Below, one piece after another: positions 1 to 64,000 of a stretch of 64,000 nt of DNA. Both the position numbers and the translations under genes were made by a program. The notes beneath the pieces are model-generated. The model had not been told where the DNA came from. It searched no databases and saw nothing but the letters and a program-made list of their open reading frames with translations. Where the stretch lies: the IMG/VR virus record IMGVR_UViG_3300046168_000050; one strand, written 5' to 3'. Positions within the stretch are counted from its first letter, which is position 1, and each line of letters starts with the position of its first letter. Source of the stretch: a virus.

Positions 1-20
1 TACAAGATTTTTTATCCTAG
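1..20 (+). CDS. 3' end of baseplate hub/tail assembly protein gp26-like (partial)
   Basis: Frame 3 ends ...QDFLS* (TAG 18-20). This resembles the C-terminus of T4-like gp26, and it lies directly before the gp51-like ORF. Confidence 0.5.
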
Positions 21-205
21 GCCTCTCTCATGATAGTTTAATAAACTATTTCAGGGTAAACTATCAGTTAATACAAAATCATAAGTATTCATTAACTGAC
101 GTAGACCAAATGATACCGTGGGAGAGGGAGATTTATGTTAGTATGCTTATTGATGATATTAAAAAAATGAATGAAGAAAACCAAAGACAAAATATGCAGA
201 GGTAA
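2..205 (+). CDS. gp51-like baseplate hub assembly protein (no clear own start; possibly made by -1 frameshift)
   Basis: Frame 2 reads ...HDSLINYFRVNYQLIQNHKYSLTDVDQMIPWEREIYVSML..., with the HKYSL/M.PWER.IY motif of T4-like gp51. Confidence 0.8.
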   Translation, partial: TRFFILGLSHDSLINYFRVNYQLIQNHKYSLTDVDQMIPWEREIYVSMLIDDIKKMNEENQRQNMQR

Positions 206-207
206 CT

Positions 208-2121
208 ATGGCAAATTTAAAAGCAGTAGTAGAACAATTAAAAGAGCAAAACGGTGTTCTCACTAGTGTAAATGAGAACATTTCTGCTATGCTTAAAGGC
301 CAGATTCAAGAATCTTTGGATAACCAAAGAAAAGCCGGCGATGAAGAAGAAGAAAAAAGAGAAGCTCGCAAAAGTAGGATTAAAGATAGGGATAAGCCAA
401 CTCCAAAATCGTTTAGCGGAGGGTTTGTTGCAGGAGCTGGATTAGGAGGCTTATTAGACGGGTTTAAAAATGCGCTGGGCGGTACCGCCGGCGGCTTGGG
501 CATAGGGGCTTTACTGGGCATGGGAGCAGGGAGATTGTTTATGCCTGCTTTAGGCGCTTTACTCGGAGTTAAATATCTAGATAAATGGGTTGATCCCATT
601 ATTGATAAGATCACTGGTGATGATGCAACTTGGTCAATGTTTGGCAAGCAAATAGATGCATCTAAAATTGTATCAGGATTTGCTGGAGGTCTGGCTCTTA
701 TTTTCGGCCCTAAGTTAATTAGTACAGCTGTTAGTAGTTTACTGTCAGGAGGGGGAAGAGGTCCTAACAGTAATGGCCCAGGACTAAGAAAAACATTTTT
801 AAGTAGATTAGGAATCGGAGGCATAGCTATAGCTGTAGCAGATTCTGTAGGAGACTTTGCTAAAACTTTAACCGGGTCAAAAGATTTTGCTGACACCGTA
901 TCTAATGCGATGGCGGCTACAGGGGTAGGGTTTATGGTCGGAGGGCCAGTTGGTGCTCTTGTGGCCGCCGGAGCTTATATAGCTTACGAGTCAGTGTCAG
1001 CTATCGCCGCTTGGATGAAAGGCAAAGGCGATAGAATGAAGCAAAAGCAACTTGAAGAATTAGATAAGTTGCAATTAGATGTCGACAGGCTTATTCAAGA
1101 AGGTAAAGATGAAGCTGCAGGCGAAGTAGCAAAGTCCATGATTGCAAGTCAACGCTCTTTCATGTCTGGAATATTTCAAGGCCAACTAGCAGCAGATGAA
1201 GCATCGTATTTTGCTGATAAATCTAGAACAGCATTTGAAGGCGCGAAGGCTGCAGGAGATACTTCTGCGATGGCCGCCGCGACTGAACTAGAAGCAGATG
1301 TATTGGGTAGAAGCGATGTTGGTTATGATGAAGGATTAGATCAATTTCGTAGATTAACTAATCAGCTTATTGAATCAGGAGCAGATGCTACAGCTGCAGC
1401 AACTCAAATTGCTGTTTCGGCTTCATCTATAGGAGGAGCCTTTACTGATGCCGCGGAGGCAGCTAATGATTTAGCTGCTAAAAATATTATATTAGAAGGT
1501 GAAAGAACTCATCGTATACAACAGGCAGGAAGAAGAATTGGCAGATCTAGATTTGGAGATGCTGAAGCCAGAGTAGGAACCACTCAAGAAGTCTTTTTAA
1601 GGGATTTATTAAGAAGAGCTAGTACTGAAGCAAATGCAGAACGGTTAGCTGGCATAGTATCTCCTATGGATAGTCCGTTTGGAGCTGCAGTAACGCTATC
1701 AGATGCTGCGGCTATGTTTGCAGTTGAATATAAAAAGATATCTAATGAACAAGCCCTAGAAAATTATTACAAAAATAATCCAGAAGCCGCTGAAAAGTCT
1801 GTTCTTAATTTATTCTCAGGCATCTTAAATAATATGGGATTAAGAGCGTATAAAAATAGCCAAGATAGTTCACCAAATCTTATGCCGGCAACAGACAGTA
1901 GAGAAACTAATTTTGATATACTTGACTCATTTGGTGCTCTAGCTGCAGCCGGTAAGTCTGCGCCAATTGTTGTAAATGAAGGTGACATTATTACAAATAA
2001 CAATAATGCTGGAACTAGTATGCCAAAACCTGCTCCTAAGTCTGCAGTTGATGCTGTTGCAACGACTAAGCAAATGATCAGAGGTTTTGCCGGTGCTCAT
2101 AATAAGTGGATGATGGATTAG
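208..2121 (+). CDS. gp29-like baseplate hub / tail length determinant (tape-measure-like)
   Basis: 637 aa, Ala/Gly-rich and helical with hydrophobic glycine-rich stretches and an Asn-rich C-terminus; follows gp51. Confidence 0.6.
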   Translation: MANLKAVVEQLKEQNGVLTSVNENISAMLKGQIQESLDNQRKAGDEEEEKREARKSRIKDRDKPTPKSFSGGFVAGAGLGGLLDGFKNALGGTAGGLGIGALLGMGAGRLFMPALGALLGVKYLDKWVDPIIDKITGDDATWSMFGKQIDASKIVSGFAGGLALIFGPKLISTAVSSLLSGGGRGPNSNGPGLRKTFLSRLGIGGIAIAVADSVGDFAKTLTGSKDFADTVSNAMAATGVGFMVGGPVGALVAAGAYIAYESVSAIAAWMKGKGDRMKQKQLEELDKLQLDVDRLIQEGKDEAAGEVAKSMIASQRSFMSGIFQGQLAADEASYFADKSRTAFEGAKAAGDTSAMAAATELEADVLGRSDVGYDEGLDQFRRLTNQLIESGADATAAATQIAVSASSIGGAFTDAAEAANDLAAKNIILEGERTHRIQQAGRRIGRSRFGDAEARVGTTQEVFLRDLLRRASTEANAERLAGIVSPMDSPFGAAVTLSDAAAMFAVEYKKISNEQALENYYKNNPEAAEKSVLNLFSGILNNMGLRAYKNSQDSSPNLMPATDSRETNFDILDSFGALAAAGKSAPIVVNEGDIITNNNNAGTSMPKPAPKSAVDAVATTKQMIRGFAGAHNKWMMD

Positions 2122-2141
2122 GGGCGACGCTAGCCGCCCCC
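2121..2141. terminator. GC-rich hairpin between convergent genes
   Basis: On the minus strand GGGGCGGC-TAGC-GTCGCCCC, lying between the gp29-like and gp32 stop codons. Confidence 0.7.
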
Positions 2142-2147
2142 AATATA

Positions 2148-3071
2148 TTAGTCTTCTGCTGCTAGTTTAGCAAAATACGACATGGTGTCATCATCATCCA
2201 TAGATGAACTTTCTGCCGTAGCTGCAGGTGCTGATGGCATTGCAGGCTCAGGAGCGGCTGTTACCGGAGAACTATAAGACTCTGTAGTATCTAATGATAC
2301 CTGCTCGCGGACAGTTCGTGGTACAGACTCTCCAAGGACTAGAGCAAGACGTGACTTAAGTTCGTCATATGTCTTATAGCTTTTTGGATCAGTCCATTCA
2401 GTCATTTCATGTTGTTTTTCATAAATGACTTCTTTTTTCTCATCGTCTCCGGCAAGTAATTCCGAAGCTGACTTAAACGAAGAAGCATCATAGTTTGGAT
2501 AACCTTCGACCTTACGAATCTTAAGCGTAAAGTCTGCACCTTCCCACATATCAAATGGATTAACCGGAGCTTCATCAGGAAACTGAGGCTGCATGCTATC
2601 CATAATCTTGTCAAAGATTTTCTTGCCGAAGCGATAAAGTTTAACTTGACCTTCGTTCTCTGGATTTGCAGGATCTGAAATAACTAGTACGTTTGCAATA
2701 TATCGTAAGTTACGTTTGCGCTCACGTACAGTACGTTTGGCTTCGTCAGAGCCATCTTCATTCCACAGCTTACTGTTACTTTCAGCTAATGGATCTGGTT
2801 GACCAATAGATGTAAGAGACTTCTCTACATACCATTGACCTGTTGGGCCTTTGAAGAAGTGATCCCAGTACCGAACCCATGGTGTTGGGGCTTCTGCGTC
2901 TCCTGGTAGGAAACGGATTACAGCGTAACCATTGCCAGCCTTATCTCGTGTTGGTGTCCAGAAGCGTGGATCTTCTGATTGACGTTGAGATTGTTGACCT
3001 GTGTTTTCTTGAGCCTGATTAATCAAGCTATTAAGATCAGTACGATTACGTTTTAGTGCTGCAAAACTCAT
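2148..3071 (-). CDS. 32: single-stranded DNA-binding protein gp32
   Basis: DPRFW..DKAGNGYAVIRFLP, G.WYVEKSLTSIG, FGKKIFDKI, and acidic tail ending SYFAKLAAED. Confidence 0.97.
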   Translation of the reverse strand: MSFAALKRNRTDLNSLINQAQENTGQQSQRQSEDPRFWTPTRDKAGNGYAVIRFLPGDAEAPTPWVRYWDHFFKGPTGQWYVEKSLTSIGQPDPLAESNSKLWNEDGSDEAKRTVRERKRNLRYIANVLVISDPANPENEGQVKLYRFGKKIFDKIMDSMQPQFPDEAPVNPFDMWEGADFTLKIRKVEGYPNYDASSFKSASELLAGDDEKKEVIYEKQHEMTEWTDPKSYKTYDELKSRLALVLGESVPRTVREQVSLDTTESYSSPVTAAPEPAMPSAPAATAESSSMDDDDTMSYFAKLAAED

Positions 3072-3134
3072 ATATATTTTCCTTGTATGTTACAATATGT
3101 TTTAATGTTTATAGTATGAACATTATATATCAAT

Positions 3135-3368
3135 TTACTCAAAAGGTAAACTGTTTTGTCGAGGCAGAAAATTTAAATTCATTGCTTCTGCCTCCAACTT
3201 CGTTTTGATGATCGGTGATATAAACTTTTTTACATCCTCCAATTCAACGTTATTATCTTCACACAACCAGATGATTGCGTCCATATAAGATGATCTATGC
3301 GACTTAACAGTCTTTTCAATTAACTTTGCGAACTCGCTTTTTGTTAGAAATTTTTCTTTGTCTTGCAT
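3135..3368 (-). CDS. 33: late transcription coactivator gp33
   Basis: F...IEKTV...SYMDAI...C....ELEDV.K.IS..IK.KLEAEAM.LNFL; position next to gp32. Start placed at MQDKEK. Confidence 0.9.
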   Translation of the reverse strand: MQDKEKFLTKSEFAKLIEKTVKSHRSSYMDAIIWLCEDNNVELEDVKKFISPIIKTKLEAEAMNLNFLPRQNSLPFE

Positions 3369-3909
3369 AGTCTTCAGCTGCCATTTCGTTTGTATACTCT
3401 CCGCCGATATCAGCATAAAATACTCCTGGAGTTCTTTTAACTGTACCATCAGGATAGTATGCCATTACTGTACAGCTATGTTTAATTTTACTTTGCTTCT
3501 CGGCACCATACCGAAAATCACGATAGACACCATCAGTCAGATAGCGCTGCAGATTAAATACGTATGTTTCAGTATCATAATACTGTTTACGCATTGCAGA
3601 ATCTTTACTATCTTTCTGATGTTTTAAGGCTTTCAGCATTTCTTTCTGCTGCTTAAGCCATTCTTTTACTTTCTTTGGGGAAAGCAAATGATCGTCAGGC
3701 AAGTTACGAATCGACTCGTCAATTGACATATGCTTAGCCGGTCCTCTAGCTTCTCTTGCCTTTGCCATACGTTCAACTAATACAGCCTTCTGTTCGGGCG
3801 TTAATACTCGTTTTTTACGTGGTTTTTTAACAGGCTTTACAGTAGATGTTTTTGCCAATTCTTCACGAATCTGATTGAGTTTAGACTTACGAGCCATGAT
3901 GATCTCCAT
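3316..3909 (-). CDS. basic hypothetical protein (T4-like)
   Basis: Lys/Arg-rich ORF with a GGAG RBS, downstream of an early promoter. Confidence 0.7.
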   Translation of the reverse strand: MEIIMARKSKLNQIREELAKTSTVKPVKKPRKKRVLTPEQKAVLVERMAKAREARGPAKHMSIDESIRNLPDDHLLSPKKVKEWLKQQKEMLKALKHQKDSKDSAMRKQYYDTETYVFNLQRYLTDGVYRDFRYGAEKQSKIKHSCTVMAYYPDGTVKRTPGVFYADIGGEYTNEMAAEDYARQRKISNKKRVRKVN

Positions 3910-3925
3910 TCATAATATAATACTA

Positions 3926-3984
3926 TTCTATCACAGTTTTGCTGTAATGTACATAAAAACTTTTTATTAGAAATCAATCAGTTA
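3926..3984 (-). promoter_or_regulatory. early promoter with upstream IHF box
   Basis: TGTACA (3948-3953), 17 nt, TAGAAT; AATCAATCAGTTA at 3972-3984. Confidence 0.7.
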
Positions 3985-4188
3985 TAATTTTTTTTCGTCA
4001 TACTCATATAGTTCATATTCACCATCAACTAATTTAGCTCTTACAAATCGCTTTTTGATTAGCGCCACAATTGTGGCTTCAATAACTTCTTCTGTCTCAT
4101 GGCGTGACATGTCGCGACCAAATAAAAAACCGACTATAGCTACACCACCAAGAAGAAGCCACTGAATAATAGAAAGTGTAGTAAACAT
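3982..4188 (-). CDS. small membrane protein
   Basis: N-terminal TM helix; late promoter upstream. Confidence 0.6.
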   Translation of the reverse strand: MFTTLSIIQWLLLGGVAIVGFLFGRDMSRHETEEVIEATIVALIKKRFVRAKLVDGEYELYEYDEKKL

Positions 4189-4212
4189 ATGGTTTCCTTA
4201 ATTATGAATGAC

Positions 4213-4220
4213 TATTTATA
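4213..4220 (-). promoter_or_regulatory. T4-type late promoter TATAAATA
   Basis: Exact gp55 consensus in an intergenic position. Confidence 0.7.
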
Positions 4221-4481
4221 CTATGTGAAAGAGATGACATTTGCAACGCGAAAAGAACGAAAACCGCCCTTTAATGTATCAAATGCTACGATTGTTTCTT
4301 CATTAATATCACGAACCTTTTTTTGCGTAATAGGTTCATTCTTCTTAGCGTCAGGCAGAACATCTTCAATTAGCGTGCACATCATATCACGCTCTTCACC
4401 ATTTACTTTTTTAAAAATGACACGGCAGACACGTTTCTGCAATTCATTAATCATATATTCGCGAGAGCTTGAGTCAATCAT
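4221..4481 (-). CDS. SH3/Sm-like (WYL_2-type) phage protein
   Basis: V.F.K.NGE.R.M.CTL ... FD..KGGFRSFR motif. Confidence 0.75.
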   Translation of the reverse strand: MIDSSSREYMINELQKRVCRVIFKKVNGEERDMMCTLIEDVLPDAKKNEPITQKKVRDINEETIVAFDTLKGGFRSFRVANVISFT

Positions 4482-4672
4482 TTATAGGGATCCTTTACTT
4501 TGTAAGTTAAATCGATATTCGGGTTCTGGTTCTTTTTTAATTCTTTTACGCCAAGTGTGTGCATAAAAGTAGGATCAGCCATTAGTATGTCAATGACCTT
4601 TTCCCAATCTTGAATTTTACCTTCTAGATATTGCACACGTCGATCGAGATGTGCAACCTGATAGTCTGACAT
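4478..4672 (-). CDS. hypothetical protein
   Basis: ORF tightly coupled to its neighbours. Confidence 0.6.
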   Translation of the reverse strand: MSDYQVAHLDRRVQYLEGKIQDWEKVIDILMADPTFMHTLGVKELKKNQNPNIDLTYKVKDPYK

Positions 4673-4673
4673 A

Positions 4674-5015
4674 TTATCTCCTCATCGATGCAGCATCTAT
4701 CGCTGCTTGTTTGTTATCTTTACGGACTGGCATTAGATTTGATTTATGTGTAACTACAATACCAGCGATTTCATCACCTGTATAGCGACTACGTTCTTTT
4801 GCAAGACCATTGCCTGCTATACGATCACTCGTCATACGAGGACCACAATTATAGTCAGGTAAGTCAGGCCTATAACTTGACTTACCTGAAACAAGTTTAT
4901 CTAGAAACTTTTGATGTTCGGCTTCCGCCTTTAATAATTTATTCGATTTTCGTTTCGCCTTACGGCGTTTCCCTACACCATGGACTTGAACTCCTCTAAT
5001 CATATGCATAGACAT
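4674..5015 (-). CDS. T4-like hypothetical protein
   Basis: YTG..I.GI...HKSN..PV.....A.D.A.MRR motif. Confidence 0.7.
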   Translation of the reverse strand: MSMHMIRGVQVHGVGKRRKAKRKSNKLLKAEAEHQKFLDKLVSGKSSYRPDLPDYNCGPRMTSDRIAGNGLAKERSRYTGDEIAGIVVTHKSNLMPVRKDNKQAAIDAASMRR

Positions 5016-5221
5016 TAAGCTGCCTCCTTATAATGTTGATCGAATGTGCCATAGATACGTAACTTAACATTACGAATATGGTTACATGGTTTACGTGGCG
5101 CTTTTTTACAAGAACAACTGAAACCCTCAGGATGCATGGTGACAGTACCTTTGGCATAAATCCATTCAGTACCGACCATCCAATGGTCCTGAGTATCAAT
5201 GAGACTAGTACTAAAAATCAA
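5015..5221 (-). CDS. SWIM zinc-finger protein
   Basis: CSC-x7-CNH (CxC..CxH). Confidence 0.7.
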   Translation of the reverse strand: MIFSTSLIDTQDHWMVGTEWIYAKGTVTMHPEGFSCSCKKAPRKPCNHIRNVKLRIYGTFDQHYKEAA

Positions 5222-5424
5222 TCTGTGTACCTCCTATCAACTGCAGATGCATCCCATACATACTTGTGCATTCTAGGATCACCTACTATAACAACATCAC
5301 TATCACCAACTTCGCTATAGACACGAGCGTCCATATATTTGTGATAGTAGGCAGGACCACCGAAAACCCTGCGAGCTGCCTCATAACGAGCCTCACTCAT
5401 ACCAACATAGTGTACAGTTCTCAT
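5218..5424 (-). CDS. hypothetical protein
   Basis: AGGAG RBS, which forms part of the upstream RNA stem. Confidence 0.65.
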   Translation of the reverse strand: MRTVHYVGMSEARYEAARRVFGGPAYYHKYMDARVYSEVGDSDVVIVGDPRMHKYVWDASAVDRRYTD

Positions 5425-5430
5425 AATAAA

Positions 5431-5617
5431 CTCCTTTCCTCATACGCCCCTAGTATATCCAATCACTTCCGCACGGCCTTATTGACGTTGCCGCTCTAGT
5501 TTGATTGAAACTAATATCTCCACGTTTTCACGACACTGATATTTCACAGGCGAATTATTCTCGCGAGATTGTGTTTTCAGGTGGCCTGCCCTCTGCACGG
5601 ACGTATGAGGAAAAGAG
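5431..5617 (-). ncRNA. unassigned structured RNA (187 nt) closed by a 19-bp stem
   Basis: CTCTTTTCCTCATACGTCC (5617-5599) pairs fully with GGGCGTATGAGGAAAGGAG (5449-5431). Two G.U pairs work only on the minus strand. GC-rich intergenic segment. Confidence 0.65.
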
Positions 5618-5625
5618 TCTAAGAC

Positions 5626-5910
5626 TCAATCCCAATCGTTGTCGTAACGAGTTGTTTCAAACATTGTTTCGCCATAGTATTCTTTGGCGTATTTAGATGC
5701 ATCAGTCCAGTGATACATGTTAGACTCTTTAGGAATGTCAAGATCTTTTTTCTTACGAGAAACAGGCTTGGCGCGAGAGATAACTGATGCAGACTGTTTA
5801 CGGATCTTAGACATTTTTTTCTTACGCTCAGCGATTTCTTTGATGAGAGCAAGACGATCAGATTGAGTAGTTGCAGTTTTCATAGTATTCTCCATAATTA
5901 ATAAAACCAT
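5626..5910 (-). CDS. hypothetical early protein
   Basis: GGAG RBS precedes an internal ATG; downstream of an early promoter. Confidence 0.65.
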   Translation of the reverse strand: MVLLIMENTMKTATTQSDRLALIKEIAERKKKMSKIRKQSASVISRAKPVSRKKKDLDIPKESNMYHWTDASKYAKEYYGETMFETTRYDNDWD

Positions 5911-5968
5911 TCTACACTATTAAAAACGGTTTGTACACCTTTTTGTTTTGTTTAAAATCAATAACTTA
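5909..5968 (-). promoter_or_regulatory. early promoter with upstream IHF box
   Basis: TGTACA (5932-5937), 17 nt, TAGAAT; AATCAATAACTTA at 5956-5968. Confidence 0.75.
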
Positions 5969-6196
5969 TCATTTTTTTTCTAAAATAAATGCACCTTCCG
6001 GTGAAGTCCATGCTGACATTAATTTTAGATACATCATATCAGTCAAAGCTATAACTTGAAATCTGTCATCCTTTTCATTCCACTGGCGAATATAAACTAC
6101 ATCGTCATAAAGAAAAACCGAAACGTCATCGTATTTTCCTTTATCGTCTAAGATTGTAATGAGTGTTTCGTCCTCATCAAATTCAACTGTATACAT
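5969..6196 (-). CDS. hypothetical protein
   Basis: Compact ORF in the early gene array. Confidence 0.65.
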   Translation of the reverse strand: MYTVEFDEDETLITILDDKGKYDDVSVFLYDDVVYIRQWNEKDDRFQVIALTDMMYLKLMSAWTSPEGAFILEKK

Positions 6197-6286
6197 TCCA
6201 CACCACTGCTATATAGTGAGCATCAAGGTGATCTCGATACTCAATTGCTTTGTAAAGACAATCAAAGATTTTATCGTTAACCTTTA

Positions 6287-6517
6287 TCATCCCCAATCTT
6301 TTCTATCTTCTTCGTTATCATAACCATACATGTAGGCTTCGATCTCACCTACAGTCATGTTATCTTTTCCAACACGTTCAGATTGATATGTAGAACCAAC
6401 ATAATAATGAGGATCTTCTGGCCGGCCGTAATAGGCATCTGCACTACCACGATCTTGAGGTGAACCGTGACGAGGAAGTTTATTCCAACCTTTTACAATT
6501 ACATCTAGATCATACAT
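6287..6517 (-). CDS. phage hypothetical protein
   Basis: HGSP.DRG.AD.YYGR..PHYY motif. Confidence 0.7.
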   Translation of the reverse strand: MYDLDVIVKGWNKLPRHGSPQDRGSADAYYGRPEDPHYYVGSTYQSERVGKDNMTVGEIEAYMYGYDNEEDRKDWG

Positions 6518-6936
6518 TATGCTGCCTCCTTATAATCGACAACGGCAGCTAAATCTTTAACTAGCTGTTTACCATATTGAGTAAACAAAATACCTTGTTC
6601 CCACACAAAGTGTTCAACATCTTGAATGTGATAGAAGGTTTCAGTACTAGTCATCCACAAAAGAGCGTTGGTACGATTACCGGCACCAAGCTCGATAACA
6701 TCTTTAAGACGAGCTTCGAACTTTTCGATAGCAACTACTTCAGCCGATTGCTCGGCTTTAGTATTTTCTTCAAGTTGCTCACACAGAGCATCCCAAAGAT
6801 TTTGCTTTGTTTCATCATCAAACGCTAGAAGGTTTTTCATGAAAATTGCAGAAGGACGGAAGCCATGAACATCTTTATGAAGGTCTGACCAAAGATCATC
6901 TGAGTAAGTAAATTCCATTGTGTTTCTCCTTATCAT
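6517..6936 (-). CDS. phage hypothetical early protein
   Basis: SDLHKDVHGFRP motif; AGGAG RBS. Confidence 0.7.
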   Translation of the reverse strand: MIRRNTMEFTYSDDLWSDLHKDVHGFRPSAIFMKNLLAFDDETKQNLWDALCEQLEENTKAEQSAEVVAIEKFEARLKDVIELGAGNRTNALLWMTSTETFYHIQDVEHFVWEQGILFTQYGKQLVKDLAAVVDYKEAA

Positions 6937-6942
6937 ATATAC

Positions 6943-7022
6943 ATCCTACACTATTACGAATCGTTTGTACATAAAAAAATGCGGAAAATCAAAACTTTGT
7001 TTTCAATGAAATCAACTAGTTA
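6943..7022 (-). promoter_or_regulatory. early promoter with upstream IHF box
   Basis: TGTACA (6966-6971), 17 nt, TAGGAT; AATCAACTAGTTA at 7010-7022. Confidence 0.7.
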
Positions 7023-7584
7023 GCATTTTCTCAGAAAACCATTCCGGAACATCACGCTTAGACCATACCATTTTAAACCGATCTTGCTTTGTTTGATAGT
7101 ATTCTTTATAGGATCTAACAGGATCATCTTTATGAATACACTGTGGTTCATGCTGCATGGCAAGAGCAAATGGAGTATAGAGATTTGACCATGTTGTGCC
7201 ACTCGGCGGTTTTCGTAATGTTTTTCGAAGCAGAATATCAGTGGCATGAACTTTACCATAGCGATATTTGTACTCATCGCATAAAGCTACGAAGTGTTTG
7301 TAATGCCATTCATAGTTAGCATTTGTCTGCATAGTCCATACCGTACACGGGTGCCCGTGGTGTACAGCTTTATATAGGGTATTTTCCAGTGATAATTTAG
7401 GATGCACCCAATATTTGACCATGCGCTTGCCTGACTTAGATGGACGTAACTCCATATAACCATCGAGCATCCTGTGCGCTGTGGATAGCATCTGTGCTGA
7501 TTCTACAATCATTTTGACTACATGCTTGTCGCATTGTAGTACTGCGGCTTCTACGGGGTCTGTTGACAATATAAAAATATTCAT
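7012..7584 (-). CDS. pyrimidine-dimer DNA glycosylase (DenV/Pyr_excise-like) family protein
   Basis: MNIF.L..DP..AA...CDKHVVKMIVESAQMLSTAH, HPCTVW, EY..RYGK.H. Confidence 0.8.
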   Translation of the reverse strand: MNIFILSTDPVEAAVLQCDKHVVKMIVESAQMLSTAHRMLDGYMELRPSKSGKRMVKYWVHPKLSLENTLYKAVHHGHPCTVWTMQTNANYEWHYKHFVALCDEYKYRYGKVHATDILLRKTLRKPPSGTTWSNLYTPFALAMQHEPQCIHKDDPVRSYKEYYQTKQDRFKMVWSKRDVPEWFSEKMLTS

Positions 7585-7593
7585 AAAATTATT

Positions 7594-7815
7594 CTACACT
7601 ATTTTTTTATTATTGTACATATTAAAATGTCTTGCGCAAGCTAAATTAGTTTGCTTATCAGACCAATTAAAAAACTTAGATACCTCAGATAGTATCTTCT
7701 TTTTGCTTGGTTCTTTCCCGTTCCACTTTGAAATCTTTTCCCATAGTATCTTGTCTATGTCTATCCAGTTCATTTCTTTCACGTTCTTCTTTGAGTTTCC
7801 TCTTGATATATTCAT
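7594..7815 (-). CDS. hypothetical protein
   Basis: ORF with RBS. Confidence 0.5.
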   Translation of the reverse strand: MNISRGNSKKNVKEMNWIDIDKILWEKISKWNGKEPSKKKILSEVSKFFNWSDKQTNLACARHFNMYNNKKIV

Positions 7816-7844
7816 GATATCTCTCCTGCATAATGTCTCTTTCT

Positions 7845-7852
7845 TATAAATA
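7845..7852 (+). promoter_or_regulatory. T4-type late promoter TATAAATA
   Basis: Exact consensus upstream of the plus-strand ORF at 7866. Confidence 0.75.
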
Positions 7853-7865
7853 CAAATGAAAAGGA

Positions 7866-8249
7866 ATGGGGGATAATATGGCTAAAGCTAAAATGATGGA
7901 AGCAGATTCCATCTACGCACATCTAGACACCGACGGTGATGGAATTATTACTGACGAAGAAATGGCTCGCGCAAAAGAAATTGCAGAGTGGGAACATAAA
8001 AAGAAAATGCAAGAGAACGAAGATGCTAAGGAAGACCAAATAAGGTCTATGGCTTGGTTTGCTTTATGGGGCATGCTTCTTTATCCTGTGCTTATTCTAC
8101 TTACTAGTATATTAGGCGTCGACAGTGCTGCTAAAATAGTAGGTGATATTGCTCCTACATACTTTGTAGCAATTGCCGGTCTTGTAGCTGCGTTCTTTGG
8201 AGCCCAAGCCTATTCAAAAGGAAAAGGCCCCAAAGAAGATAAGAAGTAA
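7866..8249 (+). CDS. EF-hand-containing two-TM membrane protein (holin-like)
   Basis: DTDGDGIITDEE EF-hand loop, two TM helices, basic C-terminus, late promoter. Confidence 0.65.
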   Translation: MGDNMAKAKMMEADSIYAHLDTDGDGIITDEEMARAKEIAEWEHKKKMQENEDAKEDQIRSMAWFALWGMLLYPVLILLTSILGVDSAAKIVGDIAPTYFVAIAGLVAAFFGAQAYSKGKGPKEDKK

Positions 8250-8744
8250 TTACTTTTTCTTTTTATCCATTTTAGCCTGAGCAGCATCAACATCGGCCTG
8301 AGAGATTACGCCTTCAGCTATAAGGCGTGCTCTATTCACCATATGAGCTGCTTGGGTTTCTTCTTTACTGCCACCGAAGTATGGCACGCAATGGCCTTCT
8401 AATTCCATAATCTCTGTCACGCGTTTCATTTCACCGTGGTAGTCTACTTCAAAATCTCCAAGAATGCGGCCAAACTTACCCTTCATGTCTTCGCCATGCT
8501 TATCTTCCGTCGTGATAAGTTTTCCGCCGTGCTTCATAAGCTCCTTTAAACGTGCTTTAGCAGCTTCACCAAATAAGTCTTCAACTTTATCAGACGTACG
8601 AGACTCAGGCGTATCAATACCCATTACTCTCACGCGCTCATCTTTTAAGCAAATACCAAAACCTAGATCAATATCCACATCAACGGTATCACCATCAACA
8701 ACTTTTATTACAGTTACATCGTACTTATTCTGATTCATTTTCAT
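8250..8744 (-). CDS. thermonuclease (SNase) family nuclease
   Basis: KVVDGDTVDVDIDLGF, RVMGIDTPESRT, GKFGRILG. Confidence 0.9.
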   Translation of the reverse strand: MKMNQNKYDVTVIKVVDGDTVDVDIDLGFGICLKDERVRVMGIDTPESRTSDKVEDLFGEAAKARLKELMKHGGKLITTEDKHGEDMKGKFGRILGDFEVDYHGEMKRVTEIMELEGHCVPYFGGSKEETQAAHMVNRARLIAEGVISQADVDAAQAKMDKKKK

Positions 8745-8785
8745 AGTTTAACCTATCTTTATTATTATGATTAAACTATATTTAT

Positions 8786-8814
8786 CAAAAAGGGGGCTTC
8801 TGCAGAGCCCCCCT
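8786..8814 (-). terminator. Rho-independent terminator
   Basis: GGGGGCT...AGCCCCC hairpin followed by a T-run on the minus strand. Confidence 0.75.
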
Positions 8815-8820
8815 TCCTAT

Positions 8821-8948
8821 CTGCATTTAACGTATGCAGCAACCGTCTGGGTTTCCTGGTACCAGATCGTATACCAACCTAAACACCGCTCGAGCGTTTA
8901 ACGTGAATAGGGTTTAGTTGAGTACGTTTGCGATATTGCAGGCTTTCC
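8821..8948 (-). ncRNA. unassigned structured RNA (rod-like, internal bubble)
   Basis: Nested pairings GCAAT/GTTGC, CGTA/TACG, CAAC/GTTG, CTAAAC/GTTTAG, side hairpin TCTGG..CCAGA, then a CTGCAT/ATGCAG hairpin and a terminator. Confidence 0.45.
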
Positions 8949-9182
8949 TCATTCGCCTTCCAGCAGTTGGATTCTCTCTTGGAGACTCTCCTGCTGAACT
9001 ACTTGACGAGCTCTGAATGCAGCATAAGCTACTGCTAGATCTACATGCTGCTCGTCTATTCTATTCATTTCCTCATCGACACGGGCGATATATGCACCAA
9101 GAGCTTTGTTGTGGTTATCCACTTTCTTGATGTACTCACCCATACCGTACATAGACAAAAACCAAATTATTGCTACTTCCAT
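8949..9182 (-). CDS. hypothetical membrane-anchored coiled-coil protein
   Basis: AAGGAGA RBS right after the tRNA. Confidence 0.6.
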   Translation of the reverse strand: MEVAIIWFLSMYGMGEYIKKVDNHNKALGAYIARVDEEMNRIDEQHVDLAVAYAAFRARQVVQQESLQERIQLLEGE

Positions 9183-9197
9183 TTAGTTTCTCCTTAT

Positions 9198-9274
9198 TGG
9201 CGAACACGGAAGGATTCGAACCCTCGACCTAGTGCTTAGAAGGCACTTGCTCTATCCAGCTGAGCTACGTGTCC
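9198..9274 (-). tRNA. tRNA-Arg(UCU)
   Basis: GGACACGTAGCTCAGCTGGATAGAGC...AGTGC-CT-TCT-AA-GCACT...GGTTCGAATCC...CGCCA; encoded CCA. Confidence 0.97.
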
Positions 9275-9280
9275 ATTATA

Positions 9281-9472
9281 TTATTCAGTTGGCTTTACGA
9301 GCTGCCAACAAACATTACCATCTCCATCTACAAGAGCTAGAGTTCCTTCACCAGGAGGACGACAATTTGGATTAATCATCTCCCACTGATAACCTTCTTG
9401 TTGCTGCTGATGAGAAAGAGCAAAGAACTCTTGGTTATCATGAGCAAACAACGCTAAAATTATTACAATCAT
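9281..9472 (-). CDS. hypothetical exported protein
   Basis: Hydrophobic N-terminus and two Cys. Confidence 0.55.
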   Translation of the reverse strand: MIVIILALFAHDNQEFFALSHQQQQEGYQWEMINPNCRPPGEGTLALVDGDGNVCWQLVKPTE

Positions 9473-9480
9473 TTTCTACC

Positions 9481-9921
9481 TTACCTTTCAAACGGCACTA
9501 CATATCGTTTGCCGTCAATATAAAATCTTATAGTCGAGTGACTATATACACTTACATTAGAATTCTGATACACGACAACATCACTACATTGTCTTTGAAG
9601 TTCATATCCAGTTACCTTAGCACCTTTAGCCGATTCGTTGGCTACGATAGCACCACCAAGAGCACCAATCGCAGCACCACTGTCTTTACCAGATGCAGTA
9701 CCACCAATAAGACCACCTAAGATTGCGCCAAGTAATACATCACCCCCAGAGGCTTGACCGCCTTGCTGATAAATAGGAACTTGCACATCTTGGCATCGCC
9801 GTTCAGATACAGGAACGGATTGCGTTACAGTTTTTTTATGGTCAAAGACTTTAATATTAGTTACTTCTGCAGAAACAGAAGTAGCAGCTAAAACCGCTGC
9901 AGCAGTAATTAAATATTTCAT
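9481..9921 (-). CDS. glycine-zipper 2TM exported protein
   Basis: Signal peptide; GAILGGLIGG...GAAIGALGGAI. Confidence 0.8.
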   Translation of the reverse strand: MKYLITAAAVLAATSVSAEVTNIKVFDHKKTVTQSVPVSERRCQDVQVPIYQQGGQASGGDVLLGAILGGLIGGTASGKDSGAAIGALGGAIVANESAKGAKVTGYELQRQCSDVVVYQNSNVSVYSHSTIRFYIDGKRYVVPFER

Positions 9922-10169
9922 CTATTATATTCCTCATTAAGAGATGTTACAAGTTCAATTGCCACATCTACGTCAGTTGAATTAAGAGCAGGTAAATCGC
10001 CCGCATACAGTTGAACAGTAAGACATTCATGAATATCTTCGGCAGTGATATGCTGCTTATCATACAACGAAGCAAATATTTGCATAGCTATCTCAGATGG
10101 TCTCATCTGCAATCTCCATTCCAGTAAATCCTTCTTGAGTCCAGCCACGATGCCTAGCATGTGCATCAA
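9918..10169 (-). CDS. hypothetical protein (true start probably MRPSEIA)
   Basis: ORF in the early array. Confidence 0.5.
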   Translation of the reverse strand: MMHMLGIVAGLKKDLLEWRLQMRPSEIAMQIFASLYDKQHITAEDIHECLTVQLYAGDLPALNSTDVDVAIELVTSLNEEYNR

Positions 10170-10332
10170 CGATATGCGTATATTGTGACATAGGCCACAT
10201 ACCTTCTTTTTGAGCCCATTGCTTCATGTCTCTTTGAACCATGCAAGACTGATCACCTTGAACAGGTGAGGCTTCAAGGCGATTGATTTCTTCTTCGGCA
10301 ATATCAAAGCCATTACGAGTTGATTGAATCAT
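10093..10332 (-). CDS. hypothetical protein
   Basis: Translationally coupled ORF. Confidence 0.55.
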   Translation of the reverse strand: MIQSTRNGFDIAEEEINRLEASPVQGDQSCMVQRDMKQWAQKEGMWPMSQYTHIVDAHARHRGWTQEGFTGMEIADETI

Positions 10333-10532
10333 TACACTGCCCTCTTAGCTGCAAGAAATTGATCTGCCATATCGTCAAAGAACGAATTAAAGTTTTCACC
10401 TAATTTTTCTATCCAGCCATCCAAAGCTAAATCAGACTCAACATAGTTCCATATAACCGTTCCGTCTTCAGTCTGGTTAACATAGTTATTACATGCTTTT
10501 TCAAAGGCGGTTACAAATTCAGAATCAAACAT
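10332..10532 (-). CDS. hypothetical protein
   Basis: AGGAG RBS. Confidence 0.6.
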   Translation of the reverse strand: MFDSEFVTAFEKACNNYVNQTEDGTVIWNYVESDLALDGWIEKLGENFNSFFDDMADQFLAAKRAV

Positions 10533-10605
10533 TATAAGATAGCTCCTATTGCAAAGAAAAGACCGGCAATGGTCATGCCATTAAGAAGTGTATTGAGGCT
10601 AAACA

Positions 10606-10863
10606 TTAAGCCGCCTCACATACGTTGTTCATGATACGGTTAAAAAGCTTTTTAGCTCCATCGTCATCAGCGAAACCTTCATCAGATGCAAAATCCATAT
10701 CTGAAGAAAAATAACAATCAGAAGCAATACCGTAACGCTCTACCAAATATACACCATCAGCAGTATCATCTGCACGACGTTCGATTTCACCTTCAGCGGT
10801 TTGAATACGAAAGCTAAGACCAGCGTTACAAGCATTTACAAAGTTGATTCCGAATTTTGACAT
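10606..10863 (-). CDS. hypothetical early protein
   Basis: GGAG RBS directly after an early promoter; SSDMDFA motif. Confidence 0.65.
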   Translation of the reverse strand: MSKFGINFVNACNAGLSFRIQTAEGEIERRADDTADGVYLVERYGIASDCYFSSDMDFASDEGFADDDGAKKLFNRIMNNVCEAA

Positions 10864-10887
10864 TGTTTTTCTCCATTTGATATAACC

Positions 10888-10967
10888 ATACTACACTATT
10901 CCAAATCATTTGTACACAGTTAATTTAGCTTTTTTCAAACTTTGTTTCGTTTGTTTTCAATAACTTA
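10888..10967 (-). promoter_or_regulatory. early promoter with upstream IHF-like box
   Basis: TGTACA (10911-10916), 17 nt, TAGTAT; TTTCAATAACTTA at 10955-10967. Confidence 0.75.
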
Positions 10968-11097
10968 TCCGTGCTCAAAACGGGCATATGAAAGTGGTAC
11001 AATCTCTTTTTTATTTTTTTCCTTTTTAGTGTTGGAGTTATCGCTTTTAATCCATCCAGTCAAGCTTGCTGCTTCAATGCCATCACAAGGATCGTCG

Positions 11098-11406
11098 CTA
11101 TCTGCCATCTTTACCTCTTAAATCCGCTAATGCATATTTAACCCGGCTGGGATACTCTCCTAAAAAAGTGCCTGCTTCTAACATATCTTTACTTATAAGC
11201 TCTTTATGCATATGTTCTACTTTATCCCAATCTTTTAGCATTTTATTTGCCAGTCTGTCAAAATAGCTATCTGATAATATAGGACGATCTTGTTCATAAT
11301 ATGCATATGCAGCCATAAGGTACCATGGTACTGTCATATTAATATTATCGTCAATTAGATCTCCACAATGTTTATCAAATATTTCATTCTTTTTACGTGC
11401 GGCCAT
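11098..11406 (-). CDS. stand-alone NAD+-dependent DNA ligase domain Ia-like protein
   Basis: AYAYYEQDRPILSDSYFDRL matches the LigA YY..D.P..SD..YD.L motif. Confidence 0.7.
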   Translation of the reverse strand: MAARKKNEIFDKHCGDLIDDNINMTVPWYLMAAYAYYEQDRPILSDSYFDRLANKMLKDWDKVEHMHKELISKDMLEAGTFLGEYPSRVKYALADLRGKDGR

Positions 11407-11770
11407 AGTAAGCCTCCGTTAGTTGTTTCTCCTTCGCAAGCGCTTCAATTTCATGTGGTCTTTCATCATATGGCAAATCATAGTACATCTCTTCTTTATG
11501 AAGATATTGTTTGACATGAACGAGTTCATGTAAAAGTGTTGCTACGATTTCATTTTGGGGAAGGGTTGTATCAAAGCGAATCGTAAAGTCACGATCATCT
11601 TCATACATGCAGTCGCCATATACTCCTCTATTGCGCATTGCAATAATATTTATATAAACGTGCTTATGACGAGGAAATAATTTTTTTCGACCGAACTCTA
11701 GTACGTCACAGATTAGATCCTGAAATTTTACGGATTTTATATTTTGGAATTCAACTATCATCATAGGCAT
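11393..11770 (-). CDS. zinc metallopeptidase-like protein
   Basis: TLLHELVHVKQY plus PHEIEA. Confidence 0.8.
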   Translation of the reverse strand: MPMMIVEFQNIKSVKFQDLICDVLEFGRKKLFPRHKHVYINIIAMRNRGVYGDCMYEDDRDFTIRFDTTLPQNEIVATLLHELVHVKQYLHKEEMYYDLPYDERPHEIEALAKEKQLTEAYYGRT

Positions 11771-11803
11771 AATTCTACACTACCTAACAATATTTGTACA
11801 CCA

Positions 11804-12400
11804 TTATTTTGTTACAATCTCAACATTTTCGCCTTTAGGAAATTTAAGTTTATCATGATTGTGGTGAAGTACAAATTGCGTGTCCTTAAATTCTTCAAAG
11901 ATTTTTTGCCAAATAGGCCTCCAGTTATCATTGAGCCGCACGTTATTTGTAGTGCCGCGGTCTGATCCAAGATAAAAGTCCGTACAGCTTCTTAGATTCA
12001 TATCAAATAACGAATCGAACCCATATAGATGTATCTCTTTTGCCTGTAGTCTGTTTGCCGTGTAATGCGCTGCGAAATGCCCACAATTAAGATTAGTGTA
12101 ATTACCTGCATATTTTGGTAATACGGTATAAAACTCTTTTATGTGATGCCCAAACCTCATACGAAAATTATCTTTATTTTTGTCATACCAAATCTTAGGT
12201 CTAAACCCAAGCACCCAATCGCCAGGTACGGTAACAGAACCGTCAGTGATAGCCATGCACATTTTAAAATCTACTATGCAAGTTGTATAGCAGTTTTCTA
12301 CCGTAAATGGAGGAAGATTGCACGTAATTTTAAGGCCCTTGGCTGGTTTGTACATAGGAGCATTATCACCGTTACCAATAATATGAGCAACTCTAGTCAT
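11804..12400 (-). CDS. sialyltransferase/DUF115-like glycan-modifying protein
   Basis: IIGNG N-terminal motif, NCGH.A, KEIHLYGFD. Confidence 0.55.
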   Translation of the reverse strand: MTRVAHIIGNGDNAPMYKPAKGLKITCNLPPFTVENCYTTCIVDFKMCMAITDGSVTVPGDWVLGFRPKIWYDKNKDNFRMRFGHHIKEFYTVLPKYAGNYTNLNCGHFAAHYTANRLQAKEIHLYGFDSLFDMNLRSCTDFYLGSDRGTTNNVRLNDNWRPIWQKIFEEFKDTQFVLHHNHDKLKFPKGENVEIVTK

Positions 12401-13047
12401 CTAATTGTCTCTCTAATTATTTTTTTAATTTCTTCATTACCCTTAGCGCCTGTCCAGTGCATAACTTTTATTTTGTCTGGAGTAGTGCCATCTAAAACAT
12501 CTAATCTTAATACATTAAACGCTCTAGGTAGGTCTTTTATATATCTCATTCTATTAAGAGCTTGTCCAACTATAGTGTGAAGTACTTCCTGATCTCCTAC
12601 TATAGGCTTATATGCTACTTCTGTTGCCCATTTGCCTAAAATTGATGGCGTACCTTGAAAAGCTATTACTCCGGAGTTATGCCAGGTTTCACCACGCCTT
12701 TTAGACCACGGAATATCTTCTACCATGCATAGCTTTTCTGGTTCAGTAAAGTTAAATATATTTTCAATGTTTTCTTGAACGTGGCAGTCAGTATCCAACC
12801 AACAAACCTTGTTAGCTGCTAAAGCTGCTTTCATCATAGCAGATGGTTTTTTAAACCACCCTCGATCATTACTATTAAGATGCACACTTAATTCCGGATA
12901 TGGATTATTTTTCATGCCGAAATCATATATCATTAACTCAGCATTTGGATTATGCATTTTAAAATTATTTACAAACCATGGCAATTGCCATTCAGTGATG
13001 TGATCACACCCTGTAATAAAAAGATTAGACGATTTTGTAGCTACCAT
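12397..13047 (-). CDS. GT-A glycosyltransferase (GT8-like)
   Basis: WLDTD, NSGV, GDQE, HWTG.K motifs. Confidence 0.8.
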   Translation of the reverse strand: MVATKSSNLFITGCDHITEWQLPWFVNNFKMHNPNAELMIYDFGMKNNPYPELSVHLNSNDRGWFKKPSAMMKAALAANKVCWLDTDCHVQENIENIFNFTEPEKLCMVEDIPWSKRRGETWHNSGVIAFQGTPSILGKWATEVAYKPIVGDQEVLHTIVGQALNRMRYIKDLPRAFNVLRLDVLDGTTPDKIKVMHWTGAKGNEEIKKIIRETIR

Positions 13048-13666
13048 TATAATTATGCTTTGCTAGGCATCCCTCTGTTTTTTGTATAGTTGTAAATGTA
13101 TCCCTTGCTTCTACAGGCCAAGGATAATACTCTTCTAGCCACGGAAATACGTCAAGATGTAAAAACACATCTGTTGGCTTTGCTTTTCGCTTAGATTCAT
13201 CAATAAGTCGCTGTGCACCCCACGGGCTCACACGGTAGGCGTGGGCACCAGGGAAATATCTTTTAGATACTAATTTATTTTTACCGAGGAGAGGTGGAAC
13301 ATTAAATCTGCCATAAGAAGGCTTTCCAAAATTTATGCACCCATTAAAAGGCATATTAGGGATATAATCAACCAATACTGCATCATGCTCAAATATAGTA
13401 ACTTCTTCTTTTATTTCTGTACAATGCTTCCATAACGACCAATGCGAGTGAAAAGCAGCCATGCAGTTATCTAAACGCGAATATTTTTCTTTAAATCCTT
13501 CTGGTTCAATACCTGCATCAAAAAGAAATCCATATAGAAGTTCATTAGGAGTTGTAGCTTCCCAATTTTGTATTTCAAAGCCATATCTTTTTCCAGATGT
13601 AATACACCGTGCCGCCGCCTCAACAGACTTTGGCATTTGGGACATAGTAATAACATAATTTTTCAT
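13025..13666 (-). CDS. GT25-like glycosyltransferase
   Basis: C..SH..LW, IFEHDA, GAHAY, PTD. Confidence 0.8.
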   Translation of the reverse strand: MKNYVITMSQMPKSVEAAARCITSGKRYGFEIQNWEATTPNELLYGFLFDAGIEPEGFKEKYSRLDNCMAAFHSHWSLWKHCTEIKEEVTIFEHDAVLVDYIPNMPFNGCINFGKPSYGRFNVPPLLGKNKLVSKRYFPGAHAYRVSPWGAQRLIDESKRKAKPTDVFLHLDVFPWLEEYYPWPVEARDTFTTIQKTEGCLAKHNYNGSYKIV

Positions 13667-14355
13667 TGAGTCGTGGTACTCTTTAAATTTTGAATAGTAG
13701 TATAGAATTTACGGGTGACATATAAGTCAGGAAATAATTGTCTGCACATTATGGCATCGTTTGGCCAAAGGCCAAATTCCTCTACAAGCTTAAGCATTCT
13801 AATTGCGCCGCTTGGTTTAATTATATATGCACTATTTCCAGCTAACCCCTGTGGAACATTTTCATTATCTACCTTAGGAGCTAATTGAAACATGTTTTGG
13901 CTGTCAATTACTTTCTGATAAAACACTCTAGCCTTACGTGTACAGCCAAGTGGATTATTAATTCCAATAATATTTCCTTTACATTCACTCGGATTAATAT
14001 TTAGTTTATAAGTAAAACAGGCATCGTGTTCTAATATTAATATTGTTTCGTTGCTTGTGGCGGCTTCAAGCCACAGTGAATAGTGGCTCAGCGCGGCTGC
14101 AACCCTAGCCTTAGGTCTTGCCGTTACATACGCGCGTTTAATTAAGCCTGACGCAAAATCAGTAACTTCTCCGGTCCATGGATAATTCCATTGTAACTTA
14201 AATTTTGAAAGAAGTACATCAGTATTTTCAGGTACTATAGCATTGAATCGATTTATTTCAAAATCGTTCTTGACCCTAAAAGAACTAGTCACCAGGTTTT
14301 TATACCCGTGCTCAGATATATCGTGGTCTCTAATTACTATAGCATAGGCTTTCAT
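13663..14355 (-). CDS. GT25-like glycosyltransferase
   Basis: LSHYSLW, ILILEHDA, GNSAYIIKP, PND. Confidence 0.8.
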   Translation of the reverse strand: MKAYAIVIRDHDISEHGYKNLVTSSFRVKNDFEINRFNAIVPENTDVLLSKFKLQWNYPWTGEVTDFASGLIKRAYVTARPKARVAAALSHYSLWLEAATSNETILILEHDACFTYKLNINPSECKGNIIGINNPLGCTRKARVFYQKVIDSQNMFQLAPKVDNENVPQGLAGNSAYIIKPSGAIRMLKLVEEFGLWPNDAIMCRQLFPDLYVTRKFYTTIQNLKSTTTQ

Positions 14356-14933
14356 GATACTCTTTCTAGTAAAGTATATCCTTCTGCGACTTCATTACGT
14401 TCAATGACTTTAAACGGATACTGATCACAAAACCTAACTAAAGTTTCATACAAAGAACTATTCTGACGACCATTAATAATACTAGTGTCGTGTGCCAAAA
14501 TATATTTTTTAATATTAACTTGATGTGTCATAAGTTCTCTTGACATGTGTTGAGGATGATGATAGCTATCAATTAAAAGAAAATCCACAGGGCCACCAGA
14601 AGATTTTAGATGTGTAGAATCTTGTTCAATTTCTTTTAAAATGATTTTATGTTTCAAGCAAAACTCTTCTGCAATAGGCTGTAAGAATTTTCTATATCTT
14701 GACATATCGTTATCGACTAATACGATTTTCTTTGGTTTAGTAAGTAGGGCCGCAGAAGCCGTACCACCTTGGTGTGTACCTAGCTCCATATAAGAATCGC
14801 ACTCTTTCATTCTTTCTTTAATAACCTCATGGTGATCACAATAATGTTCGCCATGTGCTTCTGTCTGCTGTCTTACAATTTCCTTATGAAACTGCTTTAG
14901 AGTTTTTACGTGCCCTAGTTCAGAATTTATCAT
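14352..14933 (-). CDS. class I SAM methyltransferase (Methyltransf_24-like)
   Basis: ELGTHQG, DFLLIDSYH, HDT. Confidence 0.75.
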   Translation of the reverse strand: MINSELGHVKTLKQFHKEIVRQQTEAHGEHYCDHHEVIKERMKECDSYMELGTHQGGTASAALLTKPKKIVLVDNDMSRYRKFLQPIAEEFCLKHKIILKEIEQDSTHLKSSGGPVDFLLIDSYHHPQHMSRELMTHQVNIKKYILAHDTSIINGRQNSSLYETLVRFCDQYPFKVIERNEVAEGYTLLERVS

Positions 14934-14934
14934 T

Positions 14935-15792
14935 TTATACCTCGTATTTTATAGCGTCAATGCACATATCTTCTAATGATTTATTTTGTTTAAAATATTT
15001 AGATTTGGTAGGAACAGTTGATATGGCAATATCACCGGCTCTGCGAGGCCCTTCAACTACTTCAAAATTAACTCTCGAAACATTGGCCATTGCATCTACA
15101 ACTTCTTTTACTGAATGCCCTTCAGGAGAACCTAAACAATCGATTTCATTTGTAGGTTCGTTCTCGGTTATTCTCATTAAGGAATCGACTATATCTTTGA
15201 CATGCGTATAGTTTCTGACACACGTACCGTCTCTTGTTTCAAAGTCAGTTCCATGAATATACAGCTTATCAAATTTACCATTAACTACAGCAGCTGCTCT
15301 TCTAATGAGATGGCTATATTCATCATCATATTTTGCCATACCATCATTGCCACTTACATTATAGAATCTCACAATACTGCATTTGGGTTTAAATTGTTTT
15401 GCTATTAATTCACCTGCATGTTTTGATCCTGCATATGGATTACTTTGTGGTTCGAAAGCACTGCCAGTTGAACAATAAACAAAATGATCGCATGCTGCAG
15501 CATCGATTACATTCTTAGTTCCGATGACATTAGTCATATAATAGTTATAAGGATCTTTTACTGAATTAGGAACTTTTGTTTGCGCAGCAATATGAATTAC
15601 TTTATCATATGTATCATTATTATTCAGCAGTTTATTTCGAATATCCCAAGGATAAAATTTGTGACAGTACTTAAAAATATCATTCTGTTTAGTATTAAAA
15701 TCTGCAGCTGAAATTGTATGTCCAGCCTCTGCAGCGGTTTTTACAAAATGAGCACCTATATAACCCGTGGCGCCTGTCACAAATAATCTCAT
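14935..15792 (-). CDS. galE: UDP-glucose 4-epimerase-like NAD-dependent epimerase
   Basis: TGATGYIG, YxxxK (YAGSK), DGTCVRNYTHV.D, RRAGD. Confidence 0.9.
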   Translation of the reverse strand: MRLFVTGATGYIGAHFVKTAAEAGHTISAADFNTKQNDIFKYCHKFYPWDIRNKLLNNNDTYDKVIHIAAQTKVPNSVKDPYNYYMTNVIGTKNVIDAAACDHFVYCSTGSAFEPQSNPYAGSKHAGELIAKQFKPKCSIVRFYNVSGNDGMAKYDDEYSHLIRRAAAVVNGKFDKLYIHGTDFETRDGTCVRNYTHVKDIVDSLMRITENEPTNEIDCLGSPEGHSVKEVVDAMANVSRVNFEVVEGPRRAGDIAISTVPTKSKYFKQNKSLEDMCIDAIKYEV

Positions 15793-15795
15793 AGT

Positions 15796-16614
15796 TTATC
15801 CTTCATTAGGCCAGTTTTTATTTACTGGCAAATTCCATTCATTAACAGGACTATTAGTAATCTGCCATAGAGCTTCTTCTGGCCAGTCATCGGCTGTGCG
15901 GAACATAATATGTACTAGCTTTGCATTATCTGGCCTGTTATCACCAATTTTGGCCACAGGATGAGACCCTACTTTGTGCATATAACAATTCCATTCGTTA
16001 GGCATACGCATTAACTTAAAATTAGGAAGATGAATAAAGGCTGAAAAGTAATCTTGAAAGAGCCTATAGAACCTAGGAAATTGGCCCATTTTATCTACGT
16101 AGTCTTGAAATGACGGCCAATCCTTTTTCATCTTTTGCAATCCAGCTTTTGATATTACTACTACGCCAGTATTAAATACTTCTGGTCTACCTTCTTTATC
16201 ATAAGAATATTTTATGCCCCAAGTGTCTGCGCAGGTTCTAGCCCATACTTTATCTACTGCGCTTGTAATTCCACCAGAATTATAAATTGTTCTAAAGAAA
16301 GGTTGCTTAGGTTCAGTGCAAATACCCGCGTCTTCGCCATTAAGCATAAACAAATTATCTGATAATCCTTCTACAGGAAACACATCAATATCTATTAATG
16401 CCACATTATCATACTGATCAAATTCAGCGCTCACTAATGGATTAGCAGGTTCATAATATATTGGTACATTTACTACTTTACTGGCGATAGTAACATTATG
16501 GTCAAACTTATATGCAGCTCCAATTTTATCTGCATATGCTTTCATTAGTTTAGTACTAGCTAATACCCCAGGTTTTAAAGGTCCTTGCCAATATTGGTAA
16601 ATCATGTTTTTCAT
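15796..16614 (-). CDS. GT-A glycosyltransferase
   Basis: IDID, FNTGV, WN, H motifs. Confidence 0.7.
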   Translation of the reverse strand: MKNMIYQYWQGPLKPGVLASTKLMKAYADKIGAAYKFDHNVTIASKVVNVPIYYEPANPLVSAEFDQYDNVALIDIDVFPVEGLSDNLFMLNGEDAGICTEPKQPFFRTIYNSGGITSAVDKVWARTCADTWGIKYSYDKEGRPEVFNTGVVVISKAGLQKMKKDWPSFQDYVDKMGQFPRFYRLFQDYFSAFIHLPNFKLMRMPNEWNCYMHKVGSHPVAKIGDNRPDNAKLVHIMFRTADDWPEEALWQITNSPVNEWNLPVNKNWPNEG

Positions 16615-17618
16615 TTTTTATCCTTAAATCGTTTTGCTATAGCCAATGAAGAATTTATAGCTTGATGCATATCTAAGTATGCATATAATCCACAGCGACC
16701 TATAAATGTCATATTCTTAGATTGAAGTTTTTTATATTTTTCGTAAATCTTTTTATTTTTATTATCAGCATCTTTTACTGGATAATATCTTTCTAAATTA
16801 TTTTCAAGATAATCACATGGCTCTTCAAACGTAAGCGTTGTCATATACTTATTGTCACCATGACATGGTATATTTTTCCATTCTGTAACTCTGGTCTTAG
16901 GTCCGTGATGAGTAAAATTGACAACTGCAGTTGGTAATGCTTTTGGTATAGGTAGACTTATTGTCTCAAATTTAATAGAACGATAAGGTAGCTTTCCATA
17001 TTTAAATTCATAATACTCATCTATGGGCATAGAGTTAAACACATGATCATATTCTTTCTCTAATGATTTATTAAAATGCACTTTAAGATCAACTGTGATA
17101 TTATGGTGATAAAGAATATTCTTAACCATTTCTGTATAGCCAAGCCGAGGCATATACTGTATTTTATCATCTGGAAAGTATAATTCGTTGTCGTCATCTC
17201 TTATAGGTACACGATTAATAATATCCGGATTAAGTTTATCTAACTCTACTCCCCACATCTTTTTAGTATAAGGTCTGAAGAATACATCTAAGACGTTTTC
17301 TTCACCTACTATATCTTTTGTTTCTTTATTAACAGGCAACGTTACGTATTGGCCGTCTGCTAATTGGGCCTTTACTTTGTGTCTATATTCAACCCAATCG
17401 GTAAATCTAGACAGCCATTCAAAAACTGTTTTATTATTAGTATGAAATAGGTGTGGACCGTACTTATGAACTCTTATACCGTGTTCGTTATTGTAATCAT
17501 AGGCGTTGCCGGCAACGTGATCACGGCGGTCAATTACGTGAACACTGTGGCCGCTATCAGCCAGTTCTCTAGCTATAGTAACTCCAGATAATCCAGCACC
17601 TACCACTAATATTTTCAT
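16611..17618 (-). CDS. glf: UDP-galactopyranose mutase
   Basis: GAGLSG, GNAYD, HKYGPHLFHT, LPYRS, RYYP, GR...Y.Y.DMHQ. Confidence 0.95.
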   Translation of the reverse strand: MKILVVGAGLSGVTIARELADSGHSVHVIDRRDHVAGNAYDYNNEHGIRVHKYGPHLFHTNNKTVFEWLSRFTDWVEYRHKVKAQLADGQYVTLPVNKETKDIVGEENVLDVFFRPYTKKMWGVELDKLNPDIINRVPIRDDDNELYFPDDKIQYMPRLGYTEMVKNILYHHNITVDLKVHFNKSLEKEYDHVFNSMPIDEYYEFKYGKLPYRSIKFETISLPIPKALPTAVVNFTHHGPKTRVTEWKNIPCHGDNKYMTTLTFEEPCDYLENNLERYYPVKDADNKNKKIYEKYKKLQSKNMTFIGRCGLYAYLDMHQAINSSLAIAKRFKDKK

Positions 17619-18286
17619 AATATACCTTTGTCAACCAGTGCCTGATAGTTTTCTATTTTCTCGCGTTTTGGCCCCTGGGGTGTAATCTTAGTTCTTACAT
17701 GAATAAACCCTGCGGTTTGAGGGCTAGGAAGGAAACTGCACTGACACCATCTTCTGTGAAGATAAGGTTTCTTTGGAGTAAAGCCAGACTTAACGGCTAA
17801 AGTGTGAATGATGCCTTCATCTTCATAATTATAAAGTTTATTATATGGATGCATCCAAGCTTCATTGCCGCCTAATTCAGATCTAAGCTTAACTCTCATA
17901 TCCTTTGAAAATTTGTAAATAGCTCCACCCCAATAAGGATATAAAAGACTAGCGTACATGGGATATGAAGCAGCCAGTCTATGGTGTAGCCTATGCTGCA
18001 CCTCTTCATATAGGCCAATACCAGATTCTTCAAATATATTAGTAGTCATATTCTTCGGGGCAAACATATCAATGTCAAGCATTAGCACATCATCATAGTC
18101 ATCAAACTCTTCATGAAGCATATGAACTTTTTGACAAGGTGATGTAAGATGCTTTCGAAAAGGTTTACCTGTGATTAGTTTATAATCTGCATTTACTAGC
18201 TTAGCATATTCCTGAATATTAGCCATAGACAGTTTATCGAGCTCTCTTAACTCACCGTCAAAATGCTGTAGAATAATATTTACCAT
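17615..18286 (-). CDS. GT-A glycosyltransferase
   Basis: MLDIDM DxD motif; resembles neighbouring GTs. Confidence 0.65.
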   Translation of the reverse strand: MVNIILQHFDGELRELDKLSMANIQEYAKLVNADYKLITGKPFRKHLTSPCQKVHMLHEEFDDYDDVLMLDIDMFAPKNMTTNIFEESGIGLYEEVQHRLHHRLAASYPMYASLLYPYWGGAIYKFSKDMRVKLRSELGGNEAWMHPYNKLYNYEDEGIIHTLAVKSGFTPKKPYLHRRWCQCSFLPSPQTAGFIHVRTKITPQGPKREKIENYQALVDKGIL

Positions 18287-18885
18287 GGTTTTGAAGCTTC
18301 TACTACTGCAGAATGAAATGCTCTAACTGTACCAGGCGTGTCGATATTATTAAATGGAGCTAATCCACTTTTTTGATATAGACATTCCTTAACGTTAATG
18401 TATCCTAGTTCTTTTAAAGATTCAATAAGTTCGGTCTTACGCCAAATGTGTTTATGTTCACCATTTTGCCACATAATACCTTCTGCGCACTGATCTTGTA
18501 TGCGCATGCTCCGTGTATTTTTAGGTGCAAAGTTATGTTTGACAACATAGAAGTTATAATAGTGTTGAACCCAAGAATGATTTTCTAAACTATTTTCTTG
18601 TCTTAGCCATTCTACAAATTCCATAGGTGGCCAGATAGATCTAATAATTCCACCTGGTTTCATTATACGAAACATTTCTTTGAAGTAATTTATGCCTTCT
18701 TCTTTTGTGAGATGTTCAATAAAGTGTTCGCTATAAACGCCATTATACGTATTATCTGAAATACCTCTCATAGGCAGATCTGTTAGATCATATTTTTCTA
18801 CACCATTAGCAGGATCTGCAACGTCTCTAACTGCATCCCAATTTAAATCACGTTTACGACTAGCAGCAATTTCTAAAAATCTCAT
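18280..18885 (-). CDS. SAM-dependent methyltransferase (Methyltransf_11-like)
   Basis: YSEHFIEHL...EMFRIMKPGGIIR. Confidence 0.8.
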   Translation of the reverse strand: MRFLEIAASRKRDLNWDAVRDVADPANGVEKYDLTDLPMRGISDNTYNGVYSEHFIEHLTKEEGINYFKEMFRIMKPGGIIRSIWPPMEFVEWLRQENSLENHSWVQHYYNFYVVKHNFAPKNTRSMRIQDQCAEGIMWQNGEHKHIWRKTELIESLKELGYINVKECLYQKSGLAPFNNIDTPGTVRAFHSAVVEASKPW

Positions 18886-18886
18886 A

Positions 18887-19681
18887 CTATATCCCTACTA
18901 ATTTTGCTAGTTCTTCAATGTTCTCGCCTTCCATAGGCAGAACAGTTTTATGAAAGAAGTGAATAAAGTGCGCTTCATGGAGTTTATCGTTAGGAACAGC
19001 ATTATACAGTCCGTTCCATTTCCAATCTAAATTCTTAGTACGCATTTTTTCTTCTTTAATCCATGTATTAAGAAGAGTCTGGTCTGTTGACCATTTCCAT
19101 GCGCCGATTCCATCGATGAACGGCTTAAATCGTGGTCGTCTTAAAAACTGTGCAGGTGTTTCTCCGTTTAGATATTTACCCATAGATTTATTCATGAGCA
19201 TCATTCCCATATTGTAGAATTCAGCACCTTTGTTATTCCATTTCCAATCTACGTTTTTAATATTACCATACTGCATACGAGAATAATTAGTTATTTTAGA
19301 AACATAACGATCATTAAGAGGCATTTCTCTTTCAACAACGCCGGCAAAATCATAGTCATTATTAATTTCATTAAAAATATCAGGCGCTGAATCCCTAATA
19401 AAAATATCGCCATCAATTAATGCTATTTTGTCATACGATTTAAAATATGCAAATGCGTTTTCTTTCTCATAAATGGGAAGAAAGCCGCCATATTTCATAT
19501 ATGATTCATTTGATCTATTTGTTTGAAAAACATCTGGCTTAATCATGAGTATAGGTTGCCGCTGCACAATATAATCAGCGCCAATTCTATCAGCATATTT
19601 TTTTACTGAAGCAGTACAAAAATCATATAATTTTTTACGTTTGCCGGTATACACCTGGTAAATTAGTTTTTTCATTTTCAT
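18887..19681 (-). CDS. GT-A glycosyltransferase (GT8/GT34-like)
   Basis: IDGD, FYNMGMM, TDQTLLN, WN, HFF. Confidence 0.8.
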   Translation of the reverse strand: MKMKKLIYQVYTGKRKKLYDFCTASVKKYADRIGADYIVQRQPILMIKPDVFQTNRSNESYMKYGGFLPIYEKENAFAYFKSYDKIALIDGDIFIRDSAPDIFNEINNDYDFAGVVEREMPLNDRYVSKITNYSRMQYGNIKNVDWKWNNKGAEFYNMGMMLMNKSMGKYLNGETPAQFLRRPRFKPFIDGIGAWKWSTDQTLLNTWIKEEKMRTKNLDWKWNGLYNAVPNDKLHEAHFIHFFHKTVLPMEGENIEELAKLVGI

Positions 19682-19892
19682 AACTCTCTAAAATCTTTTT
19701 AGCTAGATCCATAGCTTCATCAAATCGTTTTCTAAATCGATTCTTTTTAGCACTATGATTCACAAAATAATATAAACTATCTATATCACCAGTATATGTG
19801 GGTAAATCATAGGTCTTCCTAAAACCTACTATTTCTTCATACTGGTATCGATCGGAAAGAAGTTCAGCCAACGATATATTCATACAGATCAC
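19635..19892 (-). CDS. hypothetical protein
   Basis: Coupled ORF. Confidence 0.55.
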   Translation of the reverse strand: MICMNISLAELLSDRYQYEEIVGFRKTYDLPTYTGDIDSLYYFVNHSAKKNRFRKRFDEAMDLAKKILESYENEKTNLPGVYRQT

Positions 19893-20451
19893 TCCAGCTA
19901 GCCATTAAAGGGAATTTACTATTTGTCATATTATGACCGTGTTCAATCAAAACACTTTCTAAACCAAGCGTATCGCCGAGTTCAGCGTTTTCAACTTTGT
20001 CTTCTATCCACAAAAGACCAGAAGCTCTGTAAGGTTCTAGAACCTCGTCTTTATCAGCTCCAGTATCACAGAAGATAAACTTTTCGAATGCAGTTTCACC
20101 GAATAGCTTTTTAGTATTTTGAATACGAAGAGCTTGAGCGTTATGATCAAGCGATAGAGAAGTAATCATATGAAAGACATAACCATGCTTACGATGTAGC
20201 AGGTCAACATAATGCATAGCATCACGTAATGGAGGAAGAAATCCAATAGCAGCTGATTCATTAAAAAACTTAACTAGTCTTTTCTTTTCAGCATTAGTTA
20301 GTCCGTAACGATCACCCATATCATAATGGCCTGGACCGCTTGCAGTCATTTCATAGCCATGAGCTTGCATCCACGTATTAAATGCATATTCCCAATTCAT
20401 CAGTACTCCGTCACAATCTGTGAGGATTACTTTATTCAAATTATCAATCAT
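19864..20451 (-). CDS. HAD-family 5'-nucleotidase-like (T4 30.2-like)
   Basis: DCDGVL motif I; IEDK..N. Confidence 0.85.
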   Translation of the reverse strand: MIDNLNKVILTDCDGVLMNWEYAFNTWMQAHGYEMTASGPGHYDMGDRYGLTNAEKKRLVKFFNESAAIGFLPPLRDAMHYVDLLHRKHGYVFHMITSLSLDHNAQALRIQNTKKLFGETAFEKFIFCDTGADKDEVLEPYRASGLLWIEDKVENAELGDTLGLESVLIEHGHNMTNSKFPLMASWSDLYEYIVG

Positions 20452-20475
20452 ATATTTCTCCTTAATTATAGTATT

Positions 20476-20535
20476 ATTCTACACTATAATTAAGGAAATG
20501 TACATCTTTTTGTTTGCAATAAAAACAATAACTTA
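20476..20535 (-). promoter_or_regulatory. early promoter with upstream IHF-like box
   Basis: TGTACA (20499-20504), 17 nt, TAGAAT; AAACAATAACTTA at 20523-20535. Confidence 0.7.
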
Positions 20536-20715
20536 GCCATTTAATTGTTGAGGCTCGTCATCAATATAATCGTCTTCATATAAAACTTCGCGCAATAGTA
20601 CTTGCGAATCGTCCATTTGATCAGTTTCACGGATTCTGTTATCTTTATTAAGCGAATGCTTTTTATTACGATCTTTCTTTTTATTGCGAGGATCGTATCT
20701 CCCAAATTTAGCCAT
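20533..20715 (-). CDS. small basic hypothetical protein
   Basis: MAKFGRYDPRNKKK; coupled to glutaredoxin. Confidence 0.6.
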   Translation of the reverse strand: MAKFGRYDPRNKKKDRNKKHSLNKDNRIRETDQMDDSQVLLREVLYEDDYIDDEPQQLNG

Positions 20716-20990
20716 TAGAAACCTCCTTGGCCATATTCTCTACTGTTTTCAATTGCAGTGATTAAATCACTATAACCACCAATGTGTTTACCATTCCACC
20801 AAATTTGAGGAACAGTCTTAATAGCAACATTATCTTTTATTGCTAATTCTTGTAATTCTGCATAGGCATCCTGGCCAGAAAATCTATCGTCAAGGCTTTT
20901 GTAAATATACGCTAATTCATACTGAGTGCATACTTCTACGGCTCTGTCGCACCAGTTGCAAAATTCTTTTCCATATATTACTACGCTCAT
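20715..20990 (-). CDS. glutaredoxin
   Basis: CNWC, TVPQIW, HIGGY. Confidence 0.92.
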   Translation of the reverse strand: MSVVIYGKEFCNWCDRAVEVCTQYELAYIYKSLDDRFSGQDAYAELQELAIKDNVAIKTVPQIWWNGKHIGGYSDLITAIENSREYGQGGF

Positions 20991-21689
20991 TTAATATCCT
21001 AACATTTCTTTTGTCATTATATAGTCTCGCACAAAGTCACTTCTGACAATGTCTTCCCAGCCAAAGTTTACCATAGTAAAATTTTTGAGTTGTTCTACAA
21101 TATTTAAAAAACTCATGATGCCATCACGCTCATCTTGAAATTTAAAGTCCGATTGTTTATAATCACCACAAAATATAATCTTGCTATTTTTTCCAACTCT
21201 AGTTATGATAGAGTCTAATTCATGAAAAGTCAAGTTTTGCATTTCATCTACAAGCATAATACAATTATCAAACGTTGAGCCTCTAATAAACGAGGTTGAC
21301 ATAAATTCTATTTGTTTACCTGTAACCATTTTGTTATATGATGCCACATCACCAAAGAACTCATTTGCGATTGCTTTATATGGTAGTATGTATGATTGTT
21401 CTTTTTCCTCTTTAGACCCCGGTAGAAATCCCATGTCTCTGGTCGGCACCATAGATCTTATAATAAACAATTTATCGTATTCTGTTTCTTTATCTAACAC
21501 ATCTTCTAGAGCCAGATACATTCCAATAAAAGTTTTACCGGTACCGGCAGATCCAGATAATACTAAATTATCCCCTTCATCCCACGCCTGATATGCGATT
21601 TCTTGGTTCTTGGTTACCGGCTCAAATTGGAGAAGATCGTCCAAGCGAACCGTCATGGAATTATTTCCAGATTTGCTGCGAGCTCTCAT
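20991..21689 (-). CDS. phoH: PhoH-like ATPase
   Basis: GSAGTGKT, GFLPG, FIRG.TF, DEMQN, GD..QSD, DIVRS. Confidence 0.95.
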   Translation of the reverse strand: MRARSKSGNNSMTVRLDDLLQFEPVTKNQEIAYQAWDEGDNLVLSGSAGTGKTFIGMYLALEDVLDKETEYDKLFIIRSMVPTRDMGFLPGSKEEKEQSYILPYKAIANEFFGDVASYNKMVTGKQIEFMSTSFIRGSTFDNCIMLVDEMQNLTFHELDSIITRVGKNSKIIFCGDYKQSDFKFQDERDGIMSFLNIVEQLKNFTMVNFGWEDIVRSDFVRDYIMTKEMLGY

Positions 21690-21919
21690 TATACGTTAAT
21701 AGTATTACTTTTTGCAGACCCGGCTTTAACCCTCCTAAGAGTATCTTTCCAGCCGTCGTCCGTTTTACTCAACGTACTTCCTGACTGTGATACAATTCTT
21801 GGAGTAATAAGTTTTTGTTTGTATTTACCGTCTTTAAGAAATTCATCTCTTTCAGACAGGCTCATAACAGAAGTAGTTTCTTCTTCTGTTTCTACATTAA
21901 TAAAGGTATATGTTGGCAT
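21689..21919 (-). CDS. FmdB-like small protein
   Basis: MPTYTF N-terminus; D.GWKD.L.RVK. Confidence 0.65.
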   Translation of the reverse strand: MPTYTFINVETEEETTSVMSLSERDEFLKDGKYKQKLITPRIVSQSGSTLSKTDDGWKDTLRRVKAGSAKSNTINV

Positions 21920-21928
21920 GGTATATTT

Positions 21929-21948
21929 GGGGGGGACACAGTCCCCCC
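21929..21948. terminator. GC hairpin
   Basis: GGGGGGAC-ACA-GTCCCCCC. Confidence 0.55.
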
Positions 21949-21956
21949 GATCCTTT

Positions 21957-22109
21957 CTACGAAGCTGCTTGTAATCTTGATTCTAAAAATTGTTGTTTAC
22001 GTTTGAGTTTTGATACGAGGTCTATATTACCCTTCTTTTTAACTTTATTAATATAATTTGTCAGTTCTGCCAAATCGTTACGAAGTCTATCAAATTGGAT
22101 TTTACTCAA
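21957..22109 (-). CDS. small coiled-coil protein (TTG start, not in ORF track)
   Basis: AAGGAGA RBS; MSKIQFDRLRNDLAEL...QAAS*. Confidence 0.55.
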   Translation of the reverse strand: MSKIQFDRLRNDLAELTNYINKVKKKGNIDLVSKLKRKQQFLESRLQAAS

Positions 22110-22126
22110 ATCGTTCTCCTTATATT

Positions 22127-22561
22127 TTATTTACTCACAATCAAATCAGGAAATGCCGCCTCCACTGTTTTCTTGGTGACACCCTTAATGCTTGTCTTGT
22201 TAATCATTCCAAGCATTAACTCTGCATCTTTTGGATGCACGGTTTCTATAATATCTAAAAAGATTTTTTCTCGTTTAACTGCAGGTAATTGATCTCCTTG
22301 AAGACCTTTTACAAAGTACATAAACTTTTTATTGTGCTGGGTTAAACTGGTTGGATGTGTTTCTTCATCTGCAGGATCATAAGGAGGTTTTCCTTTTGGT
22401 AAATTCCATTGTATGACGTCATCATAGGTACCTCTTAAAATATCTCTAAGAGCCCAGTTGTTTTTATGCTGCTTGAGAATTTGTACCTTCTCATTTTGTT
22501 TTTTGGCTGCAGCAGTCTTTTCAATGATTTCATACACCATTAACGTAACTTGGTTTACCAT
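22127..22561 (-). CDS. T4-like hypothetical protein
   Basis: W.LP.G.PPY, KRE.IF...E.VHP.DAEL, V..AFP motifs. Confidence 0.75.
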   Translation of the reverse strand: MVNQVTLMVYEIIEKTAAAKKQNEKVQILKQHKNNWALRDILRGTYDDVIQWNLPKGKPPYDPADEETHPTSLTQHNKKFMYFVKGLQGDQLPAVKREKIFLDIIETVHPKDAELMLGMINKTSIKGVTKKTVEAAFPDLIVSK

Positions 22562-22562
22562 A

Positions 22563-23405
22563 TTAAATAAAATCCTTTACATCTTCTAATAATCTACGAC
22601 AGCGTTTGTCGACAAGATATGGAAATACTTTTCCTTTATTGCCTGCTTTATTTTGGCCGTCATAACTATATATAATTTTTTCTCTTAGAGCTGCCGGAGT
22701 TGACTCAAGATCTATAAGTTTTCTATTACGTTGTATATTACGTAACACTGTTTCTCCCTGCGATGAGGGGTCATGCATTAACGCTTCAATAATAGGCTTA
22801 CGTAATGGAGTCTGCCGTCCGCCATTCACAAAAACATTATCATCGCTTAGAACATTAGGTACTCCATCAGCGGTATCGCCTTTTAGTACAAGTTCTAATA
22901 GCTGCTTTCGTGGATGATCTTCTTTAATAAACTTTTTAGTCATAGGAGAAAACTGAGAAACATTTTTGTATTTCTGAAGCTGTGCAAAATCTTTGTCCGC
23001 AGAAATAATTATTACTGGCTCATGCTGGCCAAATTCTTGTGTTTGTTCTACAAGAACACCGATGACATCGTCTGCTTCACAGCCATCAATTTTAATAGTC
23101 TTATAAGGAAAGTGTTCGCCTAGTTCTTCCCATACTAAATTAATAATACGGAATGCTTCTTTCCAATCCATCTTAGACTCCTTGCGAGTCTTTTTACGAG
23201 CAGCCTTATATTGAGGAAATTCATTATAACGCCAGTTGTTACCAGCATCACCTGCCATAACGACCTCACCAAACTTATCTCTAAACCTAGAACGGTACAT
23301 ACGAATAGAATTAAGAATCATATGTCTGATCATATCCTCTTGTATGTCAAGTCTTTGTGTCACGATATTGCTAACTGCGATTGCCGAATAGTCAATAATA
23401 ATCAT
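22563..23405 (-). CDS. rnh: T4-type RNase H (5'-3' exonuclease)
   Basis: WR...FP.YKA.R, EADDVIG, SADKDFAQL, GD..DGVPN. Confidence 0.95.
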   Translation of the reverse strand: MIIIDYSAIAVSNIVTQRLDIQEDMIRHMILNSIRMYRSRFRDKFGEVVMAGDAGNNWRYNEFPQYKAARKKTRKESKMDWKEAFRIINLVWEELGEHFPYKTIKIDGCEADDVIGVLVEQTQEFGQHEPVIIISADKDFAQLQKYKNVSQFSPMTKKFIKEDHPRKQLLELVLKGDTADGVPNVLSDDNVFVNGGRQTPLRKPIIEALMHDPSSQGETVLRNIQRNRKLIDLESTPAALREKIIYSYDGQNKAGNKGKVFPYLVDKRCRRLLEDVKDFI

Positions 23406-23427
23406 AATAATCTCCTAATTGTTAGGT

Positions 23428-23859
23428 TTATTCTAACACACTTTCATCATCATGTACACCTAAAATATGCTTTCTATGTATTTTTCCGCCAATAAAGGCA
23501 TTATAATATTCTTCAGGCTTTAGCAGTACATCATACTCAAATTGAAATTTCATTTCATAATATGAGCATTGCCCTTTGGTTTTACATAATTTTAAGATTT
23601 CTCTATAGTAATTATCTTCACCCTTTTCTTCAACTAGCTGTTGCACTTCTTTACTAGATCCAAAATAAGTACGCCAGTCAGAATCCACTCTTGTTCTGAC
23701 CCGGCGCTTTCTTTTTGAGTTTTTTGGTAGGACCTTAGGCTTCCAGAAAAATTTCTTGCCAATGTATTTCATACCCGTATCTTTTTCGGTTATGCGATAT
23801 ACAAATCCTTGATATTCTTCTGGTGTCTCATCAAATTCATTTTTGTTATAATACCACAT
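23428..23859 (-). CDS. GIY-YIG endonuclease
   Basis: GFVY.IT...G.KYIGKK; Y.GSS; YN. Confidence 0.85.
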   Translation of the reverse strand: MWYYNKNEFDETPEEYQGFVYRITEKDTGMKYIGKKFFWKPKVLPKNSKRKRRVRTRVDSDWRTYFGSSKEVQQLVEEKGEDNYYREILKLCKTKGQCSYYEMKFQFEYDVLLKPEEYYNAFIGGKIHRKHILGVHDDESVLE

Positions 23860-23897
23860 AATAAACAGCTTCTTTATGATTAATAAAAAGCTATTTA

Positions 23898-24035
23898 TTA
23901 ATCGTCTTCAAGCGCCTCGAATTCCATAGGAGAACCACACATAGGGCAGTACTGGGGAGTTTCCTCACTATCGACTACCATTACTTGTGATTCAGTATCA
24001 CACGCTACACACTCTGTCCAGTATTCTTCTTCCAT
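23898..24035 (-). CDS. small zinc-ribbon protein (not in ORF track)
   Basis: MEEEYWTECVAC...YCPMCGS, two CxxC motifs. Confidence 0.7.
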   Translation of the reverse strand: MEEEYWTECVACDTESQVMVVDSEETPQYCPMCGSPMEFEALEDD

Positions 24036-25694
24036 TTATGCCTCGCACGATGCACAAGACATAATATCTCTTACGAGCTCTTGTGCTGGGTTTGCTGATC
24101 GTTGATAATAAAATGTTTTGACACCTAATCTCCAGCCTTCAATTAATAATGCATTCACATCCTTTGTAGATACTTCTGGATGAATCATAAGGTTAAGAGA
24201 CTGTGCCTGATCTATATATTTCTGTCTTGAAGCCGCTTGTTGCACAATAGACAGCGGAGTTATTTCACTGAACGTTTTAAATACTGATTTTTCTTCATCA
24301 GACAAAAAGTCTAAATGCTGCACTGAGCCACCACGAATAAGAATAGTCTCCCATGTTTCAAAGTCATCTTTGCCTTTATCAGCTAATAGCTGCTTTAAGA
24401 ATGGATTTTTATACGTAAACTTACCTTTGGCTAAATCCTTTGTAAAGTAGTTAGAGGCAAGAGGTTCAATTGATGGAGACACTTGACCGAGAATAAATGA
24501 CGATGATGTAGTCGGAGCAACAGCAGAACGAGTAAGATTACGCTCTCCATATCCTAACATTCCGACTGGTTCACCATATTCTTCTGCCAGTTCTTTTGTA
24601 GCAGCAAGTGACTTATCATCAATAAATTTAGCAAGCTTAATTGTTTCCATCTGAGCCTGTAGACCCTCGAACGGAATCATTTTAGATTGTAGATATGAAT
24701 GCCAACCAAGAATACCAAGACCAAGAGCTCTCCACGTCTTAGCAAAATTATGTGATGATTCCATAAATTGGATTCCAGATGTTTTGTCAATGTACTCTTC
24801 CATGACAGCATCTAAGAAATAAATCATAGTTTCTACTGCATCAGTATGCTGCCATTCATCAAATGTTAGTGCATTCATCGATGCAAGATTGCACACAAAT
24901 GATTCGTCTGATGATGACGGAAGGGCGATTTCAGAACACAGATTTGATGCCCAGATGCGTTTACCAGTCTCGCGCAGAGCGCGTGGTGCATTGTTATTTA
25001 CAGTATCGCTAAAAAAGATATACGGGTAACCAGACTCGCGCCTCTTGCGCAAAACCCTGGCCCATACTTCTCTTTTTGCTGTATCACCTTCAATCATTTC
25101 CGACATAAATTTATCTGAGACACAGACGCCCAATGATAAATTATGAATAGAAGATCCTTCTTCACGGCATTCTAAGAATTCCATAACATCAGGTGATTCA
25201 ATATCCAAGTAGACCGCCATTGATCCGCGACGTACGTTGCCCTGTGATATGATATCAACGGTTGTTTCAAACATATTGGCATAGTGCACAGGGCCGTCAG
25301 CAGATCCGCCTGATTTAATTTCGGTTCCACGTGGGCGTATGGATCCAAGATAAGCAGATGTACCAGCGCCCATCTTAGTTTGCATTCCTACTTCACCAAC
25401 TTTAGTGAGAATAGAATTAATTGAGTCTTCAATATAAACTCCATTACAAGAAATTGGCAAACCTTTTTTTGTACCAAAGTTTGACCAAACAGGTGAAGAC
25501 AATGAATAATATCCTCGACTCATATAGCCATAAAACTTATCAGAGAACCCTTCAATGTCAAGAATATTTTCTGCAGATTTTGCAATCTCACGTACTCTTT
25601 CTTCAAGAGTCATATTGCCATCAATATATCCGCGGCTTAAAAATAAGCGCGAGTCTTCATTTGCCCACCACCAGTTCTGTGTTGTATCAATCAT
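24036..25694 (-). CDS. nrdA: class I ribonucleotide reductase alpha subunit (short, no ATP cone)
   Basis: LPISC, QGNVRRG, SNLCSEI, APTTSSS, C-terminal CASCE. Confidence 0.95.
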   Translation of the reverse strand: MIDTTQNWWWANEDSRLFLSRGYIDGNMTLEERVREIAKSAENILDIEGFSDKFYGYMSRGYYSLSSPVWSNFGTKKGLPISCNGVYIEDSINSILTKVGEVGMQTKMGAGTSAYLGSIRPRGTEIKSGGSADGPVHYANMFETTVDIISQGNVRRGSMAVYLDIESPDVMEFLECREEGSSIHNLSLGVCVSDKFMSEMIEGDTAKREVWARVLRKRRESGYPYIFFSDTVNNNAPRALRETGKRIWASNLCSEIALPSSSDESFVCNLASMNALTFDEWQHTDAVETMIYFLDAVMEEYIDKTSGIQFMESSHNFAKTWRALGLGILGWHSYLQSKMIPFEGLQAQMETIKLAKFIDDKSLAATKELAEEYGEPVGMLGYGERNLTRSAVAPTTSSSFILGQVSPSIEPLASNYFTKDLAKGKFTYKNPFLKQLLADKGKDDFETWETILIRGGSVQHLDFLSDEEKSVFKTFSEITPLSIVQQAASRQKYIDQAQSLNLMIHPEVSTKDVNALLIEGWRLGVKTFYYQRSANPAQELVRDIMSCASCEA

Positions 25695-25705
25695 TCTTTA
25701 TCCTC

Positions 25706-26678
25706 CTAAAACAAATCGTCAGCTGTAATACCTTTTCCTTTTGCGTATTCAACTGGCCGCTTTTGGAAGAAGTCTGTCATGTTAGCACCAAGTAGTTCTT
25801 CATCAAACCAATAAGTCTGATCGATGTGGTGCTGGTTATAGTAGATCTCGCTTGAATCAAATCCTATTTGATCAAGTGAGTCTTTCATGCGTTTCGCGAT
25901 AAACGATTTAAGGATATTAGCGTCCAATCCTTCAACGGAATATTCGCCCATGATCCAATCAATCACGGCGCTTTCAGCTTTTAATGAGTCTACACATTCT
26001 TCACGAATACGAGATTCCATTTCATCGTCAAATAAATCTGGATATTCTTCACGCATTGTGTTAATAAGCTTGATGCCAACTTGTGCATGCAGCATTTCTT
26101 CGTTGCGTGTATACTGCACTTGCTGAGCACAATCTTTAAGTACAGCTTTATTACGGTTAAAATGCATAATAATATAGAACTGGCTGAATAAGCTTACATT
26201 CTCTACGAAGAGCGTGAACAAGATAATAGAATAAATGTACTGTTTCTTTTCATCTTTATATTCACGCTTTAAATATTTACGTAGATAGTCCACACGGCCT
26301 TTGATTACCTTCTCTTCAAGGTTCTTTTCAAAGACGTCAGTCAAATGTAAAATATCCAGTAGTTTTTCGTATGCCAAATTATGAATGACTTCTGAATTAG
26401 CCATAGCATATCCAAGATCACGAATAGATGGGGTGTGGCATCTTGTCGCCAATGTTTGCCCAGAACGTTTTCACTGCAACCTCAATTTGGCCAATAGCCG
26501 AAAGTGCACGGACAACTACTTCTTGTTCCTCTTCTGTTAAATCGCTTTTAAACTGCGAATAGTCTGATCTAAAATTAAATTCATCAGGCGTCCAGAAGCC
26601 TTGCCAAATGGCGTCGACAAACTGTTTTGTCCATGGGTATAAATCGGGTTTACGTGAGATTTGTTCTTCGAATAGCAT
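25706..26678 (-). CDS. nrdB: ribonucleotide reductase beta subunit, split by a 1-nt frameshift near 26430
   Basis: Two ORFs join as ...ANIGDKMPHP/SIRDLG...EVIH..AY...EN.SLFSQF...E.LH...DFF.KRP.EY. There is one extra C in CACCCCATCT. Confidence 0.93.
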
Positions 26679-26842
26679 GCATTACTCCATATGCGTATAA
26701 AAGGCATAGCTCTAAATCGGATTATTTAGAGACTAGATTTTAGGTTGTTGTGATTGTTTAGTTGGTGCTATTATATATCAAATACACGAAATTGAAAACA
26801 GTTAAATGCGCTGTTTTAAAAATAATATTTTGTTTTTAGGGG

Positions 26843-26871
26843 TTTACAAATATTAAATATCGATGTATAAT
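26843..26871 (+). promoter_or_regulatory. sigma70/T4-early-type promoter pointing antisense into the spanin genes
   Basis: (G)TTTACA, 17 nt, TATAAT. Confidence 0.55.
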
Positions 26872-26879
26872 AAGAAGAG

Positions 26880-27230
26880 CTATTCTGAGGGAGGTGATAC
26901 ATCTGTAGGAGTTAAAGCTTCTTCATAATATCCTATGATAGCCTGTGTATCTTTTATGTACCTACGCATCTCAGCAATACCTAACGCTAGATTTTCATAT
27001 CCTTTTGGAGTAATTGCAAAGAATACTACGTTACCAGTTTTAGCTTCGAGTTCTGCAATCTTTTCATCTAGATTTTCTTCAGTTACTACATACCAATCGA
27101 CAGGAGGAAATTGTACTGCCTTAGGTCTCTCTTGAAGAGGAACATTTTGTTTAGCGTATTCGGTTGAAACAACTACTTCTGTTTCGGGCGCTCTATTGCC
27201 CAGACACGCTGTCAGTAGAAGCAGGCTCAT
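26880..27230 (-). CDS. o-spanin (outer membrane lipoprotein)
   Basis: Lipobox LLLTAC; overlaps the 3' end of the i-spanin. Confidence 0.8.
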   Translation of the reverse strand: MSLLLLTACLGNRAPETEVVVSTEYAKQNVPLQERPKAVQFPPVDWYVVTEENLDEKIAELEAKTGNVVFFAITPKGYENLALGIAEMRRYIKDTQAIIGYYEEALTPTDVSPPSE

Positions 27231-27612
27231 CACTGGGAGGAGTAGTTTCGGCTTCAATTTTTTGGAGTAATTTGCCAACGGCGTTGTCAACCCTATCTTC
27301 AAGTCCTTGTGCATTTGTTAATGCCTCCATAGTCAAATCTATCTTAGCAAATACACCTCTAAGCTTGTCAAGGTGTTGCTGTGATTGTTGCAATCTTTTT
27401 GTTAAATCTTTATTCAGCTGTTCATTCTTTTTTTGATCAGCTTGAATCTGTTCAATAGTAGCCTGTAAAGTTTCGGCTGTAGTTTTAAGCTTTACGTTAT
27501 TTTCTCTAAGAGTATTTATAGTAGCTTCAGACCAGATATAATACTGGTATCCGCCATACCCCACTCCACTGAGTAAGCTTACTACGATTAATATTAAATA
27601 TAATTTAGCCAT
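27193..27612 (-). CDS. i-spanin
   Basis: N-terminal TM plus long periplasmic coiled coil, with an overlapping lipoprotein gene. Confidence 0.8.
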   Translation of the reverse strand: MAKLYLILIVVSLLSGVGYGGYQYYIWSEATINTLRENNVKLKTTAETLQATIEQIQADQKKNEQLNKDLTKRLQQSQQHLDKLRGVFAKIDLTMEALTNAQGLEDRVDNAVGKLLQKIEAETTPPSDEPASTDSVSGQ

Positions 27613-28045
27613 TATCTTCCATATGCCTTCTAAATCTTTTTAGCAAAACAGGCAGTTTATTTTTTTTACGTCTACGGTCTGTTACATGTATTTCTTTAGC
27701 TCTTGGGCCCATGTTAGCAGTATCTTGAGGAATTCCGGCGTCAGCAGTAGTAGTCACTTCTTCTAGTGATTCAAACTGAAATGTTTTAGAATAATCTGCC
27801 ACTTTCTTACCTCTCTTATCATATTGACCAGCATCCATGGCCTGTTGTTTAGCATAAGCTTTAGGGCTGTAAGTATCACCCCATTCCCAATCTTTATATC
27901 GTGGATCCCATTCTAAAACTTTCCACTCACTGTTTTTGTGCCGCTCGTATTCATCTAGCTGCTTCTCAATCTTAAACCGTCGGCCAGTAGGAAACTTAAT
28001 TTCTAACTCGCCACTAGGGCCAGCTTTTTTCCATCTAGGTATCAT
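27605..28045 (-). CDS. hypothetical virion-associated protein
   Basis: In the late cluster; internal SLEE putative protease site. Confidence 0.6.
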   Translation of the reverse strand: MIPRWKKAGPSGELEIKFPTGRRFKIEKQLDEYERHKNSEWKVLEWDPRYKDWEWGDTYSPKAYAKQQAMDAGQYDKRGKKVADYSKTFQFESLEEVTTTADAGIPQDTANMGPRAKEIHVTDRRRKKNKLPVLLKRFRRHMEDNG

Positions 28046-28632
28046 CTAGACAGCTCGCTTATTGCAACGTAAATATTTTTATTTGTTTTGCTATGGGTTA
28101 CTTCATAAATGTTTAATCCAAATATTTCACCGATTGGGTAACAATCTTCTGAAACTATAACTTTATCTCTTGGTTTAACAACCTCGTCGAATGTGTCATT
28201 AATAAGTTTTTCACTTAATACCTTATATGATCCTGGAGATAATTTATTATTTTCTAATACAAACCATTCTGTTTGTTCAGACATAAAATCAAGCGGATCA
28301 ATATTAAGTGATTTTTTTATTTCTTTATCGCTGACACCAAACTTTTCTTTTAGTAAGAATAGCGCTGCAGCGTAAGAAGCTATTCTAGACCCACCACCAG
28401 GCACCTTTGCCATAATTTTTTTGATATTAAATACCAGCCTATGAAAAGGAGTATAATAATTTTTATACGTATCCCTATTATCCATAGTATTAAGATCAAA
28501 TGTTTTTAATTTTTTACCGTCTTTATCGATGATACCTTTTTTGTAGGCTTCGGTATCTTCAAAACTTGTAGTAAGAAGCCTTAAGAATCTAAACGTATAG
28601 ACAAGATCACCAGCTCGTTTGACCAATCCCAT
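28042..28632 (-). CDS. T4-like hypothetical protein
   Basis: D..Y..RFLRLL...F....AYK.GIID..G; YT.FHRLVFNIK; YAAAL.L.KE. Confidence 0.75.
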   Translation of the reverse strand: MGLVKRAGDLVYTFRFLRLLTTSFEDTEAYKKGIIDKDGKKLKTFDLNTMDNRDTYKNYYTPFHRLVFNIKKIMAKVPGGGSRIASYAAALFLLKEKFGVSDKEIKKSLNIDPLDFMSEQTEWFVLENNKLSPGSYKVLSEKLINDTFDEVVKPRDKVIVSEDCYPIGEIFGLNIYEVTHSKTNKNIYVAISELSR

Positions 28633-29000
28633 TATATTTTCCTTAATTTGTCTACTACATTCTGATCCATTGTTATATCAGTATACTGATCATTTTTAAT
28701 ATAATTTAAGAAGATAAGAAACGGTTTTAAAGCTGACCAATATCTATCTTCTATTTGATACTCTAGCATTCTCAATGTCGGTTGTACATCAAATACGTTA
28801 AACAATACTATAAGATGATTAAGTATTAATCTTTCAGGCACACTACCATTATTAGCATAACGAAAAAATAAACGTTTAAGATACATAAATCTTTTCATGT
28901 CATTATAAAATTCTTCAGCATCTATACAATTAGGCTTATAGTATTGCTGCATTGCATAAAGCATAAAGTTATCTTCTGACAACTTATCAAATAATTTCAT
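28632..29000 (-). CDS. T4-like hypothetical protein
   Basis: NF.LYAM..Y..P.C...EEF..D.KRF.YLKRL; RLILNHLIVL.NVF. Confidence 0.75.
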   Translation of the reverse strand: MKLFDKLSEDNFMLYAMQQYYKPNCIDAEEFYNDMKRFMYLKRLFFRYANNGSVPERLILNHLIVLFNVFDVQPTLRMLEYQIEDRYWSALKPFLIFLNYIKNDQYTDITMDQNVVDKLRKI

Positions 29001-29041
29001 AACACACCTAATTAGTTTTTATATACTAAATTATATATAAA

Positions 29042-29398
29042 CTATTTACTAAGTACTGTTTTCATTGCTTGTACTAAAGACTTTTTAGACTTTCTACGGT
29101 CAAGCTCAACGCCATTTTCACGCCCGAGCTCTTCAAGTTCAACTTTAGACATGTCTTCTAGTTCCATGTCCATCATAGCAGACTGAATCTTGCCTTCAGT
29201 AATCATATCTTGTACATCTTCTTGTGTTGCTTCTTGCACTATAGGAGCCGCCGCAGGAGTCACGTTGCCATGAAATGCATCGACTTCTGCTTGAGTAAAT
29301 CTAGAAGACTTATATAATTCCCCAGACTTAGGATCTACCCAACCTTTATTTTTATCTGGAACTGCGTGTGCACACCACGCCGGTGGTTTAATTGCCAT
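29042..29398 (-). CDS. protein with C-terminal Rho-N/HeH-like domain
   Basis: LEDMSKVELEELGRE.GVELDRRKSK..L; start placed at MAIKPPAW. Confidence 0.65.
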   Translation of the reverse strand: MAIKPPAWCAHAVPDKNKGWVDPKSGELYKSSRFTQAEVDAFHGNVTPAAAPIVQEATQEDVQDMITEGKIQSAMMDMELEDMSKVELEELGRENGVELDRRKSKKSLVQAMKTVLSK

Positions 29399-29402
29399 AA
29401 TA

Positions 29403-30347
29403 TTATGCCTTTGTTGCTGATGGAATAACTTTACTGTCGCCTGCCTTATTGTCGTTGGTTCTAGCTTTTTTACTGGGTCCAGCATTAGCTGCCTTTTTAA
29501 CATCATCACCTGAAGCTTCAGGGTTATCTTTAACATCCTTTGTAGTATTTAACATATCCTGAGCACCTTTAGATGATTTAGATGCATCATTAGGTTCTTG
29601 TGCGGCTGCAGCACTTTTGTAATGCTCTCCACGCTTTTCCATGATCCGCGTATATACTGGCCATACAGTTGATTCAATTGCAGAAACCTCGTTATCACCC
29701 ATTTTAGCTTTCTTGGTTTCTTTTTTAGGATTAACTACTACTTCGTCCTCTTCGTTCTTAGACGCCTTAGGAATATCAAAAGGAGCTTTCTTCAAAGTAA
29801 CGGCTTTCTTACCCTTTTCTGACGAGGCTGAAGCCTTTGCTAACTTTTTAGCTAGTGCCATGTTTTTACTCTCTTCAACTTCTTCTTTCATAGATTTTTT
29901 ATATAGATCCAATGCCTTTGCGTACTTTGGATTCTTCATCATACGTTTTGATTCACCGTGATCTGGATCATCGTGAGCCATACGAACAGTAGGTTCATCT
30001 AAGTTATGAGTTTTCATATGCTTTTTATATGCATCAAACTTTTTAGGATCAACAGTTTTGCCAAAACTTTTACTCATAGGTCTCATGCTGCGAGAAATTT
30101 CATCCAAACTTGCTTCTTTTACGTCATCAGCAATTGCCTTAGCGGTATCTTTTTTCATAGTAACAGGATATTTTTTACCTGCAAAATTAAAGTGTGATTT
30201 ACCAGCTTTATGTGCTCCAGCCGCTGCGCCGTGGAACGCGGTGCGCTCTGCTGCTTGAATAGTTTCTGGGATCTCAAATTCGTTGAGTTTATTTTCTGCG
30301 ACCTGTTGCAGTGCGGCCGCCATTTTACTAATTGATTCTTGATTCAT
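29403..30347 (-). CDS. Lys/Ala-rich putative internal head polyprotein
   Basis: Repeated (L/I/V)xE sites: KLNE, SLDE, VEE, AIE, IME. Confidence 0.6.
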   Translation of the reverse strand: MNQESISKMAAALQQVAENKLNEFEIPETIQAAERTAFHGAAAGAHKAGKSHFNFAGKKYPVTMKKDTAKAIADDVKEASLDEISRSMRPMSKSFGKTVDPKKFDAYKKHMKTHNLDEPTVRMAHDDPDHGESKRMMKNPKYAKALDLYKKSMKEEVEESKNMALAKKLAKASASSEKGKKAVTLKKAPFDIPKASKNEEDEVVVNPKKETKKAKMGDNEVSAIESTVWPVYTRIMEKRGEHYKSAAAAQEPNDASKSSKGAQDMLNTTKDVKDNPEASGDDVKKAANAGPSKKARTNDNKAGDSKVIPSATKA

Positions 30348-30356
30348 TTTATTTCC

Positions 30357-30641
30357 TTACATCCAAATTTGGGCTGCGATTGCACTGGCGCCAACAGCAA
30401 TGGCAATCCAGAATAATTTATTGATGACGTTAACGGTATGGGCGTTTTCATCACATTTTTTTTCGATGATATCAAGTTTTTCTGAAAACTTGTTCATTCT
30501 AGTCCAGGAGTCATCCCTATACTTATTGTATGAATCCATCTTCTCTTCAAATCTTGCAAGTGTGACTAATGCGTCTGCCATTTTGTCCATCTTATCTTCG
30601 ATCCGGTCGAGTCGGGCTTCCCAGTTAACTTCTACCATCAA
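30357..30641 (-). CDS. coiled-coil protein with C-terminal TM (XhlA/holin-like)
   Basis: RLDRIEDKMDK coiled coil; hydrophobic C-terminus; late promoter upstream. Confidence 0.6.
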   Translation of the reverse strand: MMVEVNWEARLDRIEDKMDKMADALVTLARFEEKMDSYNKYRDDSWTRMNKFSEKLDIIEKKCDENAHTVNVINKLFWIAIAVGASAIAAQIWM

Positions 30642-30666
30642 TAGTTTCCATTTAATTTATTAGTGT

Positions 30667-30674
30667 TATTTATA
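30667..30674 (-). promoter_or_regulatory. T4-type late promoter TATAAATA
   Basis: Exact consensus. Confidence 0.7.
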
Positions 30675-30695
30675 ATATAAATTATTTACTGACAT

Positions 30696-30959
30696 CTAAC
30701 AATTCCAGCGCCTACGTGCTGCTTTACCTCTTTCACCAGTCCAACTTTTTGATCTTGCACAAAACGATTTCCTACGACCAGCCGCCTTAGATCCCTTTTT
30801 TAGTTTACTGGGTTTAGTTGTAACAGCTGTTTGTAGTTTACTACCTGGATTCGCCCGTTTAAACGCATCGACGCCTTTCTGAGTCATACCAGCACCCTTG
30901 TCGGCTGAACGAAAGTGTCCTTTAGAATCTTTTTCTAAAAATGTTTTAAACTTATCCAC
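30696..30959 (-). CDS. basic internal head protein candidate (RRKSFCAR family)
   Basis: CTS-like MDKFKTFLE; RRKSFCAR...RRWNC. Confidence 0.7.
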   Translation of the reverse strand: MDKFKTFLEKDSKGHFRSADKGAGMTQKGVDAFKRANPGSKLQTAVTTKPSKLKKGSKAAGRRKSFCARSKSWTGERGKAARRRWNC

Positions 30960-31185
30960 CGAACTCGTGCCCCGCTACCCTACGCATTTGCTTGTTAAAT
31001 TCAGATTGTGATGGCTTAGATTTATATAGTTTAATAGAAATCTCAGGGCGTTCTTTACCTTTGATTCTCCAGTTATGGCCTTTTTCTTTATGATCAGCAC
31101 TAGTAGTTTTAACAACACGACGTTTGTATCCGGCCTCCCAGGACTCAGACTTTTTTTCTACCATAAACTGCTTAAAACTAATCAT
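30952..31185 (-). CDS. internal head protein candidate
   Basis: CTS-like MISFKQFMVE. Confidence 0.65.
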   Translation of the reverse strand: MISFKQFMVEKKSESWEAGYKRRVVKTTSADHKEKGHNWRIKGKERPEISIKLYKSKPSQSEFNKQMRRVAGHEFGG

Positions 31186-32422
31186 TTGTTTTCTCTTTAT
31201 TCAGCATTTTACGCAGCTTAAGAAGCTTCTCTTTATTGCTATCTGATACCTTTGCTACTTTAGTTGTAGCTTCTGATTTCATAGCATTTTTTACATGCCG
31301 CAGTTTTTGTTGATACTTAGCAATCTCTTGGTCAATAGACGGATTTTTTGCACCTTTTAATTTTTTAGTTTGAAGATCACCGATTTGTCTGCTAAAACTA
31401 GCATGCTTATCTTTTAATTTATTTGCCGGATGTTTAAGATAAGGATTCATGTCTTCTTCAACTGCCTCACCATAAGGTTTTTTAGTAACTGCTTTGCGAA
31501 ACTGCTTGGCTCTCACGTTTGTAGCCATGTCCATACCTTTTTCGCGCCGGCGAATAACATCTTTTTCTTTTGAGATGTCTTTATTGCCTCTTACAATCTT
31601 TGCAGTTGCAGAGTTACGCGCACGATCACTTTGTGCTTTAGCTTTATTATGATACCTATCCATTGCTCCTGGAGTATCTAATACTTCATCAACTGATTCT
31701 TTTTTTCTTTTTATTCCTACAGCGTGTATAGCACCCTTTAAACGGTTATTTGCTTTTCTTGTACCGCTGAAAGCATCATCACCCTTTGTTTTATCTAAAT
31801 AAGATTGGGCGGTTTTTTTAGAAATTTCGTTAACTTCTTCTTTCATATCTTTAACTTTACCATTCTTTAAATGGCGCTTAATAGTTTTACCAGCTTTTGT
31901 TTGCATAGTTACAATATGACCACCATCTGGGTGAGGCTTACTATTGATGATTTTCATTTTGTCACGCTGCCCGGCATAAGTATTAGCTTCATTTTTCTTT
32001 TGAGCCGCAATATATTCTTTTCTACTGCACCAATTTTCTCCGGCCATGTCATAAGCGTCGTACATGCAGCTTTCGTTTGTGGGCTTACCATACGTATCAC
32101 CGCATGATTTACACACTTTTTCTTTCATAGAATAAGATTCATTCTTTGGAACACAATTAGGTACCATTTTGTTTCCCTTTTTCTTCATTCCAACTTGCTT
32201 ATGGCTATCCCAACAAGCTTCATCTGTTTTTTTCTTAAAGGTTTCAAGACCTTTTTTACTACCAGCAGCCATTCTGTCAGCTTTATTAGCCTGAGTAGTT
32301 GCAATGCGCTTCATACCGCCTTCACTCTTAACTACTTCTTTATCTACAGGAACCATACGAATTTTAGGTTTTCCATCAGGTCCTACATATTTTTCAGGTT
32401 TTCTGTCTGCTGATTTTGTCAT
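31178..32422 (-). CDS. modular basic polyprotein, putative internal head protein
   Basis: Short modules (e.g. ACWDSHKQVGMKKKGNKMVPNCVP) separated by xxE sites. Confidence 0.65.
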   Translation of the reverse strand: MTKSADRKPEKYVGPDGKPKIRMVPVDKEVVKSEGGMKRIATTQANKADRMAAGSKKGLETFKKKTDEACWDSHKQVGMKKKGNKMVPNCVPKNESYSMKEKVCKSCGDTYGKPTNESCMYDAYDMAGENWCSRKEYIAAQKKNEANTYAGQRDKMKIINSKPHPDGGHIVTMQTKAGKTIKRHLKNGKVKDMKEEVNEISKKTAQSYLDKTKGDDAFSGTRKANNRLKGAIHAVGIKRKKESVDEVLDTPGAMDRYHNKAKAQSDRARNSATAKIVRGNKDISKEKDVIRRREKGMDMATNVRAKQFRKAVTKKPYGEAVEEDMNPYLKHPANKLKDKHASFSRQIGDLQTKKLKGAKNPSIDQEIAKYQQKLRHVKNAMKSEATTKVAKVSDSNKEKLLKLRKMLNKEKTND

Positions 32423-32423
32423 T

Positions 32424-32681
32424 TTAGCCTCTTACTTTCGCTGCCAGATCTTTGTCTGCTTTTCCCCATGTACCAGATGATTTGGTAACAAATGAATTTA
32501 CTCTTGCATGTCCCCATTGTGATGGAGTAGTACCCGGCCGATGACCGGTTTTCCACGCGGCTACACCTCTATTATAAACCTGACGAAGAACGCCTAATGG
32601 CATGCCAGTTTTTTCTGCTTTCTTTTTTAAAGAAGCTGTCGCATCTTCTGCAATATATGCTTTAAAATTAATCATCGCCAT
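32424..32681 (-). CDS. internal head protein candidate
   Basis: CTS-like MINFKAYIAE; QVYNRG.AAW..GHRPG....W..ARVNSF. Confidence 0.7.
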   Translation of the reverse strand: MAMINFKAYIAEDATASLKKKAEKTGMPLGVLRQVYNRGVAAWKTGHRPGTTPSQWGHARVNSFVTKSSGTWGKADKDLAAKVRG

Positions 32682-33819
32682 ACATCTTTCTATATTTTAT
32701 GGTGTGTTTAGATAATCTTGTTTTTGCTTTTGCATCACCAGGCGCAGGCTTATATGCCTTTGGATCACTATCAGACATTTTTGCCTGTTTTTTAAACTGC
32801 CTATCTCTTGCAATTTTCTGTGCTTTCTTTAGGCCTCTATGATAATTAGCCGGCTGAGAACCTGGCCTATCTTTAATGTCACTATCTTGTGCTTCTGTTG
32901 TTTCACCTGGAGTTATTTTCTTAGCTTTTCTAGTTGATTCGGGCGTACCCCAATCAGGTTTATCCGCATACATTGATGCTTCATTAGTAATATCTGAATC
33001 TATCTTAGACACATCATCAAGCCAGCATCTCCACGTTTCATTTTTTGACTCTACTATAAGATAGTTTGTGCCAAGGTATTTTATATTGCCTACAATACCC
33101 TTTTTAGTTAGTACAACTTTTTCACCTTCTTCAAAAATATTATCTTTAAGATAAGCCTCACGCAGGTCAGAGACGGGCTCTAATTGAATATGATTTTTAA
33201 ATTGTTTTTCTTCTTTTAGCCCTAGCCCAGACCTTACATCATTAAATAATCGTTTTGCGTTTGAATTTGACATATTGGATGGAAGGCTTCTGGCAAACCC
33301 AGTAAAATCATTGGCTACGGCATATTCCCTCTGTTTAGTTCCGGATGCGCCTTCTGCTCCATCAGCATCGGGGTCTCTTTCACCTGCAGATATAATTTTT
33401 ATGCCGCCTTCAAAATTATAAAATCCATGATCACCTTTTTTTCCATTATATTTATTTAAACGCACATCATATTGAGTAACGCGATCTGATCCTGCAACCA
33501 TAACTACCTTCTTATAACCTTGATCATATAAAAATGATAAAGCATGAAAAGGTGTTTTAATTTTATTATTTAAAATAATAGACCGTGCGTGCTTCGGAAA
33601 CATTTTTCTAATATGTTTTACTTTATCTTTATATTGCAACGGATTTTTTTTCTTGTCATTAGATTGTGACAAGAATATTCTATATGGAAATCTCCGTGCT
33701 TTTTTAGATAAAGTATCTAGTAACTTACCATGACCAATAGTAGGTGGATTCATTCTACCAAAGGTAAAATAAACTACATTTTCTTCTTCAACAAGAAACT
33801 GACTAAAACGATTTATCAT
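32668..33819 (-). CDS. HIGH-superfamily (cytidylyltransferase-like) nucleotidyltransferase with CTS-like N-terminus
   Basis: FGRMNPPTIGH, VAGSDR, SAGERDPD, SGTK.R; N-terminus MINRFSQFLVE. Confidence 0.85.
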   Translation of the reverse strand: MINRFSQFLVEEENVVYFTFGRMNPPTIGHGKLLDTLSKKARRFPYRIFLSQSNDKKKNPLQYKDKVKHIRKMFPKHARSIILNNKIKTPFHALSFLYDQGYKKVVMVAGSDRVTQYDVRLNKYNGKKGDHGFYNFEGGIKIISAGERDPDADGAEGASGTKQREYAVANDFTGFARSLPSNMSNSNAKRLFNDVRSGLGLKEEKQFKNHIQLEPVSDLREAYLKDNIFEEGEKVVLTKKGIVGNIKYLGTNYLIVESKNETWRCWLDDVSKIDSDITNEASMYADKPDWGTPESTRKAKKITPGETTEAQDSDIKDRPGSQPANYHRGLKKAQKIARDRQFKKQAKMSDSDPKAYKPAPGDAKAKTRLSKHTIKYRKMYGDD

Positions 33820-33820
33820 A

Positions 33821-34276
33821 TTACCCGCGTTTTCTACCTAATTCTGTTTGACGTATTTTAGGAAGCATTTTTTTGGCCAACCTAGTTATTCTAGGGGCCA
33901 TTTTATCTAAACGCTTTTCAATCTCTTGTTTCCGGGCCGGAGTAAGATCTGCCTTTGAAATACCCTTAGTAAGCTTTTTAGCTATCGCATTACGAGCAGC
34001 CTTACGAGATCTTTTAGCAAGAACCTTAGGGTTAGCAACTTTAGCTGCTGCCTTTTTACGGCCAACTGCTAACCTAGCCTGATACTTTTTCATTGATCTT
34101 GCTTTAGCTCTTCTCTGGGTCATAGTAAGAGCCTCATCAGTAGGTTCTACTGATTCACCGGTATTTCCGGTAGGCGAATATTGTTTACGTTTTTTGGCTG
34201 CTTGCTTAATCAGGTCATCTTCACCTGGCATGTAATCAACAGCCATAAAGTCTTTAAAATTTAAATTCTTTGCCAT
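33821..34276 (-). CDS. basic prohead-core-like protein
   Basis: FKDF N-terminus; DE-ALTMTQRR...; highly basic. Confidence 0.6.
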   Translation of the reverse strand: MAKNLNFKDFMAVDYMPGEDDLIKQAAKKRKQYSPTGNTGESVEPTDEALTMTQRRAKARSMKKYQARLAVGRKKAAAKVANPKVLAKRSRKAARNAIAKKLTKGISKADLTPARKQEIEKRLDKMAPRITRLAKKMLPKIRQTELGRKRG

Positions 34277-35506
34277 TTAGTTCCTCGTTGGCTTATCCCA
34301 TCCCTTTAATATATCTGGTGAAAAATTATTGTATGAAAATTCCATACGATCAATAATTTTTACCGCATCACCACCAAGTTTATCAATTGCTACATAACCT
34401 TCTTCACCGGTTACTTTATAACCGTTACGAGTTTTAACGAAAGTATTGATTTTACTCAATTTATTAAGGTTATTTATAAGTTTTAATTTTGCTAAAACTA
34501 TAACCTTTTGCAAATCAAACATATACTTTAGGCTATCTTTATTACCTTGTGAGAAAAAACTAAGTATTTCATTTAGTTTTTTCTGTTGTGCCGACTTACC
34601 CTTTTCACTTTTACGTTTATCTATTTCTTTCTGATACTTCTGACTAATCCACTTGATAAGTGCGGTGACATGTCTGTTGGTATCTCCAATGATTTGCCCT
34701 TGTCTGACATAGGAGTTATTGAATTGCTCCACAAGCCTGGCAAGCTCTGTATTGGATTCCAGTTGTCGTAGAGTTGATCCGGCGATTTTATTGAATATAA
34801 ACCCAGCTTGCGAAAGATAGTCGCTAACAATTTCGGTATCCTTTTTGCTCATAGTAACATTAGTTAAGTCTCTTAGCATTGCATCTTGAGACCATACACT
34901 TTTAACTGATTTTAGTTTTGAAACATCAACACCGTAAGAAGCTTTCATAGATTCAAAAGTATTACCCTTATAGGTTGTATGCCAGACAATACCAATTTTT
35001 GCAGATTTAACTGCTTCAGCTCCAGCCGATTTACTTGGCAATGCATAAACAATAGTATTCGGATGAAATGTTACATAAGATTCACTTTTTATCTTTTTCG
35101 TCTTGACATCTCCAGGGCCAAATAAAAAGTCTCCTTGTATTACACCTTTAATCCCTAAGGCTGGAAGGTGCTTAAGAGCCAGCTTAAGTTTAACTGCAAG
35201 ATCACCAGAAGTGTCAGCGTCCACGTCAGCATTAGACTTATATACCTTAGGATTTTTATTGAAAATTCCTTTCTTAGCAACAAAGAAATTACCATCGCGG
35301 GGATCAGTGCCAGCAAAGATGGCAGGTGCTCCGTCCCACTTAACACTGACAGATCCATCATGCACTCCTCTTAACATATCTCTCAATTCACGCAAAGCTA
35401 GAATAGCCTGCCTTGTACCCTTAACGCCGCCATAGATAACTTTATCCTCTATGTGCGTCATATGAGTATTTTTACTTTCTTTTATATATGATGTAAAGTT
35501 TTCCAT
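34277..35506 (-). CDS. ligase/capping-superfamily nucleotidyltransferase-like protein with CTS-like N-terminus
   Basis: Motif I SVKWDGAP, QGD, EGYV, K; N-terminus MENFTSYIKE-SKNTHMTHIED. Confidence 0.75.
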   Translation of the reverse strand: MENFTSYIKESKNTHMTHIEDKVIYGGVKGTRQAILALRELRDMLRGVHDGSVSVKWDGAPAIFAGTDPRDGNFFVAKKGIFNKNPKVYKSNADVDADTSGDLAVKLKLALKHLPALGIKGVIQGDFLFGPGDVKTKKIKSESYVTFHPNTIVYALPSKSAGAEAVKSAKIGIVWHTTYKGNTFESMKASYGVDVSKLKSVKSVWSQDAMLRDLTNVTMSKKDTEIVSDYLSQAGFIFNKIAGSTLRQLESNTELARLVEQFNNSYVRQGQIIGDTNRHVTALIKWISQKYQKEIDKRKSEKGKSAQQKKLNEILSFFSQGNKDSLKYMFDLQKVIVLAKLKLINNLNKLSKINTFVKTRNGYKVTGEEGYVAIDKLGGDAVKIIDRMEFSYNNFSPDILKGWDKPTRN

Positions 35507-35511
35507 TATTT

Positions 35512-36321
35512 TTAACCAATTTTTATTTTAGGTTTAATTGTCCCTTGAGTAATAACATCTAAGTGGACATCACTTAATTTTGGTTTACCGACCATTACTA
35601 CTTCTCCTATTTGAGAAGCCGGTGTTTTATTGACCATTAAGATAAGAGGGTTTTTAGCAAGATAGCCATGTGCTGCTTTTACATAAGGTGCTTCTACGTC
35701 TTTTTTCCACATAGGTGCCAGCTCATTGTCGCTTAAAATAGCTTTTATCTGGCTACCTGACACCCCGGCCTTTTCAGTTGCCAGCTTTTTAATTTCAGGT
35801 TTCATGTCGCGTAATCTAAGACCAGCGGAAACCATTTTATCGATAGGAACAGTACCGCCTAATTTAAAGTTCTTAAAAAATCCTTGACTTATATCACCAG
35901 CCTTTACTTCGTAAGGTTTATTACCAATCACGATATCCGCGCCGGCAGATGCCCCACCACCTAGATGCGCGTCGTCTAATATAAAATATAGTGTAGCCTC
36001 TCCTGGACCAACGCCCTTTAGATTATAGCTGTGAAGAATTTTAAACTTATTTAAATTTTCTTTTTTTAGCATGCCTATAACATTGTTTAGCTTGCTAATG
36101 GTAGGTGTACCCTTTAAGGTTTTATCCAAGTCAAACTTAGGAAAGAAATGCATGCGAAACAAATATTGTATTTCAGCCTTATGCTTTAAATTAGTAAAAT
36201 CATTAGGTGTTAAATTAAACGATGTTATCTTCTGAGCGCGTTTTAAAAAATCAGTATCTAAATCTGCTACACTAACCATAGACATCTCCTGTAATGTATA
36301 ATAATTTTTAAAGCGCCGCAT
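35512..36321 (-). CDS. PD-(D/E)XK nuclease-like protein with CTS-like N-terminus
   Basis: GVGPGE...AD.....PYEVK; N-terminus MRRFKNYYTLQE. Confidence 0.55.
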   Translation of the reverse strand: MRRFKNYYTLQEMSMVSVADLDTDFLKRAQKITSFNLTPNDFTNLKHKAEIQYLFRMHFFPKFDLDKTLKGTPTISKLNNVIGMLKKENLNKFKILHSYNLKGVGPGEATLYFILDDAHLGGGASAGADIVIGNKPYEVKAGDISQGFFKNFKLGGTVPIDKMVSAGLRLRDMKPEIKKLATEKAGVSGSQIKAILSDNELAPMWKKDVEAPYVKAAHGYLAKNPLILMVNKTPASQIGEVVMVGKPKLSDVHLDVITQGTIKPKIKIG

Positions 36322-36344
36322 AGTAGCTCCTATTATTTTGGTAC

Positions 36345-36352
36345 TATTTATA
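36345..36352 (-). promoter_or_regulatory. T4-type late promoter TATAAATA
   Basis: Exact consensus at the head of the internal-protein block. Confidence 0.75.
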
Positions 36353-36356
36353 CAAT

Positions 36357-36380
36357 AAAAAAAGAGGCCTAAGCCTCTTT
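36357..36380 (-). terminator. Rho-independent terminator
   Basis: AAAGAGGC-TTAG-GCCTCTTT followed by a T-run. Confidence 0.75.
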
Positions 36381-36387
36381 AATTAAA

Positions 36388-36570
36388 TTACATGCGATCT
36401 ATGTACAACTTATCCTTCTTTTTTACAACTTTATACTCATATTGGTTATAACCAGAGTCTATAAGATCTTGATTAAGATTGCTTACCCACTTTTCATATT
36501 CATCAACACGATCACCAGGTTCAAGAACCCCCAACAATGAGGGGTTCTTTTCATCATTTATAATTTTCAT
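36388..36570 (-). CDS. hypothetical protein
   Basis: Coupled to the DUF932 gene. Confidence 0.55.
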   Translation of the reverse strand: MKIINDEKNPSLLGVLEPGDRVDEYEKWVSNLNQDLIDSGYNQYEYKVVKKKDKLYIDRM

Positions 36571-37524
36571 GCTGCTGTTGCAAACTCTACCGCCTTGTTA
36601 GCGGCGTTAATCTTACGCCCTTGATTGTAACCAAACCACTGGTTATTCAACCGACTCTCTGAGCTACGACCTTGAATGTGGTCAGTCATATATGTTACAG
36701 AGTTAAATGCCTGCCACCAAGTTCCTTGACCGAACTCTGCACCAGGCTGAGTCTCAAGATTAGAAGCTGCTAGTTGAGCTGTGCGTGAGAGGTCCTCAAA
36801 CGCCGACACAGTACGCTGCTCACGGTGTGGGAATACTTCATTGTAATACTGCATTAAAGATTCAGTATTAAAGCGACGAGTTGACAAGAATTCTGCCATC
36901 TCTTTGTACTGAGCAAACTTTTCAGAAGCAAGGCCCATTTGCTCTTTAACCATATCAGCATCGAATGTAGAGCGATGGCCAACTTTTACAAAGTTTTTAG
37001 ACTTTGAGTTTAGAGAAAATGTGAGCGTGTTATTGCATACAACACGAATGGGAGTAAAGCGAATATCAACAGCTTTACCATATTGGTGAGGATTGCTAAA
37101 CAGTAAATAGGAGTCAACTTGGTCTTCGCCGAGAATAGTGAAAGACTCTTTGACTTTTGCGAGAGCGAATACATTTTTTCCATCCTTTAAAGATCCTGCT
37201 ACATTCATTTCCATATCACCGGCCATTACGAAATCTGAAAAGAATTCGAAAGCTTGTGTATTTTGTACTGGATTCCAGTCGTCACCGACCATATCTAAAA
37301 CTGAACCGTCAGAAGAACGAACCAAAGCTTTTTTACCAGGAATTTTTACACCTGATACTGTTTGTACTTCTTCTTTTTCGACTGTCCCAATCAAGACCAG
37401 CTTTTTGCATCATCTGTTCGGGAGTCATGTCATTGCGTACTTCTACGCCAAGACCGTGCCAAGGTACATCGCCAACATACGCGAGTTGAGCTTGACCGTT
37501 AATCATTTCTACTTCGTGTGCCAT
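36567..37524 (-). CDS. DUF932-family protein, split by a 1-nt frameshift near 37387
   Basis: MAHEVE..AYVG..PWHGLG...AGLDW/TVEK...VQN..AF.FF...TPIRVVC.NTL...GT.W.AFN.VT. There is one extra G in TTGGGACA. Confidence 0.88.
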
Positions 37525-37559
37525 AATATAATTCCTTCATTTCACCATTTGATATGTAT

Positions 37560-37590
37560 ATACTAACATATTACAAGCGGTTTGTACACA
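37560..37590 (-). promoter_or_regulatory. early promoter
   Basis: GTGTACA, 17 nt, TAGTAT; same family as the other early promoters. Confidence 0.7.
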
Positions 37591-37607
37591 GTTAATTTAG
37601 CATTTAG

Positions 37608-37769
37608 CTAACTTTTTTTAGTTAATTTCCATCCGCCTATTTCAGTTTCTTCCCAGATAATTGTATCGCCCACAGATAAATCTAATTTATCCATAATTTC
37701 ATCTGGGATCTCAAACCCTAGTTCGCCGTCACCAGTATCTACAATAGGCACATTCCAAATTTTATTCAT
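37608..37769 (-). CDS. AbrB/MazE-like small DNA-binding protein (not in ORF track)
   Basis: GELGFEIPDEIMDKLDLSVGDTIIW. Confidence 0.65.
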   Translation of the reverse strand: MNKIWNVPIVDTGDGELGFEIPDEIMDKLDLSVGDTIIWEETEIGGWKLTKKS

Positions 37770-37842
37770 TATATTTCCTTTTTTTCATTTTGTTAGCACT
37801 AACATTTTATACATAGGTTTATTCAACATAGGAGTCTGCTAC

Positions 37843-38061
37843 ATGTGTTCACCTTTCGTGCGAAAAGAAGCTAATCGTTTAAACTGGCTAATAAAAGGTC
37901 ATCTTATTAATATAAATGAAAGTGATAAGACAGTCGAAAGGATTTATAATAGCTACATAGAAAGATTATGGAACAACACCGAAAGAAACGAGTACGGACT
38001 AATTGGATTTGAGGCAGCCTATAAAAGGCGAGAAGCTGAAATTTATTCTTCTATGACATAG
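37843..38061 (+). CDS. hypothetical protein
   Basis: AGGAG RBS; plausible protein composition. Confidence 0.6.
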   Translation: MCSPFVRKEANRLNWLIKGHLININESDKTVERIYNSYIERLWNNTERNEYGLIGFEAAYKRREAEIYSSMT

Positions 38062-38300
38062 GTGGTATCAGTACCGCTTTGAGTAATTACTGAGCTAAAT
38101 TCAGCCGCTGCCCATGTCATAACTAAAATACCTACAAGCCCGATAGCTACCCATTTCATTTTCATATCATCGACAATCATTTTGATGCCAATCATTTCAT
38201 TTCCTAAAACACGAAATTGCAATTCCATTTTACCTTCTGGCGTATCTTCGTCTCTAATTGCATGAGGTGCTTTAACTTTAACTTTTTCTTCTTCGGCCAT
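38043..38300 (-). CDS. small membrane protein
   Basis: AGGAG RBS; single TM. Confidence 0.6.
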   Translation of the reverse strand: MAEEEKVKVKAPHAIRDEDTPEGKMELQFRVLGNEMIGIKMIVDDMKMKWVAIGLVGILVMTWAAAEFSSVITQSGTDTTYVIEE

Positions 38301-38309
38301 TGTTGTCTC

Positions 38310-38864
38310 CTAGTTGTTTAAAGGATTATCGAGAGCTTCTTGTAACGTCTCTCTTATGTCGTCGTCTAGTTTATCCATTTTAGCGTCAAGGTCTTTGATC
38401 GTCTCTTTCATTACATTACGAACATCTTTCTCAGATGCTCTTACAGTGGCTTCAACTTCTCGAATAGAAGAGGTTACATCTTTACTTTGTTCATTTAAAT
38501 CTTTACGCACTCCGGCAAGCGTTGATTCGATAGATGCCTGAGTATCTTTCATTCTATTCTCAGCATCATCAACCTTATCTTCCATTCTTTCAATATTTTC
38601 TTCGAGCTTAAAGATATCATCTTTTAATCCCGATTTAATATCTCTTGTATATTCAATAGCTTCATCTAGCTTAGTCTCAATCACATCATTACGGGCAGCG
38701 ATTGCATCAGTATCGATGTTCTGAATAATCTCTTTCATATCCATATAGTCTTTATAGATTTCAAACCCACCCCAAGCTGCGCCGCCTAATGTCGACAGTG
38801 CAGTAAGAAGCGCGACCATCTTACCGCCAGAAAATTTTAATCCACCAAATTCTACTTCAGCCAT
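38310..38864 (-). CDS. membrane-anchored coiled-coil protein
   Basis: MAEVEFGG.KF.GGKM, one TM, long coiled coil ending AL.NPL. Confidence 0.75.
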   Translation of the reverse strand: MAEVEFGGLKFSGGKMVALLTALSTLGGAAWGGFEIYKDYMDMKEIIQNIDTDAIAARNDVIETKLDEAIEYTRDIKSGLKDDIFKLEENIERMEDKVDDAENRMKDTQASIESTLAGVRKDLNEQSKDVTSSIREVEATVRASEKDVRNVMKETIKDLDAKMDKLDDDIRETLQEALDNPLNN

Positions 38865-38866
38865 TT

Positions 38867-39271
38867 TTAATCCTCAAACTGTAATTCCCTAAGCTGCTGC
38901 AATTCTTTTTCTAGCTTGCGAACTTCTAGTTGCTTCTTTCTTAATTCTAACTCGTATAATCTATTACAATCAATGCGTGATTTGACTCTTTTGCCTAGCG
39001 GAATAGTTATTCTTGCATAAACACCTACATCTGTTTCTGTATCAGTATTATAGTCATAAACCGGATCGTACTCACCCTTGTCTATTAATCCTGTTACACC
39101 AAACTCTAAATTAGTAGCAGAGCCAATGGCATTAGAACAATCTAAATCGCCTGTACGAAACTTATCAGACTGGTAATTACCAGGAACACTAGGCAAGGCA
39201 AGATTTAATGAAGTAGACTCAGCAAAAGCCGTGCCACATATTACCGTTAACATTAGTGGTAGAAATCTCAT
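38867..39271 (-). CDS. exported protein (Cys pair, C-terminal coiled coil)
   Basis: Signal peptide (AFA); GVYARITIPL; C..LY.LEL. Confidence 0.75.
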   Translation of the reverse strand: MRFLPLMLTVICGTAFAESTSLNLALPSVPGNYQSDKFRTGDLDCSNAIGSATNLEFGVTGLIDKGEYDPVYDYNTDTETDVGVYARITIPLGKRVKSRIDCNRLYELELRKKQLEVRKLEKELQQLRELQFED

Positions 39272-39279
39272 AGTTCATC

Positions 39280-39672
39280 TCACTTTACCTTCGAACAGAT
39301 CCTTGATTTAATACCTGTTGACTGTACATCTTGTTTTAATTGTTTAGATGTGGTACATATATATTTTATTCTATTCAAATCACTATCTCTGACGTAAAGA
39401 TCGAATGTTGTTCTACCCAAGTATGCTATTTGTAATATTTTATTTTCAGACGCAAAAGCTACTGGTTTCCATTCTTCATCAAATACTCCGATTTCATAAT
39501 ATAATACATCCTCTCTTCTATTCCACATCTTCATTTGAGTCACAGAGACGTCTTCTATATACGAAGGTCTCATCTTTGGATAAGTTGGCGTTAATTCGTG
39601 AGCAGTAGCATTTGTATAAATCAATGCTACTGCAATTGCATAATATATATATTTCATTATTTTGCGACACAC
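39280..39672 (-). CDS. exported protein, pilus-chaperone-like beta sandwich
   Basis: Signal peptide ATA/HELTPTY; beta-rich; ICT..K...ICS. Confidence 0.55.
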   Translation of the reverse strand: MCRKIMKYIYYAIAVALIYTNATAHELTPTYPKMRPSYIEDVSVTQMKMWNRREDVLYYEIGVFDEEWKPVAFASENKILQIAYLGRTTFDLYVRDSDLNRIKYICTTSKQLKQDVQSTGIKSRICSKVK

Positions 39673-40157
39673 TCCGCTACAACACTAGCTTTGTACTCAC
39701 CGCCAGGCAGTGCTTTAGCTGACCCATACTTAGCTTCTGACTCAATTTTAAACCAGGTTGATCCTGCAAGTGTTAAACCAAATTCTGTATGGTTTTCATA
39801 CTCAACCTTAGCCGCTTCGTAAGCTGACATTCCTGATACAGAATGGCTAGCCACTGTTGTCTCCCCATCCCAATTTACTGCATCCGAAAGACTAGGTGAT
39901 GACGTAAATGAATTCGGCCATGAAATCTTTGCTTTGTATTTGTCTGCGACCGTAACATCATAGCGGACGATAGGATCCACGCCACCATCAGCCGCCTTTG
40001 TACTTAATTCGTCTGGTGTAGGGTTACCATAAACACCTGGCGTATCCGTAAAAATTGAACACTTGGATGATATATTACCGGTAATAGGTGTCTCATTGGC
40101 AAAGGCCGCTGTCGACATCAAACCTATAGCACCCAAGGTAAAGATTGATTTGAACAT
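39657..40157 (-). CDS. exported fimbrial/pilin-like protein
   Basis: Signal peptide AFA; ITG.I.SKC near the N-terminus; C-terminal LPGG.Y.A.V...C strand as in chaperone-usher pilins. Confidence 0.55.
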   Translation of the reverse strand: MFKSIFTLGAIGLMSTAAFANETPITGNISSKCSIFTDTPGVYGNPTPDELSTKAADGGVDPIVRYDVTVADKYKAKISWPNSFTSSPSLSDAVNWDGETTVASHSVSGMSAYEAAKVEYENHTEFGLTLAGSTWFKIESEAKYGSAKALPGGEYKASVVAECVAK

Positions 40158-40166
40158 TAACTTCTC

Positions 40167-41075
40167 CTACTGTTCTCTGTCGTATTGCGAGCGTACCATT
40201 TTTCTATGGTTAGCGTCAGATGCTAGATTTCTCATCGCTCTAGGGTTATCAGGTAAAGTTGTATCTTCAAGTTTTAATGCATCTTTATATTCACCACCTG
40301 GTATATCTATTATATAATAATTCTCTATTTTCGGTGTTTGTGCTAGTGCAGCTAGCATTCTTGTCTGCGCTTCTACATCAACAAGATCACCTATACTATT
40401 TTCTCCTCCAAGATCTTTCTCAAAATTTGAAAGATTCTCTTCTGGCTCTTCTGCTTGTTCTTCCTGCTCAGCCTGCTCAGCCTCATCGTTAATAGATAAG
40501 TTCGCCTGAATCCATTCATCATAAAATGGATCGCCTGGTAAAAGATCACTAAGACTTGCAAGATACTTTGCCAGTGCTTCTTTAAACCCCGGACAAGAAG
40601 GGTCAGCGAGAGGAGATGCCGCGCATAGCATTAGCTGCTCATCAATATCCATCTTGTAATTATATGTAACCGACTGATTAACTACTTGGCCATCGCCTTC
40701 TACGTCAATTGATCCATTTCCCCATTTAGTAGAATCAGTGTACGGAAATCTAAAAAACTTTGTTATATTTCCACCAGGAATTCCAGACCAATCATCTTTC
40801 TCTTCAAATACATATCCCCCATCAGGATTAACGTTTCTTACATAGACCACTGCATCCGTTTCAAGATCTTTAATCATGGTATATCTATAGTTTAGACCGT
40901 TTACCTGTACTGTAATATATGAAGAAGTAGCGTCTGGTAGCACGGGTCCCATGCTCCAGGTCAATCCAGCTATAGCCGCATTCGGTGTCACTCCATAGGT
41001 AGTATCAGAGTAACAGCAAGAGGAGAAGGCCACCGACAGCAGCGCCGCCAATGGTAGTTGATTTCTCATCGTCAT
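40167..41075 (-). CDS. exported protein with beta-rich N-domain and acidic linker
   Basis: Signal peptide; C...PL.DPSCPG; EQAEQEEQAEE linker. Confidence 0.7.
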   Translation of the reverse strand: MTMRNQLPLAALLSVAFSSCCYSDTTYGVTPNAAIAGLTWSMGPVLPDATSSYITVQVNGLNYRYTMIKDLETDAVVYVRNVNPDGGYVFEEKDDWSGIPGGNITKFFRFPYTDSTKWGNGSIDVEGDGQVVNQSVTYNYKMDIDEQLMLCAASPLADPSCPGFKEALAKYLASLSDLLPGDPFYDEWIQANLSINDEAEQAEQEEQAEEPEENLSNFEKDLGGENSIGDLVDVEAQTRMLAALAQTPKIENYYIIDIPGGEYKDALKLEDTTLPDNPRAMRNLASDANHRKMVRSQYDREQ

Positions 41076-41610
41076 CCATATCCTTTAGTGGGTTGAAAGA
41101 TCCAGTATCTTCATCTGGCTGTTTCTCTTCATTTGCCAACCATGCGGCTTTTGCCTCAGGGCCAATCATTCCATCATAAGGACAGGGTGTGCCGGCATCC
41201 ATCATTGCGTCAAATACTCTTTCGTCTTGACACATGACTGATACTGCAGCCACTTTCATTCCCATATCGTAGAGAACTTTTGCGTTCTTTAATTTTTCAC
41301 AATTCATATCACGAACCGTTTTACCAGCTGACATGCCAAGAATTTGAGTTTGAACTGCGCCAGATACTCCTACTGTACATAAATCTGAGTTAGAAGAATT
41401 TATTGATGGCGCAATTGCAGAAGGGGGCGGTGATTCTACTTTTGTGGTAGAATTAGATTGACTAGATACTGTGCTATCGGTTTCATTTTTTGTGCACACA
41501 TATCCATCAGGACAGTCAGCATCTTCAGAAAAAGACATAGTGCCAATAAATATGACAACTATTGCCGCTACAAGCAGTTCCACTATTTTTTTGTACATAC
41601 TATACCCCAT
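41005..41610 (-). CDS. Cys-rich exported/membrane protein
   Basis: Signal/TM; PPPSAIAP, CT.G.SGAVQ, D.NC..LK, AAVS.MCQD, AGTPCP; C-terminal hydrophobic tail. Confidence 0.75.
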   Translation of the reverse strand: MGYSMYKKIVELLVAAIVVIFIGTMSFSEDADCPDGYVCTKNETDSTVSSQSNSTTKVESPPPSAIAPSINSSNSDLCTVGVSGAVQTQILGMSAGKTVRDMNCEKLKNAKVLYDMGMKVAAVSVMCQDERVFDAMMDAGTPCPYDGMIGPEAKAAWLANEEKQPDEDTGSFNPLKDMDDDEKSTTIGGAAVGGLLLLLLL

Positions 41611-41625
41611 AATGTGAATCAGCTG

Positions 41626-41633
41626 TATTTATA
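41626..41633 (-). promoter_or_regulatory. T4-type late promoter TATAAATA
   Basis: Exact consensus heading the exported-protein operon. Confidence 0.75.
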
Positions 41634-41637
41634 ATAA

Positions 41638-41811
41638 TTAAGTTTTTACGCAAATTGCTTGTTGACCGTTAAGAAAATGACCAGACACACCGCTTAATTC
41701 AGCCCCAAGATTTTCTCTGGCTTTAAAACATTCTACCATGTCTTTATGTACACTGTGCTTTTCTACATAAGGATGTGTGTCATACATATAAACAAACAAT
41801 AATATCCACAT
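41638..41811 (-). CDS. small protein (not in ORF track)
   Basis: MWILLFV...CFKARE...QAICVKT; TAATG coupling to the upstream gene. Confidence 0.6.
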   Translation of the reverse strand: MWILLFVYMYDTHPYVEKHSVHKDMVECFKARENLGAELSGVSGHFLNGQQAICVKT

Positions 41812-42158
41812 TACAAGTCTTCTTTCTTTTCATCCCATGGTTGACGGCCCGCATAAGGTACCCACTCAGCACCAGCAATAATCAGGCATGACATTGGAGG
41901 TTTGTCTTCATTTGGAAAAGATAAAACAAAGGCTAGCGTGCCAGTGTCTTGGTTTAAAAATATTTGAGCGGCTGACGTAAAGGTTCTTCCATCTTTAGAA
42001 GCAATCGTTCCGGTACCTTGGAGAAGTAATGCATTCTTATATTGCAGCATTATTCTCATTACTTCAGGAGCCGGATCGCACGGTACATTTATCTGTAACA
42101 TGTCTGCATGCGCAGATGTACTAGTAACTAGCCCTAAGGCTAATAATAATTTTTTCAT
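41811..42158 (-). CDS. exported protein
   Basis: Signal peptide AHA; Cys pair. Confidence 0.7.
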   Translation of the reverse strand: MKKLLLALGLVTSTSAHADMLQINVPCDPAPEVMRIMLQYKNALLLQGTGTIASKDGRTFTSAAQIFLNQDTGTLAFVLSFPNEDKPPMSCLIIAGAEWVPYAGRQPWDEKKEDL

Positions 42159-42176
42159 AGTATATCCCTTCTTAAT

Positions 42177-42204
42177 AAAAAAAGGGGGCTAACCATGGCC
42201 CCCT
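42177..42204 (-). terminator. Rho-independent terminator
   Basis: GGGGGCC...AGCCCCC followed by a long T-run. Confidence 0.7.
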
Positions 42205-42240
42205 GCGCACTTATTAAGTAGTGACCCTTGTAGGTATTTA

Positions 42241-42633
42241 TCAGAAGTTAAAAGTAGCACCTACTTTTGAGCTTATTGCGTCTTCTGCATCGATATCCCA
42301 GGTTGTTTCACCAAACAACTCAAGCCCGCCAAACAACTCATATGTTGCACCAAGATTGATCTTTGGATTATCAAATGCTTTATCTAATTTAAACTCTTCG
42401 TTGTTATATACCGGCAAATCCATGTCTGCAGTGAGACCTACACCAAACATTGTGTATCCGACTTCAGGCGTTACCTTTACGCCAAAATCTTCTACGTCGG
42501 CGCCGGTCGCGTCATTGATTGTGTACGCTGCTTCTGTTTCTACACCCCAAGTAATACCCGTTGCTCCAATCTCGTTTGCTGAGACTGATGTTGCCGTTAC
42601 AAGAGCGGCCGCTGCGATTGCTGCAAATTTCAT
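42241..42633 (-). CDS. outer-membrane beta-barrel (porin-like) protein
   Basis: Signal peptide MKFAAIAAAALVTATSVSA; alternating beta pattern; C-terminal GATFNF (BAM signal). Confidence 0.75.
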   Translation of the reverse strand: MKFAAIAAAALVTATSVSANEIGATGITWGVETEAAYTINDATGADVEDFGVKVTPEVGYTMFGVGLTADMDLPVYNNEEFKLDKAFDNPKINLGATYELFGGLELFGETTWDIDAEDAISSKVGATFNF

Positions 42634-42664
42634 TTTTTTTAGTTCCCTTTTAAAATTATCATGA

Positions 42665-42886
42665 TAAGCTGCCACGTTTTCTGTTGCTAGGTAAGTGGCC
42701 AACCCCCTGTGTTATGCAGCTAGTGCGTAACCAGATGGTGCAAAATTATCGTTTGCATTTGTGTTTTGTAAACTAGAATACATGTCGATCCTAAATTTCT
42801 GCCCCATCAGAAATACATCTTATGTACTTGTGGTGGAGCAGCGCGGTACTGCCCCGCGGTCCATACATCCGTTATTAACGCTTACA
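42665..42886 (-). ncRNA. ssrA: permuted two-piece tmRNA (alphaproteobacterial type)
   Basis: Acceptor piece ...GGGGCAGTACCGCGCTGCTCCACCA (ends 42831) precedes a coding piece starting GGGGCAG (42805). G3.U70 pair present. Tag ANDNFAPSGYALAA* at 42756-42712. Outer ends are approximate. Confidence 0.93.
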
Positions 42887-42990
42887 ACTTATATATTAAC
42901 ATGTGTTTTAAATACTGTACATGCTCCATCACAATCTTTCTTGAGTGTGATATAATTAGCACATAGCCATCCGGATCGTATGCAATCCAT

Positions 42991-43269
42991 TTATATTTCT
43001 TCTTCGCTATCGTGAATGTAGAGTTGGATGAGGGCATAGTGGAGAACTTTCATTAAATCCTTTCGAGCATCAGCCCGAGTGCCTTTTTTACCATAACGAT
43101 TCGAATACTTATCAACATTTCCCATACAAAAGCCTGTACCATGGCCTCTTGCAATAATTACTTCTGTTGATTGGAACTTATTAGTTGCATAATGCCCATC
43201 ATATGTAGCATCAATATAATTTTTAAATTCTGCTATCAATTCACCTTCATTAAATTTATAATTAATCAT
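42991..43269 (-). CDS. DUF3310-like phage protein
   Basis: YI..TY..HY; GFC.GN..KY..RYGKK; DL.K..HY. Confidence 0.75.
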   Translation of the reverse strand: MINYKFNEGELIAEFKNYIDATYDGHYATNKFQSTEVIIARGHGTGFCMGNVDKYSNRYGKKGTRADARKDLMKVLHYALIQLYIHDSEEEI

Positions 43270-43752
43270 TTATTCGTCCCAAACTCCATCCCATGTATAA
43301 AATACGTGTTTATCAATTACCTTGCTTACTTCCATCTGATCAGCCCAAGACGGATTTACATACGTTGCGTGATAAAAAGTAGCACCTTCAGAAGGATCAT
43401 CTACGTTTCCTATCATCACGTCGCGCGCAATGACTTTAGCCTGACCCCATGCTTTTTTTTCAGAAGGAGTTTGATCTTTAATCATAAACGTCCAGCTAAA
43501 TTGCTTAGGCTGATATACGACGTCACAAATATTATTCGGCCATTGTGCGTGTTCCACGCGATTTAGTGTAACATGCGCAACTGCGATCTGGCCTTCTACG
43601 ACTTCACCCCGAGCCTCGTGATAAATGTTCATAGCCAAGCATTCATGGCTTTTAGCATCTATCTCGGGGTGCATCATAGTCAGAGTTACTGCTACTGCTG
43701 CTAGTCCTGACATGGTTAATAATCCACTTGCTATATTGACTGCTCTTGACAT
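43270..43752 (-). CDS. cell wall hydrolase (SleB/Hydrolase_2), endolysin candidate
   Basis: CLAMNIYHEARGE, AVA.V.LNRV, C.VVYQ..QFSW, GAT.YH..YV.P.W; N-terminal TM. Confidence 0.92.
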   Translation of the reverse strand: MSRAVNIASGLLTMSGLAAVAVTLTMMHPEIDAKSHECLAMNIYHEARGEVVEGQIAVAHVTLNRVEHAQWPNNICDVVYQPKQFSWTFMIKDQTPSEKKAWGQAKVIARDVMIGNVDDPSEGATFYHATYVNPSWADQMEVSKVIDKHVFYTWDGVWDE

Positions 43753-43756
43753 TGGA

Positions 43757-43764
43757 TATTTATA
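43757..43764 (-). promoter_or_regulatory. T4-type late promoter TATAAATA
   Basis: Exact consensus immediately before the hydrolase. Confidence 0.65.
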
Positions 43765-43790
43765 AACCTAATACTCTATATGATTTACCT

Positions 43791-44021
43791 TTATGCAGCA
43801 TTAGCGGATTCCTCCATTTTAATTTCAGTCATCCAAATATCATGTTCAACTTCCATATCAGCTTCTATACGCTCAATATTTTGCTGAAGATCATCTACAA
43901 TGTCAAGCAGTTCAATTAAAACAGTGGCACGGCTATGACCAAAATTATGAGAACGACGAACGATGCTCATCAATTTCTTTCTCATCATTATTGCATCTTG
44001 AATATCATTTACCATAATCAT
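43791..44021 (-). CDS. hypothetical protein
   Basis: Coupled ORF. Confidence 0.6.
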   Translation of the reverse strand: MIMVNDIQDAIMMRKKLMSIVRRSHNFGHSRATVLIELLDIVDDLQQNIERIEADMEVEHDIWMTEIKMEESANAA

Positions 44022-44422
44022 TACGCTACTTCCTCCATTTTGTAAATTAAATTAGCTGCTGACATTTCAGGCTTAAATCCGATTGCAACAAAACCATAGT
44101 TAGCTACAACCATTACATTACCTTCTACATCAACGATGATATCACCGACTGAAAGTGAAGACATACGTGAGAAACGTGTAATCGCTGACTCAGGGCCAAT
44201 GTTCCCGATTTCAAAGCAATGCTCAGGAGTTTCAGCACGAATATCAGAAACATGAGTATAAAGGCCATCTGTGAGAGCTTGATCAGCAATACCAGAAATG
44301 TTATTACCGCTGAAATCAAAGTTCATCTCAGTTTTAGCTTCGCGCTTAGCATTAGTTTCGCCAGCGTTGATAGCTTCGATATCTGTGTCAGAGTATTGAA
44401 TTTGCCAAACTGTAAAAATCAT
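44021..44422 (-). CDS. YodL-like early protein
   Basis: F...N...SLSVGDII motif. Confidence 0.65.
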   Translation of the reverse strand: MIFTVWQIQYSDTDIEAINAGETNAKREAKTEMNFDFSGNNISGIADQALTDGLYTHVSDIRAETPEHCFEIGNIGPESAITRFSRMSSLSVGDIIVDVEGNVMVVANYGFVAIGFKPEMSAANLIYKMEEVA

Positions 44423-44447
44423 GTCATTATCTCCTTATGATATAACC

Positions 44448-44528
44448 ATACTACACTGTTCCAAATCGTTTGTACACAGTTAATTGCGGCCCAACCGCAT
44501 TTTGTTTTTATTTAAAAACAATAACTTA
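44448..44528 (-). promoter_or_regulatory. early promoter with stem-loop and IHF-like box
   Basis: TGTACA (44471-44476), 17 nt, TAGTAT; AAACAATAACTTA at 44516-44528. Near-identical to the 10878-10925 copy. Confidence 0.75.
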
Positions 44529-44534
44529 TAAATA
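44527..44534 (+). promoter_or_regulatory. T4-type late promoter TATAAATA
   Basis: Exact consensus upstream of the plus-strand ORF at 44556. Confidence 0.7.
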
Positions 44535-44555
44535 TCGTTAATATGGAGGAATGAA

Positions 44556-45038
44556 ATGATAGATCCGATCACGGCAATTAGTGCTGCGACGGCTGCTTTC
44601 AATGGTGTGAAGAAACTCGTGGCTGCTGGCCGGGATATAGAAGATGTTGTTGGTCAATTAGGAAAGTGGTATGGCGCCGCAGCAGATTTAAGTAGAGCTG
44701 AACAGCAGAGGAAAAATCCTCCAATGTTTAGCAGATTATTCATGAGTGGTTCAGTCGAAGAAGAGGCGCTGGCCATTATAGTTCAAAAAAAGAAATTAGA
44801 AGAGCAAGAGAAAACTTTACAAGAGTTATTAAACCATAGATTTGGTTATGGCACTTGGAAAGAAATGGTAGAATTACGTCGAAAGATTAGAAAAGAGCGT
44901 GAAGAAACCGTATATAAACAGCAAGAAAAACGTCAGGCATTTCAAGAAGGATTACTCTTAATTTTTTTAGTCGCCGCCGGCTTTGCTATTGTAGGCGGTA
45001 CTACTTTTATGGTAGGTTTGGGAGCCGGATGGTGGTAG
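44556..45038 (+). CDS. late membrane protein
   Basis: GGAGG RBS; MIDPITAI.AA..AF; C-terminal TM. Confidence 0.75.
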   Translation: MIDPITAISAATAAFNGVKKLVAAGRDIEDVVGQLGKWYGAAADLSRAEQQRKNPPMFSRLFMSGSVEEEALAIIVQKKKLEEQEKTLQELLNHRFGYGTWKEMVELRRKIRKEREETVYKQQEKRQAFQEGLLLIFLVAAGFAIVGGTTFMVGLGAGWW

Positions 45039-46055
45039 CTACATCATAAAGGCTTCTAACGATTGTTGTGCTACTGGAGGATTTCCTTGCCTTTGTTCCC
45101 AGCCAGATTCCCACCCGGATGCATTAGCTAGTGTTGAAGGAATATGATCAAACGTGCCGTTGCCACGTGGGACATAGTTTTGCCCAAATCTGACAAAGTC
45201 ACACATCACATCTTCTAAATCTTTTGGTTTGCCGCCAGTTCTTTCACGAAGTAAATCCATAAAGTTATCAGCTTTCCAACCACCAGATAGTTTTTTCATG
45301 CAGCGTACTGCATTATTTCCTAAATATGTGTGTGAATCAACGTCACCATGTTCAGGGAAATAGTCAGAACAATCCATAGAAAAGGCCGCATATTGAAAGT
45401 TAAATTTTCTATGGCCGTTCGCTGCATTATGTGTATTAAGAAAGTCAACTATTTCTTTATGTCCACGCTTTTCTTTTAAGAAGAAATCAGTAAATCTGTT
45501 CATAAGATCAGGTAATTCTTTTACCATAAAGTCTACATTAGACGTTCCTTTTTTTGGTGCAGGAGGCTGATTACCTATTGATGTAAACAGCGGTTTACCT
45601 GATGCCTTTGTTTGCACTAGGTCTTCTGACATATCTTGAACATCACGGTGTTTTCCCCAATGCTGTACTATATTATTACGATAACCATGATCGTTTTCAA
45701 ATGATGCACCAGACCCTGTAATTCTGTGACACATAAAAACATATAACCACGTTTTAATATCCCACTGAATATTATCATTCGCTGCTGATATTTTTCTTCT
45801 ATCCTTTTTCTGCCAGCGCCACTTCGGAGTCTTAGAACCAAATCTTAAGTCCTGTAGTACATTTGAAAAGCCAGCAGCATTTCGTGTTTTACAGTCGTAG
45901 ATATCAATCTTCTGCATCAGAGGATCGTTAACAATTTTATTTGCCTCTGGACCTTCATAATCAAGCTCTCCCCAGTTTACATTATCTTGAAGCCAGCCAG
46001 CTTTTGGATAATAATAATTGACAAGAACATCGATTGCTTCTTCATTAAGCCACAT
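45039..46055 (-). CDS. putative amino-acid:DNA transferase (aGPT-PPlase-like, DNA-glycosylase fold)
   Basis: DPLM...IYD...R, HR.TGS, FQ....MD, G.NA..C, LED..CD motifs reminiscent of the family; sits in a DNA modification cluster. Confidence 0.55.
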   Translation of the reverse strand: MWLNEEAIDVLVNYYYPKAGWLQDNVNWGELDYEGPEANKIVNDPLMQKIDIYDCKTRNAAGFSNVLQDLRFGSKTPKWRWQKKDRRKISAANDNIQWDIKTWLYVFMCHRITGSGASFENDHGYRNNIVQHWGKHRDVQDMSEDLVQTKASGKPLFTSIGNQPPAPKKGTSNVDFMVKELPDLMNRFTDFFLKEKRGHKEIVDFLNTHNAANGHRKFNFQYAAFSMDCSDYFPEHGDVDSHTYLGNNAVRCMKKLSGGWKADNFMDLLRERTGGKPKDLEDVMCDFVRFGQNYVPRGNGTFDHIPSTLANASGWESGWEQRQGNPPVAQQSLEAFMM

Positions 46056-46929
46056 TCTTAACCCAGTCTCTATAGGAATCAATACTATCAGGAAGATTTT
46101 TATTTTGCAGTACAGGCTCTTTACCTACGTTCCACATTAATATATTCTTGCCTGAATTTTTTGGAATGTATTTCCATACTTTGCCATCATATGTATCTAT
46201 AGTCGGAAATGGTGGCAAGTTTTCTTTTTTCTCTGTAGCTGTAAATGCCAAAGGCTCTGACACAGCTTTGGCTGTACCCAGTTCCCCTGCCTTCATATTA
46301 CGAGATACACAAACAGATGTAAACTTGGCATTTGGCCAAGCTATTTGTAATGCACGAGTAAGAACACCGGTGGATGTTGCAACATATACCTCATCAGGCG
46401 GATCAATTGCCATAGCACTTTTTACAATACCAGCGGTTACCATTTCGTGTTTTAAGCCCAATGGAACAAAATAAGCGTCTTTGTTTTTACTGGCCCATTT
46501 TTGTGCAATCAAGTTTAAATTAGGCATTGCTGCTATTCGGTGAAATTCTGCAGAAGCTCCTCGCTCAATGCAACAGGCTTGGTGATCGGAAATGCGTTTG
46601 GAGGAAGGCATAAACAGCTTAACATTTTTTCCGTGTCTTTTGGCCACATCAAGTATACTAACACCAGCAAGACCAGTGCGAGGCTGAACATATACGATAG
46701 TACGGATATGATCAGGGAGAGAAGATATGAGACAATCCCCGCCACGAACCTTACTGCCAGTAATATAATCATCGCGAACAACACGTACACCAGAGTGTTC
46801 AGTGACAATAGGTTCTCCATATGGATCCTCCCAATCTTTTGCAAGTTCTAAATAGTATTCTTTTGGATCGCCGTATAATGCCGGAATATCTTTATTAATG
46901 CCATCAATTACATGATTATTATGTGCCAT
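46045..46929 (-). CDS. PLP-dependent fold-type II enzyme (ACC deaminase/D-Cys desulfhydrase-like)
   Basis: VRDD...GSKVR (PLP Lys), ATSTG phosphate loop, TYDGK.W. Confidence 0.8.
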   Translation of the reverse strand: MAHNNHVIDGINKDIPALYGDPKEYYLELAKDWEDPYGEPIVTEHSGVRVVRDDYITGSKVRGGDCLISSLPDHIRTIVYVQPRTGLAGVSILDVAKRHGKNVKLFMPSSKRISDHQACCIERGASAEFHRIAAMPNLNLIAQKWASKNKDAYFVPLGLKHEMVTAGIVKSAMAIDPPDEVYVATSTGVLTRALQIAWPNAKFTSVCVSRNMKAGELGTAKAVSEPLAFTATEKKENLPPFPTIDTYDGKVWKYIPKNSGKNILMWNVGKEPVLQNKNLPDSIDSYRDWVKNVA

Positions 46930-47864
46930 TACATAAAACTTTCTAATGTATTTTCTGAAATGCCCCAGTTCATACGACGATAGTACATCGGATTAAGATG
47001 AACTGACTGAGGTTTTTCCATTCTTTCTGCAGCATAACGCTCTTCATCCATGTCATACCACGCTTGAGGTGCTTTTACTAATTTCATTCCATAGATTTTC
47101 ATACAGCCTTCCATATTCCAAGCTGCTAACATTCTTTCGCCTCTATCTCCCCAAAATGGTTTGCCTTTATAGTAACCAGTTTTAGGCAGCTTACGGTCTT
47201 CGAATTCAATAGGCCATGGTACGGCATATTCTACTTCAATACCAAGACTTCTACCAAAATCAGAATAAGCTTCTACCATTTTATAGATGTCAGTTTGAAC
47301 CCTGCACAGATGGTGGCGCACATCAATATTACCAAGAGATATAGTAACACCTTTATGATGTGGTTTGATATGAGATCTGATATATGCAAAGTCTTCTTTG
47401 ATCTGACCGAACAATGTAGTCCCATCTTGTTTGACTACACTTGAATTCTTCGGGGCGTATGCGCACACGTGGCTATCACCAATCGCTAACCATTCGTGTG
47501 GTAAATCGCTACCTACAAGAGACTTAGCTTCAGAAAGCTTCTCAGTTATAGCATCACACCATACTTTATCTATAACGTCTTTTCGCTTCTTTAACTGAGC
47601 GCCATAGTCAACTGGAGGACCGTCAAGCACTGTTATTGTTTCTGATGCAAGTAAGTTATCAATCCAATCCTTAATAACTTCAGTAAAACCTCCCATAAGA
47701 TTAATGCTTCCGCCAAAGTTAGCACCAGGCAAAAGATATACATCTTTATGCTTTCCATTCGTGTGGTCAATAGGTACGCCAAGATTTTCTGACCAAGTCC
47801 TGGCATAACCATAGCTATGGCTCGATTCTTTCTTTGGTATTTTACTAAAGGTTCCGACTATCAT
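46929..47864 (-). CDS. SGNH/GDSL-like protein
   Basis: IGDSH block I, LGNID block III, SVH block V. Confidence 0.6.
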   Translation of the reverse strand: MIVGTFSKIPKKESSHSYGYARTWSENLGVPIDHTNGKHKDVYLLPGANFGGSINLMGGFTEVIKDWIDNLLASETITVLDGPPVDYGAQLKKRKDVIDKVWCDAITEKLSEAKSLVGSDLPHEWLAIGDSHVCAYAPKNSSVVKQDGTTLFGQIKEDFAYIRSHIKPHHKGVTISLGNIDVRHHLCRVQTDIYKMVEAYSDFGRSLGIEVEYAVPWPIEFEDRKLPKTGYYKGKPFWGDRGERMLAAWNMEGCMKIYGMKLVKAPQAWYDMDEERYAAERMEKPQSVHLNPMYYRRMNWGISENTLESFM

Positions 47865-48301
47865 TCTACAAACTCATATGTTATACCTGCTTCGTTGAAC
47901 AATATTTCTGAGTGGCCCCAAGATTTTTTCCAATTTTCTTTTATTTCCTGCTTCGGCATAACAACGCGCTTAATACCTACTTGAATCACGCCTTTTGCAC
48001 ACTCAGAGCACACAGGCAAACCAGTGACATATATTGTGGATTGATCTAAAGACACGCCGTTATATGTGGCGTTATAGATCAAGTTTTGTTCGGCATGTAC
48101 GATATATTGGTACTTAAGTTCTCTATCATTTAAGCGCGCGCCGCCATCAAATATGCCTCGAGGGAATCCATTATATCCTTGTGCTAAAACCTGACCTTTA
48201 GATCCTACGGCTACCGCGCCAATTTGCGACGATGGATCTTTAGACCAGGTTCCTACTGTTCTAGCAAGCTCTAAGTAACGAAGATCCCATTTATTACTCA
48301 T
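47861..48301 (-). CDS. cd: dCMP deaminase
   Basis: SKDPS..GA, GYNG.PRG, HAE.N, CSEC. Confidence 0.92.
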   Translation of the reverse strand: MSNKWDLRYLELARTVGTWSKDPSSQIGAVAVGSKGQVLAQGYNGFPRGIFDGGARLNDRELKYQYIVHAEQNLIYNATYNGVSLDQSTIYVTGLPVCSECAKGVIQVGIKRVVMPKQEIKENWKKSWGHSEILFNEAGITYEFVE

Positions 48302-49002
48302 CGCACTAACTCAAAGTGCCGCTCATACACATGAAGATTTTGAACCTGCCAGATCATCATACCAGGCTCAATGGCTGTACCATTTCCATTTGAAGTACGT
48401 TCAAAGCGTCTGAAATTATAATCATCACACAATTTTTGTACTACGTGCATTTGCCATGCATTATCATTCTTATATCCGAAGACCACATCATTAGATCTCA
48501 TTTGCACAACAGAATGTAGTAGGCCGTCACGAACATAATACGTGACTGCATTAGTACAAATAAAATCATTCTTGCCATTATCTTTATAGTCTACCCAGAT
48601 ATTAGGGCGGTTGTAGACCATAGTGGCGCGTCTACCATCAGGATGTTCTAAAAGCTCTGTCAGTACATTATCATATTGATTGTGATATGAGTCACTAAAA
48701 ATAAGTTTGCCATAGTTAGAATTAATTTCACCATGATGGTTGGCAGCATACTTCCATGCATCAGGCGGACCTCGATGCTCACCATAAATGTCATTAATAT
48801 TAGTTGACATATTATGATACCATAATAATTCTTGGTTAATATATCCTTGATTTGGCTGTCCGAAGATTGAAGGTTCAGTTGCAACAAATGACGCGCCGAT
48901 CAATTCAATAGTCTTAGCGCCGGTTTTATCTATAGTGAATGCTTCATCATTGAGCTCACCTATAAAAAACCGGCGGATATCTTCTACGCTATCCATTCTC
49001 AT
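48298..49002 (-). CDS. 42: dCMP hydroxymethylase (T4 gp42-like)
   Basis: Colinear with T4 gp42 as recalled: DKTG.KTIE.IGASF.A.EP.IFG, GEINSNYG, DF.CTN.V.Y..RD, MRSNDVVFG..ND.AWQ (dCMP-specifying Asp), LHVY.RHF. Confidence 0.88.
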   Translation of the reverse strand: MRMDSVEDIRRFFIGELNDEAFTIDKTGAKTIELIGASFVATEPSIFGQPNQGYINQELLWYHNMSTNINDIYGEHRGPPDAWKYAANHHGEINSNYGKLIFSDSYHNQYDNVLTELLEHPDGRRATMVYNRPNIWVDYKDNGKNDFICTNAVTYYVRDGLLHSVVQMRSNDVVFGYKNDNAWQMHVVQKLCDDYNFRRFERTSNGNGTAIEPGMMIWQVQNLHVYERHFELVR

Positions 49003-49319
49003 TATTCATCTCCTGTTATATAGCGATCATCCATATGATGATGCCCATCTGATATGTGCTGCATTAGTATCATTAATTGTGTGGTGGCGTGTGCAAGATG
49101 ACTATAGCCTGATTCAGGATCTAGATCTTCACCATTCCAGAATGAATTAAGGTGGCGTTGAATAGACGAATATGTACGAGACCATTCTGTACAATGTCCG
49201 TCATCACGCCAGTTATTAGTACCATATTTATTAGCGCCAAAGCCAAGTACTTCTGCAACTTGGGTCAGCGAATCAATGGGTACTAGTGCGTGCGGGGCTT
49301 TTCCATTATCATATTTCAT
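49002..49319 (-). CDS. dATP/dGTP diphosphohydrolase-like (DUF5664) protein
   Basis: KYD.GK....L.P, GA.KYG..NW, RH...F..GE..DPESG..HLAHA. Confidence 0.85.
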   Translation of the reverse strand: MKYDNGKAPHALVPIDSLTQVAEVLGFGANKYGTNNWRDDGHCTEWSRTYSSIQRHLNSFWNGEDLDPESGYSHLAHATTQLMILMQHISDGHHHMDDRYITGDE

Positions 49320-49321
49320 AA

Positions 49322-49759
49322 TTATATTCTATCATATTCTAGTGGATATGTAAACCTATTATTTTTATTAATATGTTTTAGTGCATCTTTTGCATCAATA
49401 TAATCTAAGATTTTATACTCGACTACTTGGTTTTCTTCAAGAGGACCAGGCCATGGTCTAGACCACATCCAAATTCCAAGTTTATCAATGCGGCCATTGC
49501 GTATTTGTTTTTGAATATATTCTGATACATGAACACCAGACTTAGAATACATCTTATAGTCAATGGATCCAAGCATCTGATGATATGTATCATATTCATA
49601 GCCATCATACAAAGTCTGAAACTGATCAACCTTTGCTTGATGGAATTCTACGAATTCAGAATCCCACCGAAAATAAGGGTTCGGTCGATTATCTTCGTTG
49701 ATTTTTTCGTCACGCTGAATAATAAAAGCTTTGTCGACCTTAGCTTTAAAGTGTGTCAT
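49322..49759 (-). CDS. hypothetical protein (possible PD-(D/E)XK nuclease)
   Basis: E...YD.......IDYK pattern. Confidence 0.5.
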   Translation of the reverse strand: MTHFKAKVDKAFIIQRDEKINEDNRPNPYFRWDSEFVEFHQAKVDQFQTLYDGYEYDTYHQMLGSIDYKMYSKSGVHVSEYIQKQIRNGRIDKLGIWMWSRPWPGPLEENQVVEYKILDYIDAKDALKHINKNNRFTYPLEYDRI

Positions 49760-49951
49760 ATTACTCCATTTTCCATAAGTTGAAAGATTTCAGTTGCAGT
49801 TGCATCAAACTCCTCTTGCGAAGATTGAGAGAAGTCAAAGCCAAGACCACCCATATTATCAAAGATTTTTTCTGCATGATCTAATGTGCAGTTAAACATT
49901 TTTTCAATTTCACGAATATACAACATTTATTTTTCTCCATTTGATATAACT

Positions 49952-50031
49952 ATACTACACTATTACAAATAGTTTGTACATAAAAAAATGCGCCAAAGCG
50001 CATTTTAGTTTTGTTTGTAATCAATAACTTA
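49952..50031 (-). promoter_or_regulatory. early promoter with stem-loop and IHF box
   Basis: TGTACA (49975-49980), 17 nt, TAGTAT; hairpin AAATGCGC..GCGCATTT; AATCAATAACTTA at 50019-50031. Confidence 0.75.
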
Positions 50032-50037
50032 GAATTT

Positions 50038-50520
50038 TTATCCAAATCTAGCTAAATATTGTCCTATTCGACCTACAAAAGGTAGAAGCATAAGAGCCAT
50101 AAGTAAGTTCATTCCCGTATGAGCCATAGCAATTCGTAGCGTATCACCTTTTGGCATTCCATCAGAAACAAATAAACCAGCTAACCATATTGTACCTGTC
50201 GTACCGATGTTAGCTCCGAGCACACAAGCAATAGCGGCGGGTAGAGGTAAAGCACCAGAAGCGACTAGTGCAATAATAGCAGTAGTAGATAGTGAAGACG
50301 ATTGCCATAGCAATGTCATGATGATTCCACCGAAGAACATATAGATCGGACTACCTAGAAACCAGTTAAGGTGTTCCATATTCCCCATAGATTTCATTCC
50401 ACCTGAGAATGTCTTAAGTCCAATATAAAAAATGACCAGCCCAACAAGGGCTGTTATCATCGGGTTTCCTAGGTCCATTTTCTTTACCTTTTTCCAAAGT
50501 TTTTTACCTTCATTTTTCAT
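50038..50520 (-). CDS. short Na+/Pi cotransporter (NptA-like, single repeat)
   Basis: T.LWQSSS.ST and LGANIGTT signatures. Confidence 0.88.
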   Translation of the reverse strand: MKNEGKKLWKKVKKMDLGNPMITALVGLVIFYIGLKTFSGGMKSMGNMEHLNWFLGSPIYMFFGGIIMTLLWQSSSLSTTAIIALVASGALPLPAAIACVLGANIGTTGTIWLAGLFVSDGMPKGDTLRIAMAHTGMNLLMALMLLPFVGRIGQYLARFG

Positions 50521-50933
50521 TAGACGATGCTCGGCAGATCGCCATGATTGCCTTCATGGGACGGCGGTGTCCAACCGCCTGGCTTTAATAAATCAGGTAA
50601 ACCAAAACGATTAGGCCGACCAGGTTTTACGCCAGGTTCTTTTGCCATATTGGCATCATAGATCTTATTCCATGCCTCATTAGCATCTACGCCCATTACA
50701 TCAAGAGTGCCAATAGCAAATACACACATATCAATTAGGCCGTCAACAACTTCTTCTGCATCAGAATTATTAATAGCAGACAGCGTCTCTTGGTACTCTT
50801 CACCAATCATAAGCATACGAAACATAAGATATTTCTGCATCAAAGTTTTGTCGCCACGATTAGCTTGAAACCAATCGTGTACACCAAACTTGTCGTGCAT
50901 GTTTTTAATATCATTTACCCAATTGTCACTCAT
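50520..50933 (-). CDS. MazG-like nucleoside triphosphate pyrophosphohydrolase
   Basis: EE..E......E..DGL.D; ANM.K; KP.GW.PP. Confidence 0.85.
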   Translation of the reverse strand: MSDNWVNDIKNMHDKFGVHDWFQANRGDKTLMQKYLMFRMLMIGEEYQETLSAINNSDAEEVVDGLIDMCVFAIGTLDVMGVDANEAWNKIYDANMAKEPGVKPGRPNRFGLPDLLKPGGWTPPSHEGNHGDLPSIV

Positions 50934-50996
50934 TTAATTCTCCTTGTATCATATAGCATATTCTATCATATTTGTGAAATATTGTAAACATCTAAT

Positions 50997-51440
50997 TTAC
51001 GGCTTATACGTTTTACTTTTACCATTATGCTCATTACATGTCACACTTACAACACTGCACCTATCACCTGTTACATTTGCGGCAGTCTTACTAATTTCTT
51101 TATATGCCATATATGCAAAATGTTCTGTACTAACTATAGGAACAATTTTGATTTGAGCCAGTCCTCTGCCTTCTAATAATTTAAATGTTTTAAGCTGAGG
51201 ATCAGATTCTAATAAAATAACCTTATACGCAAAATTATTTTCTAACCATTTGTTAAATGGTTTCAGCGCATTAAAATCTATTACTACCCCATTTGAATCT
51301 AGCTCATCACATGTAAAATCTACGCTAAACGTTAATGAATAGCCATGTAAAAATTGATCGTACAGAGTTGAATTTAAATGTCTAAGGCACCCTTGTAATT
51401 CATTATTATACCCATAAGTTTTTGTACTATAGTAAGCCAA
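50997..51440 (-). CDS. queD: QueD/6-pyruvoyl-tetrahydropterin synthase-like protein (possibly degenerate)
   Basis: STKTY, LHGYSL, LD..G.V.DF..LK, E.FA, EH. The expected His and Cys appear replaced. Confidence 0.7.
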   Translation of the reverse strand: MAYYSTKTYGYNNELQGCLRHLNSTLYDQFLHGYSLTFSVDFTCDELDSNGVVIDFNALKPFNKWLENNFAYKVILLESDPQLKTFKLLEGRGLAQIKIVPIVSTEHFAYMAYKEISKTAANVTGDRCSVVSVTCNEHNGKSKTYKP

Positions 51441-51663
51441 GTTGTCCCTTCTCTAATTTTTTAATACCTAGAGCCCAGTTTTCAGCTGCCGATTCTACAT
51501 ACGATAAAGCTTTGCCAGGAAATTCTTCTTCAAACTTTAAAACATCATTTAGGCCGTTAAAGTATTTTATATAAAACATTTCATTCTTTGCGTCTATTTT
51601 TACTTCGCAATAGTCATCAGTGTCTGATTCGTCTTTGTAATACGTAGAGATTAATCGGCCCAT
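51427..51663 (-). CDS. hypothetical protein
   Basis: YVE.AAENW.LG motif. Confidence 0.65.
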   Translation of the reverse strand: MGRLISTYYKDESDTDDYCEVKIDAKNEMFYIKYFNGLNDVLKFEEEFPGKALSYVESAAENWALGIKKLEKGQLGLL

Positions 51664-51665
51664 TT

Positions 51666-52352
51666 TTATTCTCCTATAAAGTTTTGAATACTTGGATAAA
51701 TTTGTCCTATAGCTTCAGCAACAGACAAGGCTAAGTCCATATGTTCTTTTTGTGTACCATTAGCAGATCTTAATTCAATATAATGAATCCATGACCTAAT
51801 AGTACCATTTACATACACCCTTGAAACAGTATTTCCTTCGGGCAATACGGCCCTTGCCTGCTCTTTTGCGATACCATTATCTATAGCCCAACTATAGGCC
51901 ATTTTAGCAGTTTCAATAACTGCCATCTGTTTATTCGCCCATTCATCTTCAAGAGCCATATCATTATTTTCGACGCTGTTCTGGCGATTCTTAGGATCTT
52001 GTAACCTTGCATCTCTTAAGACGAAATCTGTATCTAAGTCTCTGATATCAGCATATCGCTGAGAGAATTCTTGAAACGAAAAGGATCTATGCCTTAGTAA
52101 TTGTCTAGCAATATCACGTGTTGTTTCAATCTCAATGCACGCAGACGCCATTTCAAATGGGCTCCAATGCCGATGCTTAATTAAATAATCTAAAAGCTTA
52201 GCAGTTGTTTTAGTATTCGCCTGATTTGATGGATTAGAAACTCTTGCACAATATGCAACTAAATCTTGAATATTTTCAAGCCCCATAATCCCAGGTTCAC
52301 CTGAGTGAACATGCTTTACCGGCTGGCTATATGATATAAGACGGGTTTTCAT
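51666..52352 (-). CDS. thyX: flavin-dependent thymidylate synthase
   Basis: H.SPFE, RQLLRHRSFSFQEFSQRY, EQAR.VLP, RSW.HY..LR. Confidence 0.97.
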   Translation of the reverse strand: MKTRLISYSQPVKHVHSGEPGIMGLENIQDLVAYCARVSNPSNQANTKTTAKLLDYLIKHRHWSPFEMASACIEIETTRDIARQLLRHRSFSFQEFSQRYADIRDLDTDFVLRDARLQDPKNRQNSVENNDMALEDEWANKQMAVIETAKMAYSWAIDNGIAKEQARAVLPEGNTVSRVYVNGTIRSWIHYIELRSANGTQKEHMDLALSVAEAIGQIYPSIQNFIGE

Positions 52353-52471
52353 TATTTGCCCTGTCCCCTATACTTTTTATATCCACGTTTTTTATGTTTA
52401 TTCATCGATGCCATCTTAACGTTTCTGCGGCCGATGCACGTCTTCTTTGAATTAGTAAAACCTTTTGCCAT
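52352..52471 (-). CDS. small basic protein (not in ORF track)
   Basis: MAKGF...SMNKHKKRGYKKYRGQGK. Confidence 0.65.
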   Translation of the reverse strand: MAKGFTNSKKTCIGRRNVKMASMNKHKKRGYKKYRGQGK

Positions 52472-52481
52472 TATCTATTCC

Positions 52482-53852
52482 TTACTGTATTTTAAAATCT
52501 TTAAAGCGTTCATTCATGTGGGACTTATCAAAAGCCGGAACATCATCCATGACACCATCAGTCGCATTCTCTGCATCATAAAGTCTCATCCTTGACCGGT
52601 CAATACCTATAACAAATCTTTTATTTGCATTAGGATCGTTATATCTATTCTTAAGTTGTTTGACCATTATTTGGCCTTCTGTCTCAAGCTCTTCTGATGA
52701 TATAAGGGCGAACATGAGATCTGCGGTAGCGGGTAATCCAAAAGACTCGGACGTATCTTCAAGCCCAGGATCCGAGCTAGTATAACCACTACGAGTCGTT
52801 TGTGTTGCAGATACGATCGGAACGTCAAACTCCACCGCAAGACCTCGTAGCTCTTCAGCAATTGCTTTAATGTAGGTGTATGAATTGATTGCACCACCCA
52901 TTCCTTTCATACGAGAAGAAGAACATATATTAAGATAATCAATAAAAATCATATCTGGCACAAAGTTCTTTTTTAGTTTAAGTTCATTGAGCAAAGCTCG
53001 GAAGTGTCCGGTATGAGCAGAGCCAGTTGGATACTCTTTAATAATAAGCTTGCCATTTGTCTTTGCCGCAACCTGATCAACTTTAGAAGTCAGCATATCT
53101 TTCGTGATGTGCTGTAACTGATCTAACGGAATATTTAATAGATTAGCATCAATGCGTTCTGCAATACGTTCTTCTGCCATTTCCATGGTAATGTAAAGTA
53201 CGTTTTTTCCTTGAGTAAGGACATTACCTGCCATATGACACATAAACAACGATTTGCCTACACCTGTGCCAGCAAGAGCGATATTAAGAGTTTTATTAGG
53301 TAATCCGCCTTTGGTAATCTTGTTAAAATAATCTAAGTCAAACGGAATACGCTCTTCATCTTCGTGATAAAACTCATAACGTTTTTCAACATCTTCAATA
53401 TAGTCATGACCTACAGACGGATCAAATGTTACAGATAAGGCTTTTGATAGCAAGTCAGGCATAGCGGTTTTAGTAAGTGTCTGATGCTTGCCGTCAATAA
53501 TACTAATGCTTTCCATTACTGCATTATGAATAGCTCTGTCCTGACACCATTTTTCAGTAGTATCTATAAGCCATTCTTCATCAGCCTTCTCACTCTTATC
53601 AAACACATTCGGTAAAATTTCCATAGCCGCAGTGTATTGATCATCATTAAATTTATCAGACTGGTCTATTTCTATTTTAAAAGAATCAATGGTAGGAAGT
53701 TTATTATACTTAGCAACAAACTTTGCTACCTCTTTGAACAGCTGATTGTACACTCCCTGAAAATATTCAGGTTTAATAAAAGGAAGAACCTTACGAGTGT
53801 AAGGCTCATCAATCAATAGATGTTTAAGTATTGTCTGTTCAACGTTACTCAT
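52482..53852 (-). CDS. 41: replicative DNA helicase gp41
   Basis: AGTGVGKS, TMEMAEE.IAERID, IKEYPT, IDYLNIC, SESFGLPATAD, QLKNRY. Confidence 0.97.
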   Translation of the reverse strand: MSNVEQTILKHLLIDEPYTRKVLPFIKPEYFQGVYNQLFKEVAKFVAKYNKLPTIDSFKIEIDQSDKFNDDQYTAAMEILPNVFDKSEKADEEWLIDTTEKWCQDRAIHNAVMESISIIDGKHQTLTKTAMPDLLSKALSVTFDPSVGHDYIEDVEKRYEFYHEDEERIPFDLDYFNKITKGGLPNKTLNIALAGTGVGKSLFMCHMAGNVLTQGKNVLYITMEMAEERIAERIDANLLNIPLDQLQHITKDMLTSKVDQVAAKTNGKLIIKEYPTGSAHTGHFRALLNELKLKKNFVPDMIFIDYLNICSSSRMKGMGGAINSYTYIKAIAEELRGLAVEFDVPIVSATQTTRSGYTSSDPGLEDTSESFGLPATADLMFALISSEELETEGQIMVKQLKNRYNDPNANKRFVIGIDRSRMRLYDAENATDGVMDDVPAFDKSHMNERFKDFKIQ

Positions 53853-54156
53853 TATTTTCCATTTCGTTTAAGTTATTAACTAGTATGCTTTCTAATATTT
53901 TTCCGGCGTATTTTTGAAAGTCGACATTGTCAACCGACAATTCGTTATCAGGAGAAAAATGCATGTTAAAATCGAATTTCATTTCAGCACTATTGTCATC
54001 GAATTTAATATTACCAAAGCTAATTACCGACTCAATGAATTCGCCGTTTTTGATACGAATATGCCAGTATTCCTCATCGCCGGGTATTAACTCATAATCA
54101 ATATTTTCTTCTAGCATATTAGGAATTTTAACCATTAGCATCCTCCACGATATCAT
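53845..54156 (-). CDS. hypothetical protein
   Basis: Lies between uvsX and 41. Confidence 0.65.
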   Translation of the reverse strand: MISWRMLMVKIPNMLEENIDYELIPGDEEYWHIRIKNGEFIESVISFGNIKFDDNSAEMKFDFNMHFSPDNELSVDNVDFQKYAGKILESILVNNLNEMENNE

Positions 54157-55180
54157 CCATATCTACTAAAGATTGATGACCAATACTATATTGCTTCTTT
54201 AAGAAATCTTTAAAATCTGTTTCAGCAAAGATTGGATCCCAGAAGGATTTATCAAGAGTGGCATCATGCCGAACCTTAGATCCAATTTCTCCAGATGTCT
54301 GATCAACAGCAGCATACCAGCCATTAGAAGGCTTAGTGACATAACCACCAGCAAGAGCGCAATCGAGCAACCCAGAGTACTTACGGACACCACCGTCCCA
54401 GGAAACAGTAATAGGAATTTTAGACTTTTCTTTAACATAACGACTTTTCTCCACGTTAATTACAAAGTGATAACCTTGAATCTCAGTGCCTTTCTTATCT
54501 TGTTGCCGGCCGAGGATCCAGATATTATCTGCGCTGTAGTATATACCAGTACCTCCACCAACAATAGCCTTTGGAAATAATCCAATTTCCATATACGTGT
54601 GATTGACAGCAATAAGTGGAATATTCTTCATTGTAAGATACGGTGTAGACATGCGGAACAAACCTTTTAAGGCTTTGGCGCGAGACATATCTGCAACGGA
54701 CTTTTCATTGATAGCATCTTCTAATTCTTTTTTTGATGCTAAGTTGCCAATAGAGTCAATAACAATAATGACTTTATCATTTCTATCAATCTGTTCTAGT
54801 TGCCCAATAAGATCAAACTTGAGTTCTTCTACGTTAGCAATAGGAGTATGTAGAATGCGGGATGTGTCAATGCCAAACTGCTCAAAATAACTTTGAGGTG
54901 AACCAAACTCTGAGTCATAGAATAGCATAACAGCGTCTGCATGTTTCTTGAGATAGGCGCCCGCCATCAACAATGCAAAAGAAGTCTTAAAGTGTTTAGA
55001 CGGTCCGGCTAGAACCGTAAGCCCGGGCGCTAGCCCGCCGTCAACTGATCCCGACAATGCCACATTAACCATAGGCACATCGGTCGGAGTCATATCTTTC
55101 TCTGTAAAAAACTTAGAGTCTGCTAGGACTTCAGCCGTTTTGATTTTACTGTTTTTCTTCAGTTTGTCCATAATCGACAT
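54128..55180 (-). CDS. uvsX: RecA-like recombinase UvsX
   Basis: GPSKHFKT, DSEFG, DSIGNLASKKE, DMSRAK, GGTG..YSA. Confidence 0.97.
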   Translation of the reverse strand: MSIMDKLKKNSKIKTAEVLADSKFFTEKDMTPTDVPMVNVALSGSVDGGLAPGLTVLAGPSKHFKTSFALLMAGAYLKKHADAVMLFYDSEFGSPQSYFEQFGIDTSRILHTPIANVEELKFDLIGQLEQIDRNDKVIIVIDSIGNLASKKELEDAINEKSVADMSRAKALKGLFRMSTPYLTMKNIPLIAVNHTYMEIGLFPKAIVGGGTGIYYSADNIWILGRQQDKKGTEIQGYHFVINVEKSRYVKEKSKIPITVSWDGGVRKYSGLLDCALAGGYVTKPSNGWYAAVDQTSGEIGSKVRHDATLDKSFWDPIFAETDFKDFLKKQYSIGHQSLVDMDDIVEDANG

Positions 55181-55982
55181 TTTGTTCTCTTTCTCTTTCG
55201 TCTAATTCATACATAGCTCTGTATTCATTATTAATTCTAACACATTCTCCAAGCAATGTAAACCCTTTATCGTGATTAAATAATGCACTTGTATCTTTTG
55301 GAAAGCATGCTCCACCATATCCACGTTTATTGTCAAGACCTGGCACCGCAGTATGAGATTGTCCAATACGTGGGTCGGATATAATAGCGTTTACTATTTT
55401 ATTATAAGAACCCTTGTTATTTTCTATCACATCGTAAAACTGATTAAAGAATAACACTTTCATAGCTAAGAAAGAATTGATCCCATACTTGACATAGCTG
55501 GCATCTACTGCTGACATGCGATGAACCGGACAAGGCCGGCAAAGACTATGCTCTTTATAGTAGAATTCTAAGTCATCAATAATACCGTTTTCACCACCAA
55601 AAATATGCATACCTGGATTGATGAAGTCGTCAACAGCATTTTTTTCTGTAAGAAACTCAGGGTTATATATGATTCTATTTCCGCCTGATCCTTTTATAAG
55701 ACTTTTTATAATATCAGGAGTAACAGTCGACTTAATGACAATAATACCTGACATTCGTTTTTTAAGTTGTTTGACGGTGTCTACTAAGATACTAGAATCA
55801 ATAACTCCGTTTTTTCCCATTGGCGTTGGCACACATACAAATGCTATATTTTCTTGTAATTTAATATCTTTAAGACTTACATTGTATTTAGGATCTACTA
55901 ATTGTATTCTTACACCCGGAGTTTTAAAACCATATTCTACGGCCTTACCGACAAAACCATGGCCTACAATAGTAATTTTCAT
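55146..55982 (-). CDS. ugd: UDP-glucose/GDP-mannose dehydrogenase-like (short form)
   Basis: G.GFVG, CVPTP, KSTV.P, NPEFL.E, GYGGACFPKD. Confidence 0.9.
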   Translation of the reverse strand: MKITIVGHGFVGKAVEYGFKTPGVRIQLVDPKYNVSLKDIKLQENIAFVCVPTPMGKNGVIDSSILVDTVKQLKKRMSGIIVIKSTVTPDIIKSLIKGSGGNRIIYNPEFLTEKNAVDDFINPGMHIFGGENGIIDDLEFYYKEHSLCRPCPVHRMSAVDASYVKYGINSFLAMKVLFFNQFYDVIENNKGSYNKIVNAIISDPRIGQSHTAVPGLDNKRGYGGACFPKDTSALFNHDKGFTLLGECVRINNEYRAMYELDEREREQNVDYGQTEEKQ

Positions 55983-55986
55983 TCTT

Positions 55987-56397
55987 TTATCCTATATTTG
56001 ATAGACGAGTTCTTAATTCCGATGACGAAAATCTATGATCTCTTTTATTATAATACAATTCAATGTTTCTGGCAGAACAAATAGATCTGCCTGTAAACGT
56101 ATCTCTTTTATATTCTTCACCTAAAATTCTTACGTCGAAATGAAACATCTGCAGAATGTCTTCTAGATCTTGCTCCGTTTGATATGGAATTATTTCATCT
56201 ACATATTTTACGCCTTGAAGCTGAGTCCATCTTTCTACTAAAGATTGAACCGGTGAATTCTTATTTGACCGATCTACACTCGGATCTACTTGCAAACCGC
56301 ATATCAGATAATCACAAACTGTTTTAGCTTCTCGTAACATTGATATATGACCTGCATGTAGCAGATCAAACGTCGAAGCAGTAAATCCTATTTTCAT
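55987..56397 (-). CDS. tagD: glycerol-3-phosphate cytidylyltransferase-like
   Basis: TFDLLHAGH, VDEIIPY, R.H.FSSS.LR. Confidence 0.88.
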   Translation of the reverse strand: MKIGFTASTFDLLHAGHISMLREAKTVCDYLICGLQVDPSVDRSNKNSPVQSLVERWTQLQGVKYVDEIIPYQTEQDLEDILQMFHFDVRILGEEYKRDTFTGRSICSARNIELYYNKRDHRFSSSELRTRLSNIG

Positions 56398-56771
56398 GGG
56401 TTTGAACTATCGTCATCAAAGTCATCATCCATATGATATCCTACAGTTTCACGTTCAATATCGTTATGATTAAACTCGGCCCAATATAATTCATAAGCTA
56501 TGCCTTCTTTAAGACATTCAAATTGATGATAGAGACCAGGTTTTACTTTATGATACTCTCCTTCATCTAGAACAGTGACATCACATAAATCATAGTCACG
56601 CTGCCATGTGCGGATAAGCATTTTACCAGATTCAACATAGAAGCCATTCCATTTATAACGATGCAAATGTTTTGAGCAAACTCCACCTTCTTCCATTTCA
56701 ATACGATGAAACTCTAAAGCACCATTGGCTTCAATCAGTTCTGTCGTGCCCCATATTTTACCGGCTTTCAT
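56394..56771 (-). CDS. cupin (sugar isomerase-like)
   Basis: K.WG.TE; CSKH.H; PG.YHQF; E. Confidence 0.8.
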   Translation of the reverse strand: MKAGKIWGTTELIEANGALEFHRIEMEEGGVCSKHLHRYKWNGFYVESGKMLIRTWQRDYDLCDVTVLDEGEYHKVKPGLYHQFECLKEGIAYELYWAEFNHNDIERETVGYHMDDDFDDDSSNP

Positions 56772-56918
56772 ACTCTATCTCCATTAATTGTGCAATTCTT
56801 TTATATGCATTCTGTACTTCATCTTGTAATTGATGTACATTATTTTCAAGTAAATCTATTTTATTAGCTTGAGCGATAATGATCTTTCTATTTTTCTCAG
56901 CTTCCATCTCATCTGGCA

Positions 56919-57866
56919 TCATAGCATAACTCCATTTTTATATGCGTATTCTAGTGCATTATTAGCTTCGGTTTCTAACGGCCGGTTTTCATATATATTA
57001 GCTGTATCTTTATCGATTTGTTTAATAAGATCTACGATTTGCACTGCAGTAATAGGATATTTTTTTTCAATAGCATTACCGGCAATAGATATCATCATTC
57101 TATAGATCATGCGATATCTACCAGTTCCATCAATATTAGCAATACTCATATATTCTTGTAATAATTTTTTATTTACAAATGGGCAATCTGCGTAACTAGA
57201 CCAAACATAATCAGTATTATCAAGTTTAGATTTGCGGTAATCGATTATCTGTTCACGCCATGCGTCGGGCAGCCTGTCAAGAAAGTTCTTACTATTCTGT
57301 TTTTCGCTATATTCCCATTTGGCCATTAGCTCATCGGGATTAATTACCTTACCACTATTATTAGAAAATACAAAGTTATAAGCATTACTGTAATCTGCAG
57401 GAACATAATACATACGAGATAAATCTTTAGTTTGTTTATCTCCAAGCGAATCAATCTCGGTATTGAGGGCGAACCAGAAGTGCTTGATTCTATCAGCTTC
57501 AACCGTTGACGTAAGCGGAAAAACAATTCTGAACTTAGGTAAATTATGAGTGCTGCTGGCAGTAGAATAAACAATATATTTTGAATGGCCAAAGCGGTTT
57601 CTAAGATCATCTTCTAGCCCGCCTTTAGGTAAGTAATCATCAACATCAACAGCAGCCCAAGCTCCCCAATAAGCCACATTTTTGTTTGCCCGAGTAGTCC
57701 CATCAAAATAAGTAGCCGGTGATATAAGTTCAGCATCTAATTTCCCTTCAAGTTTTCTTTCCGACAGTTTATATATGAATTTTTCAAACTTGTCCCAAGA
57801 CTCAAAGTCCATGCGCCTATGAGTTTTATTATCATATCTGCTCTTAAAAACAGTAAGTGAATACAT
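56919..57866 (-). CDS. primase-polymerase (AEP)-like protein
   Basis: A.DVD, YST.S....PKFR.VFPL, D...KD.SR.YY.P; start placed at MYSLTVF. Confidence 0.7.
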   Translation of the reverse strand: MYSLTVFKSRYDNKTHRRMDFESWDKFEKFIYKLSERKLEGKLDAELISPATYFDGTTRANKNVAYWGAWAAVDVDDYLPKGGLEDDLRNRFGHSKYIVYSTASSTHNLPKFRIVFPLTSTVEADRIKHFWFALNTEIDSLGDKQTKDLSRMYYVPADYSNAYNFVFSNNSGKVINPDELMAKWEYSEKQNSKNFLDRLPDAWREQIIDYRKSKLDNTDYVWSSYADCPFVNKKLLQEYMSIANIDGTGRYRMIYRMMISIAGNAIEKKYPITAVQIVDLIKQIDKDTANIYENRPLETEANNALEYAYKNGVML

Positions 57867-60406
57867 TACATAAAATCTTCTAATGTGGCTACAGGTTCTG
57901 GTTTCCAATTGACGGCATCAAGTATAGGCTGCAGCGGTTCAATAAAGGTCTTCTCAAACATTATACCATAGTCTACATATGTTTGTAAACCTATTTCTTT
58001 AGGTAATATGCCAGGAAATGAAATAACATTCTCTTTGATAGGATTCGGTATCTTAAGATAAAGGAATTTTACTTTCTCACCGTTCTTGATAGTTTCATAT
58101 TTTCTACCAAGATTGTTTTGGTTTATTAGATGATTATACAAGAGAGACCCACGTACGTGGATGGGTGTGCCTTTACCATAAATAGTCTTGCGATCTTTCC
58201 ACTTATTTACACTTGTTACACCACGTGGAAAGGCAATGCTTTCTGCCGGCAAATTATTAAACTCATGCTTAAAGTCGGCTATAAACTTTTGCGTATCTTT
58301 CTCGGTACTATTGATAATAACTTTAAAGATCTGTTTAAACTTGTCACGAACAACTTCAGGCGTCGAGGACTTAATGGCTTCAATACCCATCATCTTTAGC
58401 TTGGGCTCTGCGAATTGTACACCTTCTGAATTATGCACATTTAAGATATATCTTTTCTTAGCGGTCCATATACCTCGATCAGCAATAACCTCGCGGGCCA
58501 TTTCCATCCGAGGCATATATCCGTTCATGACAGAGAAGAATTCATCATACGATTTTGCCATTGATTTTTCAAAATGCTCTGAGCATATTTTATCAAGAAA
58601 CTTGACAGGATCTTTAGGGGCGAACTGTTTAACCAATGGACCCATATTCACATAGATTGAATCAGTATCAATAGCAACAATGTAATCTTTGTTTGCTTTA
58701 GTAATATCGTTCATAGCCTTATTCATACACTGCTCGGCCCACTTAATAACAGTCTGACCCGTGAGTGTGACAGACTCTGCTAGTGCGTTATCAAAATACT
58801 TAAAGTACTTATTAGCCAGTGCGCCATACAAAGAGTTGAGTAGAATCTTAATTGCCATCTGGTTGTTTTCAAGCTGGTTAATTTTAGACTCTAGTGATTT
58901 ATCTTTTGTCTTCTCATATTCCGATTGAGCAGCAAGCATTTGTTTTTTAATAGTACTTCTTTCAGCATAGTAGTCGACAATCAATTCTGGAATAATACCT
59001 TGCTTGGACCGCTCAAAGGGTACACCAGAGGCGCACACAGCATAGTGTGTGTCTACAGGCTTAGATCTATCATGTTGTGAAAGATAGTAATCGACGCCCT
59101 GAGGGAAACGAATATTATGATCGCGGCATAGGGTTTCAGGTGAAATATTCTGTTGCACAATGATATTTGGATATAGTGAATTAAGATCAAAAGATACAAC
59201 CCAGTCGTGCGCGCCTACTTGAGGATTTTTAACAAAACCACCAGCGATAGCTGTGCCGCTACCACCTTCAGCGCCGACTACAGCATATGGGACTTTTTGT
59301 ATTTGAGTTATCGGTGATATGATATTATTACCTAATAGTCTACGATATATAATCGATTCCCATATATTTGTAGTGCCAAATGTATCACTCACATTTACGC
59401 CACCACGATACGCCATAGTCAGCGCTAGCGATATAAGCCCCATCTTTTTATCGATATTGTTGACAAGCTGTACATCTTTAATATTATAGTCAATAAACTT
59501 TTGGTGGTCTTCTTTGTATAGTGTATAAAGATTACCATGTTCTTCGTAAGACAGCTTCTTTTCACCTAATACAGTATAGGCAATATGATCAAGTTTATAT
59601 GATTCTTGATTACCATATGAATATCCGAACTTCTTGAACAGCTCCAAGTAATCAGCCTGCTGTATTCCTACTAGTTCAAAAGCCAACAGATCGCGCTGCA
59701 TAGATCTAACTTTACGTTCGTTTATAAGATTCCATGGTGACAGACGCTTCATAGCAGACTCAGTACCTAGCATAGCTATACGATTCACAAGATAAGGAAT
59801 ATCAAAGAAACGGATATTCCAACCTGTTATAACGTCAGGATAATTTTTAGTCCAGTATCCTAAAAATTTACCGAGCAGTTCTTCTTCTGATTTACAGTGA
59901 TGATATTGAACTAGATCGCCGCCAAGATCAATTGATATCTTAGAAGGATCATACTCATCTAGACCCCATACTTGATAGACCGAGGACTTACTAGACTTTA
60001 GTGCAATAGAGATAATAGGATATGCTGCTTCTTCAGGAGTAGGGAATCCGTTATCAGATGCAACCTCAATATCAAAGTTAACTACATTCACATGATTAAT
60101 GTCAAATTTTACATCATTAGGAAACTTTTCAGTAATAAACTGATGGATATAGTTTGTGGTGCCATGGACCGTAAAGCTTTCAATACCATCGTATTTCTCA
60201 ACAAATTCTTTGGCGTCCCTCATCGATGCGAGCTTAATTGGCTTAAGCTGTTTACCAAATAAGGAACGGTACTTCGAAGGGTCTTTCGATTCAATGTATA
60301 AAGAAGGTTCAAATTTATATTTCTGGGCTATGCTACTTCCATTGTCAGAATAGCCGCGGTATAGTATTGAATTACCGTATCGGTTTACGGATGTATAAAA
60401 AGCCAT
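57866..60406 (-). CDS. 43: family B DNA polymerase gp43
   Basis: DIEV (exo I), [33 protein letters not shown]. Confidence 0.98.
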
Positions 60407-60579
60407 GTGTTCTCCTATCAACAGCACCATTCTAACACAAAAAAGGGGAGTTGTACACCCCCCTTTTAAATATTTTTTCCGTCAGGCGTATGAGTGCCTG
60501 AATTATGTAATGCCCATCGAAAGCTGTCCACATGTCCCAGCCTTCTGATCTAAGTTGGGCATACCATTGTTTAAATCGT

Positions 60580-60777
60580 TTATATCGTTGGATTATATTG
60601 CTCTCCATTGTAACCGGGATATGACTGGCCTTTATGAACACCAGAGTTACAACCTACAACCACCACAAGTAGAAAGATGATTGACCACAATGTGACTCTC
60701 TTAGACCACACAATAAATTGCTCAAACGTTTTTTCTGCTTCTTTCTGCGCGGCAGCTCTTACTTCTTCATCGGTCAT
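60580..60777 (-). CDS. aa3-type cytochrome c oxidase subunit IV (CtaH)-like peptide
   Basis: A.KEAEKTFEQF..W..RV followed by a single TM, resembling alphaproteobacterial (Q/H)EKTF.GF subunit IV. Confidence 0.5.
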   Translation of the reverse strand: MTDEEVRAAAQKEAEKTFEQFIVWSKRVTLWSIIFLLVVVVGCNSGVHKGQSYPGYNGEQYNPTI

Positions 60778-60952
60778 TAAGATCTCGTTCTGTAATATGA
60801 TCTATAAATTTCACGTAGCTCAACGCTATCAGTGGATTCTTGCACTATATAGTCAGTTTTATCAACTCTAGCTGCATCGGCCATACCAATAGCATCTTCT
60901 TCTCTACTAGCAATAGCAATAATTTCACCATCTTTTTTTCTTATTATAAACA

Positions 60953-61123
60953 TTAGTTAAGCCCAAAACAAGGAAGGATATTAAGGTTGCAGTACCTTCC
61001 ATAATCTTCAAGACCTACCATTGCCATTAGTAGCAGGACGGGAACAACTGCAATCATAAATACAATAACCGCAAATGCTTTTCCAAGGTCTTTAGTTGTA
61101 CAATATTCAGTGTGCTCACTCAT
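60953..61123 (-). CDS. small single-TM protein (not in ORF track)
   Basis: MSEHTEYCTTKDLGKAFAVIVFMIAVVPVLLLMAMVG...PCFGLN; GGAG RBS. Confidence 0.55.
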   Translation of the reverse strand: MSEHTEYCTTKDLGKAFAVIVFMIAVVPVLLLMAMVGLEDYGRYCNLNILPCFGLN

Positions 61124-61124
61124 A

Positions 61125-61357
61125 TTAACGCTCCGCTAACACTATAGTAGTTTGAGAATCGTGGTAATCTCCATTTTCATAATAATCCCTAAAAGCTTCT
61201 TCTTTTACCATTACACCGTCTTTTACACGATATGTTACAATTTCTCGTCGAATAACATCTGTAGTGTCTGCATCAAATGCTGATTTAAACGGCCCCTCAT
61301 CACCCATTTTCAACCAATCCCCTGCTGTAGTAAATTTCAAGTCTTGCATTTCATTAT
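61125..61357 (-). CDS. hypothetical protein
   Basis: EGPFK.AF.AD...V.RREIVTYR; start approximate. Confidence 0.55.
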
Positions 61358-61644
61358 TCATGTTCGCCGCCCGGTCCTCTTCCGCTATAAAATCCATATG
61401 GCTTACGCTTAGCCAGTTCAAATGTAGCAACCGTAATAGCAACTGCGCCGAGTAATAATGAATGAGCGATCATACTATAAAGACCTGCCCACATACTACC
61501 CGCTATGAAACCAAATACAATACACCACATCCAAGCCAACACTTGCATTATCATATGCCGAGTGTTTAAATCAGGAATATTACTTAATGGATTAAGATTG
61601 TGATCCATTACCACATTCCAGCAACTAAAAATAAACGCTCTCAT
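61354..61644 (-). CDS. two-TM membrane protein
   Basis: NPL..IPD...RHM.MQVLAWMWC; C-terminal GRGPGGEHE. Confidence 0.7.
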   Translation of the reverse strand: MRAFIFSCWNVVMDHNLNPLSNIPDLNTRHMIMQVLAWMWCIVFGFIAGSMWAGLYSMIAHSLLLGAVAITVATFELAKRKPYGFYSGRGPGGEHE

Positions 61645-61871
61645 TATTTTTTCTCCGAAACAAAGCTATACATTTCTTTTGCTTTATTCATTAAATCGTC
61701 CATAGAATACATTTTATAGGCATCTTGTACTTCTTCATAGTTCTTTTTGCCTTGCTCATACATGTCGTTCATGAGCTGTACATTCATACTGTACTGTTGA
61801 TCCATATAATCTTTTGCAAGCTTAAGCATATCTGCTCTTATTTCGAATGGGTTTTTATTAGTCATTAACAT
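61644..61871 (-). CDS. phage hypothetical protein
   Basis: NPFEIR...L..AKD...; KA.E.Y.FV. Confidence 0.7.
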   Translation of the reverse strand: MLMTNKNPFEIRADMLKLAKDYMDQQYSMNVQLMNDMYEQGKKNYEEVQDAYKMYSMDDLMNKAKEMYSFVSEKK

Positions 61872-62058
61872 ATCCTTTCATATCAGTTGCAAGCTTATGA
61901 ACGGCTTCATCCATAGCTTTAAGTTGATCTTTATAAAAGTTGAAAGTATAAGCATTTGCTGCTTTGCTAAAAGTATCCCAACCGGCTACTTTTAAGTCGA
62001 CCATTTCTTCATAGAAAGTTTTATTATGGTCCATAAATTGTTTGTATGTAAAAATCAT
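61858..62058 (-). CDS. hypothetical helical protein
   Basis: AGGAGA RBS preceded by a CA-rich leader. Confidence 0.65.
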   Translation of the reverse strand: MIFTYKQFMDHNKTFYEEMVDLKVAGWDTFSKAANAYTFNFYKDQLKAMDEAVHKLATDMKGYVND

Positions 62059-62081
62059 TTACATCTCCTATTTGTGTGTTG

Positions 62082-62113
62082 TGTGTGACTAAGAGGGCGA
62101 TCTCCCGCCCTCT
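62082..62113 (-). terminator. hairpin (terminator or 5' stabiliser)
   Basis: AGAGGGCG-GGAGAT-CGCCCTCT, just downstream of a late promoter at 62119-62126. Confidence 0.5.
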
Positions 62114-62133
62114 GTGCTTATTTATATGGATTA

Positions 62134-62310
62134 CTAATTATCATGTAATTTTTGTATTTCCATCATGCACTTCCGAGACTCCTCGTGAAGCCCCATTCTT
62201 GCGAGCTCCGCTGCCGCTCTGGAGTATCCAATCGTCTGCGTAAACCGATCGAATGAAGACCACAAACCCGACAAGGGTGAGAAGACATAGTTTGCTACTA
62301 AAGCTGTCAT
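62134..62310 (-). CDS. small protein coupled to the DUF1127 gene
   Basis: TAATG overlap; GY.RAAAELAR.G motif. Confidence 0.65.
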   Translation of the reverse strand: MTALVANYVFSPLSGLWSSFDRFTQTIGYSRAAAELARMGLHEESRKCMMEIQKLHDN

Positions 62311-62564
62311 TAGACCCATCCTCTTAGATTATTATTAGCTTTGACATTATTGATGGTCTCATTAGCCCGTGCAACCGTATAAATGTCGCCGCGTGTAAGA
62401 CCAATATCTGCTAAATCATAATCTGATAATTTGCCTAATTGATGTTCTGTTTCTTTAATAGCCCGAACTTCTAGACGATGCTGCCTATAGCTACGGATTG
62501 CGTCAATAAGTTGCTCAACTACTCTCGTTGAGAAGCTGTGCGCTGTTAGTATATGTTGTGTCAT
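62310..62564 (-). CDS. DUF1127 (YjiS-like) small protein
   Basis: T..QL..LSD..L.DIGL.RGDI signature. Confidence 0.9.
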   Translation of the reverse strand: MTQHILTAHSFSTRVVEQLIDAIRSYRQHRLEVRAIKETEHQLGKLSDYDLADIGLTRGDIYTVARANETINNVKANNNLRGWV

Positions 62565-62985
62565 TTTGACCCTCGTTTTTTCCAATTGAAATTTTACGAG
62601 GACGCATTTCTTCAGGGATGACGTACTTCAGTTCGATTGCAAGTATACCATCTTGAATATCTGCTCCGTGCACATTTACGTGCTCAGACAGCCGGAAGGT
62701 TCTTTTAAACTTCTTCGTAGAAATACCACGATGAATAAAGTTTCTACCTTTTGAAACATGCTCACCTGTCACAGTCAAGGTACGATCCTTAACTTCAACA
62801 GTTAGTTCATCTTGACTAAAACCGGCCACAGCTAATTCAATCAGATAATCCGACTCAGATGTTTTAATAATATTATGGGGCGGATAGTGATCGTTTGAAT
62901 GTTTAGCCGTGTATTCTAACTCGTTAAACAGATGGTCGAAACCTACAAAAGATGAACGGGGAAATAGTGTTGTTAAGCCTGTCAT
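62515..62985 (-). CDS. small heat-shock protein (IbpA/Hsp20)
   Basis: VGFD.LF, YPPHNI, IELAVAGF, HRGIS...F.R.F.L, PEE.RPRKI.I. Confidence 0.95.
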   Translation of the reverse strand: MTGLTTLFPRSSFVGFDHLFNELEYTAKHSNDHYPPHNIIKTSESDYLIELAVAGFSQDELTVEVKDRTLTVTGEHVSKGRNFIHRGISTKKFKRTFRLSEHVNVHGADIQDGILAIELKYVIPEEMRPRKISIGKNEGQNDTTYTNSAQLLNESS

Positions 62986-63041
62986 TGTTATCTCCTTTTG
63001 ATCAAGCAAGATTTTAAATGGACCCAGTTAACTGGCATCCG
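62983..63041 (-). promoter_or_regulatory. ROSE-like RNA thermometer
   Basis: 5' hairpin GGATGCCAGTTAACTGGGTCC, then TCTTGCTT pairing with the SD AAGGAGA (U(U/C)GCU motif with bulged G). Confidence 0.7.
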
Positions 63042-63045
63042 TAGT

Positions 63046-63053
63046 TATTTATA
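63046..63053 (-). promoter_or_regulatory. T4-type late promoter TATAAATA
   Basis: Exact consensus directly upstream of the ROSE-like leader. Confidence 0.7.
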
Positions 63054-63096
63054 TAGTGTTAGCTATTACAAATGTACATAGCCGTTATTCATTTTT

Positions 63097-63402
63097 TTAC
63101 ACTTCTATGTCAATAAATTGCCCCTGAGTCTCTCCTGGACTAATACTATCACCATCTCTATTATATCGTATAGCAGCCTGCTCTCTTAGCGCTTGCACTT
63201 CTTTTGCGCGCTCTTCGACCTCTTTAACTTGATTAAGTTTAATCTCAGTACGAGTAGCTGCTTCCACCACACGAATACGTTCTTTTTCTTGTGGAGGCTT
63301 AATATGTTCACTATTTGGATATACGCTGGGATGACCATATTTAGCTGCTTGAATTTGCTGATACATTTCAAATGGCATGCCGTGAGTAGGAAGTGCTTTC
63401 AT
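63097..63402 (-). CDS. hypothetical protein
   Basis: Coupled to regA; C-terminal GQFIDIEV. Confidence 0.65.
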   Translation of the reverse strand: MKALPTHGMPFEMYQQIQAAKYGHPSVYPNSEHIKPPQEKERIRVVEAATRTEIKLNQVKEVEERAKEVQALREQAAIRYNRDGDSISPGETQGQFIDIEV

Positions 63403-63809
63403 TACTTATTTCCTATGTTGTATTTAGGGCAAAGTTCCCATTCATTTTTTTCTTTAAATGGTATAATTTTAATGAGTCTTATCGGAGCGCAATCAAGTTC
63501 TTGATTTATCTCAAATTGTATTAAGCCCCAGTCACTTAAAAGTTGCGCGATCGTATTTCTACGTTGAATGTCAGACAATTCTAAGTTAGCCTTTTTACCA
63601 TCCAGTAAAAATAACTCTTTAAAATGTACTATAAAATATCTACCTTGTTTATGTAGAATATGGCATGACTGAAATAGTTTCTTATCTTTACGAGAAGCTA
63701 CACCAATGCGAGTTAATGTTTCTCTTACTTTAAGAAAATCATCTGGCTCATTTAAGTGAATCTCAAACATCTGCGTTGGAGACCACTCTACTAAATTATT
63801 TTCTTCCAC
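63402..63809 (-). CDS. regA: translational repressor RegA
   Basis: PDDFLKVRETLTRIG.AS, L.QSCHILHKQGRY.IVHFKELF.LDG, RRNTI..LL..W.L, KY.IG. Confidence 0.97.
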   Translation of the reverse strand: MEENNLVEWSPTQMFEIHLNEPDDFLKVRETLTRIGVASRKDKKLFQSCHILHKQGRYFIVHFKELFLLDGKKANLELSDIQRRNTIAQLLSDWGLIQFEINQELDCAPIRLIKIIPFKEKNEWELCPKYNIGNK

Positions 63810-64000
63810 CTTTGTTCACCTTCTTTTTTATTATAGTTATTTGTTCAGGTGATAGAAGGGGCAGGATTTGTTTAGCTTTTTCGTTGCTATAGCCATAGTA
63901 TTCTTTTACCACTTCAATATCACGTTCAGTTTCAGGTTTTATCCATTTCGAAAAACGTTTCCGCTTACGAATTGTATTTATAAGAAAGTGATATTGAAGT
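63796..64000 (-). CDS. 62: clamp loader small subunit gp62 (3' part)
   Basis: ...FLINTIRKRKRFSKW.K......VVKEYYGYSNEKA...L..L...KGG. Confidence 0.92.
   Translation of the reverse strand, partial: LQYHFLINTIRKRKRFSKWIKPETERDIEVVKEYYGYSNEKAKQILPLLSPEQITIIKKKVNKGGRK

What the first reader, a model, noticed from the sequence alone, without database searches (positions are those of the whole stretch)
5431..5617. 187-nt orphan structured RNA whose closing helix sequesters the next gene's Shine-Dalgarno
Seen: a GC-rich intergenic element closed by a contiguous 19-bp helix (two G.U pairs, minus strand only). Inner pairings GCAGGCC/GGCCGTGC, AATATC/GATATT and TAGTTT/AAACTA suggest a multibranch core. 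The 3' arm contains the AGGAG of ORF 5218-5424, followed by a SWIM-finger gene. It matches no tRNA, riboswitch or ribozyme I can recognise. Inference: a novel ncRNA (6S-sized, possibly released by RNase III) or a cis translational switch.
Basis: partly seen in the sequence, partly recalled or inferred. Interest (0 to 1): 0.7.

Follow-up and report, generated by a model that had tools for sequence, protein, structure and literature searches.

The report
New self-pairing RNA of marine phages
The stretch is a real gene for a folded non-coding RNA of about 190 bases, from an uncatalogued family common in marine T4-like phages; one loop carries an ever-changing self-complementary word, which suggests that two copies dock, and hiding the next gene's ribosome site is a local side effect.

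Summary
On the minus strand, 5428-5620 folds into a junction closed by a 22-bp helix (z -5.3), and the helix's 3' arm contains the AAGGAG of ORF 5218-5424.

It is a member of a large uncatalogued RNA family. There were 103 hits in IMG/VR, more than 119 in marine metagenomes, none in 185,579 prokaryote genomes or in cultured phages, and no Rfam match.

Covariation is very strong. 98.8% of cells pair, against about 42% when partners are slid, and 25 pairs show compensatory changes.

The P2 loop always holds a 4-nt palindrome at one fixed position (GGCC, GAUC, GUAC or CCGG). That position is 100% self-complementary and includes the highest mutual-information pair in the alignment. Cryo-EM has validated this same signature for symmetric kissing loops in OLE and GOLLD.

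The RNA is autonomous. It also sits 3-7 nt before tRNA genes, before terminators and before unrelated genes. In those places AAGGAG becomes AAGUAG or AAAUAG with compensating changes. Four large phage genomes carry the RNA without the downstream gene.

SD occlusion is therefore real here but is not the conserved function.

The function is unknown. My best reading is a processed, homodimerising trans-acting RNA.

This scan found the same family earlier on other DNA (e1-5379391).

The parts
5428..5620 (-). Whole RNA element: four helices (P1-P4) around one junction
   Evidence: CM R1 match at 156.6 bits, E 3e-32, full length. MFE z -5.3.
5599..5620 (-). P1 5' arm (AGACUCUUUUCCUCAUACGUCC)
   Evidence: Pairs with 5428-5449. 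Across the family, 10 of 20 P1 pairs show compensatory changes and 99.5% of cells pair.
5428..5449 (-). P1 3' arm (GGGCGUAUGAGGAAAGGAGUUU); contains the SD
5571..5598 (-). P2 hairpin: GUGC/ACAC stem, A-rich internal loop, GGG/CCU stem, 8-nt loop
   Evidence: Helices 2 and 3 covary. P2 is kept even in the reduced tandem and mini variants.
5583..5586 (-). GGCC palindrome in the P2 loop (GCA-GGCC-A): proposed symmetric kissing site
   Evidence: Alignment columns 37-40 are 100% self-complementary over 134 cells, with GC, CG, AU, UA and UG types. 42 cells show double changes and 0 of 500 shuffles reach this. Columns 38:39 are the top mutual-information pair of the alignment. The same palette recurs across all 251 loci that hold the core motif.
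5516..5569 (-). P3, the long (54-nt) version of an optional, variable-size domain
   Evidence: The AUCUC/GAGAU closing pairs all covary. Across the family the stretch between P2 and P4 (P3 plus its linker bases) is 4-6 nt where P3 is absent, 15-16, 23-31, 55-58 or 79-89 nt.
5450..5514 (-). P4: UUAGU/ACUAG plus UUCAAUC/GAUUGGA stems carrying the near-invariant apex
   Evidence: Helices 5-7 covary.
5469..5499 (-). P4 apex with the near-invariant 12-nt loop AAYGUCAAUAAG (5478-5489)
   Evidence: Invariant in the alignment. Naturally absent in a sub-lineage (L181-L184, L188-L190) that keeps P1-P3.
5431..5436 (-). Shine-Dalgarno AAGGAG of ORF 5218-5424, inside the P1 3' arm
   Evidence: Unpaired probability below 0.005.
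5218..5424 (-). Downstream 68-aa orphan gene ('VHYVG' family)
   Evidence: Lies directly after the RNA in 39 of 115 non-redundant contexts. No Pfam or PHROG hit. AF2 pLDDT 79 with no PDB fold match. Absent from four RNA-bearing large genomes.
5615..5627 (-). P0 hairpin GAGUC-UUA-GACUC. It overlaps the upstream stop codon and the outer P1 5' arm, and is also a weak terminator-like site.
   Evidence: The state with P0 enforced is 7.5 kcal/mol less stable than full P1.
5626..5883 (-). Upstream 85-aa orphan ORF, whose stop codon ends 5 nt before P1
5015..5221 (-). 68-aa ORF with a CxCx7CxH (SWIM-type) motif
   Evidence: Read. No significant Pfam or PHROG hit.

Best explanation
Window 5428-5620 (minus strand) is a gene for a stand-alone structured non-coding RNA. 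It belongs to a new family carried, one copy per genome where tested, by uncultured marine T4-like phages.

Shown:
- The RNA folds into a compact junction of four helices.
- P1 is a 20-26-bp closing stem.
- P2 is a short hairpin whose loop presents a 4-8-nt palindrome.
- P3 is optional and variable in size.
- P4 carries a near-invariant apical loop.

Inferred:
- The RNA is transcribed inside early or tRNA transcripts.
- It is set free or stabilised by its long P1 stem. RNase P would define the 3' side where a tRNA follows 3-7 nt later. An RNase III-type cut in P1 could act elsewhere, as with rRNA precursor stems.
- Two copies dock through the palindromic P2 loop into a symmetric homodimer.
- The dimer displays two P4 apical loops to a partner that is still unknown.

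In this window, and in about half of the family, the 3' arm of P1 doubles as the SD of the next ORF. That ORF can then be translated only when P1 is cut or opened. This is a local overlay on the RNA, not its conserved purpose.
For: Structure:
- Over 67 distinct sequences, 98.8% of cells pair against 38-46% with slid partners. 25 of 51 pairs show compensatory changes, and 0 of 500 shuffles reach the observed values.
- Selection acts on the RNA strand. G.U pairs occur on the minus strand only, and the fold is z -5.3 against -2.5 for the other strand.

Family size and range:
- 103 IMG/VR stretches and more than 119 marine metagenome stretches.
- 0 hits in prokaryote genomes and 0 in cultured phages.
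- One copy in each of four genomes of 177-275 kb.
- The window's phage is T4-like: DNA polymerase, UvsX-like recombinase, a DnaB-like replicative helicase and RNR.

Not in Rfam 15.

Self-pairing loop:
- The tetramer at fixed columns 37-40 is GGCC, GAUC, GUAC or CCGG (UCGG once), and 100% self-complementary.
- Adjacent columns 38:39 have the highest mutual information in the alignment and cannot pair within one chain.
- The same palindrome switching (GGCC to GAUC or AGCU) marks cryo-EM-verified symmetric kissing loops in OLE and GOLLD (PMC12286853).
- Tandem second copies in L082 and L087 carry a different palindrome from copy 1.

Autonomy:
- A tRNA gene starts 3-7 nt after the element in 11 of the 67 listed elements.
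- Other elements are followed by a terminator or promoter.
- At least five different genes follow the element directly.
- The RNA is present without the VHYVG gene in four genomes.
- AAGGAG is replaced by AAGUAG or AAAUAG with compensation.
Against: - There are no expression data.
- Dimerisation is inferred from sequence only. A 4-bp kissing contact may be weak on its own, and no second interface was found.
- No partner or target was found. The invariant loop has no excess of complementary sites in the window, and no protein family is consistently adjacent.
- A sub-lineage lacks the P4 apex, so that loop cannot be the universal functional site.
- 32 of 67 distinct elements place an SD in P1, and 28 of those 32 have an upstream competitor hairpin. 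This hints that cis effects are selected in that subset.
Confidence: 0.6

Rival explanations
1. It is a cis-acting translational switch (riboswitch-like or protein-operated). The conserved core senses a signal and P1 hides or frees the SD of the downstream gene.
For: - The SD is inside P1 in the window and in 32 of 67 distinct elements, with the ORF start 3-5 nt after the element.
- An upstream hairpin (P0) that mimics the SD arm and competes with outer P1 occurs in 28 of 32 SD-type contexts. It takes at least five sequence-distinct forms and exceeds shuffled controls (mean stem 5.5 against 3.4 bp). Non-SD contexts sit at the shuffle level.
- The near-invariant apical loop could be a binding site.
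Against: - The same RNA precedes tRNA genes, terminators and promoters.
- The SD letters are not conserved, but the helix is.
- Four genomes have the RNA without the gene family.
- Downstream genes are diverse orphans with no common pathway.
- P1 is 20-26 bp, and the P0 state is 2-7.5 kcal/mol less stable with the SD unpaired probability below 0.05. This is unlike riboswitch P1 stems.
Confidence: 0.12
2. It is only an RNA-processing or insulator module. On this reading, the long stem is an RNase III-type cleavage site that separates transcripts and unmasks the SD, and the interior has no function of its own.
For: - An uninterrupted stem of 20-26 bp formed by the 5' and 3' flanks, as in rRNA precursors and T7 early sites (established knowledge).
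- The element sits inside polycistronic units and next to tRNAs.
- L038 keeps only a P1 stub hairpin before the same gene.
Against: - The interior is the most conserved part. It has three covarying helices, an invariant loop and the palindrome rule.
- A bare processing stem would not need them.
Confidence: 0.08
3. It is a new self-cleaving ribozyme, or the RNA of a small mobile element.
For: - It appears at varied insertion points and in tandem copies.
- The interior has been cleanly lost in L038.
- Alternative RNA cassettes with long closing stems occupy the same site.
- Ribozymes are known next to phage tRNAs (my own knowledge of the literature, not checked here).
Against: - No match to any Rfam ribozyme.
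- No associated transposase, reverse transcriptase or endonuclease.
- One copy per genome.
- No target-site duplications were looked for or seen.
Confidence: 0.05
4. It is a DNA-level element, with the terminal inverted repeats or palindromes acting as protein or restriction-type sites.
For: P1 reads as a 22-bp inverted repeat. The loop words GGCC, GATC, CCGG and GTAC are also common restriction or methylation sites (my own knowledge).
Against: - G.U pairs (invariant U20.G, frequent U7.G and G2.U) would be A-C mismatches on the other strand.
- The plus strand folds much worse.
- Compensatory changes preserve RNA pairing in eight helices.
Confidence: 0.03

Closest known systems
GOLLD (RF01998), ROOL (RF03087) and OLE RNAs: 'ornate' RNAs that form RNA-only homo-oligomers
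   Same: - GOLLD and ROOL are phage-encoded and often sit by tRNA genes.
- Their function is unknown.
- OLE L9.3 and GOLLD L21a show the same switching of a loop tetranucleotide between palindromes (GGCC, GAUC, AGCU), which cryo-EM verified as symmetric kissing loops (PMC12286853).
   Different: - There is no sequence or CM relationship.
- This RNA is 3-5 times smaller (about 140-220 nt).
- It has a single junction with one palindromic loop and a long closing stem.
- Only a dimer is implied, not a cage.
- It is found only in marine T4-like phage DNA.
HIV-1 dimerisation initiation site (DIS) kissing loop
   Same: A hairpin loop with a central palindrome flanked by purines. The palindrome differs between lineages while staying self-complementary (established knowledge; reviewed in PMC7357161, which appeared in the listing and was not opened here).
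   Different: The DIS lies in a viral RNA genome and serves genome dimerisation and packaging. Here the carrier is a small RNA of a dsDNA phage.
phi29 pRNA (packaging RNA)
   Same: A phage-encoded RNA of about 120-170 nt, with a long helix formed by its ends, a multi-helix junction and loop-loop contacts between copies (established knowledge).
   Different: pRNA uses two different complementary loops to form a ring on the portal of small phi29-like podoviruses. This RNA has one self-complementary loop, lies in T4-like genomes of 60-275 kb, and shows no homology.
T4 stable RNAs rnaC and rnaD (species 1 and 2)
   Same: Small stable RNAs of unknown function, encoded beside tRNA genes of a T4-type phage (annotation).
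   Different: The CM finds nothing on them (at most 10 bits anywhere in the region). rnaC folds with a tRNA-like T arm, and neither has a long closing stem or a palindromic loop.
Translational riboswitches and SD-sequestering leaders
   Same: In this window the closing helix's 3' arm contains the SD and a conserved core lies above it.
   Different: The P1 stem is too long and stable, the RNA occurs before tRNAs and terminators, and the downstream genes have no common function.

Membership tests
Any Rfam 15 family | Covariance-model match at or near the family's gathering score | tested here: not met
   An E-value scan of window 4500-6800 and of eight diverse loci gave no match on the element at E<=10 and E<=1 respectively.
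GOLLD / ROOL / OLE (ornate self-assembling RNAs) | Homology to RF01998, RF03087 or the OLE model | tested here: not met
   No hit.
GOLLD / ROOL / OLE (ornate self-assembling RNAs) | Large size (over 500 nt) with many helices | tested here: not met
   The element is 138-223 nt with four helices.
GOLLD / ROOL / OLE (ornate self-assembling RNAs) | Loop palindrome that covaries while staying self-complementary (symmetric kissing loop) | tested here: met
   Columns 37-40 are 100% self-complementary with four Watson-Crick palindromes, and 0 of 500 shuffles reach this.
GOLLD / ROOL / OLE (ornate self-assembling RNAs) | Phage-borne and often beside tRNA genes (GOLLD, ROOL) | tested here: met
   18 of the 67 listed elements have a tRNA gene within 1.5 kb, and 11 have one starting 3-7 nt downstream. 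There were no hits in prokaryote genomes.
GOLLD / ROOL / OLE (ornate self-assembling RNAs) | Physical homo-oligomer | not testable with these tools
   This needs native gels, SEC-MALS or cryo-EM.
Riboswitch or cis translational switch | Constant position upstream of genes of one functional class | tested here: not met
   The element sits before tRNAs, terminators and at least five unrelated orphan ORFs.
Riboswitch or cis translational switch | Expression platform with energetically balanced alternative folds | tested here: inconclusive
   A competitor hairpin P0 is enriched in SD-type contexts. It is 2-7.5 kcal/mol weaker than full P1.
phi29 pRNA | Two different loops complementary between copies; phi29-like host phage | tested here: not met
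   There is a single self-complementary loop, and the host phage is T4-like.
T4 rnaC / rnaD | Sequence and structure similarity | tested here: not met
   A CM search of the T4 tRNA region with filters off gave nothing above 10.4 bits and nothing on rnaC or rnaD. The folds differ.
tRNA / tmRNA / tRNA-like | Cloverleaf recognised by ARAGORN or the Rfam tRNA clan | tested here: not met
   ARAGORN finds only tRNA-Arg at 9198-9274. There is no Rfam tRNA or YrlA hit on the element.
RNase III processing stem | Double helix of about two turns (20 bp or more) formed by flanking sequences | tested here: met
   The stem is 22 bp in the window. The longest unbroken run is 20-26 bp in most relatives and 11-17 bp in those with one internal mismatch.
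RNase III processing stem | Actual cleavage | not testable with these tools
   No RNA end data were available.

The most novel reading that the evidence does not exclude
This would be the smallest natural RNA-only homo-oligomer found so far: a 140-220-nt phage RNA whose dimer interface is a swappable 4-8-nt palindrome. The frequent switching of that word between close relatives, and the different words carried by tandem copies in one genome, would then act as a specificity code. Such a code would keep each phage's (or each paralogue's) RNA pairing only with itself, for example during co-infection. The family would then be a compact, tractable model for what the giant GOLLD and ROOL assemblies do.
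Probability: 0.2. Interest if true: 0.85.

Novelty: new variant of a known kind. Interest (0 to 1): 0.72.

Why it matters
Functional RNA-RNA homo-oligomers are rare in nature. The phage-borne examples (GOLLD, ROOL) are huge and still have no known function.

This family shows the same evolutionary signature of a symmetric kissing contact in an RNA of under 200 nt. It also has natural domain-deletion variants: P3 absent, P4 apex absent, and P1-P2-only minis. It is abundant in marine T4-like phages.

That makes it suitable for direct biochemical and structural tests of why phages make self-assembling RNAs.

For annotation, it explains a recurrent 'intergenic' block. It also explains a spurious antisense ORF found in many marine phage contigs. 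Finally, it shows that SD occlusion seen in single genomes can be a by-product of an RNA gene abutting an ORF.

Tried and rejected
**Searches that found no known relative**
- Rfam E-value scans gave nothing on the element.
- blastn against 50,697 cultured phage records gave no match.
- The nearest cultured relative by DNA polymerase is Kyanoviridae phage C48C1 at 56% identity, and it has no copy of the RNA.
- The core pattern is absent from 185,579 prokaryote genomes.
- T4 rnaC and rnaD are unrelated.

**Searches for a partner or target**
- The downstream 68-aa protein has no Pfam or PHROG family. Its AF2 model (pLDDT 79) has no PDB fold match at E<=0.001. The family is absent from four RNA-bearing genomes. 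It was therefore dropped as an obligatory partner.
- A census of ORFs within about 4 kb in 115 non-redundant contexts found only small orphan ORFs and no recurrent enzyme.
- Complements of the invariant loop are not enriched in the window: 19 found against 18.4 expected.
- Mutual information found no further long-range or tertiary pair beyond the helices and the palindrome.

**Structural alternatives**
- The local hairpin UAGUUU/AAACUA has no compensatory change.
- The P0 competitor hairpin is enriched but thermodynamically weaker than P1. It is kept only as a possible kinetic feature.
- I looked by eye for k-turn, hairpin-ribozyme and T-loop resemblances in P2 and P4. None fitted.

**Literature and data that could not be reached**
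- The catalogue of 8,495 IMG/VR candidate RNAs (PMC10690425) could not be checked, because its supplementary files are not held. A fragment of this RNA may be listed there without a name.
- Two literature searches found no description of this RNA.

Full report
**1. The observation**

On the minus strand the stretch between the stop codon of an 85-aa ORF (5626-5628) and the ATG at 5424 is non-coding. It folds far better than chance: MFE -71.7 kcal/mol, z -5.3, and 0 of 200 shuffles fold as well. The plus strand gives -50.9 kcal/mol and z -2.5.

The closing helix is 22 contiguous pairs, between 5620-5599 and 5449-5428, with three G.U pairs.

The AAGGAG at 5436-5431 lies in the 3' arm, 6 nt before the start codon of ORF 5218-5424. 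Its computed unpaired probability is below 0.005.

The next ORF (5015-5221) carries CxCx7CxH, a SWIM-type signature (read). Pfam and PHROGs give no significant hit for it.

ARAGORN finds only tRNA-Arg(TCT) at 9198-9274. Rfam 15 has nothing on the element even at E<=10.

**2. Where it comes from**

No whole genome is held for the window. The window encodes a T4-type replication set: family B DNA polymerase, UvsX-like recombinase, a DnaB-like replicative helicase and RNR. The polymerase is at best 56% identical to an unassigned Kyanoviridae phage and about 46% identical to Synechococcus myoviruses. The source is therefore an uncultured marine T4-like phage.

**3. Relatives**

I found relatives in three ways.
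- The downstream 68-aa protein retrieved 71 IMG/VR loci. A full-length copy of the element lies upstream of the gene in 27 of them, directly in 21.
- An exact pattern from the conserved core found 103 IMG/VR stretches.

The core is absent from 185,579 prokaryote genomes and from 50,697 cultured phage records.

Four IMG/VR genomes of 177-275 kb (77-100% complete) each hold exactly one copy. The closest cultured phage holds none.

**4. Structure**

A 12-sequence alignment (A1) gave an RNAalifold consensus and the covariance model R1. R1 aligned 68 elements, 67 of them distinct (A3).

On A3, 98.8% of 3,329 cells form standard pairs, against 38-46% when partners are slid by 1-3 columns. 25 of 51 pairs have changes on both sides, and no shuffle out of 500 reaches the observed values.

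The fold is a tight junction of four helices.
- **P1** is 20-26 bp. Its two ends are conserved in sequence (ACU.../...AGU outside, CGUCC/GGGCG with an invariant U.G inside). Its middle is freely covarying.
- **P2** has a GUGY/RCAC stem, an A-rich internal loop, a GG(G)/(C)CU stem and an 8-10-nt loop.
- **P3** is closed by AUCUC/GAGAU. The stretch between P2 and P4 (P3 plus its linker bases) is 4-6 nt where P3 is absent, 15-16, 23-31, 55-58 (as in the window) or 79-89 nt.
- **P4** is UUAGU/ACUAG plus UUCAAUC/GAUUGGA. Its apex is near-invariant and ends in the 12-nt loop AAYGUCAAUAAG.

- GCAGGCC/GGCCGUGC cannot hold, because the loop changes while GGCCGUGC does not.
- GAUAUU is part of the P3 closing stem.
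- UAGUUU/AAACUA can form but has no compensatory change, unlike the P4 pairing that competes with it.

**5. The self-complementary loop**

All 31 P2 sequence variants hold a palindrome. It sits at one fixed place, alignment columns 37-40. The pattern is three bases, then GGCC, GAUC, GUAC or CCGG, then a purine, sometimes extended to UGAUCA, AGGCCU, CCGGCCGG or CCGUACGG. One variant has UCGG, which still self-pairs through G.U.

Treated as pairs 37:40 and 38:39, all 134 cells are complementary. The types are GC, CG and UG at one pair and GC, AU, CG and UA at the other. 42 cells differ on both sides, and no shuffle reaches this.

Columns 38:39 are adjacent bases, so they cannot pair within one chain. 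They have the highest mutual information of any column pair in the alignment.

The same palette recurs across all 251 loci that hold the core motif, metagenome copies included. No second copy of the variable word exists elsewhere in the molecule.

Kretsch et al. (PMC12286853) used exactly this signature: an internal tetranucleotide switching between GGCC, GAUC and AGCU. They used it to support the symmetric intermolecular kissing loops seen by cryo-EM in OLE and GOLLD.

Two contigs carry a reduced second copy in tandem (L082 419-531, L087 5900-5995). Each keeps P1 and P2 but has a different interior and a different palindrome from copy 1: GGCC against CCGG, and UGAUCA against CCGG. That fits a specificity rule, though with only two examples.

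**6. An autonomous RNA, not a leader of one gene**

Among the 67 elements listed:
- 32 have AGGAG in the 3' arm. In most of these an ORF starts 3-5 nt later.
- At least five different ORFs follow in this way.
- 11 are followed after 3-7 nt by a tRNA gene on the same strand (Pro, Trp, Thr or Asn).
- Others are followed by a terminator or an early-type promoter.

Where no ORF follows, the arm reads AAGUAG or AAAUAG and the 5' arm compensates: column 6:295 is C-G 31 times and A-U 30 times.

The four large genomes with the RNA have no member of the 68-aa family. A census of 115 non-redundant contexts finds only small orphan ORFs nearby. The 68-aa gene directly follows in 39 of them.

A sub-lineage (L181-L184, L188-L190) has lost the P4 apex. 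It has capped the stem with GAGCUC, UGCA or a short loop, while P1-P3 stay almost unchanged. In L038 the whole interior is gone and only a P1 stub hairpin precedes the gene.

**7. What the SD overlap does here**

In the window the SD is buried at equilibrium. The only visible competitor is P0 (GAGUC-UUA-GACUC, 5627-5615), which overlaps the upstream stop codon. The P0 state costs 7.5 kcal/mol more than full P1.

P0-like hairpins occur in 28 of 32 SD-type contexts, in at least five sequence-distinct forms. They are longer than in shuffled controls (5.5 against 3.4 bp), whereas non-SD contexts sit at the shuffle level. In four other relatives tested, the P0 state is still 2-7 kcal/mol weaker.

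Upstream ORFs end within -9 to +2 nt of P1 in 22 of 31 SD-type contexts and 13 of 32 other contexts.

My inference is that translation of ORF 5218-5424 needs P1 to be cut or opened. An RNase III-type cut would both free the RNA and expose the SD, but this is untested. A kinetic role for P0 or for terminating ribosomes is possible but unproven.

**8. Mechanism proposed, and its limits**

Shown:
- a conserved, strand-specific RNA fold;
- a loop constrained to be self-complementary;
- independence from any one neighbouring gene;
- restriction to marine T4-like phage DNA.

Inferred:
- excision or stabilisation through P1, with RNase P at the 3' side where a tRNA follows;
- homodimerisation through the P2 loop;
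- a partner for the P4 apex.

Not available:
- expression data;
- any target: complements of the invariant loop are not enriched;
- any consistent protein neighbour.

**9. Comparison with known systems**

The element is not a member of any Rfam family.

It works most like the phage-borne self-assembling RNAs GOLLD and ROOL, and like OLE. It is far smaller than these and unrelated in sequence.

The loop resembles the HIV-1 DIS in design. phi29 pRNA shares a junction, a long terminal helix and inter-copy loop contacts, but it uses two different loops and belongs to another kind of phage.

T4's own tRNA-cluster RNAs, rnaC and rnaD, are analogues by position only.

The known cyanophage RNAs (wcaG, manA, glnA, PhotoRC-II, abiF; PMC9964418) are Rfam families, and none matches.

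The large catalogue of IMG/VR candidate RNAs (PMC10690425) could not be checked, because its supplements are not held.

**10. Earlier notes of this scan**

After I had reached the palindrome and tRNA-context reading, a look-up showed that first readers flagged the same family in several other genomes. One follow-up (e1-5379391) reached the same conclusion on other DNA. I re-derived and tested those points here.

- the apex-less and stub variants;
- the different palindromes in tandem copies;
- the absence of the downstream gene family from RNA-bearing genomes;
- the energetics and statistics of the SD/P0 overlay.

**Verdict**

Interest 0.72.

Noticed in passing
L046, L050, L025 and L062: the last ~170 nt upstream of the VHYVG gene, as printed (gene starts at L046:3001, L050:3001, L025:199 and L062:1834): A different RNA of about 140 nt sits at the same site before the VHYVG gene, or before a tRNA. 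It has a 22-bp closing stem (AAACUUCUUAAUACUG.../...CAGUAUUAAGAAGUUU) and an unrelated interior. One hairpin loop of that interior holds the 6-nt palindrome GCUAGC. This may be a second self-pairing RNA family that swaps with the first.
   Followed up: no
L040, L053 and L056 (the ~105 nt before a tRNA or the gene); L051:713-802; L082:419-531(-); L087:5900-5995(-): These are mini variants of about 90-113 nt. They keep the P1 and P2 design, but the P3/P4 domain is replaced by a short unrelated segment. Most carry a CCGG loop; L051 has GGC-AUA-GCC instead. R1 finds only three of them, weakly (28-46 bits); the L040/L053/L056 copies were seen by eye. They point to a wider superfamily defined by P1 plus P2.
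   Followed up: partly
L038:~640-676: The whole RNA interior is deleted cleanly, leaving a perfect stub hairpin (ACUCUUUUCUG/CAGAAAGGAGU) that still contains the SD of the VHYVG gene.
   Followed up: no
L072:13453-13671: The P3 domain carries an extra inserted hairpin whose sequence GGACGGGCCCGUCC is itself a 14-nt palindrome.
   Followed up: no
window 5505-5696 (+) and 5266-5499 (+): Mechanical ORFs of 63 and 77 aa lie antisense to the RNA. An equivalent antisense 'ORF' forms a cluster in 36 of 115 contexts. It is conserved only because the RNA is, and could easily be mis-annotated as a gene.
   Followed up: partly
window 5218-5424 (-) and 5015-5221 (-): An orphan gene pair is conserved across divergent lineages, down to 31% identity for the first gene in L181-L190. 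The first is a 68-aa 'VHYVG...RVFGxP...H...D.R' protein, and a small CxCxnCxH (SWIM-type) protein follows it in the window and in at least L188 and L190. The AF2 model of the first (beta-alpha-beta-like, pLDDT 79) has no PDB match.
   Followed up: partly
L036, L046, L051, L053 and L143: just upstream of the RNA: A strong G-rich hairpin (GGGGAGRGG...loop...CCYCUCCC) followed by ACGAAAACU recurs immediately 5' of the RNA cassettes. It may be a terminator or a processing signal.
   Followed up: no
window 9198-9274 (-): tRNA-Arg(TCT) lies about 3.6 kb upstream on the same strand as the RNA. In relatives the RNA often sits inside or at the edge of tRNA arrays of up to 11 genes (L098).
   Followed up: partly
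window 7012-7584 (-): A 190-aa ORF has a weak, sub-threshold Pfam match to Pyr_excise (T4 DenV-type pyrimidine dimer glycosylase): E 7e-4, 20.4 bits against a cut-off of 23.
   Followed up: no
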